In this document: in pieces, positions 1 to 20,000 of the stretch
Numbering within the stretch: the stretch's first letter is position 1
How the letters are laid out: the number at the start of each line of letters is the position of its first letter
Source: an uncultured virus (IMG/VR IMGVR_UViG_3300009618_000004)
Taxonomy: Duplodnaviria; Heunggongvirae; Uroviricota; Caudoviricetes
Length of the DNA stretch: 20,000 nt
Direction: 5' to 3' (one strand)
IMG/VR virus record: IMGVR_UViG_3300009618_000004
Position numbers and translations under genes: made by a program
Notes under the pieces: model-generated
Told to the model about the DNA's origin: nothing
Seen by the model: the letters and a program-made list of their open reading frames with translations, nothing else
Database searches by the model: none

Positions 1-1
1 T

Positions 2-559
2 GCCGCCTACAGGGAGCGCCAATCAACTTTCTGGCGGCTGTGGCTCAGAATCCGGCATGGGAAGGTTGCGCCGCGGCTGGAGTCGCTACACGGCATCCCT
101 GTGGCACAGGCCGACTACCTGCCCGACGGCGGCTTATTCCTGCAGGTGGCTGACCGAGCCCAAGTGGGACTGCCGGCGGCGCCGGGCGTGCCAACCAGTA
201 TGGGACCGCCTGCCGGTATGGAGCAGGCCGCCCAGGATGCTCGGCAGCAGCTCGCGGCTCGGGGTGAGGAGTTTTGGAAGAAGGATCGCATCCAGGCGCT
301 GAACGATGCGATGGACGGCGTGGCGGGGCCGGGCGAGATCCGGCCAACACTGAACGACCTGTCAAGCGGGGGCGGCGCGCGGCCGTCGGCGAGCGATGTG
401 TTGATGAAGGCGATGGAGGACGTGGACGACCTGAACGGCATTGTTGTAGTGCGCGTGCATCGCAACGGCAACGTAGATCTCTGCCTTAACGTAGATCAGT
501 TCGCCGCCCAAGGGGTTCTCCAGAAGGCGCAGCAGTATTTGTTTATGAAGGGGTATTGA
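2..559 (+). CDS. Hypothetical protein, 5'-truncated by the window edge (the frame of ORF 101..559 is open back to base 2)
   Basis: No stop from 2 to TGA 557-559. The stop overlaps the ATG of the next gene (TGATG). Confidence 0.7.
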   Translation, partial: AAYRERQSTFWRLWLRIRHGKVAPRLESLHGIPVAQADYLPDGGLFLQVADRAQVGLPAAPGVPTSMGPPAGMEQAAQDARQQLAARGEEFWKKDRIQALNDAMDGVAGPGEIRPTLNDLSSGGGARPSASDVLMKAMEDVDDLNGIVVVRVHRNGNVDLCLNVDQFAAQGVLQKAQQYLFMKGY

Positions 560-2937
560 TGACGCCCTACTACGAATCCAACGGAGTGACGATCTATCAC
601 GGCGATTGCCGGGAGATATTACCACTACTTGAGTTAGTCCACGCGATAATCTGCGATCCACCTTATGAACTAGGTTTTATGGGAAAAGCATGGGATAAGT
701 CTGGTATTGCCTATGATGTGAAGATGTGGCAAGAGTGCTTGCGTGTACTCAAGCCCGGTGGCCACCTGCTTTCGTTTGGCGGGAGCCGTACCTATCACCG
801 CATGGCCTGCGCGATCGAGGATGCAGGATTCGAGATCCGCGACCAAATCATGTGGCTGTACGGATGCCTGGATGAGCAAACAGAACTTGTGTCTGAGAGT
901 GGAGTCAAGCCGTACCATAAAGCAAAAATAGGTGAGCGCGTATTGTGCTACAATCCAGAGAACGGCGAGTATTCTTACCAGCCAATCATGGAGATTGTCG
1001 AGTATGACTATAGCGATACCGCCTATCGTCTTATCGGAGATTTTGGAGAGCAAGTCGTCTCCAGAAACCATCGCTGCATTGTTGAACGAGGCGGAAGCGA
1101 AGTATTCCAATTTGCCGAAACGATCAGGTCCGAGGCGCGTGTACCCGTTTTGGAAGGTTTGTCAGAATTGCGGCAAGCCCTTTCCAACCTTCAATCGGAC
1201 TCAGGCGGCTCGGAACAAATCGTGCAGCCGAGAGTGCACCAATACACTGATTGGGAAAGGGAACAGCGGTTCGACTTCGCTAAAGAAGAGGAAGGGCAAG
1301 ATAGTTCCCTGTGTGGTGTGTGGGAAAGAGAAATGGGTTCCCTTGGCGTGGTTGAAGAAAATCAAGCAAACAGTGTGCAACTACGAGTGCAATGGAGTTC
1401 TGAGAGGCACAGCGTGGAAACAACACGCATACAAGGGGAGGAAACACTGGAAACCGGAATCGGAGGCTGCGTTGAAGATTCGCATGACGGGTCCGACCAA
1501 TCCAGCATGGAAGGGGGGTCTGACTTATCGGAAGCGCAAGGGAGCGTATGCCGACCAGCCAATAAAGTATGTTCGTTGCCCATCCGAGTTCCTGAGCATG
1601 GCGCGGAAGGATGGCTATGTGATGGAACATCGTCTCCTGGTCGCTCAGGTAATTGGCAGACCTCTCCAGAGAGCCGAAGCTGTTCATCACAGGAATCACA
1701 AAGCGAAGGAGAATCAACTAACCAACCTAATGCTGTTTGCGACGAACGCGGAACACAAGGCATACGAGCATGGCGCGGCCATAAAACCTCTTTGGTGCGG
1801 GTTGTGCCATTCCAATACACCGGAAAGATGTGGTGTCTGCGTGTATCGACAGGAGCCTTCGTCGCAGTCCGTGGCGGCGCAGCTTTCCCGACCGGCAATA
1901 GCGGATTTCCGAAGTCGCTGGACGTGAGCAAGGCGATTGACAAGGCGGCAGGCGCGACGCGGCCTGTCGTGGGCGTCAATACGAATGGCAGCGGTCCCAA
2001 CCTCACCAAACTCGACAATCATGAGGCTGGCGATACTGGCATCGGCTACATGGATGGGAGCGGCAAGGTATTCGATGTGACCGCGCCTGCCACTGTGGAA
2101 GCCAGGCAGTGGCAGGGTTGGGGCACGGCCCTGAAACCCGCTCACGAGCCTATCTGTGTAGCCCGCAAGCCCGTCGAGGGCACGGTCGCGGCCAACGTGC
2201 TCAAGAATGGCACTGGGGCTTTGAACATCGACGGATGCCGTATAGATGCGACCGACGATCTTGTTGAAGATGATGGTCGCAGAGTAGATATGGCGCGTGA
2301 GTCAATTGCGGAAGGATACGATAGACCAAACGCAACAATGTTTCGTACAGGTAAACCAGCGGTTCGTGGTGGTCCATCAAACCAACTTGGCCGCTGGCCT
2401 GCCAATGTCATCCACGACGGCAGCGATGAAGTTCTATCTTGCTTTCCTGAAAGCAAGGGTCAGCAAGGGGATGTTCGTGGTGATGAACCTTCAGGCGTAA
2501 CCGACGAGATATATGGAAAATTCAATGGACGAGTTTCTTCTCCTGCAAGACTTGACTCCAGCTCAGCCGCCCGTTTCTTTTACACCGCCAAGGCTGACAA
2601 AGAAGAGCGCGAGCGCAACTGCTGCGAACTTACCCCCCCCAAAAGGGATGGTTCTCGAAAGGATGGAAACCCTGGTGGTGACAATCCACGAAACCGAGGC
2701 GTTCACGAGCGCATTAACAATCACCCTACCGTCAAGCCTCTGGATTTGATGCGCTATCTCTGCAAGTTGCTTTGTCCGCCGAGCGGGGGAATCCTTCTGG
2801 ACCCATTTATGGGAAGTGGAAGCACGCTGATCGCCGGGCGTGGATTCTATCAACGTTGCATCGGTATCGAACTCGAAGAGAGGTACTGCGAGATTGCGGC
2901 GAAGAGACTGAGCCAACAGGTACTTGGTTTTGAATAG
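559..2937 (+). CDS. Beta-class N6A/N4C DNA methyltransferase (MTase-1) containing an intein
   Basis: IYHGDC, motif IV DPPY, LRVLKPGG, GWGTALKPAHEP, GRWPAN, NNHPTVKP and motif I LLDPFMGSGST. AAGGGG RBS before ATG 559. Confidence 0.95.
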   Translation: MTPYYESNGVTIYHGDCREILPLLELVHAIICDPPYELGFMGKAWDKSGIAYDVKMWQECLRVLKPGGHLLSFGGSRTYHRMACAIEDAGFEIRDQIMWLYGCLDEQTELVSESGVKPYHKAKIGERVLCYNPENGEYSYQPIMEIVEYDYSDTAYRLIGDFGEQVVSRNHRCIVERGGSEVFQFAETIRSEARVPVLEGLSELRQALSNLQSDSGGSEQIVQPRVHQYTDWEREQRFDFAKEEEGQDSSLCGVWEREMGSLGVVEENQANSVQLRVQWSSERHSVETTRIQGEETLETGIGGCVEDSHDGSDQSSMEGGSDLSEAQGSVCRPANKVCSLPIRVPEHGAEGWLCDGTSSPGRSGNWQTSPESRSCSSQESQSEGESTNQPNAVCDERGTQGIRAWRGHKTSLVRVVPFQYTGKMWCLRVSTGAFVAVRGGAAFPTGNSGFPKSLDVSKAIDKAAGATRPVVGVNTNGSGPNLTKLDNHEAGDTGIGYMDGSGKVFDVTAPATVEARQWQGWGTALKPAHEPICVARKPVEGTVAANVLKNGTGALNIDGCRIDATDDLVEDDGRRVDMARESIAEGYDRPNATMFRTGKPAVRGGPSNQLGRWPANVIHDGSDEVLSCFPESKGQQGDVRGDEPSGVTDEIYGKFNGRVSSPARLDSSSAARFFYTAKADKEERERNCCELTPPKRDGSRKDGNPGGDNPRNRGVHERINNHPTVKPLDLMRYLCKLLCPPSGGILLDPFMGSGSTLIAGRGFYQRCIGIELEERYCEIAAKRLSQQVLGFE
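865..1899 (+). mobile_element. Intein (345 aa) in MTase-1
   Basis: Starts CLDEQTELV (block A), has SRNH (block B) and YTGKMWCLRV (block F), and ends FPTGN followed by Ser(+1). Removal restores the WLYG-SGFPKS motif of this MTase family. Confidence 0.92.
932..1927 (+). CDS. HNH homing endonuclease in the +1 frame inside the intein (true start uncertain: 932, 1004, 1112 or 1139)
   Basis: Two Cys clusters (CQNC..CSREC, CVVC..CNYEC), NPAWKGG, and HNH core GYVMEHRLLVAQVIGRPL..EAVHHRNH..ENQLTNL..NAEH. Confidence 0.88.
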   Translation: MSAYCATIQRTASILTSQSWRLSSMTIAIPPIVLSEILESKSSPETIAALLNEAEAKYSNLPKRSGPRRVYPFWKVCQNCGKPFPTFNRTQAARNKSCSRECTNTLIGKGNSGSTSLKKRKGKIVPCVVCGKEKWVPLAWLKKIKQTVCNYECNGVLRGTAWKQHAYKGRKHWKPESEAALKIRMTGPTNPAWKGGLTYRKRKGAYADQPIKYVRCPSEFLSMARKDGYVMEHRLLVAQVIGRPLQRAEAVHHRNHKAKENQLTNLMLFATNAEHKAYEHGAAIKPLWCGLCHSNTPERCGVCVYRQEPSSQSVAAQLSRPAIADFRSRWT

Positions 2938-2941
2938 TAGC

Positions 2942-3181
2942 CTACTCGTCAATAAGGTGCCAGCAATCCGAATGAACAAACCGCTTCCCGCGCGGTGCCA
3001 GATATTTGAGAACCAGATCGTTGCCCACACTTCGATCCCCTTTGAAGATTTGGGAAAGTAATTGCATTGATATTCCGATCTCGTTCGCAAACTGGACCTG
3101 GGTCATTCCACCTTGACGGTCCTTGAGCATCTGGCGTAACTCGCCGGCGGTGTAGGGGGCTGGTGTGGGCTTATTGCTCAT
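2942..3181 (-). CDS. Cro/XRE-like HTH DNA-binding protein
   Basis: MTQVQFANEIGISMQLLSQIFKGDR is a typical HTH. AGGAAG RBS; start 3181 or 3187. Confidence 0.8.
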   Translation of the reverse strand: MSNKPTPAPYTAGELRQMLKDRQGGMTQVQFANEIGISMQLLSQIFKGDRSVGNDLVLKYLAPRGKRFVHSDCWHLIDE

Positions 3182-4031
3182 CGTCATCTTCCTTCTGCGG
3201 TATGCCGTCGAACGCCGCCTGCAGAACTTCGACCTGTTTTTGGAGAGTTTCCCTGATACGCTCAGCGTGTCCCACTCCATACCTCGCCTGGTCGAGAACG
3301 GTTTTTATGTTGGCTTTCCCGTCCATCAACATCCTCACCACCTTGCCGATCTTCTCTGGTTGAGTCCATCCATACGAAATTAATAGTCCAGACTCTTTCT
3401 CATAAGCGTCAACTTTCTCTTTTAATTCTTTGTAGTATTTCTCATATTCGTCCGTTCTTGTGCGAGACACCCCCTGTTTGTATCCCTCATCTCGCGCTGC
3501 GGTTAAAGCCGCAGCATCGGCTTTTGATTGGCGATTACTCACTGCATAAATGAGAGCGGTGAGCATGGTTATGCTCATAGGGAGTGGATCCAACCTAGGA
3601 CACGGCACAACACACTTGAGCCGGTTCTTTTGCGCCACAAACATTCCCCATGATTCTGGCAGTTCGCCGGGTTTAACAATGTCTTTATGGGGAACTACTA
3701 ATCCCCAATGGTGGCAATAGCGAAGGATGGACTCCGCCTTCTCCGGCTGTTTCAATTCCTTGAGCCAGTCGTTGCGTGAGACTTTCATCTCGAATCCCCA
3801 GATTGCCTTGCCCCGGCTCCGGTAAAGACTGATCGCCATAGCGTCCGCTGTTCGCACTCCGTCAAACCCGGTAGCATCCCTCACTTCTTCGAGGGTGATA
3901 TACGCTGGTGCCGTGAAACTTGCCTGAAGGCGAAGGAATAGATCATGAGCCGCGAGCTTGGCTCCCTCTTCCAACTCTTCGTCTGCCACAACTTCCGGTC
4001 CGATCAATTCTTCGTATGCGGGATCGCTCAT
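3171..4031 (-). CDS. PD-(D/E)XK-like protein (MmcB-like phage family) with coiled-coil C-terminus
   Basis: EEV..RTADAMA..WGFEMKVSRNDWLKELKQPEK..ELPESWG. ATGA coupling at 4028-4031. Confidence 0.7.
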   Translation of the reverse strand: MSDPAYEELIGPEVVADEELEEGAKLAAHDLFLRLQASFTAPAYITLEEVRDATGFDGVRTADAMAISLYRSRGKAIWGFEMKVSRNDWLKELKQPEKAESILRYCHHWGLVVPHKDIVKPGELPESWGMFVAQKNRLKCVVPCPRLDPLPMSITMLTALIYAVSNRQSKADAAALTAARDEGYKQGVSRTRTDEYEKYYKELKEKVDAYEKESGLLISYGWTQPEKIGKVVRMLMDGKANIKTVLDQARYGVGHAERIRETLQKQVEVLQAAFDGIPQKEDDDEQ

Positions 4032-4444
4032 GCTTTCTTCCCCCACGCGCCAACCTTATCTAACCCAAACGGCAACTCCCAGGTGGACGGCAAGACCCAG
4101 AGCACGCGCAGGTGCAACTTAGTCACCCACTCATCCTGCAGCGCCGGATATACCTCGACAGCGACAACTTCCGGACCAAATATCTCGTGGAGGGCTCGCT
4201 GAATTTCTTCCCACGTCAACTGCTCGATGTCACCGTGACGAATGAAAGTGACCTGCATGACGCCGCCGATCGCAGAATCAACCGCGAACATCTGGACTTC
4301 CATCCGGCTGTTGGCGTAGATAGCCATGCAGTTGATGAGCAGAGGATAGTCCTGTTGCATCTCAGGCGTGATAGTAACTTGCTCGAACGGCGTCCACTGC
4401 CGGCCAAACGCTTTGAGCAATGCGGTCTTGCGAACCTTCGTCAT
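4028..4444 (-). CDS. Conserved phage hypothetical protein
   Basis: TWEEIQRALHEIFGPEVVAVEVYP..HLRVLWVLP motif. ATGA overlaps on both sides. Confidence 0.75.
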   Translation of the reverse strand: MTKVRKTALLKAFGRQWTPFEQVTITPEMQQDYPLLINCMAIYANSRMEVQMFAVDSAIGGVMQVTFIRHGDIEQLTWEEIQRALHEIFGPEVVAVEVYPALQDEWVTKLHLRVLWVLPSTWELPFGLDKVGAWGKKA

Positions 4445-4770
4445 CTTAACACCTCCAGAACCATGTCGATCGCCTCGGCGCTCCTGACCATTGCGGTTGT
4501 GAAGCGCAGCAACTTGAAGCCGGCCAGCGATGCCGCATTGTACTTCCGGCAATCGTTCTCGAATCCTTCTCCGCGCGAGTGCCGGCTCTTACCGTACTTC
4601 GTCGCTCCCTCTATCTCGACCGCCAGGTTACGCTCTCTGAAGTAAAAATCGAATCTCCACTTACGGCCAGGGATCAATTCCACTTCATGCTCAGGATTTA
4701 AGTTGTGAGCCTTACAGTGAAGAGCAAAGGTTTCTTCCCCCTCACTGAGTTCTTGCGGTATCTCACTCAT
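4441..4770 (-). CDS. DUF559/Vsr-like small endonuclease
   Basis: RKWRFDF..LAVEIEG..RH..GFENDCRKYNAA..GFKLLRFT. Confidence 0.85.
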   Translation of the reverse strand: MSEIPQELSEGEETFALHCKAHNLNPEHEVELIPGRKWRFDFYFRERNLAVEIEGATKYGKSRHSRGEGFENDCRKYNAASLAGFKLLRFTTAMVRSAEAIDMVLEVLR

Positions 4771-5035
4771 GCCCCGGCCCGTCCTTCCGCTGTAGTTTGC
4801 TCACGATTGGCCAGTAGAGTTTAGGCTTTCGCTTGCGCTTTTCTTCAACCACGTAGCTTTCATGGTCCCTGCAACGCGGCGAATAAGAGTCGTTCGTAAA
4901 GAATGTTCCGGCAGGTAAAACGCGTACAACAATTCCTCTGTGATAATAACCAGCCCATCCAACCTTGGCTCGTTCTATCGTTAAGCCGTTGCTGGCCCAC
5001 TCAACCTCATCTCCTACTATAAATTGTCCGCTCAT
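4763..5035 (-). CDS. Hypothetical phage protein (MSGQFIVGDEVEW...KPKLYWP)
   Basis: Strong GGAGGGGGAG RBS; coupled to both neighbours. Confidence 0.7.
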   Translation of the reverse strand: MSGQFIVGDEVEWASNGLTIERAKVGWAGYYHRGIVVRVLPAGTFFTNDSYSPRCRDHESYVVEEKRKRKPKLYWPIVSKLQRKDGPGHE

Positions 5036-5072
5036 CGTCTCCCCCTCCATGCCCCGGCCCGTCCTTCCGCTG
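4768..5072. repeat. 25-bp exact direct repeat CATGCCCCGGCCCGTCCTTCCGCTG (4768-4792 and 5048-5072)
   Basis: Read directly from the sequence; the two copies bracket gene 4763-5035. Confidence 0.95.
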
Positions 5073-5787
5073 GCAGCACCTTGAACGTCAGCGCCCATAC
5101 CCACGGATTGCTGGCCCATGAGTGCTTCTTCGCGTTGATCGAATCCCAAAGGTAGCGATACCGCTTCTTGTAGGTATCACATTCCGTACAATCAGTATCC
5201 GGACATGCACCCGCCATAGACTGATATTCATAAAGGCGTGTTCCGCCACATCGGGGGCAAATCTTCCAATCATATTCCTCGCGCTCAGACTCAAGGCTCT
5301 CGCATCCTTCCGCAGCCGCATCCTCTTCGCTGATGTCCTGCACGCGCTCTACGCGGACCTCGGTAAGCTCAAGCCATATCCGAGCTGCCCATTTCGGCAT
5401 GAAGCGCGATGAACGGTAACGTCCCCACTCCCCAAAATCAAGCAGGTCGGCCTCTCCCCATTTGATTATGGTGCCGTCCGATCTGTACCGCAGTGGGCAC
5501 CCTGGGGTTTTATATCCAGCATCGAGGCACATCTTTGCAATCTCGGTGCCGTTCTTGTCATCGAGGTTCTTGCCAGTCTGCCAGCCCTCTTTGATGTAGA
5601 GCCGGTCGCCGGGAACGCCATAGGAATTCCATGCAGAATTTCCCGGATCAACGATGTACTTTGGCGTGAATCCATTGTTGAGTATCTCTAACGCGACTCC
5701 TTTCACAACTCGCCGCGTTTGAGTCTTGCGCCCTTCGCGGATCGCCCTTATGTTGTCCGGCGTAAACAGTATGCCCGTCTCTTTCAT
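5032..5787 (-). CDS. ASCH/PUA-like phage protein
   Basis: ILF..IRAIREGRKTQTRRVVK, GDRLYIKE, FMPKWAARIWLELTEVRVERVQDISEEDAAAEG, WASNPWVW; carries an inserted CxxC..CxxC. Confidence 0.85.
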   Translation of the reverse strand: MKETGILFTPDNIRAIREGRKTQTRRVVKGVALEILNNGFTPKYIVDPGNSAWNSYGVPGDRLYIKEGWQTGKNLDDKNGTEIAKMCLDAGYKTPGCPLRYRSDGTIIKWGEADLLDFGEWGRYRSSRFMPKWAARIWLELTEVRVERVQDISEEDAAAEGCESLESEREEYDWKICPRCGGTRLYEYQSMAGACPDTDCTECDTYKKRYRYLWDSINAKKHSWASNPWVWALTFKVLPAEGRAGAWRGRR

Positions 5788-6214
5788 CGTCTCCCCCCTC
5801 CATGCCCGCCTCTCGCAGCGCAGATGCAAGCGCAGATACTATATTCGCGTCTGAAACAATCTCGCCGTCGATCTTGTACACCGAGAAATAGCCTCTTCCC
5901 GCCGTCACTGTAATGCGCTCCTCCGGCGTCTTCGGCGCGGACGGGTGAAGACGGAATATCAAATCGTCAAGGAACGCAGGTGGCATAGGAATCTGGCAGT
6001 AATCAAATTCGTCTGCAACCGCTTTGCGTATCTCCTGCGCCGTCCAGCTTTTTTGAGCGCGACGGGCGAGTACGTCGTCGATGTCCCTCTTTGCCGCGAA
6101 CGCATCGTATTCAACTAGAGATGTGTTGTAGTAACGTTCCCATATTCCAGCAATCTGATAAAATTGATCGAAACTCAGCGCCCCATTCGCTAGCGTGCTT
6201 CCCTTAGTTGCCAT
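5648..6214 (-). CDS. Hypothetical protein (MATKGST...); 3' end overlaps the next gene by 140 nt
   Basis: GGAGGGG RBS; start overlaps the end of the upstream gene. Confidence 0.6.
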   Translation of the reverse strand: MATKGSTLANGALSFDQFYQIAGIWERYYNTSLVEYDAFAAKRDIDDVLARRAQKSWTAQEIRKAVADEFDYCQIPMPPAFLDDLIFRLHPSAPKTPEERITVTAGRGYFSVYKIDGEIVSDANIVSALASALREAGMEGGDDERDGHTVYAGQHKGDPRRAQDSNAASCERSRVRDTQQWIHAKVHR

Positions 6215-6497
6215 TGTTGCCCCTCCAACTCTTCTCAAGGTTCGTGAACAGTTCCGAGTTAACACCGAACGCAGCCGCAAACTCTTCCGCCATCGGACCA
6301 AGCACGATGTTCTTGTCTAAAGGCCCACATACCATGTACTTCTCTACAGCGAGACATTGTGTGGCCCAATCTGATTCGCTTTCGTATCGGCGCATACGGA
6401 ACACAACATCCTTGAGTGAATATCCACGTTCGTTCATCTCTTCTCTGATGAAAACGGATGGATGGAAAACCTCAGCGGGAATACGATCAGCGTCCAT
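6204..6497 (-). CDS. HigA-like HTH protein
   Basis: FHPSVFIREEMNERG..MAEEFAAAFGVNSELFTNLE..W resembles the HigA antitoxin HTH. No HigB partner seen. Confidence 0.65.
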   Translation of the reverse strand: MDADRIPAEVFHPSVFIREEMNERGYSLKDVVFRMRRYESESDWATQCLAVEKYMVCGPLDKNIVLGPMAEEFAAAFGVNSELFTNLEKSWRGNNGN

Positions 6498-6915
6498 TGA
6501 TAGCCTCTTGTTTCATACCCTCGGTTAGCTCGGCCAATGCGGATTGCAACCTGTTCCGCGTGCGTTGATCTCGGCACCAGATACGAACCCACTTGACCAC
6601 CGTATCGTGGTCGGCAGGCTCTTGCTCCTCTGTCGGCAACTCAGTTCCGAGGTAAGCGCCTTCCCTGAGCCAATCCGCGAAGTCTGCATCATCGGTGTAA
6701 AACTCGTCTTTCGCGCCTTCAATCTCTATTCTCAGTTGCCGAATTTCCTCTAGGCGCTCGCGGGTGAATGCGGCGGCAGGACCATAACCGCTAAAACGAC
6801 GCATATCATCTCCGCACACAATATAAACGCCGCCATACACAGAATCGCTGCCAGTGTCTACCCACGCGTCTCCTACCAGTTTCGCATCTCTTACCAGTTT
6901 CTCATAAGCGTCCAT
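6487..6915 (-). CDS. Hypothetical protein (MDAYEKLVRD...)
   Basis: Overlaps neighbours in the operon; AAGGGAG RBS. Confidence 0.65.
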   Translation of the reverse strand: MDAYEKLVRDAKLVGDAWVDTGSDSVYGGVYIVCGDDMRRFSGYGPAAAFTRERLEEIRQLRIEIEGAKDEFYTDDADFADWLREGAYLGTELPTEEQEPADHDTVVKWVRIWCRDQRTRNRLQSALAELTEGMKQEAINGR

Positions 6916-7210
6916 CCTTGGCTCCCTTCTGCGCGGCCTGGATGCGCCATGGATATAGCAACTGAATATCTGGCTGCCCATATCGCTCCCGACGCTCATT
7001 TGGTCTATATAAGATATTAGCTTTATCCATTTCTCGCAAAGCACGGCCAAACGCCATTGCTACTCCCGGCGGACCACCATTGCAACTCCGGCGATATGCT
7101 CTCGGATATTTGTCTGGAGGCCATACCTTTAGTATCAGATGTCCATAATAGGCACGACAATCAGGAAATCTTTGCAATTCTTCAACAATGCGCTGTTGTA
7201 GTTTTGTCAT
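6902..7210 (-). CDS. Hypothetical protein (MTKLQQRIVEE...)
   Basis: GAGGAAG RBS; ATGA coupling. Confidence 0.65.
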   Translation of the reverse strand: MTKLQQRIVEELQRFPDCRAYYGHLILKVWPPDKYPRAYRRSCNGGPPGVAMAFGRALREMDKANILYRPNERRERYGQPDIQLLYPWRIQAAQKGAKDGRL

Positions 7211-7455
7211 GCTTCCTCCTCTGCCAGAATCGCGCGGGCCGCCAGCAGCGCGTTGGCCTGTCTCTTTGTACGTGGCGGCGGGAAACGAAACGCAAGCTCT
7301 CGCAGCACGCCCTTGACCCGCTTCATCTCGCGGACGACTTCGGCGTATTCGCAATACTTCCCATCATCAGTCACTTCGCAGAGGATGGAACTCATCATGT
7401 TTACGTCCAACTCTGCGGACCTGATATGCAATCGCTGAATCATTCTGAGCCTCAA
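7207..7455 (-). CDS. Hypothetical protein
   Basis: Fills the operon gap with 4-nt overlaps on both sides. Confidence 0.55.
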   Translation of the reverse strand: MRLRMIQRLHIRSAELDVNMMSSILCEVTDDGKYCEYAEVVREMKRVKGVLRELAFRFPPPRTKRQANALLAARAILAEEEA

Positions 7456-7652
7456 TTCTTTCCTCGCGGCATGGTGATTTCAATGGTCGCGTCGCCGCTG
7501 CTCCAAATATGAAGCTCACGCTTTCCAGAGTACGCCATCCGCAGAACAGCGCGTTCCAATTCATTCTCAGGAGTCAACTCGATGTTGACATACGGCGATC
7601 TGCCATAGCCCCGCATCTCCCGATTGCCGCTTGATTTAATTTCTGCCTTCAT
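7452..7652 (-). CDS. Hypothetical protein
   Basis: GGGAGAG RBS; ATGA coupling. Confidence 0.6.
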   Translation of the reverse strand: MKAEIKSSGNREMRGYGRSPYVNIELTPENELERAVLRMAYSGKRELHIWSSGDATIEITMPRGKN

Positions 7653-8107
7653 TTGCTCTCTCCCTCGGCCCGTGGCTCCGCCTCATTGTGAACGAAAAAA
7701 TAACTATCGTCGTCCCGATACTCCTTCTTTGGATTGCACCAGCATTCAGGAACCAGGCAGTGATTTTTACCGTAAGTTGGAATCAAGTGATCGACTGATC
7801 CGTGTTCATCGCGCCACCTGACCAGAATCCAACCGTGCGCCGCGGCCTCTTCCGGCGTCGGAACATACTCGTCGTCAACCTGGTGCCCGTCAGAGAAACA
7901 AAGCGGCGCCTTCGCTTTGTAGCACTCATTGTCGGCGATGAAGAACTTGATGTACTGGCCGTTCTCAAACATGAGCTGGATGAAGGAGTCGGCATCCGGA
8001 TCGGCGAGTTCACCAACCTCGTTCTGTGTGATCTCCAGCAGACGCTGGCCGATGAAGAATCCGAGGATCTCGCGGATGTTGACTTCGACATCAGGTTTGT
8101 CGGTCAT
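7649..8107 (-). CDS. Hypothetical protein (MTDKPDV...) with C-terminal H..CWCxP..HN motif
   Basis: GAGGA RBS; ATGA coupling. Confidence 0.7.
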   Translation of the reverse strand: MTDKPDVEVNIREILGFFIGQRLLEITQNEVGELADPDADSFIQLMFENGQYIKFFIADNECYKAKAPLCFSDGHQVDDEYVPTPEEAAAHGWILVRWRDEHGSVDHLIPTYGKNHCLVPECWCNPKKEYRDDDSYFFVHNEAEPRAEGESK

Positions 8108-8337
8108 TCGACTATCCTCTTGAGAAGTCCCATTGCGCCGGCGTGAAGCCAGAACAGGAATCCGTTCACCATCCATGAACTCTGCTCCAACGTGAGACCG
8201 TTGTCGAGCGAGAACTGGCTCTCATCATCCTTCTCCGGCTTGAGGGTGTAGATGATAAGAATCTTGTCGATCTCTTCCGCGCGCGCCGCAATAGTCGCGG
8301 CCAGGTCCACGATACTTTCGATGTGCTCGGAGTTCAT
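8104..8337 (-). CDS. Hypothetical protein (MNSEHIES...)
   Basis: AGGGG RBS; ATGA coupling. Confidence 0.65.
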   Translation of the reverse strand: MNSEHIESIVDLAATIAARAEEIDKILIIYTLKPEKDDESQFSLDNGLTLEQSSWMVNGFLFWLHAGAMGLLKRIVE

Positions 8338-8726
8338 GCGACCCCTTTCCTGCGATGCGAACCTGGCTTTGGTCCCCGCTTGCGCGCGCACATTACCTTG
8401 ATGCGCTCCAGCAATTCGACCATCGACGGCCGGAAAAGGCAAACGTCAGGCGCCTGGGTCAATGGCAATCCGCCGGCTTTCTCTGAGAGTACGATCGACG
8501 GCGTGCGCGGACAGATTTGCTTGGCGCTGGCCAGCATATCGTCCAGGTTCTCTACGGGGCACTGGCAGAGCAAAAGGTCAAAGCCCAGGTCGGGGAGAAC
8601 TTTGATCGCGCTTTGCGCTGTCTCCTCGGCAATGACTCTGTATCTGTTAGTGGTAAGCGCATACTTTAATACACCAAGATTCTCGGTGTTATTGCCTACC
8701 AGCAGGATGAGTTTCTTCGGCCTCAC
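8334..8726 (-). CDS. Degenerate single-domain response regulator (pseudo-receiver)
   Basis: MRPKKLILLVGNN..YRVI..AIKVL..FDLLL..PRTPSIVLS..ELLERIKV..RKRGPK follows the CheY-like pattern. GTGA coupling at 8723-8726. Confidence 0.7.
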   Translation of the reverse strand: MRPKKLILLVGNNTENLGVLKYALTTNRYRVIAEETAQSAIKVLPDLGFDLLLCQCPVENLDDMLASAKQICPRTPSIVLSEKAGGLPLTQAPDVCLFRPSMVELLERIKVMCARKRGPKPGSHRRKGVA

Positions 8727-8893
8727 GCGGCCTTCTTGTGCAGCGGGTAGTCTTGCGGAAATCCGCACTGGGCGCAGCCATTGTGACAAGGCTTTCCCAT
8801 CGTCACAAACTGATGAGCATCCGCGGGTTCGACAACCGGAGGCGGAAAGCGCCAGCCGCTGAAAGTGAATATCGGCTTCGTGTTGGTTTGCAT
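8723..8893 (-). CDS. Small Cys/His protein (MQTNTKP...)
   Basis: AGGAGG RBS directly after a promoter; HQF..CAQCG..PLH motif. Confidence 0.7.
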   Translation of the reverse strand: MQTNTKPIFTFSGWRFPPPVVEPADAHQFVTMGKPCHNGCAQCGFPQDYPLHKKAA

Positions 8894-8910
8894 GGCAACC
8901 TCCTGAATGC

Positions 8911-8939
8911 ATACTACGCATATTTGCGGAAAATAGCAA
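8911..8939 (-). promoter_or_regulatory. Sigma70-type promoter TTGCTA-N17-TAGTAT
   Basis: Lies in a 49-bp intergenic gap upstream of 8893; the spacer holds the palindrome-like CGCAAATATGCG. Confidence 0.7.
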
Positions 8940-8942
8940 GCG

Positions 8943-9308
8943 TTATTTTTCAACATACACGCGGCTGGTCCAGATGGCGTGGAGGTTACCGTTCTTCTCC
9001 GGCCGTATGCTTCGCGCGAATCGATCTGTCCTCGCCAGTATCCCCATCTGGGCTCCGCGTTTCATTGCCGGGCCGATCGCGGCCAGGTTATGCGTCTCGG
9101 GCGGATTGGGCAGCGTCTCTATCTCGGCGAGCACGTCGTCGCTGGTGATCTCCGCTTTTTTGCGCGCCGCGGCCAATACGCAGCCGTCGAACACGTGGCG
9201 CCAGCGCTGGTTCGCGTTTTCGTCCGCCTGCTTCATGCCGTCATAGATCCGCGCCTGGGCTGCCGGCGGAAGACGCTGGGTGAAATCCAGAGCGTATTGC
9301 TGCATCAT
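8943..9308 (-). CDS. Hypothetical phage protein, possibly winged-helix-like
   Basis: GGAGGG RBS, ATGA coupling; ITSDDV..AIGPAMKRGAQMGIL..W.S pattern. Confidence 0.7.
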   Translation of the reverse strand: MMQQYALDFTQRLPPAAQARIYDGMKQADENANQRWRHVFDGCVLAAARKKAEITSDDVLAEIETLPNPPETHNLAAIGPAMKRGAQMGILARTDRFARSIRPEKNGNLHAIWTSRVYVEK

Positions 9309-9502
9309 TGAGCCCTCCGTGGCTCATACTCCACCGCCCGCTCACGCCAGTCTGCGCAATGCGCAATCCGAGCATGTTCCTCGTTGTCTTTCGCTACAAG
9401 TTTCTCCGCCGTCGCCTGTTTCAACTTAAAGCCGACCACCTGCAACGGCCGCCAAGTCCGCCCCGCGTCTTCGCTCCGCTCGATAATCCAGATGGAAGTC
9501 AT
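9305..9502 (-). CDS. Hypothetical protein
   Basis: GAGGTG RBS; TAATG coupling to the MTase-2 C-fragment stop. Confidence 0.65.
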   Translation of the reverse strand: MTSIWIIERSEDAGRTWRPLQVVGFKLKQATAEKLVAKDNEEHARIAHCADWRERAVEYEPRRAQ

Positions 9503-10923
9503 TAGATCACCTCAATCTCATTCAGCAGTGGCGCAGCCTCGCGGATGCGTTTCTCGGCCATTGCTGCATAGACCGGGTTCAACTCGATTCCAATGAACTC
9601 GCGGCCATACCGCAGCGCCACCACGCCGGTTGTACCACTGCCGCTGAAAGGGTCGAGCACCGTGCCCGCCGGTTCAATCGGGCAGTGACAGGACTTTTCG
9701 GCTGGCTTGATGTGCCCATATCCCAACAAGAGGTCCAGCAAATCCGATGGAAGGGGCCGTGCGCCGGAAAGGTCAGTGCGAATGTAATGGGCGAACGCCG
9801 GGCCGCAAAGTGCTGCAATCTTTTCCCGGTTAGGGTGAGTGCGCAGTTGCTCGGCATATTGCCGCTGCTCATACCGTGTGATCGGGCGCGTTCCTTCGTC
9901 GGAACGGCGAGGCCGTGACATGCCAGCGCGTCCGATTTCCAGCGTAGGGTCATCTATCGGCCCTGACCCGGTGGGAGTTTCAATGACCTCGCAACAGTTG
10001 CAACGCTTGCCGGCAGGCGGGCAGCCTGCCAGAATGCACGGCACGATCAACTCTTCAGGGAAGGTGGCGAAGTGGGCTTCCTTGTACGGCTGTGTGGCGA
10101 CGGTCCAGACATCACGCTTGTTGCGGGTCTCCCAAGGCACATCGGCAATCTTCATCAACCCCGCAGCAGTGCGATGCTCCTCGCTGTCGCTGCCCTCATA
10201 TTCAGTCACCAATTTATGCGACTTGTTGCCTGCGGTTCGAGGCTTATTGGACGACCGGCCAAGCTGATGCTCCGCCGTCTTCCCATTGTTGAACTTGTTG
10301 CCTTTGAAACTGCGTGGCTCGCCCCCATGCTGCTGATCTTCTGGCCGTCCGTCTAATTCCCATGCGCCCTTGCTGGTGTATGGACGCCGCGGATCGCAAG
10401 TTGCTGAAGGCTCTTTGATGGCATCGAAATCAAAGTAGTAACGTGGCGACTTGGTTAATAGAAACAGGTACTCGTGGCTCTTGGTGCAGCGATCGGTGAC
10501 GCTCTCCGGCATCGGGTTCGGTTTGGCCCAGATAATGTCCTGGCGCAGATACCAGCCGTCGGCGCGCAGAGCAAAGGCCAGCATCCATGGGATGCCTACT
10601 AGGTCTTTAGGTTTAATTGTTTCATGCCGTCCATCTGAGGGGCGTTTGCTCATTTGAACAGTTCCACCAGATTGAACATAACCTCTTGCTTCAGCGGTTG
10701 CTCGTGCCTTACTGCTTCCGTTTTCTCCTTTTCCTCCCCAATAGGAATCTCCGATATTAAGCCATAAAGTTCCGTCACTCCGCAGAACTCGTCGCACCTC
10801 ACGAAAGACCGCAACCATGCGACAGACGTAGCACTCTCCACACTCCGCCGGCTCAAAAAACTGCTTCAAATCGGCAGGAATTTCATGCTTGCCAACAAGT
10901 ACATCTCGGCCTAGAATCTTCAT
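9502..10923 (-). CDS. DNA methyltransferase MTase-2, C-terminal fragment (lacks motif IV)
   Basis: [62 protein letters not shown], motif [24 protein letters not shown] lies 9 nt before ATG, with an in-frame TAG just upstream. Confidence 0.92.
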
Positions 10924-10925
10924 AG

Positions 10926-11573
10926 ATGAAAACCCCTAGAATATGTGAGCAGTGTGGTAATGAATACCAGAAACGCGGTCTTCGCTTTTGCAGCAACTCC
11001 TGCCGTGTGACATTCGTCAACCTGCACAACAATGTGGCTAAACGCCCAGAGGTACGGTCCAAGATTGCGGCAGCGGCTCGCGCCAGCAGTCGGCAAGCTC
11101 AGTTGATGACCCCGGCTGCCCGCGAGAAGGCTGTCAAGGCGATTGGGGAAGCTCTGCGCAACAGGCCACTTACGCCTGAGCATAGGGCCGCTATCGGGAG
11201 AGGATCGAAACTCGCGGGATGTAGACCGCCCAGGAATCTGCACCTGGTTGGACCGACACACCCGAACTGGAAGGGCGGAACTTCCACGCTCCGAAACGCT
11301 GATTTCAAAAATCCAGCATACAAGGCTTTTCGAGCAGCAGTGCTGGAACAAGACGATTGGACCTGCCAAAAGTGCGGTAAGCGTGGCGGTAGGCTCCATG
11401 TTCACCACATCAAATCGTGGGCTGAATTCCCCGACTTGCGTTACGACCCCGCGAATGGCTCTACTCGTTGCCATGCTTGTCACCATGCGGAGCACCGGGG
11501 GCAGCCACGCCCAAAAGGCGCTGGACCACGTACACTCGCTGCTCGTCTGTTAAATCCCGCCGTAGTCGCATAA
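10926..11573 (+). CDS. HNH homing endonuclease (Zn finger + NUMOD3-like + HNH), antisense within MTase-2
   Basis: [55 protein letters not shown]. Confidence 0.92.
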
Positions 11574-11919
11574 GCCCATGCGCCCCACAACTCGGCGTCT
11601 TTTCGAGACCGATCTGCCGGTCGACACGGACGGCACCGCATTTGCCGCAAACGTCCTTAAAGTTCGCCCCGGCCCCCGCAATCAACGTGCGATTCTGCGC
11701 GTAGCTATCGGTCTCGACCGGACGACCGTCGCCGTGCGGGATCTGGCGACGCTCGCCGTTCGCGCGATGGTCACATCCGACGGAGCCGCCCTCCCACTCA
11801 GCCGTCCCGTAATCGCGCAAGCCCCAGTAGGGTGGGCTGGTCACCACGCATTGGACGGCCTCATCCGGCAGGCCGCGTAGCCGCTCCAGCGCATCGCCAA
11901 TCAGGATTATTGCTTTCAT
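11461..11919 (-). CDS. DNA methyltransferase MTase-2, N-terminal fragment (catalytic SPPY)
   Basis: ILIGDALERLRGLPDEAVQCVVTSPPYWGLRDYG...QIGLEKTP; GGAAGG RBS; TAG stop at 11461-11463. Confidence 0.92.
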   Translation of the reverse strand: MKAIILIGDALERLRGLPDEAVQCVVTSPPYWGLRDYGTAEWEGGSVGCDHRANGERRQIPHGDGRPVETDSYAQNRTLIAGAGANFKDVCGKCGAVRVDRQIGLEKTPSCGAHGLMRLRRDLTDEQRVYVVQRLLGVAAPGAPHGDKHGNE

Positions 11920-11936
11920 CACTACCTTCCAAATTC

Positions 11937-11965
11937 ACACTACGCGCTTTTGCAGAAACATTCAA
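11937..11965 (-). promoter_or_regulatory. Sigma70-type promoter TTGAAT-N17-TAGTGT driving the leftward operon
   Basis: Directly upstream of the 11919 RBS, with an AT-rich upstream tract; spacer resembles that of the 8911-8939 promoter. Confidence 0.65.
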
Positions 11966-12355
11966 GAAAATAATAACGCTAATTTGTGGATACGCAAATA
12001 TGCAGAAGCGCGGAGGGGAGCCGAGAAATTTGTATGGGAACGGTTGGTCGTGGGTCGTGGGCGTGCGGTCGAGGGCACCCCCTGGGCGCGCGTTGGGCGC
12101 GGGGCGGGTTGCACGGAGCGTCGAGCGGCGGCCGGGGCGGGCCTGGCTGGCCGCGCAAGGCGGGGGCGCGCGCTCCACAAACGGGGCCGACGGCAGAAAA
12201 AACACCTTCCCCGCTCTATTTTCGCTGTAATCTCTCTATCTACAAGGGAATCTACTACATACGGCGCTCTCCGCTCTCTCATGTGTTGAGCCTATACACA
12301 AGGGGCGTGTTGTATCAATATATATGGTGGTAGTTTGGGAACATCGGCGAGATGA

Positions 12356-12865
12356 TTACCGGCGCGGCGGGTTGCACTCCGGGCAGGAAAGCCAGTTGAC
12401 CCAATCGTGCGGGCAGCGCGCACCAAACGTATGGGGCGTGCTGAGCGACTTCACGACCTGAGCGAAGCGAGACGGTGCGCCGGCAGGGTTGGACGGCCGC
12501 ACGACCGATTGATCAGAGCGAACACATGAGACCTGGACACCAACAGGGATCGGAACCGGCGGAAGGCTAGAGGCTGGCTGCACCAGATCGGCAGGCGAGA
12601 CGGCAGGGACCGGCGAAGCCTTGAGAGTACGCGTAGCTTTGCCGCGCCGTGGAAAACTGGACTGACTAGGGCGCGCCGAGGTGGGCGAGCTTACCTCTAC
12701 CTGGCGCGGCTGCTCGACTTGAGGCGCGGGCTGGACCTGAGACCGATTCCATTTGATCGACTTGCAGCGCGCACATCGACGGACGGCGGAAGGATCGCCG
12801 ACAGGTAACCACCGATGGCCGCAACCCGGAACCTCACAGACACATATCCTGGCCCACTCAATCAT
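12356..12865 (-). CDS. Zn-ribbon protein with Pro/Ser-rich linker
   Basis: C..CGHRWLP..RRCARCKSIKWN N-terminus; CPH..CPEC C-terminus. Confidence 0.6.
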   Translation of the reverse strand: MIEWARICVCEVPGCGHRWLPVGDPSAVRRCARCKSIKWNRSQVQPAPQVEQPRQVEVSSPTSARPSQSSFPRRGKATRTLKASPVPAVSPADLVQPASSLPPVPIPVGVQVSCVRSDQSVVRPSNPAGAPSRFAQVVKSLSTPHTFGARCPHDWVNWLSCPECNPPRR

Positions 12866-13206
12866 GACCCAATAGTACACCGCTTTGCACTATTGGTACA
12901 AACAGCAAAACAGCCATGCTAGAGCCTGTCCGAGTCTCCGCCGGACGCTCCTAGAGGCTGCCAGAGGCCGGATTCCGGCTAGATTTGGGCTTGCGCGAGC
13001 AGAGACCCTCAACTTCCCGCGCGCCATTTTCCCCACTTTTCCGCCGTCAGACCGACAATGACCGATGGCAAGTAGACTTTCCATCTACTTGTAACCTGAC
13101 TACGGCAAACGGTACAGAAGATCGGCCAAAACAGGGTAAAAGCGCCTTCATTATTTTCTGTGGATAACTCTGGAAGTGTGCGTCATTATTGGTTGAAAGA
13201 TTTCTC

Positions 13207-13236
13207 TTGACATCATGCTTGCTATAAGAGTATAGG
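13207..13236 (+). promoter_or_regulatory. Candidate promoter TTGACA-N18-TATAGG for the rightward cluster
   Basis: Perfect -35 in an AT-rich stretch ~60 nt before the first + strand gene; the -10 is imperfect. Confidence 0.5.
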
Positions 13237-13292
13237 TTATTCAGTGACCTGTGGTATGGGTTATAGAGGCTCTACCAGAGCCGGGAGCTAAG

Positions 13293-13565
13293 ATGGAAGC
13301 CAATTCACTCAACATGTATGGACGGTGTGAACGGTGCGGTAGATTCCGCCCGTTCGTTCTTGCGTCTGGCTTCAATCCCGATGAATCCTTCAGAATGCTT
13401 TGTTCGGGCTGTGACCGGATAGAACGGCCACGGAATCAGCGTGCGCTGTTTGTTGGGGTTGCGCCTGTGTGGATTGGCGAGCCGGAGCCAGAAGAGGAAC
13501 CGGAGCCGGTTTACGTGCCCAGAGAGTCGCCGCAGATGAGTTTGTTTATGGAGGTTTACCAATGA
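13293..13565 (+). CDS. Small CxxC..CxxC protein
   Basis: GGGAG RBS; ATGA-coupled to the next gene. Confidence 0.65.
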   Translation: MEANSLNMYGRCERCGRFRPFVLASGFNPDESFRMLCSGCDRIERPRNQRALFVGVAPVWIGEPEPEEEPEPVYVPRESPQMSLFMEVYQ

Positions 13566-13849
13566 CAGGCCCAGAAGTTCACAATTTGACCACCGATGAA
13601 GTGTTTATCTACGACAGCAGGCTTACACCCGCTCAAGCTGTCCGAAACGCCTACGCTGCAACGATCAGCGGCAATAGTTACGAGTGGGCCCAGCGTTTCC
13701 CGTTGTCGATGGTACACGAGGCGCGCTACGGTTCGCGCGTTGTTTACTCGCTGGGGGATTTCTCCTGCGTCACCATCGACCAGGAGTATTACAGCATCAA
13801 TAATACAATCCGCACGGGACCGGATGGATGTTTCCCGTCCCTGAGCTAA
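13562..13849 (+). CDS. Hypothetical protein (MTGPEVHN...)
   Basis: GGAGG RBS. Confidence 0.7.
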   Translation: MTGPEVHNLTTDEVFIYDSRLTPAQAVRNAYAATISGNSYEWAQRFPLSMVHEARYGSRVVYSLGDFSCVTIDQEYYSINNTIRTGPDGCFPSLS

Positions 13850-13892
13850 ACGCAGTACAACACCGGCCACCAGCCGGAGAGGAGTAAAAGAA

Positions 13893-14330
13893 ATGTTCGC
13901 AATTCGCAAGGGCAATACAATCACAATCGCACCGCTGGAAGATGCTCTAGTAGGCTTGCAGTCCGGATGGGCGATACGTTTCGCCGATAAACCTCAATTC
14001 CTCTTCCGTATTTCGCGCGAGAACATTGACGGCTTGAAGATGACAATGGATCAGGCAATTGAGAACTGTGCGCGTATCGCCAGACGGGAAGGGCTCGATC
14101 TTCGCTCCAATGCCTGTGACGCGCAAGTCTTTGAGTTGGCTACCGATGGAGAGCATAAGGCGTGCGAGTTGCTCGGAATCCCGTTTCCATCCGCTGATCG
14201 CCTTCTACCGGCTGTGAAGTTAGTGCAAGATCGCTTGGCCGCGCTAGAAGCTACTACAGCTTGCGATTATTGCGACAGCATCCAAAACATGACCGGAACA
14301 CGCAACTGCCCGATTCACGCGGCAGTTTAA
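13893..14330 (+). CDS. Hypothetical protein
   Basis: AGGAG RBS; C-terminal CxxC..CPIH. Confidence 0.7.
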   Translation: MFAIRKGNTITIAPLEDALVGLQSGWAIRFADKPQFLFRISRENIDGLKMTMDQAIENCARIARREGLDLRSNACDAQVFELATDGEHKACELLGIPFPSADRLLPAVKLVQDRLAALEATTACDYCDSIQNMTGTRNCPIHAAV

Positions 14331-14480
14331 GGGGATTCATGACACTCTCTGCCATCATCAACCGCTAAGCCACCGCGAGGCCAGCGCGTTACCTGGCCAC
14401 TTCATACCGGCATTATCAGCAAGGAAAGGCAAGGAACCAATGAAATTGAACTACCAGACAGAGGAAAGGCAGGTTATCGC

Positions 14481-14762
14481 ATGATCGCCCCTCACCCATT
14501 CACGCCCACGATCTTTCAAGGCGCGCCACTTCTACGCTGTGACCTGTGCGCGCGCTTCGCCGGAGATCCGCTGCACGTCCTGGCCCTGCCCGGTTGCGAG
14601 ACCTCCGACACAGACCGCGAGACCGCGCGCCAGCTCCAACAGGCCGCAGACCTTACCGCGGCCATGCGCCGGCCGCTTGACAATGTGAGCAAAAAGGCCG
14701 GTAATATGGAACGCAACGCGCCGCTCTTCCTTGGAACCGGCAATAATCCCATTTTGTTCTGA
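14481..14762 (+). CDS. Hypothetical protein
   Basis: HPF..CDLC..PLH motif like that of 8723-8893; collinear with the cluster. Confidence 0.6.
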   Translation: MIAPHPFTPTIFQGAPLLRCDLCARFAGDPLHVLALPGCETSDTDRETARQLQQAADLTAAMRRPLDNVSKKAGNMERNAPLFLGTGNNPILF

Positions 14763-14777
14763 AAGGAACCGCGAACC

Positions 14778-14963
14778 ATGAACCCTTACGGCTACATCGT
14801 GATCGGCCTCCTGATTGGCGCCGCATTCTTCTACGGCTTTTACCGGCTGGACCGCTACGAGAAAGATAACGCCTACTGGCGCGCAGTCGCCACCAAACAG
14901 GCCAGACGGGAAGAATTGAACGCCCAACTGGGCCAGGAATCCCCGATTGACTACAAAGACTGA
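14778..14963 (+). CDS. Small membrane protein
   Basis: AAGGA RBS; N-terminal hydrophobic helix. Confidence 0.65.
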   Translation: MNPYGYIVIGLLIGAAFFYGFYRLDRYEKDNAYWRAVATKQARREELNAQLGQESPIDYKD

Positions 14964-15010
14964 CCAACCGGCGCCGCCCGCAACCGGAAGAAAGCAGACC
15001 CAGCGTGACA

Positions 15011-15190
15011 ATGAAAGATGCAGCATGGCAGCACCGGCCGGATGTGGCGGACGCGCAATTCGCCGACCGGCTCACGCACGTACTCAGCACGGCGCCGAAC
15101 GTTTCCCGCCGCGCGCCCAAACTCTCCACCCTCGACCGGCTGGGCCTGGCTGTCATCGTCCTGGCCGTGCTTGTTCTCCTCTACCTCTAA
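15011..15190 (+). CDS. Small protein with C-terminal membrane anchor
   Basis: LGLAVIVLAVLVLLYL tail; weak RBS. Confidence 0.5.
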   Translation: MKDAAWQHRPDVADAQFADRLTHVLSTAPNVSRRAPKLSTLDRLGLAVIVLAVLVLLYL

Positions 15191-15242
15191 CCGTTGCCGG
15201 AGCGTAACCGGAAGGCCGCACCAGCGGCAGGAGCTAACAGCC

Positions 15243-16502
15243 ATGAAAACACAAGAAATCACGAACGCCCAACGACTTACAGCACTGAAGGCGCTACCCT
15301 TGCCGGTCGGCGCTCAGTTCTCAATTAAGAACGTGGCGAACGCAAACCACAAGCCGCACCCCTATACCATCGGGATAGCTTTCCTTTCGAATGAACACAT
15401 GAAGGCATCGAGCGGCGTTATCGATGGCTCTTTGTGCCGTCGCATCAAATGCGCTCACCCTGGCTGCTCAGTCTCCTACGATGACCACACCAGCGATATT
15501 GTTTGCTTTGTTCAGGTGGCGGCATCGGGCGAACTGAAAGACGTTCCGTTTCTTCAAGAGTTTTTAGTGTCCATCAAGGACAAGGCTGACGAATTGGGTG
15601 TCGTCGGCTTCGCATTCGTTCAGGCTCCGAAAGTCTACGAGCCGAAAGAAAGCGAGCGCATTACACTACGGAAGACGAAGCCAAGCGCGGAGCCGTCGAA
15701 GTTGACCAAACAACAGTACAAGAGCTACGGCCCGCGTCCGGTGGATGGATACGGCAAAGGCGCGGCAATATGGGCGCACGTTCGTTACGATGACGAATGC
15801 GGCAACGGTCACAACACTTTTGCAATTACCGGGACTGTGAGAGTCCCAGGGCAGAGAGGCGAGGCAGCAGGCGGGTGCCTTCACGATGATTTAGCTCTGG
15901 CCTTTCCTGAACTGGCCCCGCTCATCAAGTGGCATTTGTGCGACTCTGACCAGCCCATGCACTACACAGCAAACGCCATATATCACGCCAGCGACCGCGA
16001 TTATAGCGGCAGGTTAGCAGGCGAGCCCTGCTCTTTCTCTCATGCCGTGCAGTTCGGAGATAACCCGATCAAGCACAAAATCAGTAAGAGCTTTTCGACG
16101 TTCCTTCAGGAGAACCGGCGCGGTGTCGGTGGCGACTTTGATTTTGAAGTGATCCGCCTAGACCACGACGGAGGAGAGAAGGAGCGCGACCTGTACGGCC
16201 CGAAGTTTACTTTTGGTGGGTACGCTCAGAAGTGGCACGAATGCCCATTCGACACAGAGCCAGAGGCGCTAGATTTTCTAAAGGCTCTCCACACTTGCGC
16301 GCCGTCTTTCCTCCAGATTCCTACCGCGTGGAGCAAAGGCAAGGCGCGAGACCTGGACGCGGCCCGCAGTTGTGCAGTATGGCCGGAGGCGACCGACGAG
16401 GAACTAACAGCGCCAAGACTGAAAGAGCGGCTAGAAGCGCGGCTCCCCGCCTTGCTGGTGGAGTTCCGGGCAGCAGTCGAAAGTCTAGGCTTTATCTGGT
16501 AG
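15243..16502 (+). CDS. Hypothetical phage protein (419 aa, MKTQEIT...), probably multi-domain
   Basis: AGGAG RBS; RYDDECGNGHNTFAITG..GGCLHD..FPELAPLIKWHL..PMHY motif. Confidence 0.8.
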   Translation: MKTQEITNAQRLTALKALPLPVGAQFSIKNVANANHKPHPYTIGIAFLSNEHMKASSGVIDGSLCRRIKCAHPGCSVSYDDHTSDIVCFVQVAASGELKDVPFLQEFLVSIKDKADELGVVGFAFVQAPKVYEPKESERITLRKTKPSAEPSKLTKQQYKSYGPRPVDGYGKGAAIWAHVRYDDECGNGHNTFAITGTVRVPGQRGEAAGGCLHDDLALAFPELAPLIKWHLCDSDQPMHYTANAIYHASDRDYSGRLAGEPCSFSHAVQFGDNPIKHKISKSFSTFLQENRRGVGGDFDFEVIRLDHDGGEKERDLYGPKFTFGGYAQKWHECPFDTEPEALDFLKALHTCAPSFLQIPTAWSKGKARDLDAARSCAVWPEATDEELTAPRLKERLEARLPALLVEFRAAVESLGFIW

Positions 16503-16513
16503 AATCCCAGCCC

Positions 16514-16646
16514 GCGACGGTGGGCAGCGCAGGCGGTAGGAGACTTGGGAAAGGACTAGCGGCCCCGAGCCTTCAAAGCGGAGGCAACCGAAGTAGCGCC
16601 CTACTTGGCCGAGAGGTTTCCTATCGCCTGCCCTGCCCATCTTCGC
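16514..16646 (+). ncRNA. Candidate structured RNA: 33-position helix closing a branched domain
   Basis: 16514-16546 pairs with 16614-16646 without gaps (2 mismatches, 4 G.U). Inner helices: CGGCC/GGCCG, GCCTTC/GGAGGC, AAGTAG/CTACTT. Intergenic. Confidence 0.65.
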
Positions 16647-16728
16647 CAGTCCACGCATAGACCAAACCCAAGCCCGAGGCCGGCGGCGAGCAGTACCGGC
16701 CAAGTCCACCAGGACAGGAGCGCAAGAA

Positions 16729-16980
16729 ATGATCTTCCCGACGATCCACTTCAACGGCACCAGCAAGCAACAGTTACTCGATGACTATTGCGACGTGAGC
16801 CATGCGCTCAATGCCGCAATAGAAAAGATGATCGAGAACGGACCGAACGCCAGAGACTATTACCCGGCAGGCGACCAGGCGTTCCCGCAGGCCATCAAGG
16901 AACACTACGACCGCATCGAGAAGATCCACGCAGTTAAAGCGGAGATCGACCAGATCGCCGAACATATCGCCGACGCCTAG
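16729..16980 (+). CDS. Hypothetical protein (PTIHFNGTS..PNARDYYP)
   Basis: AGGAG RBS; GC3-rich codon usage. Confidence 0.8.
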   Translation: MIFPTIHFNGTSKQQLLDDYCDVSHALNAAIEKMIENGPNARDYYPAGDQAFPQAIKEHYDRIEKIHAVKAEIDQIAEHIADA

Positions 16981-17023
16981 ATCATCCACGCACCAGCAAA
17001 CTGAAAGGAAAGGAACCATCACC

Positions 17024-17179
17024 GTGAAGAAGACGATCCAACTCAAGTACAAGAAGTCAACCAAGGGCACCCACGTTTACGAGAACGAGGACTTCGCCCT
17101 GTCGATCTACCTTCCGCGCGCGCTCTTCGATAACCCAGCCGCGCCGCCTCAAATACTCACGTTCACCATTGAAGGGTGA
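17024..17179 (+). CDS. 51-aa hypothetical protein (MKKTIQLKYKKSTKGTHVYE...), not in the ORF track
   Basis: AAGGA RBS, GTG start, strongly GC3-biased codons, TGA 17177-17179. Confidence 0.7.
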   Translation: MKKTIQLKYKKSTKGTHVYENEDFALSIYLPRALFDNPAAPPQILTFTIEG

Positions 17180-17289
17180 ACCCCAGCCCGGCCGCAAGGC
17201 CGGCAAGCTCTCAACAGTCCACCTCCAGGCGAACAGCCACGGCGAGAGCGGCACAGCCAACGGACACGAAAGGAAAGGAACGGTATTCA

Positions 17290-17799
17290 ATGAAGTATCT
17301 TGTCAGATGGGAAATTGACTCCGACGCCGCAACGCCGCTCGAAGCCGCAAGAGAGGCACGCGCGGCACAACTTGAACCCGGAAGTATCGCGACCATCTTT
17401 GATGTGTTTCCTGTCCATCCGGCGGGATGCTTAGGAGATAGCACGCGCATCGACCTCGAAGAACTGACCACCGAAGAAGAAGCTGAGGCCAATGCCGGAA
17501 TCATCCCTCACGATCCGCAGGCCGAACAGCCAGAGGAAAAACAGCAGTACAGAAACTATTACCTCTGCACTCACGAAGGAACCAAAGATAGCGGCAAGCC
17601 TGTAACTGAATGGCATGATGATTGGTCGGCCACCTGCAACGACCGCTGCCCACTCTGCAATCTGGAAGTCGAGCCGTACCACTCTGAGGATTTAACAACA
17701 AAGAAACCCTTCACTTGCCGTGGATGTGGCCGAGAAGAGAGCGAATGCAGCGCGAACCCTTGCGCCGGCGTGATTGCAGATCGTGAGGCGGCCATATGA
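17290..17799 (+). CDS. Hypothetical protein with Cys-rich modules
   Basis: AAGGA RBS; ATGA-coupled to the next gene. Confidence 0.75.
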   Translation: MKYLVRWEIDSDAATPLEAAREARAAQLEPGSIATIFDVFPVHPAGCLGDSTRIDLEELTTEEEAEANAGIIPHDPQAEQPEEKQQYRNYYLCTHEGTKDSGKPVTEWHDDWSATCNDRCPLCNLEVEPYHSEDLTTKKPFTCRGCGREESECSANPCAGVIADREAAI

Positions 17800-18179
17800 C
17801 AGCCCGCCGCATTTTTGTTTTTGGCTCGAACCTCTCCGGTATCCACGGAGGCGGAGCCGCGCGCTATGCCTACGATAACCACGGCGCAGAGTGGGGAGTC
17901 GGCGAAGGTCTAACCGGCGACTGCTACGCCCTGCCAACCAAAGAGGCCAATGTGCGCGATACTCGAAGCGTTGCCGATATATCACAGAGTGTTGCGCTGT
18001 TCTTGGAGTTCGCCGCTGCTCATCCTGAGTTAACGCTTCATGTTACCCGCGTAGGTTGCGGCTTGGCTGGGTTCGTCGATGAACAAATAGCGCCCATGTT
18101 TTTTGGTGCGGGAAGCAATTGCGAGTTCGATCCCGCGTGGAGTAAGTTCAACCTGCAATCCTGGAAGGAGACGATGTGA
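17796..18179 (+). CDS. Macrodomain-like phage protein (A1S_2505-like family)
   Basis: IFVFGSNLSGIHGGGAA..YALPTK..VTRVGCGLAG..IAPMF. Confidence 0.8.
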   Translation: MTARRIFVFGSNLSGIHGGGAARYAYDNHGAEWGVGEGLTGDCYALPTKEANVRDTRSVADISQSVALFLEFAAAHPELTLHVTRVGCGLAGFVDEQIAPMFFGAGSNCEFDPAWSKFNLQSWKETM

Positions 18180-18180
18180 G
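17962..18180 (+). repeat. 219-bp direct repeat, copy 1
   Basis: Aligns without gaps to 19287-19505; 23 mismatches by manual count. Confidence 0.95.
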
Positions 18181-18637
18181 ATCCCGCCGCCTGCCATTTC
18201 CTGCCGATCCGCACTGGATCGAGGCCCACACCGCCAGCATTCTGAAGTCGGTCAAGAATTGGAATTGGCGCTATTATGAGGCCCACACGCGCACCATCTT
18301 GCAACCCGGCGAGTCGTATTGCAAAGATGAATTCATGTTCACCCAGGACCACGCCGACGACCTGATTGTGGTCTCAGCCACCAGCGGCAACAGTTGGGAG
18401 CCGCCGCTGCCCGTCGAGATGGTCAAGGTAACGGCCGTCAAGGGCGGGCGCAACAAGCACGGAGGATACACCGGGGAGCGGGAATTCCTTGTGCCGGCGG
18501 ACGAGTACAAGGCCCGCGGGCCGCATGGCTTTATCGTGGACCCGGCGCGGCACCAGGAGATTATCAAGCCGGTTGCCGCGGCAATCATCGAGCAACCCCA
18601 GGGCGCGCGGATCTACTACCCCGTTGCCATTGCCTGA
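18176..18637 (+). CDS. Hypothetical protein, possibly the C-terminal part of a DUF7007-like protein
   Basis: AAGGAG RBS, GTGA coupling; LQPGES..IVVSA..FLVPADEY..GFIVDPARH (family link recalled, not verified). Confidence 0.65.
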   Translation: MRSRRLPFPADPHWIEAHTASILKSVKNWNWRYYEAHTRTILQPGESYCKDEFMFTQDHADDLIVVSATSGNSWEPPLPVEMVKVTAVKGGRNKHGGYTGEREFLVPADEYKARGPHGFIVDPARHQEIIKPVAAAIIEQPQGARIYYPVAIA

Positions 18638-18669
18638 AACAATCACACAACACACGAAACGAGGATATC

Positions 18670-19284
18670 ATGAGCAAAAGAGATGAATTGGTCGCAGAAA
18701 TACGAGGAAAAATTAGTACAGCCAAGATGCCGTACTCGGTCTGGGCCAAGATGCCGGACTCGTTCTGGGCCAATATGCCGGACTCGGTCTGGGCCAAGAT
18801 GCCGTACTCGGTCTGGGCCAAGATGCCGTACTCGGTCTGGGCCAAGATGCCGGACTCGTTCTGGGCCAAGATGCCGGACTCGGTCTGGGCCAAGATGCCG
18901 TACTCGTTCTGGGCCAATATGCCGGACTCGGTCTGGGCCAAGATGCCGGACTCGTTCTGGGCCAAGATGCCGTACTCGTTCTGGGCCAAGATGCCGTACT
19001 CGGTCTGGGCCAAGATGCCGTACTCGGTCTGGGCCAAGATGCCGGACTCGTTCTGGGCCAATATGCCGTACTCGGTCTGGGCCTATATGCCGGACTCGTT
19101 CTGGGCCAAGATGCCGGACTCGTTCTGGGCCAATATGCCGGACTCGGTCTGGGCCAATATGCCGGACTCGGTCTGGGCCTATATGCCGGACTCGTTCTGG
19201 GCCAAGAAGATTTTGGATAATCTGCCTGAGTCTGTTCTTGAGTCAATCAAAGAGTCGTTAATGAACCCAGGGCGGCCAGTGTGA
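18670..19284 (+). CDS. Octapeptide-repeat protein, MP(Y/D)S(V/F)WA(K/N/Y) x20
   Basis: GAGGA RBS before ATG 18670; unique N- and C-terminal caps in frame with the repeat. Confidence 0.8.
   Translation: MSKRDELVAEIRGKISTAKMPYSVWAKMPDSFWANMPDSVWAKMPYSVWAKMPYSVWAKMPDSFWAKMPDSVWAKMPYSFWANMPDSVWAKMPDSFWAKMPYSFWAKMPYSVWAKMPYSVWAKMPDSFWANMPYSVWAYMPDSFWAKMPDSFWANMPDSVWANMPDSVWAYMPDSFWAKKILDNLPESVLESIKESLMNPGRPV
18727..19206 (+). repeat. Tandem repeat, 20 x 24 bp: ATGCCG[T/G]ACTCG[G/T]TCTGGGCC[AAG/AAT/TAT]
   Basis: Counted directly; no spacers. Confidence 0.98.
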
Positions 19285-19286
19285 CG

Positions 19287-19505
19287 CTCGAAGCGTTGCT
19301 GATGTGTCGCAGAGCGTTGCCTGCTTCTTAGAGTTCGCCGCCACACATCCAGAATTGACGTTCCATGTTACCCGCGTAGGTTGCGGCTTGGCTGGATTCG
19401 TTGATGAACAAATAGCGCCCATGTTTTTTGGTGCGGGAAGTAATTGCGAGTTCGATCCCGCGTGGAGTAATTTCAACCTGCAATCTTGGAAGGAGACGAT
19501 GTGAG
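19287..19505 (+). pseudogene. Repeat copy 2: 3' fragment of the macrodomain-like gene
   Basis: Encodes ..SQSVACFLEF..VGCGLAG..WKETM* but lacks the N-terminal FVFGSN half. Confidence 0.8.
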
Positions 19506-20000
19506 CGATTCTAAAGAAACACCTATTATCCCAATTCACCAATGGATGAACGGCGGCGATGAGGTTTTGGTCGTCCGCTTTGTGCCGAAAGATGGAAAAT
19601 CTTACGGCGGATTTCAGCACCCGATGACGGTCGGAGAAACAGTAACAGCACCCGACTGGAAAGCCGACTGCACCTGCGGCGGCGGCATCCATGCGTGGCC
19701 TTGGGCGGTTGGACTCGGCGAAGGCAAGGACTGCGACTGGTCTGCGGTCTGGCAGGTTTACGGAGTCAAGCCGAAGGACATTATGCAGGGCGCTTCTGAT
19801 TTGGTTGGAAAAATCAAATTCCGCACGGGGATTTTGCGCTTTCTCGGTAGTTGGGATCAGGCCGCCAATTTTGTATTATCGGGCCAGATGGCTTGGGTGC
19901 ATCAGGCCGCGAGTGGCGCGGCATCGGCCACCGGGGAGAGGGGCGCGGCATCGGCCACCGGGGAGAGGGGCGCGGCATCGGCCACCGGCTTGAGTGGCGC
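19501..20000 (+). CDS. Phage protein with GAASATGxx nonapeptide repeats (DUF7666-like), running off the window
   Basis: AAGGAG RBS + GTG; open to the end: MSDSKET..SYGGFQ..APDW..CGGGIHAWPW..GKIKF.. followed by the repeats. Confidence 0.8.
   Translation, partial: MSDSKETPIIPIHQWMNGGDEVLVVRFVPKDGKSYGGFQHPMTVGETVTAPDWKADCTCGGGIHAWPWAVGLGEGKDCDWSAVWQVYGVKPKDIMQGASDLVGKIKFRTGILRFLGSWDQAANFVLSGQMAWVHQAASGAASATGERGAASATGERGAASATGLSG
19915..20000 (+). repeat. 27-bp tandem repeat GGCGCGGCATCGGCCACCGGGGAGAGG (at least 3 units, truncated)
   Basis: Read directly from the sequence. Confidence 0.9.

Follow-up and report, generated by a model that had tools for sequence, protein, structure and literature searches.

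An HNH endonuclease gene in the +1 reading frame of a phage methyltransferase intein: a probable homing element

The methyltransferase gene and its intein

The window analysed here, a stretch of 20,000 nucleotides from an uncultured Caudoviricetes virus (IMG/VR record IMGVR_UViG_3300009618_000004), contains a DNA methyltransferase gene whose reading frame (frame 0) forms one open reading frame of 793 amino acids (556..2937) on the plus strand; all other features of the window described below lie on this strand too. The gene is split by an insertion of 345 codons (865..1899), across which frame 0 holds no stop, as an earlier, sequence-only reading of this DNA had stated. On both sides of the insertion frame 0 matches the Pfam family N6_N4_Mtase, in two stretches (E 1.7e-26), and the methyltransferase ORF matches phrog_67, the PHROG DNA methyltransferase (E 9e-66). 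The true start is likely the ATG at 559, which follows AAGGGG. We regard the host gene as a phage beta-class N6/N4 DNA methyltransferase carrying a mobile intein, and hold this explanation as a whole to be probable.

The insertion is delimited by the junctions ...LYG|CLDEQ and ...PTGN|SGFPKS and ends on either side in a predicted lobe of a Hint domain. The N-terminal lobe (aa 1-110, 865..1194) includes a block-B-like S-R-N-H and the C-terminal lobe (aa 300-345, 1762..1899) runs through VWC...GAFVA...TGN to the terminal Asn, followed by Ser+1; both were delimited by AlphaFold, by the frame-0 wobble signal and by alignment to the Lilac intein, to which we return below. In the frame-0 model the N lobe is beta-rich with a pLDDT of 87-97 per block of ten residues, and the C lobe reaches 89-98. 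C1, the N-terminal nucleophile directly after the extein Gly, and the terminal N345 are invariant in 57/57 aligned inteins, as are further residues, among them H69 of the S-R-N-H motif, of which R67 is nearly invariant. We take this motif to be block B (Thr/Ser-x-x-His). Ser+1 is the extein nucleophile in the 64 sequences with the intein, and Thr+1 takes its place in one genome locus. The penultimate residue is G344 in all 57 aligned inteins instead of the usual His; inteins without a penultimate His are known and are able to splice, and we do not count its absence against membership.

No Pfam or NCBIfam intein family matched the window's frame 0, and Pfam Intein_splicing recognized 6 of the 57 members, the window not being among them, so that membership in the inteins rests on profile search, fold and invariant residues. 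A PDB profile search retrieved the AceL NrdHF intein (6zgq, E 2.6e-8), and the intein model has 13 Foldseek matches at E <= 0.001, to inteins, Hedgehog or BIL domains (best E 3.9e-6). Moreover, the invariance or near-invariance of Hint residues across 57 inteins that share 26-58% identity with the window is hard to explain without splicing. Sequence and modelling hence support the earlier claim that frame 0 encodes a true intein with splicing blocks, which is predicted to splice.

An out-of-frame HNH gene and its probable translation

Between the two lobes frame 0 encodes a linker (aa 116-294, 1210..1746) that is stop-free, unstructured (pLDDT ~40 in the AlphaFold model of frame 0) and without selection at the amino-acid level; S, G, E, Q and R make up 54% of it, in line with the composition noticed previously. 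In the +1 frame, a stop-to-stop open frame of 331 codons plus stop (932..1927) holds the gene of a proposed HNH homing endonuclease of ~266 amino acids (1004..1801). All elements that had been read from this frame could be located: behind a helical N-terminal segment follow two zinc fingers, an NPAWKGG motif (1499..1519) and an HNH core. Counted from ATG 1004, zinc finger 1 spans C53-C78 (1160..1237), with C53 and C56 invariant in 54/54 sequences, and zinc finger 2 spans C103-C129 (1310..1390), with C125 and C129 invariant; the latter finger is missing in the shorter inteins (269-285 aa). The catalytic core (1613..1768) extends from G-Y-V-M-E-H to H251/E255 and includes the HNH_3 stretch (aa 209-250). 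Four of its catalytic residues (H228, H229, N241, H251) do not vary in the 54 sequences, the window included, and H209 is nearly invariant.

In profile searches of both frames, as the sequence-only reading had advised, the Pfam intein family passed over the window, and the window's HNH scored 16.6-16.8 bits against Pfam HNH_3 (E 0.006) and did not reach the curated cut-off of 24.8 bits, whereas HNH_3 matches 51 of 54 relatives (best E 2.3e-11). The PHROG HNH endonuclease phrog_20891 is matched over aa 53-272 (E 7e-15). An AlphaFold model of the HNH protein has a mean pLDDT of 84.5 and is confident over aa 1-265. Foldseek with the whole model yielded no match at E <= 0.001 and searching PDB with a profile of the aligned HNH proteins returned zinc-finger noise only (E > 0.06); the best of 48,161 chains in a VIA search was a weak structural match to I-HmuI (Z 4.5, rmsd 3.9, 67 residues).

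Downstream of the nuclease, the tail of the +1 ORF (1802..1927) crosses the intein C lobe and 28 nt of the extein. With a pLDDT of ~50 and 5% identity to relatives it is non-conserved and probably non-functional. The stop 28 nt beyond the intein, to which attention had been drawn, is indeed present in the window but peculiar to it, since the +1 ORF of all 57 other distinct inteins closes 17-95 nt short of the end of the intein.

For the translation of the nuclease, internal starts at ATG 1004, TTG 1112 and GTG 1139 or a +1 frameshift had been suggested. ATG 1004, placed 10 nt behind the Shine-Dalgarno-like core GGAG (990..993), is the best supported of the three candidates and likely the HNH start; TTG 1112 and GTG 1139 lie downstream of the conserved, confidently folded N-terminal segment, which speaks against them. 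In the column of ATG 1004, 28 of 58 inteins have ATG and 5 have GTG (33/58 together), 12 relatives have ACG, and 12 of the 58 relatives lack a start codon from -6 to +4 codons around the column; initiation is therefore not uniform across the family. Among the 46 homologues that have a start at this place, 19 (41%) show a Shine-Dalgarno core at -18..-5, compared to 13% of background windows (p 2.7e-6), and the motif is kept even where the frame-0 residues differ.

These data also bear on a programmed +1 (or -2) ribosomal frameshift, which would produce a fusion of N-extein, intein-N and HNH and tie the nuclease level to methyltransferase translation. Such a shift would find room in the window, where 24 open +1 codons precede ATG 1004, and could account for the 12 relatives with no start codon near the conserved column. 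Nevertheless, we judge it very unlikely, as 11 loci have a +1 stop so close ahead of the conserved start (1-5 codons) that scarcely any space is left for an upstream shift, as both the ATG or GTG in the start column and the Shine-Dalgarno enrichment oppose it, and as a fusion devoid of the intein C lobe would not splice. At the level of transcription, a sigma-70 promoter scan of 400-3100 gave 0 sites versus 2.0 expected, which lends no support to an internal promoter, although the consensus used may not suit this host; the 18 runs listed include none with RNA.

Selection in two overlapping reading frames

Along the intein, the most variable codon position follows frame 0 at the ends and the +1 frame at ~1105-1780, and does so whichever frame guides the alignment. 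The frame-0 wobble signal is found at 835-1104 and 1780-1914, and in the centre variability peaks at position 1 of the frame-0 codons, so that the wobble phase passes from 0 to +1 and back to 0. In the centre the same DNA shows a mean identity to relatives of 47% in the +1 frame versus 22% in frame 0. Alignments A1 and A2 were made without L001, and A1 also without L056, L062 and L065, which have +1-frame stops near the N-terminus.

Frame 0 nevertheless stays open. In the 58 inteins left after removal of six identical duplicates, frame-0 stops are zero in 58/58; shuffling synonymous codons within the HNH gene, which keeps the +1 protein and its codon usage fixed, introduces a mean of 9.5. Junction-based selection would miss loci with frame-0 stops, and none was found among the 67 intein-class loci. 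The third frame of these inteins, taken as control, has 11.8 stops observed versus 11.0 expected. For the window alone, frame 0 was open in 0/2000 permutations (mean 11.3 stops versus 0 observed), and its third frame has 14 stops versus 11.2 expected. Selection thus acts on frame 0 at the ends and on the +1 frame in the centre, where frame 0 is merely held stop-free. The openness of both frames in homologues and the distribution of conservation between them had been foreseen in the sequence-only reading. A separate HNH gene within the intein would lead to such a split, with frame 0 selected at the ends, +1 in the centre and stops avoided in central frame 0.

The claim that ~1 kb is double-coded holds in part. 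About 565 nt of it is frame-0 read-through, stop-free but otherwise unselected, and overlap of one folded product on another is, according to the models, confined to ~190 nt plus ~40 nt. The larger of these stretches (1004..1194) combines +1 aa 1-63 with intein aa 47-110, both predicted to be folded (pLDDT 82-98 in +1, 87-97 in frame 0). Mean identity across it is 49% and equal in both frames, and within 1015-1104 variability is lowered at all three codon positions (0.78, 0.56 and 1.03 bits).

Distribution, known relatives and significance

The viral set consisted of the window, L001 and the 80 viral loci listed, 82 sequences in total, with 35 further relatives outside it. The same site and +1 layout are present in 64 of the 82, and contig ends cut 3 more; tblastn placed relatives in +1 with respect to the methyltransferase frame at 79 of the 80 viral loci listed and in L001. 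The layout returns in 11 of the 25 loci taken from genomes of bacteria or from MAGs, among them that of the isolate Plastorhodobacter daqingensis. A single HNH copy is present in the nearest record (G001; 26,774 bases, CheckV completeness 30).

This distribution across unrelated assemblies is difficult to reconcile with an assembly or sequencing artefact, in which two compensating indels would mask an HNH intein of the usual in-frame type. Over 938-1871, 903-1204 and 1490-1833, contigs of other metagenome studies are identical to the window, with zero indels, and the compensating indels that had been named as a possible refutation were encountered neither there nor in dozens of other assemblies. 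An artefact would, moreover, not leave frame 0 stop-free in 58/58 inteins. A search for in-frame HNH among longer proteins uncovered one fusion, the single sequence P0003 (801 aa), in which the HNH frame continues into the intein C lobe and C-extein; it is the one fusion from this search that would favour the artefact and faces 628 near-length HNH clusters of the same family in the protein database (E <= 1e-10), although a search of this kind is weak evidence for absence. As far as sequence data show, the artefact reading is refuted, and the probability that we would still assign to it is negligible.

Turning to mobility, the intein is absent from 15 of the 16 closest full-length C-extein relatives, and in one intein-less locus (L110), an empty allele that could serve as a substrate for cleavage, the flanks equal those of the window at 40/45 positions on each side. 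So patchy an occurrence among close exteins is in keeping with mobility. The HNH lineage is not restricted to inteins: in 14 of the 82 sequences it lies in +1 within non-splicing loops of related methyltransferases, these 14 non-intein loci having the HNH in a zinc-ribbon loop just downstream of the intein site, and in L051 the HNH is antisense between two methyltransferase halves. A quick, unconstrained HNH tree needs 5 changes between intein and non-intein context. A tree grouping the 11 non-intein HNHs is at least as likely (lnL +16, p-AU 0.67, 107 columns). Tentatively, and without giving it the better chance, we consider that the HNH, which occurs in the intein, in the zinc-ribbon loop, at the ShiLan site (see below) and in L051, may be a self-contained mobile cassette that colonizes spots in the methyltransferase family where its -1 frame reads through harmlessly.

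The non-splicing loops also raise the question whether the unit works in homing at all, as the window could harbour a non-splicing tolerated loop, as proposed for ShiLan, or an HNH with another phage role, e.g. in packaging or in a restriction-like partnership with the methyltransferase. Besides these loops, the penultimate Gly, unusual in inteins, the weak score of the window's HNH against HNH_3 and the loss of the family's usual stop would agree with such a reading. We consider it unlikely, given that C1, H69, N345 and Ser+1 vary little or not at all among the 57 inteins despite the divergence of these from the window, that every invariant HNH residue is kept in the window and that the occurrence of the intein among close exteins fits mobility.

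Contrary to what the sequence-only reading implied, this architecture is not without precedent. A first description of the general kind, an out-of-frame endonuclease on the same strand within an intein, appeared in 2025 (Gosselin, Arsenault & Gogarten, bioRxiv 10.1101/2025.01.02.630785). That preprint shares with the present case a splicing-competent intein with a separate endonuclease ORF at its centre, and one of its four types (D), same-strand and out-of-frame with an open extein frame, corresponds to what we find here; it likewise proposes that a free-standing endonuclease gene once invaded an intein. Its same-strand case, however, is endonuclease VII-like and in frame 3, whereas ours is an HNH_3-type nuclease with two zinc fingers in frame 2 (+1), and its hosts are actinophage DNA polymerase, minor capsid, terminase or thymidylate synthase genes, in contrast to a methyltransferase intein of uncultured phages and of prophages of other phyla. 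Here, in addition, the nuclease ORF runs over a folded portion of the splicing domain for ~63 codons.

The hidden HNH in actinophage methylases that had been half remembered is the ShiLan domain (Arsenault et al. 2025, PMC11855218). It occupies the same methyltransferase family, with the HNH in another frame and the host frame stop-free, and it has no splicing domain, whereas here Hint lobes enclose the HNH at YG|SGFPKS. The Mantra ORF of ShiLan is a related zinc-finger HNH (28% identity over 160 aa, E 8e-8); the ShiLan insertion comes after ARKP, ~70 residues downstream of the present site, and its HNH is in frame 3 instead of frame 2 (+1). Lilac gp101 exemplifies an intein of actinophage methylases whose centre Gosselin et al. 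(2023, PMC9957025) describe as an in-frame endonuclease of LAGLIDADG type; Pfam gave no match to that centre. It has the same insertion site and the same TGN|SGFPKS ending, and sequence comparison shows both of its splicing lobes to be homologues of those in the window (N lobe E 2e-4; C lobe 59% identity over 29 aa, E 3e-8). A further published intein, in a cellular host gene, has an endonuclease in an overlapping frame with sporadic occurrence, and its proposed origin is that a mini-intein was secondarily invaded; the intein differs from ours.

Quite likely, then, the locus is a mobile intein in which an out-of-frame HNH gene, translated separately, makes up a homing element. Translation of frame 0 would yield the N-extein and the Hint N lobe, then an unstructured linker of ~180 residues, and after it the Hint C lobe and the C-extein; association of the lobes would splice the methyltransferase together. 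One base out of step, the linker DNA provides the complete two-zinc-finger HNH gene of ~266 aa, of which the product would be made by internal initiation at ATG 1004 with the GGAG core ahead. This enzyme would presumably cut intein-less alleles near ...TACGGA|AGCGGA..., upon which repair would copy in the whole element. The history would be most simply explained by a free HNH gene that entered the centre of a pre-existing intein or took that centre's place.

The layout of an out-of-frame endonuclease, so far reported from actinophages and cyanobacteria, extends to environmental phages and to prophages assigned to many phyla. Standard annotation picks up one of the two genes, methyltransferase or HNH, and overlooks that together they form one mobile unit; at least one HNH protein from the 628 clusters, in an Azotobacter genome, is labelled merely 'HNH endonuclease'. 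The locus offers a clean, quantified example of selection holding a second frame merely open, and a natural mini-intein that would tolerate a ~180-residue linker and of which a cultured carrier exists. That a single splicing-domain lineage carries LAGLIDADG in frame in one case and HNH out of frame in the other supports the view that splicing came first and the endonuclease invades later. If the HNH is indeed a self-contained cassette, the ~63 codons, which would specify the Hint block-B region and the N-terminal helices of the nuclease at the same time, would be a natural overprinting of a splicing domain with the homing enzyme that belongs to it, and the amount of nuclease would depend on an internal ribosome-binding site under constraint from the codons of the intein.

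An intein and a nuclease in overlapping frames

The DNA methyltransferase ORF at 556-2937 (plus strand, 793 aa), which matches Pfam N6_N4_Mtase in two separate stretches, is interrupted at 865-1899 (plus strand) by an intein insertion of 345 codons in the methyltransferase frame (frame 0), following ...MWLYG, beginning with Cys and ending with ...PTGN before SGFPKS. The +1 frame over the same DNA is open at 932-1927 (plus strand, 331 aa), bearing out the HNH frame that the sequence-only reading had placed across a stop-free intein. The contig, a 26.8-kb uncultured-virus record, also holds a second DNA methyltransferase gene at 9502-10923 (minus strand, 473 aa; PHROG phrog_67, E 6e-56), and the window stretch is present in sequencing runs labelled wetland and peat metagenomes.

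Judged by sequence and structural model, the frame-0 product is an intein, with splicing itself predicted, and the true splicing blocks claimed for it were recovered. Residues C1, H69 (in S-R-N-H), C324, T343, G344 and N345 do not vary among 57 aligned sequences, whose identity to the window is 26-58%, and a profile built from these sequences matches the solved AceL NrdHF intein (E 2.6e-8). The AlphaFold model, made on the intein alignment, has two confident Hint lobes (pLDDT 87-97 for aa 1-110 and 89-98 for aa 300-345) around a centre of about 40 (aa 116-294), and its 13 Foldseek matches with E <= 0.001 are inteins, Hedgehog and BIL domains. In every aligned sequence, Gly takes the place of His as the penultimate residue. 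The family thus combines Cys1, an invariant Cys in a VWC motif (aa 324), Thr at -2 (aa 343) and Gly at -1 (aa 344); its top match by both sequence and structure is AceL NrdHF, a class 3 split intein, and splicing may include a class-3-like branch.

The +1 product, with two Cys clusters, NPAWKGG and an HNH core, is a predicted HNH endonuclease. It matches PHROG HNH endonuclease families (E 7e-15); the proposed search with Pfam HNH_3 succeeded in 51 of 54 aligned +1 proteins (best E 2.3e-11) and was weak for the window's own (E 0.006, under the cut-off). Invariant in these 54 are, among others, four zinc-finger Cys, N-x-x-W-x-G-G, G-Y-V-x-E, H228, H229, N241 and H251. The AlphaFold model (mean pLDDT 84.5) is confident over aa 1-265 counted from ATG 1004, with a tail at about 50, and its top structural match among 48,161 chains is, weakly, the HNH homing endonuclease I-HmuI (Z 4.5). 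The HNH stop was correctly read as lying 28 nt into the extein; this is a trait of the window and not of the family, as the stop lies 17-95 nt (commonest 95 nt) short of the intein end in 57/57 other inteins, and the window's tail is unconserved and modelled with low confidence.

Conservation of the layout and selection by frame

Searching IMG/VR with the +1 protein by tblastn and a pattern scan gave 115 relatives, 80 of them listed, and a phage-collection search added L001, an uncultured phage of 484 kb. L001 and 79 of the 80 listed viral loci (of 115) have their HNH in the frame +1 to that of a methyltransferase, and in the matched region both frames are open while the third is in short pieces. 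When the methyltransferase-frame products of the window, L001 and the 80 listed loci were aligned, 64 of the 82 sequences carried the insertion at the same site, with junctions G|C[LI][SD]..TE ... TGN|SGFPKS; contig ends cut it in three more and YG-SGFPKS was intact in 14. Of 25 loci detected in species-representative genomes, 11 have the layout: one belongs to the cultured Plastorhodobacter daqingensis, and the others are on MAG contigs that bear the labels of many phyla and may be phage DNA binned with them. Several parts of the window, 938-1871, 903-1204 and 1490-1833 among them, recur on contigs of three other studies without any difference or indel. Because of this recurrence and these indel-free contigs, an assembly error with compensating indels, named by the sequence-only reading as something that would refute its case, is ruled out.

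Selection was resolved by codon-phase nucleotide entropy over 58 non-identical inteins with 10-codon flanks, aligned in two ways, with either the frame-0 or the +1 protein as guide. Both alignments place peak variability at frame-0 position 3 over 835-1104 and 1780-1914 and at frame-0 position 1 (+1 position 3) over 1105-1780, in agreement with the expected conservation of +1 in the centre and of frame 0 at the ends, both frames staying open. Mean amino-acid identity to the window in the centre is 47% in +1 versus 22% in frame 0, and frame-0 identity in the two lobes is 36-51%. When synonymous codons of each +1 ORF were permuted with protein and codon usage held constant (2000 trials), frame 0 gained a mean of 9.5 stops, versus none observed in 58/58 inteins, a set selected for having both junctions within one open frame; an open frame 0 arose in 0/2000 trials for most loci and with a chance of <=0.04 at the highest. 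Third-frame stops were about as many as expected (11.8 observed versus 11.0), which confines the effect to frame 0. No frame-0 stop occurs within the intein in any of 67 intein-class loci.

The folded segments of both proteins overlap at 1004-1194 and about 1762-1800, variability is unusually low in every codon phase over 1015-1104, and the remaining shared DNA (about 565 nt) codes for the nuclease with the other frame merely open. The most doubly constrained part, a 43-nt piece at 1055-1097, is matched on other contigs of wetland and peat metagenomes that have different flanks and a depth 10-30 times that of the contig carrying the window, so inteins related to the window's appear abundant in these metagenomes.

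Variants were also observed. A shorter subfamily with inteins of 269-285 aa (L042, L052, L057, L059, L061, L067, L068, L081 and others) keeps the layout and the +1 frame, its HNH being without most of the first finger region. Inteins L056, L062 and L065 have +1-frame stops in the N-terminal part, before or inside the first zinc finger, with frame 0 open; their nucleases are possibly decaying, which would leave mini-inteins. In P0003, a single database protein of 801 aa, the HNH frame is continuous with that of the intein C lobe and C-extein, through either a sequencing error or a true one-base shift that makes an in-frame nuclease fusion.

Translation start of the nuclease

The nuclease would be made separately by internal initiation at ATG 1004. 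This column of the +1 alignment holds ATG in 28/58 and GTG in 5/58, and 46/58 have a start codon within -6 to +4 codons of it. Of these 46, 19 carry GGAG, GAGG or AGGA at -18..-5, versus a background of 13% for windows from other parts of these inteins (p 2.7e-6), and this Shine-Dalgarno-like motif is kept even where frame-0 residues vary. The alternative offered earlier, an upstream +1 frameshift fusing the nuclease to the frame-0 N-terminal part, is disfavoured by a +1-frame stop 1-5 codons upstream of the start in 11 loci. TTG 1112 and GTG 1139, also proposed, are unlikely starts because conserved, confidently modelled N-terminal helices begin directly after the Met of ATG 1004. By alignment and model, translation is probably from ATG 1004; this may not hold for all members, since 12/58 relatives have no nearby start, several with ACG at the start column. 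Altogether the observation on the window is confirmed and its interpretation supported, with the corrections given here.

Intein-less alleles and known systems

In line with mobility of the element, a scan with the C-extein gave uninterrupted YG-SGFPKS in 15 of 16 loci that match over its full length, and the flanks of the intein-less locus L110 equal the window's at 40/45 positions on each side. One metagenome contig joins 843 to 1906 through 27 other letters; though weak (depth 2.6), it would fit an allele without the intein in the same habitat. Fourteen related methyltransferases without intein at this site (L060, L064, L066, L069, L070, L072, L074, L076-L080, L082, L083; about 2900-3500 in each) have a shorter HNH homologue in +1, some 10-25 codons downstream of YG-SGFPKS. 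In most of the 11 of these that were inspected, CxC and CxxC motifs in the host frame flank it, suggesting a position in a zinc-ribbon loop; this is a third insertion site, a niche that resembles ShiLan and does not splice. In L051, one of the 82 aligned sequences, the methyltransferase (1871-4036) is on the opposite strand and split in two ORFs with the HNH antisense between them, the N piece ending in C-x-C and the C piece starting with C-x-C-C, as if the halves were a split zinc ribbon.

The out-of-frame HNH of a non-splicing actinophage methylase insertion, mentioned in the sequence-only reading, is that of the ShiLan domain, described in PMC11855218 as non-splicing, in this methyltransferase family, with an HNH hidden in frame 3, unlike the window's Hint lobes and +1 HNH. 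We observed this insertion in the actinophage protein Mantra gp64, its HNH being 28% identical to the window's; that gene (L002 1413-3737) combines a LAGLIDADG-like insertion in frame near the N-terminus with the ShiLan insertion and its HNH ORF (2312-3001, frame 3). The same-site intein of mycobacteriophage Lilac gp101 aligns to the window's N lobe (E 2e-4) and C lobe (59% identity, E 3e-8), but its centre is described in PMC9957025 as a LAGLIDADG endonuclease. True inteins with same-strand out-of-frame endonucleases are reported in a preprint (bioRxiv 10.1101/2025.01.02.630785), where an endonuclease VII-like nuclease in frame 3 is found in DNA polymerase, minor capsid, terminase and thymidylate synthase genes, whereas the window has an HNH_3-type nuclease in +1 within a methyltransferase; a 2026 preprint reports an out-of-frame endonuclease in the cyanobacterial dnaX intein. 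Full-text literature searches turned up no methyltransferase intein with an HNH_3-type endonuclease in its +1 frame. Compared with the reported out-of-frame inteins, the nuclease family, the frame, the host gene and the host range differ here, and the nuclease has a real overlap with the splicing domain.

Follow-up and report, generated by a model that had tools for sequence, protein, structure and literature searches.

In the stretch of DNA analysed here (the window, all 20,000 nt of it, from the uncultured Caudoviricetes virus IMGVR_UViG_3300009618_000004), a DNA methyltransferase gene is divided into two open reading frames by a block which contains an HNH homing-endonuclease gene on the opposite strand. 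We consider it likely that this block is a mobile, non-splicing HNH cassette which brings its own reassembly adaptors, and that the methylase is made as two polypeptides. In an uncultured peat/wetland phage, a compact mobile cassette would have entered a gene for a beta-class N6/N4 DNA methyltransferase, placing a free-standing antisense HNH gene between the GLEKTP motif and the next helix (YVxxMV), and would be removed from neither RNA nor protein. The N fragment (with SPPY) would end after 43 further residues read from the antisense of the HNH 3' end, and the C fragment (with DPFSGSG) would restart at its own ribosome binding site and ATG, its leader of 27 residues being read from the strand facing the HNH promoter. 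Tail and leader would serve as reassembly adaptors which unite the two halves into one Rossmann-type fold, possibly through a zinc-binding Cys4 site made up of one tail Cys and the CxxCxxC motif at the leader joint. The HNH gene would have its own promoter and a leaderless mRNA, and cleavage by its product would let the entire block with the adaptors home from one methylase gene to another. A sequence-only reading of the window had already proposed a two-piece methylase created by a non-splicing homing element, and all computational tests (anatomy, recurrence, selection, mobility and complex model) agree with that proposal.

Anatomy of the split methyltransferase locus

An ORF scan places the N fragment of the methyltransferase on the - strand at 11461..11922 (153 aa), starting at GTG 11922 or ATG 11919 and ending at the TAG at 11463-11461. 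It contains the SPPY motif at residues 29-32 and a CxH...CxxC insert, and in alignments its residues 1-110 (11593..11922, - strand), of which the last are GLEKTP, are colinear with unsplit methyltransferases, with 73% identity to the N termini of the unsplit P0152 and P0153. The N fragment alone has no Pfam match and is recognised by PHROG 67 DNA methyltransferase (1.2e-10). The C fragment, also on the - strand (9502..10923, 473 aa), has the DPFSGSG motif near its C terminus, around residue 424, matches PF01555 N6_N4_Mtase (9.4e-36, 124.3 bits, cut-off 26.7) and has CcrM, M.RsrI and MboIIA as relatives in the PDB. SPPY and DPFSGSG, motifs IV and I respectively, are thus found in separate - strand ORFs, as first noticed from the sequence, and their order (IV before I) is that of the beta class.

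Unsplit relatives run without interruption through GLEKTP-xx-YVxxMV, and the 756-nt block at 10837..11592 (252 codons, no strand assigned) is therefore an insertion; the alignment to uninterrupted homologues, proposed earlier as a check, thereby mapped both of its ends and bore out the break position as first placed. The block contains the tail codons of the N fragment, the HNH gene, a promoter-like site for the HNH gene, and the leader codons of the C fragment. The tail (11464..11592, - strand) has 43 aa with the conserved pattern P[SD]CGxxG-xxRLRxDLTxxQRxYVxxRLL, and the last 113 nt of the N-fragment ORF including the stop codon (11461-11573) are antisense to the HNH 3' end. The leader at the N terminus of the C fragment (10843..10923, - strand) has 27 aa with the conserved core [ILV]PxDLxx[FY]FEP, and is followed at the joint with the methylase by the Cys triad CGECYVC (10822..10842, - strand). 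The C fragment is preceded by a Shine-Dalgarno-like AGGGG on the - strand (10933..10937), 9 nt before the ATG and antisense to the first HNH codons, and its ATG (10923) lies only 2 nt from the divergent HNH ATG (10926), both ATGs being at the positions originally given. By eye the C-fragment leader resembles the methylase N terminus (MKIL...), and MAFFT placed its first residues there. The public gene call for the C fragment (P0001, 383 aa) begins at an internal Met, 90 residues late, and misses the leader; the split layout accounts for this mis-annotation, and also for N fragments being called as orphan small proteins.

The split layout is not an assembly artefact: the same junctions are present with 0 differences in contigs from other peat/wetland runs, which cover 10431-12500 (X3), 10657-11203 and 11239-11794 (X5), and 10499-10950 (X6). 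The nearest virus record (G001) contains a single copy of this HNH gene.

The HNH gene on the + strand (10926..11573) is an intact ORF of 215 aa between the methylase halves, as the sequence-only reading had it, and matches PF01844 (9.4e-8, 32.5 bits, cut-off 21.4), PHROG HNH families (E down to 1.4e-15) and the HNH protein of PDB entry 5h0m (4e-7). The protein has a Cys cluster at its N terminus and, after a middle region, the HNH motif HVHH...N...CHACH. Its 17 full-length relatives have 45-65% identity to it, with 22 invariant columns, and residues H160, H161, N177, C182, C185 and H186 are unchanged in 18/18 sequences; the pN/pS ratio of the HNH gene between this locus and L086 is 0.14. Upstream of the gene there is a promoter-like sequence on the + strand (TTGCCA-17-TAGAAT, 10889..10917), the -10 element of which ends 8 nt before the HNH ATG and which faces the C-fragment leader codons on the other strand. 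It is the sole promoter-like site within 10600-12400, where 0.6 would be expected by chance, and -10-like hexamers are found 6-8 nt before the HNH start in 7/10 lineages (8/10 if the start in L092 is ATG 470). The position of this site predicts that the putative HNH mRNA is leaderless or near-leaderless.

Recurrence, selection and mobility

The same layout, with an antisense HNH gene between N and C methylase fragments at the same site, was found in 14/14 loci with a full-length HNH relative at ≥35% identity (L005-L009 and L063 out of 80 viral loci, and L085-L092 out of 16 metagenome loci), which together represent 10 distinct lineages. When 1.84 billion representatives were searched, the best 150 included another 16 clusters in which short N fragments have this tail. 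Use of a smaller HNH alignment as pattern against genome representatives gave 89 matches with 0 relatives among them, and a degenerate DNA pattern of the leader had 0 matches in genome_contigs and matched only the L005 contig in viral_contigs. The question of decay in homologous split loci, raised in the sequence-only reading as the mark of a simple pseudogene, could be addressed in eight lineages with DNA covering both halves: the C fragment is open and has motif I in 8/8, and the N fragment is open in 7/8. The exception is L087, where a frameshift directly follows SPPYW, and therefore either decay does occur or the L087 record is in error. The start codon of the C fragment is kept in 10/10 lineages.

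Both insert-encoded peptides show conservation at the protein level. In the codon alignment, synonymous change in the tail and leader codons is near-saturated and the protein is conserved, with pN/pS ratios of 0.31 for the tail (12 codons, 36 pairs) and 0.24 for the leader (11 codons, 36 pairs). Cys112 and Leu136 of the tail are invariant in 22/22 split N fragments, as are P16, L19 and F23 of the leader in 9/9 C fragments, and the tail is conserved just where the overlapping HNH C terminus varies. By these comparisons, selection acts at the protein level on both peptides encoded by the insert. In the Cys triad, C31 and C34 are likewise invariant in 9/9 C fragments, and together with tail Cys112 (11587-11589) the triad forms a candidate zinc site common to both chains. 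A word-based search with the tail alone, a weak method for such a query, gave no longer protein containing it. MAFFT and phmmer were inclined to align the tail with the downstream exon, and an origin of the tail as a diverged copy of that exon was rejected after profile-profile comparison (probability 0.4%, 1 aligned column).

Comparison of this locus with L086 points to mobility of the cassette. The HNH proteins are 92% identical, whereas the methylases have only 56% (tblastn) or 66% (170-aa core) identity; at the DNA level, identity to L086 is 97-100% over ~10815-11264 and from 11505 to the end of the L086 contig (11584), and drops sharply at ~10813 to about 70% leftward; a search for a longer contig of the L086 phage gave none. 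The near-identical DNA includes the leader and the Cys triad. On the methylase tree, the methylase of this locus nests with 6-7 unsplit methylases (support 99), the split state requires 6-7 changes, and a single clade of split methylases is rejected by the AU test (p 0.0021, lnL difference 96.5). The split methylases are thus polyphyletic on this tree, and the HNH cassette is mobile, judging from an element that is closer to its L086 counterpart than the host methylase is. Recent transfer is visible in one pair only, that of this locus and L086 (92%); this pair aside, the HNH copies are 36-65% identical between lineages, and HNH and methylase have diverged to a similar extent, and vertical descent could therefore account for some of the pattern. 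In a search for the empty-site allele, a joint skipping the HNH gene was not seen in the contigs of 4 runs, and no near-identical unsplit allele was present among 160 methylase loci. Two other joints (9667>10058 and 9672>10499), both with short sides and from one run, lie elsewhere in the C fragment.

Predicted complex and alternative explanations

Prediction of the complex, which had been suggested as a check, favours association of the two fragments: the model of N and C fragment has an ipSAE of 0.81 (0.81, 0.82 and 0.81 in the separate runs) compared with 0.00 for the best control, obtained with shallow alignments (22 and 9 rows) and a riding zinc, which are both outside the calibration of the tool. 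In that calibration, the ipSAE mark is reached by 116/157 solved complexes and by 2/215 mismatched pairs. Contact agreement between runs is at least 83% and partner pLDDT at least 65, and the modelled interface includes tail residues 107-136 and leader residues 7-39. It may be that the score stems from the model having memorised whole single-chain methylase folds, which would be expected for the halves of a split gene.

Rejoining of the halves by undetected splicing, be it through a degenerate group I/II intron, an atypical mini split intein or ribosomal bypassing, appears very improbable, even though the insert has features that would suit it. Its length of 756 nt is a multiple of three and both halves are therefore in the same frame, the first tail residues are Ser-Cys and there is a Cys after the leader (residue types used by inteins), and true inteins are present in other members of the methylase family (P0015, P0101 and P0104, between DIIW and C). 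The covariance search for introns proposed earlier, however, gave no group I/II or other intron family in 9000-12500 at E≤10 (Rfam 15), and nothing at E≤1 in nine related loci (44,467 bases); moreover, the antisense ORF occupies 648 of the 756 nt, which leaves no space for an intron core. Intein termini had not been seen in the sequence-only reading, and this agrees with the Pfam search, where no intein or Hint domain was found at E≤10; tail and leader together amount to 70 residues, about half a HINT fold. The end residues do not fit either, since inteins follow the rule Cys/Ser/Thr at the start and His-Asn at the end before a further Cys/Ser/Thr (PMC11855218), whereas here the tail starts with Ser or, in several lineages, with Asp, and the leader ends with Gly-Glu, Gly-Arg or Asp-Asn before the downstream Cys, with no His-Asn at that position. 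A spliced element would also need no conserved stop, ribosome binding site or start, nor protein-level selection on its in-frame translation. Of the listed sequencing runs that contain the locus, none is an RNA run. Stop read-through and an alternative genetic code are ruled out as a joining route by 10 in-frame stops between the halves in the joining frame, of which the TAGs at 11461 and 10936, picked out at first reading, are the first and the last. We know of no precedent for ribosomal bypass of 756 nt with 10 stops. The gap bypassed in T4 gene 60 is given as 50 nt (10.1101/2022.08.31.505936). Around the insert, only matches of 10-15 nt were found as flanking repeats, and as these are of chance size there is no sign of recombinase-type excision.

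The methylase could be dead, with a selfish HNH gene having broken a dispensable gene and the halves being intact as the insertions are young or renewed by homing. Orphan methylases can often be dispensed with in phages, an argument made for the ShiLan system (PMC11855218), the N fragment of L087 is frameshifted, and a second methylase gene at 556-2937 of the window could cover the function. We nevertheless think this unlikely: the divergence of the HNH copies between lineages implies that the insertions are old, yet 8/8 C fragments and 7/8 N fragments are open and the C-fragment start codon is retained throughout, and conservation of a tail and leader that are not methylase sequence (pN/pS 0.24-0.31) is not expected of a dead gene. 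Alternatively, tail and leader could be the two halves of an older Cys-knuckle mini-domain of the methylase, with the HNH gene having landed in a loop and reassembly proceeding via that domain. The CxxCxVC motif was found in only three of 301 proteins compared, the unsplit P0236 (PDCGTHGQAQCGQCFVC), P0256 and P0270, which have it at the same position, so the adaptor could have been present in the methylase as an insert before the HNH gene invaded it, instead of being carried in by the element; P0270 is also alone among the compared proteins in having tail-like and leader-like stretches in one chain, and its place in the tree is with the split L087 and L063 (support 92). Despite this, an older domain seems rather improbable to us. 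The closest methylase relatives P0152, P0153 and P0010 (the latter 76-78% identical to the methylase of this locus in the kept columns of the tree) lack the motif and read GLEKTPDEYVAKMV, the near-identical DNA in common with L086 takes in the leader and the Cys triad, and P0004, P0035 and L214, with the HNH gene on the same strand, have a similar leader at another join, ahead of QIGLE. Furthermore, the unsplit forms with the motif could equally be scars of HNH loss.

Relation to known systems

To our knowledge, an endonuclease gene that splits an enzyme gene and also supplies the peptides for reassembly has been studied in one case so far, nrdA/mobE of phage Aeh1. The two loci have in common that an enzyme gene is split into two ORFs by a free-standing HNH gene without splicing, that the active site is divided between two polypeptides (at the methylase locus as deduced from sequence alone), and that a C-terminal and an N-terminal tail, which are absent from unsplit homologues, arose with the insertion. 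In Aeh1 these tails of NrdA-a and NrdA-b date from the insertion of mobE, activity requires them (Crona et al. 2011, PMC3045599), and function was demonstrated biochemically, whereas the methylase split is known from sequence and model. The sequence-only reading had named this system as the analogue, but its placing of mobE antisense to nrdA is not borne out: passages of the Aeh1 papers describe mobE as part of an operon, overlapping nrdA-b and regulated on read-through transcripts, and do not call it antisense there (PMC3045599, PMC2988022). At the methylase locus, unlike in Aeh1, the HNH gene is on the opposite strand; the tail codons therefore lie antisense to its 3' end, and those of the leader to the promoter-like site. 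The new twist is that the adaptors are read from the strand facing the endonuclease gene with its promoter; 756 nt would thereby serve three proteins and one promoter. The host also differs, being a DNA methyltransferase, and while Aeh1 is a single case, the methylase split is recurrent, with 10 lineages, 16 further protein clusters and evidence that the adaptors travel. The Aeh1 authors suggested that their mechanism "may represent a general mechanism" (PMC3045599), and the methylase locus provides a recurrent, evolutionarily tested family in a different enzyme, in which the heritability of assembly tails as cargo of a homing element becomes testable.

A more far-reaching reading is that the cassette is a self-contained, splicing-free element with a portable split-protein adaptor encoded on the antisense of its own gene ends, which clamps the host fragments together, perhaps via an inter-chain zinc site; this we can put forward only tentatively, as quite possible though short of probable. 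By clamping the fragments, such an element would neutralise its own insertion at the level of protein assembly. A leader of this kind is also found with a same-strand HNH gene at a neighbouring site (L214, P0004 and P0035). If true, it would represent a third general solution, beside introns and inteins, for homing endonuclease genes inside conserved genes, and the cassette would be a natural source of short reassembly tags.

Fractured genes, in which a split intein as well as a free-standing homing endonuclease lies between the gene halves (Dassa et al. 2009, PMC2677866), resemble the methylase locus in having a break at one locus, an endonuclease gene in between, and halves in original order and orientation. 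They are, however, rejoined via trans protein splicing by split inteins, whereas neither an intein domain nor intein end residues are present at the methylase split, and no methylase is mentioned among the fractured-gene hosts (PMC2677866). The ShiLan domain is a hidden, out-of-frame HNH sequence within actinophage DNA methylases (Arsenault, Gosselin and Gogarten 2025, PMC11855218), and is similar to the cassette in that an HNH gene is inserted in a phage DNA methylase without detectable intron or intein features, shows a patchy, homing-like distribution, and has been proposed to be translated from a leaderless mRNA. The ShiLan HNH shares the methylase's strand and is read in a different frame, and the methylase ORF is not interrupted by the insert, so that a single polypeptide with a loop results, whereas the HNH gene described here is antisense, with stops in the host frame and a two-piece methylase with conserved adaptors. 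Counting the ShiLan-type inserts in this window and in relatives, HNH genes are found in phage N6/N4 methylases in at least three architectures that do not involve splicing. A ShiLan-type insert is also found in the methylase gene at 556-2937 of the window, where the host frame is open throughout, and in relatives (L101).

Anatomy and recurrence of the split methyltransferase locus

The window is from an uncultured virus, and the runs containing it are labelled as peat and wetland metagenomes. Positions 9502-11922 hold two ORFs on the minus strand and one on the plus strand. The first minus-strand ORF (the N fragment, 11922-11461) encodes 153 aa with the SPPY motif and a CxH...CxxC insert, and shares 73% identity with the N-terminal parts of two unsplit methyltransferases, P0152 and P0153, while the second (the C fragment, 10923-9502) encodes 473 aa matching PF01555 at 9.4e-36, with DPFSGSG at its end. 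Between them lies the plus-strand HNH gene (10926-11573, 215 aa), which matches PF01844 (9.4e-8), PHROG HNH families (down to 1.4e-15) and PDB 5h0m (4e-7). Since unsplit relatives read GLEKTP, two residues and then YVxxMVxVFREV, the window carries a 756-nt block at the GLEKTP point; the alignment to uninterrupted homologues proposed in the sequence-only reading thus placed the insertion ends at 10837-11592, and 648 of the 756 nt are HNH ORF. The same reading had discounted a simple read-through product, and this holds, as the joining frame of the block contains 10 stop codons. Both junctions were found again with no differences in contigs from other peat/wetland runs, which excludes mis-assembly as the source of the split arrangement. 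Public annotation has the C fragment as P0001 (383 aa), called from an internal Met that is 90 residues past the ATG at 10923, and so omits the start of the fragment (its leader) and the FREVRRVL...GDSY region.

The HNH protein has 17 full-length relatives with 45-65% identity and 22 invariant columns. Among viral contigs, 80 of 117 HNH relatives were kept, with full-length relatives at ≥35% identity in six loci (L005-L009 and L063), and eight of the 16 metagenome loci (L085-L092) contain full-length relatives at 51-100% identity. In all of these loci (14/14) the HNH gene is antisense, at the same site, between methylase N and C fragments; HNH matches that are more remote (21-30% identity, or restricted to the HNH domain) mostly lack an adjoining methylase. 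Entering pairs with identical statistics once, and treating L085 as the window's own phage, leaves 10 distinct lineages. For the eight lineages in which DNA covers both halves, the C fragment is open with motif I in 8/8 and the N fragment is open in 7/8; the L087 N fragment (~3840-3900, minus strand) has a frameshift directly after SPPYW, with the public gene call P0209 beginning in the second frame, reflecting either decay or an error in sequencing. With the N fragment as query, an exhaustive HMMER search across 1.84 billion cluster representatives returned, among the best 150 matches, 16 further short proteins (123-171 aa) which share the same tail at their end. The antisense HNH layout thus recurs as a family and is no isolated accident.

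The intron covariance search that had been suggested as a check (Rfam 15, E≤10, positions 9000-12500) found no intron family, giving only three miRNA/snoRNA matches, all at chance level, and the nine related loci (44,467 bases in total) gave nothing in Rfam 15 at E≤1. In line with the earlier view that no intein termini are visible, Pfam at E≤10 was negative for intein and Hint domains in the N fragment, C-fragment residues 1-60 and P0270, an unsplit relative. Repeats flanking the insert are 10-15 nt only, a size expected by chance. As far as such sequence searches can tell, there is no sign of a splicing signal at this locus.

Conserved tail and leader, and the predicted fit of the two halves

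The N fragment extends 43 residues beyond GLEKTP, and the final 113 nt of its ORF, including the stop, overlap the 3' end of the HNH gene on the opposite strand. In 22 N fragments this tail has the consensus P[SD]CGxxG-xxRLRxDLTxxQRxYVxxRLL, with Cys112 and Leu136 invariant. The C fragment begins with a 27-residue leader with the core [ILV]PxDLxx[FY]FEP, followed by CGxC[YF]VC, and P16, L19, F23, C31 and C34 are invariant in 9/9 C fragments. Codon alignments of tail and leader show that different codons write the conserved residues, with a pN/pS of 0.24 for the leader (pS 0.93, 11 codons) and 0.31 for the tail (pS 0.74, 12 codons), each over 36 lineage pairs. The conserved RLRxDLT of the tail faces the C-terminal HNH stretch after GPRTLAEL, and because that stretch varies in sequence and length, the constraint at RLRxDLT belongs to the tail's own frame. 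Judged by these patterns, tail and leader bear the marks of translated, functional peptides rather than of a spacer that would be spliced out. Profile comparison rejected a separate proposal in which the tail would have originated as a copy of the downstream exon and then diverged (probability 0.4%).

A complex model of the N fragment, the C fragment and two riding zinc ions reached an ipSAE of 0.81 (0.81, 0.82 and 0.81 in three runs; best of three controls 0.00), with the ipSAE mark reached by 116/157 solved complexes and 2/215 mismatched pairs; when single-chain relatives of a fold are solved (here CcrM, M.RsrI, MboIIA), its halves can pass this score through what the model has learned of them, and author-made alignments and zinc ions fall outside its calibration. 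At least 83% of contacts agree between runs, with partner pLDDT of at least 65. In the contacts of lowest error, the strand that carries SPPY (N 26-28) sits between strands 52-56 and 422-424 of the C fragment, and the modelled tail (107-122, 124, 128, 132 and 135-136) contacts the leader and joint (7-12, 15-16, 19-20 and 22-39). The model supports a predicted binding of the N fragment to the C fragment. Among 301 collected proteins the CxxCxVC motif is confined to P0236, P0256 and P0270, and almost all unsplit relatives lack these cysteines; the invariant cysteines suggest a candidate zinc site shared between the two fragments.

The C fragment does have its own putative ribosome binding site, as previously read (AGGGG, 9 nt ahead of its ATG), and the HNH gene is without a Shine-Dalgarno sequence. 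The sole promoter-like site in 10600-12400 is a consensus match, TTGCCA-17-TAGAAT (10/12 matches, 0.6 expected by chance), and as it ends 8 nt upstream of the HNH ATG, a leaderless HNH mRNA is predicted. Similar -10-like hexamers are present 6-8 nt before the HNH start in 7/10 lineages, or 8/10 if the L092 start is its ATG at 470. The 81 leader-coding nt therefore carry a putative HNH promoter on the other strand.

Mobility of the HNH element and origin of the putative adaptors

The HNH protein of the metagenome locus L086 is 92% identical to that of the window (pN/pS 0.14), whereas the methylase C fragments are only 56% (tblastn) or 66% (170-aa core) identical. At the DNA level, identity is 97-100% from ~10815 to 11264, and from 11505 to the end of the short L086 contig, and is ~70% left of 10813, just beyond the leader and the Cys triad (10822..10842, minus strand). 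HNH and methylase divergence are approximately equal in all pairs except window/L086. In a methylase tree with the insert left out of the columns, and 15 candidate rows left out as being without SPPY or without the anchoring motif, the window nests with 6-7 unsplit proteins (support 99*) and L007 with seven (95*). The split state requires 7 changes in 88 rows (FastTree), and 6 in a 36-row set of author-picked near and far rows (IQ-TREE quick). Placing all 9 split rows in one clade was rejected by an AU test (lnL difference 96.5, p 0.0021), run after the FastTree tree had been inspected and with the tested group set by the split trait.

Tail and leader (the putative adaptors) could be cargo of the HNH element or an older methylase mini-domain. 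The adaptors are absent from the nearest methylase relatives of the window, the leader and Cys triad are included in the block common to the window and L086, and P0004, P0035 and L214 have a similar leader at another join, ahead of QIGLE, all of which points to cargo. An older mini-domain would fit the short Cys knuckle at the split site in unsplit P0236 and P0256, and the tail-like and leader-like stretches within one chain of P0270. These three proteins have 6, 10 and about 47 spacer residues, respectively, before CxxCxVC, exactly at the split site, and could either have preceded the split form or be scars that a lost HNH left behind.

Published systems and other elements in this methylase family

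The closest mechanism to the window's split methylase is that of Aeh1, where, in the available text of PMC3045599, the free-standing HNH gene mobE splits nrdA, and the nrdA tails arose with the mobE insertion and are essential for activity. The sequence-only reading had called mobE antisense, a description which does not appear in the available text of PMC3045599 or PMC2988022; the latter includes further split genes (mobA/gene 60 and seg43(25)/gene 43). The ShiLan domain, as presented in the available part of PMC11855218, likewise places an HNH in a phage methylase without splicing, but with the HNH on the same strand and the host frame open, whereas fractured genes, from what is available of PMC2677866, depend on split inteins. 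As a literature search of full texts, covering few subscription journals, found no paper in which an antisense HNH gene splits a methylase and conserved tails are present, we regard the window's split methylase as a variation on an already known type of system.

Endonuclease elements have a hot spot in the methylase family of the window. A second methylase gene in the window (556-2937, plus strand; 793 aa, PF01555 1.7e-26, PHROG 67 2.3e-66) has an insert following MWLYG (~360 aa), with its own frame open throughout and no intein domain in Pfam. Its inner ORF (932-1927, plus strand, 331 aa) is out-of-frame and matches HNH endonucleases (PHROG 20891) at 7.1e-15, with Pfam HNH_3 at only 0.0062, under the cut-off; by its reading frames this gene is a ShiLan architecture with a hidden HNH.

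Several related loci have other layouts. In L099 a 592-aa methylase ORF (1824-3602, minus strand) is stop-free opposite an intact 180-aa HNH ORF (2762-3304, plus strand) inserted at a different site, after WLNLGTSYWGGG, so that an HNH is hidden in antisense while the host frame stays open, and L114 may resemble it, with an antisense HNH-like match (25% over 197 aa) inside its methylase match. L214 has a same-strand split at a neighbouring site (1722-1949, 1963-2544 and 2501-3358, all plus strand), in the order 75-aa N fragment with SPPY and tail, 193-aa HNH, and C fragment; the latter has a leader of the window type (IPPHLLEYFEPAE) followed by IGLEPTP, and P0004 and P0035 start alike. Inserts of ~260-300 aa between PNPMPESV and RCTKSHEY are found in the close relatives L101, P0007, P0009 and P0152, with L101 (1501-3357, plus strand) containing an inner same-strand out-of-frame ORF (1925-2686, plus strand, 253 aa) with an HNH-like motif at its end, read by eye; going by this layout, L101 is a ShiLan architecture at a third site. 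The match of L103 to P0152 (99%) spans far less sequence, and L103 may be its insert-free allele. Inteins are present at DIIW|C in P0015, P0101 and P0104, the insert lying between DIIW and SKPNPMPES, starting with CLSGGT and ending with THN; PF14890 is precomputed for P0015 and P0104, and P0101 agrees with them in the flanking residues. Another in-frame insert, after ALRA/LRD, is present in P0084 and P0153 and by eye appears LAGLIDADG-like. Finally, an HNH-domain gene in L093 (1967-2887, plus strand; 45% identity over residues 108-191) sits directly upstream of an apparently unsplit methylase on that strand, a layout resembling the Tiff81/Sashimi arrangement in section 3.6 of the available PMC11855218 text.

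Follow-up and report, generated by a model that had tools for sequence, protein, structure and literature searches.

A conserved two-part peptide module, a candidate portable clasp, at the break of a phage DNA methyltransferase gene split by an HNH endonuclease gene

The window analysed here, a 20,000-nt stretch of DNA from an uncultured Caudoviricetes virus (IMG/VR record IMGVR_UViG_3300009618_000004), includes a minus-strand gene for a beta-class DNA methyltransferase (MTase) that is split by an opposite-strand HNH gene, the last MTase residues before the cut being GLEKTPSCGAHG. The locus raises the question of how an enzyme cut in this way could be put together again. According to the original prediction, the peptides at the break are self-assembly tags brought in by the inserted element. 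Both are present as described: the ~37-aa tail of the N-fragment is coded antisense to the 3' end of the HNH gene, where the two ORFs overlap on opposite strands over 11461..11573 (113 nt, ~37 codons), and the ~27-aa leader of the C-fragment (10923..10843) directly precedes CGECYVC.

In beta-class MTases, a (D/S)PPY motif lies near the N-terminus and the AdoMet motif FxGxG near the C-terminus. The gene in the window has SPPYW in the N-fragment, AdoMet motif I in the C-fragment and a PF01555 match, and the model of an uninterrupted relative, L177, resembles CcrM (6pbd), M.BceJIV, RsrI and PvuII MTases by structure comparison. The N-fragment has possible start codons GTG 11922 and ATG 11919, and its homologous part holds motif IV (SPPYW), a CGKCGA ribbon and the end ...QIGLEKTP. 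The MTase stop is at 11461..11463 and the restart at 10923, 538 nt further on (Table 1). The uninterrupted protein P0006 reads ...GLEKTP, then EEYIAKMVEVFREV. As homology to uninterrupted relatives stops at ...TPSCGAHG and restarts at CGECYVC, the peptides gained at the break are a tail of 37 aa (LMRL...HGNE) and the leader of 27 aa. The cassette thus spans 10843..11574 (~730 nt), within the loop of a host four-cysteine knuckle.

Table 1. Features of the split methyltransferase locus in the window.
Feature	Position	Strand	Details
MTase N-fragment ORF	11922..11461	-	153 aa, SPPYW motif
N-fragment part homologous to uninterrupted enzymes	11593..11922	-	aligns with P0006 and others up to GLEKTP
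SCGAHG, first half of native Cys4 knuckle	11575..11592	-	first Cys 11589..11587
Tail core, module N-half (predicted strand and helix)	11509..11574	-	alignments A1, A9
Variable tail extension	11461..11508	-	15 aa and stop, opposite HNH catalytic motif
Free-standing HNH homing-endonuclease gene	10926..11573	+	215 aa, PF01844 E 9.4e-8
AGGGG, Shine-Dalgarno-like	10933..10937	-	9 nt upstream of C-fragment ATG, opposite first HNH codons
Sigma-70-like promoter match TTGCCA-17-TAGAAT	10889..10917	+	8 nt before HNH ATG, inside leader-coding DNA
MTase C-fragment ORF	10923..9502	-	473 aa, PF01555 E 9.4e-36
Leader, module C-half (predicted short strand, helix, strand)	10843..10923	-	27 aa; alignments A4, A11
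CGECYVC, Cys 2-4 of native knuckle	10822..10842	-	start of MTase helix
Rest of MTase C-fragment up to motif I	9502..10821	-	reading frame intact through motif I

The MTase gene, contiguous in relatives, is therefore divided by a nuclease ORF that has start and stop codons of its own, as in known 'genes in pieces'. Both junctions are bridged without difference by contigs of four other peat/wetland runs, and no clean HEG-less (homing endonuclease gene-less) allele of the window's phage was found in the contigs of four runs. One joint, 10596>11594 (side 25, likeness 85), was considered as such an allele and rejected, being most likely part of another organism's methylase. The scan for sigma-70-like promoters returned one site in 3.1 kb, where shuffled sequence would give 0.9, and the position of the match ahead of the HNH ATG alone speaks, weakly, for a promoter. 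The automatic gene call P0001 (383 aa) begins the C-fragment at Met91, downstream of the leader.

Conservation and spread of the tail-leader pair

If the two peptides are functional, they should be conserved among related split alleles, and this was found to be the case. The tail is kept in all 33 aligned N-fragments (A1), with Cys111, Leu123 and Leu135 invariant, at identities of 42-97% that mostly equal or exceed the conservation of the catalytic N-part. The leader is kept in all 18 aligned C-fragments (A4), with Pro16, Phe23, Cys28, Cys31 and Cys34 invariant. A profile search with the leader covered 1.84 billion representatives; among the best 150 cluster representatives, ~55 begin with the leader, and by regex it is found in 63, mostly at the very N-terminus of the C-fragment. 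These counts leave out 160 loci picked up by the pattern SPPYWGLRD, nearly all of which are ordinary uninterrupted methylases. Past the conserved core, the tails stop at differing points (...GLL*, ...PDA*, ...HGNE*), and the extension is conserved among close relatives only. The split genes appear to be maintained, since, of 21 frames with a leader and an end within the contig, 19 stay open through motif I; a leader frameshift was seen in the related locus L186, and L189 has decayed.

In three proteins (P0122-P0124) the tail is 97% identical, whereas the catalytic N-parts are 53-58% identical, as expected if the tail travels with the cassette. This disparity and the coexistence of HEG-less and HEG-bearing alleles are both signs of mobility. 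The pair occupies at least three positions of the enzyme. At site 1 (L202-L211) it lies between SPPYWGLRSY and (I/L)GLE; in the three-piece methylase L203 it lies between ...NPNW and YILRNEIVW; and tail-only N-fragments end after LNLGSSY (P0150, P0159, P0173, P0194 and P0217). Peptides from different sites are homologous, with hhalign probabilities of 95% (E 4e-8) for the tails and 98.3% (E 2e-14) for the leaders of sites 1 and 2.

The nucleases vary as well. At least three kinds of HNH gene, on either strand, lie between the same two peptides, and PF01844 matches 23 of the 28 intervening ORFs. The HNH ORF in the window has a homologue at the corresponding position of 16 distinct related loci. 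Its product has an N-terminal Cys motif, repeats and an HNH core at 147-191 and matches PHROG HNH families; in cultured phages only partial matches to HNH endonucleases were obtained, with no Mycobacterium phage among the 61 phage records matched. The expectation that the peptides would co-occur around other HNH insertions was thus borne out for differing HNH families and orientations and for several sites, all within methylase genes. The pair also flanks read-through forms with a hidden HNH, on the same strand in L206 and L195 and on the opposite strand in L196/L197, and nuclease-free splits.

Searches of cultured phages found the tail in none of the records (best E 3), nor was the module found there with tail, site-1 or site-3 module queries. 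A search for longer proteins with an internal window-like tail, made weak by its 51-aa query (region 103-153), gave 19 candidates, none of them at E<=0.01. Continuous proteins with tail and leader were recovered with the leader profile.

A single module and the four-cysteine knuckle

Tail and leader are two halves of one module of about 45-55 aa. The halves are contiguous in HEG-less, uninterrupted methylases at L177 and in eight representatives (P0252, P0262, P0264, P0282, P0305, P0308, P0313 and P0337), and a HEG-less continuous module is found at site 1 in L205 and L207. The module measures 43 aa in L177, and those at site 1 range from 41 to 53 aa. Hence, of the original prediction that the element carries new termini, the part that holds is that the peptides are conserved and recurrent; they were not invented at the split. 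Their occurrence in uninterrupted MTases had been named as a finding that would speak against the prediction, and they do occur there, although in these carriers the module sits as an insert where the split alleles have theirs. The fused carriers consequently look like HEG-lost or empty-site alleles, unlike ordinary methylases.

In AlphaFold2 models, the L177 module is a strand-helix / helix-strand mini-domain with a block pLDDT of 72-94, built with 7 alignment rows that span the module. Residues 106-126, equivalent to the tail, form the first half (E106-109, H115-124; block pLDDT 72-94), and residues 127-149, equivalent to the leader, the second (block pLDDT 84-88). The module of L205 at site 1 is predicted as strand-helix-(loop)-helix-strand (block pLDDT 70-90; 3 spanning rows). 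The position of the nuclease gene maps to the distal loop of the module in these models. Alignment A6, which mixes fused proteins and fragments, was left out of folding because its tails and leaders are misaligned. A co-fold of the separate peptides (tail 100-141 of A1 and leader 1-52 of A5, with Zn) scored 0.20, short of the mark of 0.32 required for a verdict. The ESM Atlas contained no structural look-alike of the L177 module above TM 0.5, and its feature look-alikes were small methylase fragments only (scores 0.79-0.84), which are leads.

The four cysteines that flank the break, originally proposed as zinc ligands shared across it, are indeed present (PSCG and CGECYVC) and belong to the host. 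The pattern C-x8-C-x2-C-x2-C occurs without the module in 75 of the best 150 uninterrupted relatives, and knuckle-only uninterrupted MTases read, for example, DCGTHGQAQCGxCFVC, with the same CG.HG start as the N-fragment. Judged from these alignments, the four cysteines are a native host knuckle into the loop of which the module was inserted. Site-1 modules have no Cys, so zinc is not essential to the module.

The explanation that we regard as fairly probable is a methylase split into two polypeptides and reassembled by a portable clasp module that carries the HNH gene. The enzyme would be made in two pieces, and the HNH gene would occupy the distal loop of the module, reading from the other strand. 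The first half of the module (strand and helix) would close the N-fragment and the second half (VLVGK, then helix) would open the C-fragment; the halves may then re-associate non-covalently, strand on strand and helix on helix, and so tie the enzyme at the break. Here the knuckle of the host, if it binds zinc, could contribute a metal bridge between Cys1 of the N-piece and Cys2-4 of the C-piece. This explanation further presumes that the two-piece enzyme is active and that the HNH protein brings about homing. The module would be portable, travelling with different HNH genes and outliving them, and would take the role that introns and inteins play for homing endonucleases, without splicing. The comparative evidence supports the term 'portable clasp' for the tail-leader pair, and the module probably clips the methylase pieces together with no splicing step.

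Alternative explanations

Since the module is also found in uninterrupted methylases, it might be part of the host enzyme and attract nucleases, instead of travelling with the cassette. The pair would then be an ordinary insertion domain of a methylase subfamily, HEGs would merely favour its surface loop, and the cassette would carry nothing. The complete module in the HEG-less proteins listed above, the sharing of one loop by unrelated HNH genes and the surrounding Cys4 knuckle, which is certainly native, are all in keeping with this. However, a vertically inherited domain would not be expected to appear as a homologous pair at three or more positions of an enzyme, nor to have a tail so much better conserved than the host part beside it. 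The module is moreover missing in 87 of the best 150 relatives and in all uninterrupted proteins aligned with the N-fragment, and genes that bear it are mostly in the split state. This explanation is hence considered unlikely.

It is very improbable that the methylase gene is dead, the tail being accidental read-through and the leader a chance upstream ATG. Although the gene caller ignored the leader (P0001), and frames opposite a GC-rich gene tend to remain open, both peptides are conserved residue by residue over dozens of diverged loci, nearly all C-frames are intact through motif I, and a conserved core followed by variable ends is the reverse of what junk read-through would give.

Repair of the gene by splicing, be it through a split intein, as in 'fractured genes', or through an intron with which the HNH region would be excised, is more improbable still. 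The order of enzyme half, HEG and enzyme half is that of fractured genes, at least in the available text of PMC2677866; a Cys opens the tail region and another follows the leader at the window site, and true inteins are on record elsewhere in the family (P0015 and P0104, PF14890). Against this, an Rfam search at E<=1 gave no match in 9000..12500, and in Pfam no family matched the N-fragment and PF01555 alone the C-fragment, with no intein family on either, although lack of a match does not prove the point. A Hint-fold splicing domain has ~130 aa or more, and tail core and leader together, at ~50 aa, are far below the size of any intein. The N-half of a split intein begins with Cys or Ser, and the C-half ends in (His-)Asn ahead of Cys, Ser or Thr; the leader ends in PAE instead, both in the window and among most of the 18 relatives aligned, and the two Cys belong to the native knuckle. 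No splicing nucleophile is available at site 1, where the first module residue is Leu or Ala and the residue after the module is Ile or Leu. Finally, the whole gap is filled by the HNH ORF.

That the tail is kept merely because it lies opposite a conserved C-terminal extension of the HNH protein (RPxxxGPRxLxxL) is scarcely credible, as the two frames appear jointly conserved in loci with a large opposite-strand HNH but the core persists with no HNH coding opposite it, namely with a same-strand HNH (L198 and site-1 loci), where a small different ORF overlaps its last 35 nt only (L184 and L192), in the HEG-less splits L208 and L203, and in continuous proteins.

Comparison with known systems and implications

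The closest parallels to the preferred reading, a split methylase held by a portable clasp, are found in T4-like phages, where free-standing homing endonucleases make genes in pieces, such as Aeh1 nrdA-a / mobE / nrdA-b, with the split gene 43 and T4 topoisomerase 39/60 as further genes in pieces (PMC2988022, and Friedrich et al. 2007 as referenced therein). As there, a free-standing HNH in a conserved enzyme gene gives two separately translated polypeptides, which have to come together again, and neither intron nor intein takes part. The available text of PMC2988022 describes no conserved pair of end peptides and calls the assembly of the pieces an open question, whereas the ends in the window appear to form a portable two-part module that occurs at several sites, with or without a nuclease.

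Fractured genes with split inteins were described in 2009, mainly from environmental phage DNA, and share with the window the order enzyme half and adapter half / HEG / adapter half and enzyme half, in which the adapter neutralises the insertion (PMC2677866, as far as the available text goes). Their adapter is a split intein that ligates the halves. In contrast, the adapter in the window has ~50 aa and no intein ends or motifs, and can do no more than keep the pieces in contact, without ligating them.

The ShiLan domain, a hidden out-of-frame HNH inside actinophage DNA methylases, is part of an insert predicted as a hairpin held off the enzyme (Arsenault, Gosselin and Gogarten 2025, PMC11855218; Gosselin et al. 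2023, PMC9957025). The read-through relatives of the window that hide an HNH (L206, L195 and L196/L197) are similar. In the ShiLan case, however, the methylase frame runs on without a stop and shares its strand with the HNH, while the gene in the window is genuinely interrupted, by an HNH that reads from the other strand. The available text of both papers describes no flanking conserved peptide pair, split form or multi-site module. DNA methyltransferases can function as two non-covalently assembled fragments, as seen for the artificially bisected C5 methyltransferases M.HhaI and M.SssI made for targeted methylation (PMC3439449, PMC2836561 and PMC6298699, in the parts available). Those enzymes are engineered, belong to another class and are joined by fused DNA-binding domains, and no natural clasp is involved. 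In the literature searched, no published description of a portable clasp module was found.

A wider proposal, tentative though quite possible, is that the tail-leader pair serves homing endonucleases as a third vehicle, next to introns and inteins. The pair would be a self-complementing mini-domain that inserts in-frame into surface loops and accepts a nuclease in its distal loop on either strand, the host protein then keeping its function whether it is produced as two or three polypeptides or read through as one chain with a long loop. Such a module may survive turnover or loss of the nuclease and spread between sites and diverged host genes.

One practical consequence is that automatic annotation mis-calls such split genes, leaving fragments unnamed and setting starts downstream of the leader. 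For the question of how HEG-cut enzymes are assembled, the family suggests an answer open to experiment, namely a short conserved clasp in two parts, and nature supplies the controls: alleles that are split, read through, split or fused with no nuclease, or devoid of the module. A clasp that works in trans would account for the residence of a nuclease gene inside coding sequence with neither intron nor intein, would connect hidden nucleases of the ShiLan type with genes that are truly split, and would provide a small natural heterodimerising tag for protein splitting.

Organisation of the split gene and position of the break

The ORFs, their overlap and the domain matches (see the table below) confirm the predicted layout of a beta-class DNA methyltransferase in two pieces with an HNH gene between them. 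The HNH ORF overlaps the N-fragment ORF by 113 nt on opposite strands, and the start codons of the C-fragment and HNH ORFs are 2 nt apart, in divergent orientation. A search of 9000..12500 against Rfam (E ≤ 1) gave zero matches. Both junctions are bridged without any difference in contigs of four other peat/wetland runs.

Features of the window
Feature	Coordinates	Strand	Remarks
Second DNA methyltransferase, 793 aa	556..2937	+	PF01555 in two stretches
Alternative-frame ORF	932..1927		weak HNH_3 match, E 0.006, below cut-off
Methylase C-fragment ORF, 473 aa	10923..9502	-	remainder of enzyme; PF01555, E 9.4e-36
Cassette	10843..11574
CCTAGAAT, copies at 10910 and 10934	10910..10941	+	flank both divergent start codons (C-fragment, HNH gene)
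HNH endonuclease ORF, 215 aa	10926..11573	+	between methylase ORFs; PF01844, E 9.4e-8
Methylase N-fragment ORF, 153 aa	11922..11461	-	SPPYW catalytic motif of DNA methyltransferase

The break was located against uninterrupted close relatives (protein P0006 and about 100 more). The N-fragment reads ...GLEKTPSCGAHG followed by 37 additional residues (the tail) and a stop, while the C-fragment carries 27 additional residues (the leader) before homology to the relatives resumes. A large sub-family has four Cys at this spot, e.g. DCGTHGQAQCGxCFVC or DCLGWATGxxCGECYVC; in the window, Cys1 is on the N-piece and Cys2-4 are on the C-piece. Uninterrupted, knuckle-only proteins account for 75 of the best 150 matches of the leader profile search described below (by regular expression), further examples being P0164 and the related locus L199. 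Hence, the four Cys flanking the break are present as originally noted, but, given that uninterrupted relatives have the same four, they form a knuckle native to the host enzyme, with the insertion in its loop.

The cassette supplies a stop behind the first peptide and AGGGG and an ATG ahead of the second. A promoter-like site for the HNH gene within leader-coding DNA is weak evidence, as 1 was found and 0.9 were expected. The first CCTAGAAT copy contains a -10-like TAGAAT. The collection's gene call for the C-fragment (P0001) begins at Met91 (383 aa) and leaves out the leader, the Cys motif and the conserved VFREVRRVL...GDSY region; wide mis-annotation of such fragments is likely.

Conservation of the peptides and the DNA between them

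Among 120 matches listed from a search limited to short proteins, 33 N-fragments, including that of the window, were aligned (alignment A1). They end in ...TP[SD]CGxxGx[MF]RLRxDLTxxQRxYVxxRLLG..., with the Cys and two Leu invariant, and beyond this core lie 0-20 unconserved residues. The leader consensus is ...L[FV]xKxEIPxDLxxFFEPAEC (alignment A4), with Pro16, Phe23 and three Cys invariant in 18/18 segments. Both peptides are thus conserved, to an equal degree, among split alleles. A profile of the leader and the next 45 residues, compared with 1.84 billion representatives, gave 13,621 matches at E ≤ 0.001, and a regular expression found the leader in 63 of the best 150. On inspection, ~53 of these are C-fragments beginning with the leader (the called start is over-extended in a few), eight are continuous and another three or four are long proteins of the read-through type. 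P0122-P0124 are 97% identical to the window in the tail region, against 53-58% in the catalytic N-part, a contrast that is a sign of movement. P0182 and P0230, which are without any N-terminal ribbon, have 83% and 75% of the window's tail.

A tail-specific scan gave 39 loci (L161-L199), many of them duplicates; distinct loci are as follows.

What lies between tail and leader in distinct loci
Arrangement	Loci
Opposite-strand HNH of 208-361 aa, as in the window	16: window/L165, L161, L162, L163, L166, L167, L168, L170, L172, L173, L175, L180, L181, L185, L193, L194
Other opposite-strand ORF	3: L188 (NUMOD3+HNH, 176 aa); L184, L192 (152 aa, no Pfam match)
Same-strand HNH, two frames	1: L198
Methylase frame open through opposite-strand HNH	1: L196/L197
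Methylase frame open through small same-strand ORF	1: L195
Fused protein without homing-endonuclease gene, entire module	1: L177
Knuckle-only	1: L199
Decayed	1: L189
Contig ending too early	3: L182, L190, L191

PF01844 was matched in 23 of the 28 intervening ORFs submitted. The peptides co-occur around HNH insertions in the window's arrangement and with other HNH kinds. The tail core is retained with nothing, or just 35 nt of another ORF, coding opposite, and so cannot be explained as a by-product of the HNH C-terminus. Of 21 distinct frames that carry a leader and terminate within their contig, 19 are open through motif I, a sign of maintenance of the split genes; the exceptions are L203, with a further natural split, and L184, with a stop 3 nt before the contig end. 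Decay or assembly error is seen in L186, which has a leader frameshift relative to the near-identical L185, and in L189, where a truncated HNH is joined to a methylase that is partly deleted.

The peptide pair at other sites and other insertions in the family

C-fragments P0004 and P0035 begin MNFYHADDIPEDLREYMKPA^QIGLE (^, junction), the leader being joined eight residues further upstream, and the DNA pattern YFxPAE[IL]GLE led to ten viral loci. In L202/L211, L204, L209 and L210, an N-fragment of 68-82 aa ends ...SPPYWGLRSY^LPDGVKLRADLTSEQLSEVMKQLETLGI... and a stop, the next gene is a same-strand HNH of another type (182-198 aa), and the C-fragment starts ...YRKSEIPADLLCYFEPAE^IGLE. At this site (site 1), L208 (oriented 2681..3834) is split with tail and leader, 30 nt between them and no nuclease; L205 and L207 are fused and lack a homing-endonuclease gene, and in L206 the methylase frame continues across a hidden out-of-frame HNH. 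When profiles of the window's site (site 2) and site 1 were compared, the result was a probability of 95% (E 4e-8) for the tails and 98.3% (E 2e-14) for the leaders. In the viral contig L203 (oriented 2956..5067), the methylase is in at least three pieces, with no N-fragment seen upstream of them. The middle piece has the leader at its start and the tail at its end (...NPNWVLREDLSEEDKRYVLIELVKRNIL, stop), and the third starts with another leader, MIELSPNQIPEDLKKYFRPKRK, before YILRNEIVW (site 3) with a 34-nt gap and no nuclease gene ahead; it also holds an intein at KPN^C...HN^C. Five N-fragments among the 120 listed short-protein matches have the tail after LNLGSSY. As the same pair occurs at three or more sites of the enzyme, tail core and leader form a portable unit, termed here the module. 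The gene seems to stay split after the nuclease has been lost (L208 and L203 site 3, gaps of 30-34 nt).

The L203 site-3 tail begins VLREDL exactly at the position of YLRQDI(IW) in the native enzyme. There is a parallel in the ShiLan insert, the first residues of which resemble those after the insertion site (PMC11855218), and the likeness of the two sequences may be a clue to module origin. In ShiLan-type insertions, an HNH gene lies hidden on the same strand within an actinophage methylase gene, the frame of which reads through it (PMC11855218; PMC9957025). Free-standing endonucleases split nrdA (mobE of Aeh1), gene 43 and the T4 topoisomerase gene, and assembly of the pieces is treated as an open question in the relevant passages of PMC2988022. 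Fractured genes (PMC2677866) have the part order of the window, but their adapters are split inteins. No description of a conserved non-splicing peptide pair, split methylase forms of this kind or a multi-site module was found in literature searches or in the passages of these papers that were consulted.

The methylase family is also a hotspot for other insertions (P0015, P0104, L008, L203; P0084, L085, L105; P0007, P0009). Inteins occur at DIIW^C...HN^SKPNP, and P0015 and P0104 are annotated with PF14890. Another insertion, in frame behind FALRA/ALRDP, contains ...MAAMIDAEG..., which we take to be reminiscent of LAGLIDADG, and P0007 and P0009 have a low-complexity in-frame insertion of ~270 aa after PMPESV. 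The second methyltransferase of the window has an in-frame insertion of ~430 aa after ...DQIMWLYG, which runs from CLDEQTELV to ...AFPTGN, just before SGFPKS, with intein-like ends and a low-complexity middle. It is possibly an intein with the nuclease region replaced by a hidden out-of-frame HNH.

Predicted fold and proposed working of the module

The protein of L177 reads TPSCGGSG-LMRIRRALTKDQKERVVQTILSQDALFRKESIPNNLLDCFESAE-CGECHVC without interruption, and tail and leader are likewise contiguous in eight further representatives. Thus, both pieces in the window do have the extra ends described in the original prediction, but these did not arise as new termini at the split. The AlphaFold2 model of L177 (alignment of 24 rows, of which 7 span the module; mean pLDDT 76.6, block pLDDT of the module 72-94) has a strand (106-109), a helix (115-124), a short strand (132-133), a helix (139-144) and a strand (145-147). 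The order of elements is alike in the site-1 protein L205 (3 rows over the module; block pLDDT 70-90), with strand 42-44, helices 50-60 and 68-73 and strand 74-76. From this predicted order, it is inferred that the flanking strands pair and the two ends of the module are adjacent; the nuclease gene would fall in the modelled loop between the two helices. Foldseek matched the entire L177 model to CcrM, M.BceJIV, RsrI and PvuII methylases, and a look-alike search with the L177 module alone found no fold match.

The most likely working is a clasp-like reassembly. The enzyme would be made as two chains, and the strand-helix of one and the helix-strand of the other would rebuild the mini-domain, holding the chains together at the cut. 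At the window's break, the host knuckle would also provide a metal site shared between the chains; as site-1 modules have no Cys, the metal would be an extra and not the principle. In the fused, read-through and nuclease-free split relatives, the module has a short loop, a 220-residue loop or a chain break, and a module that tolerates this range would meet the need of a vehicle for a nuclease gene.
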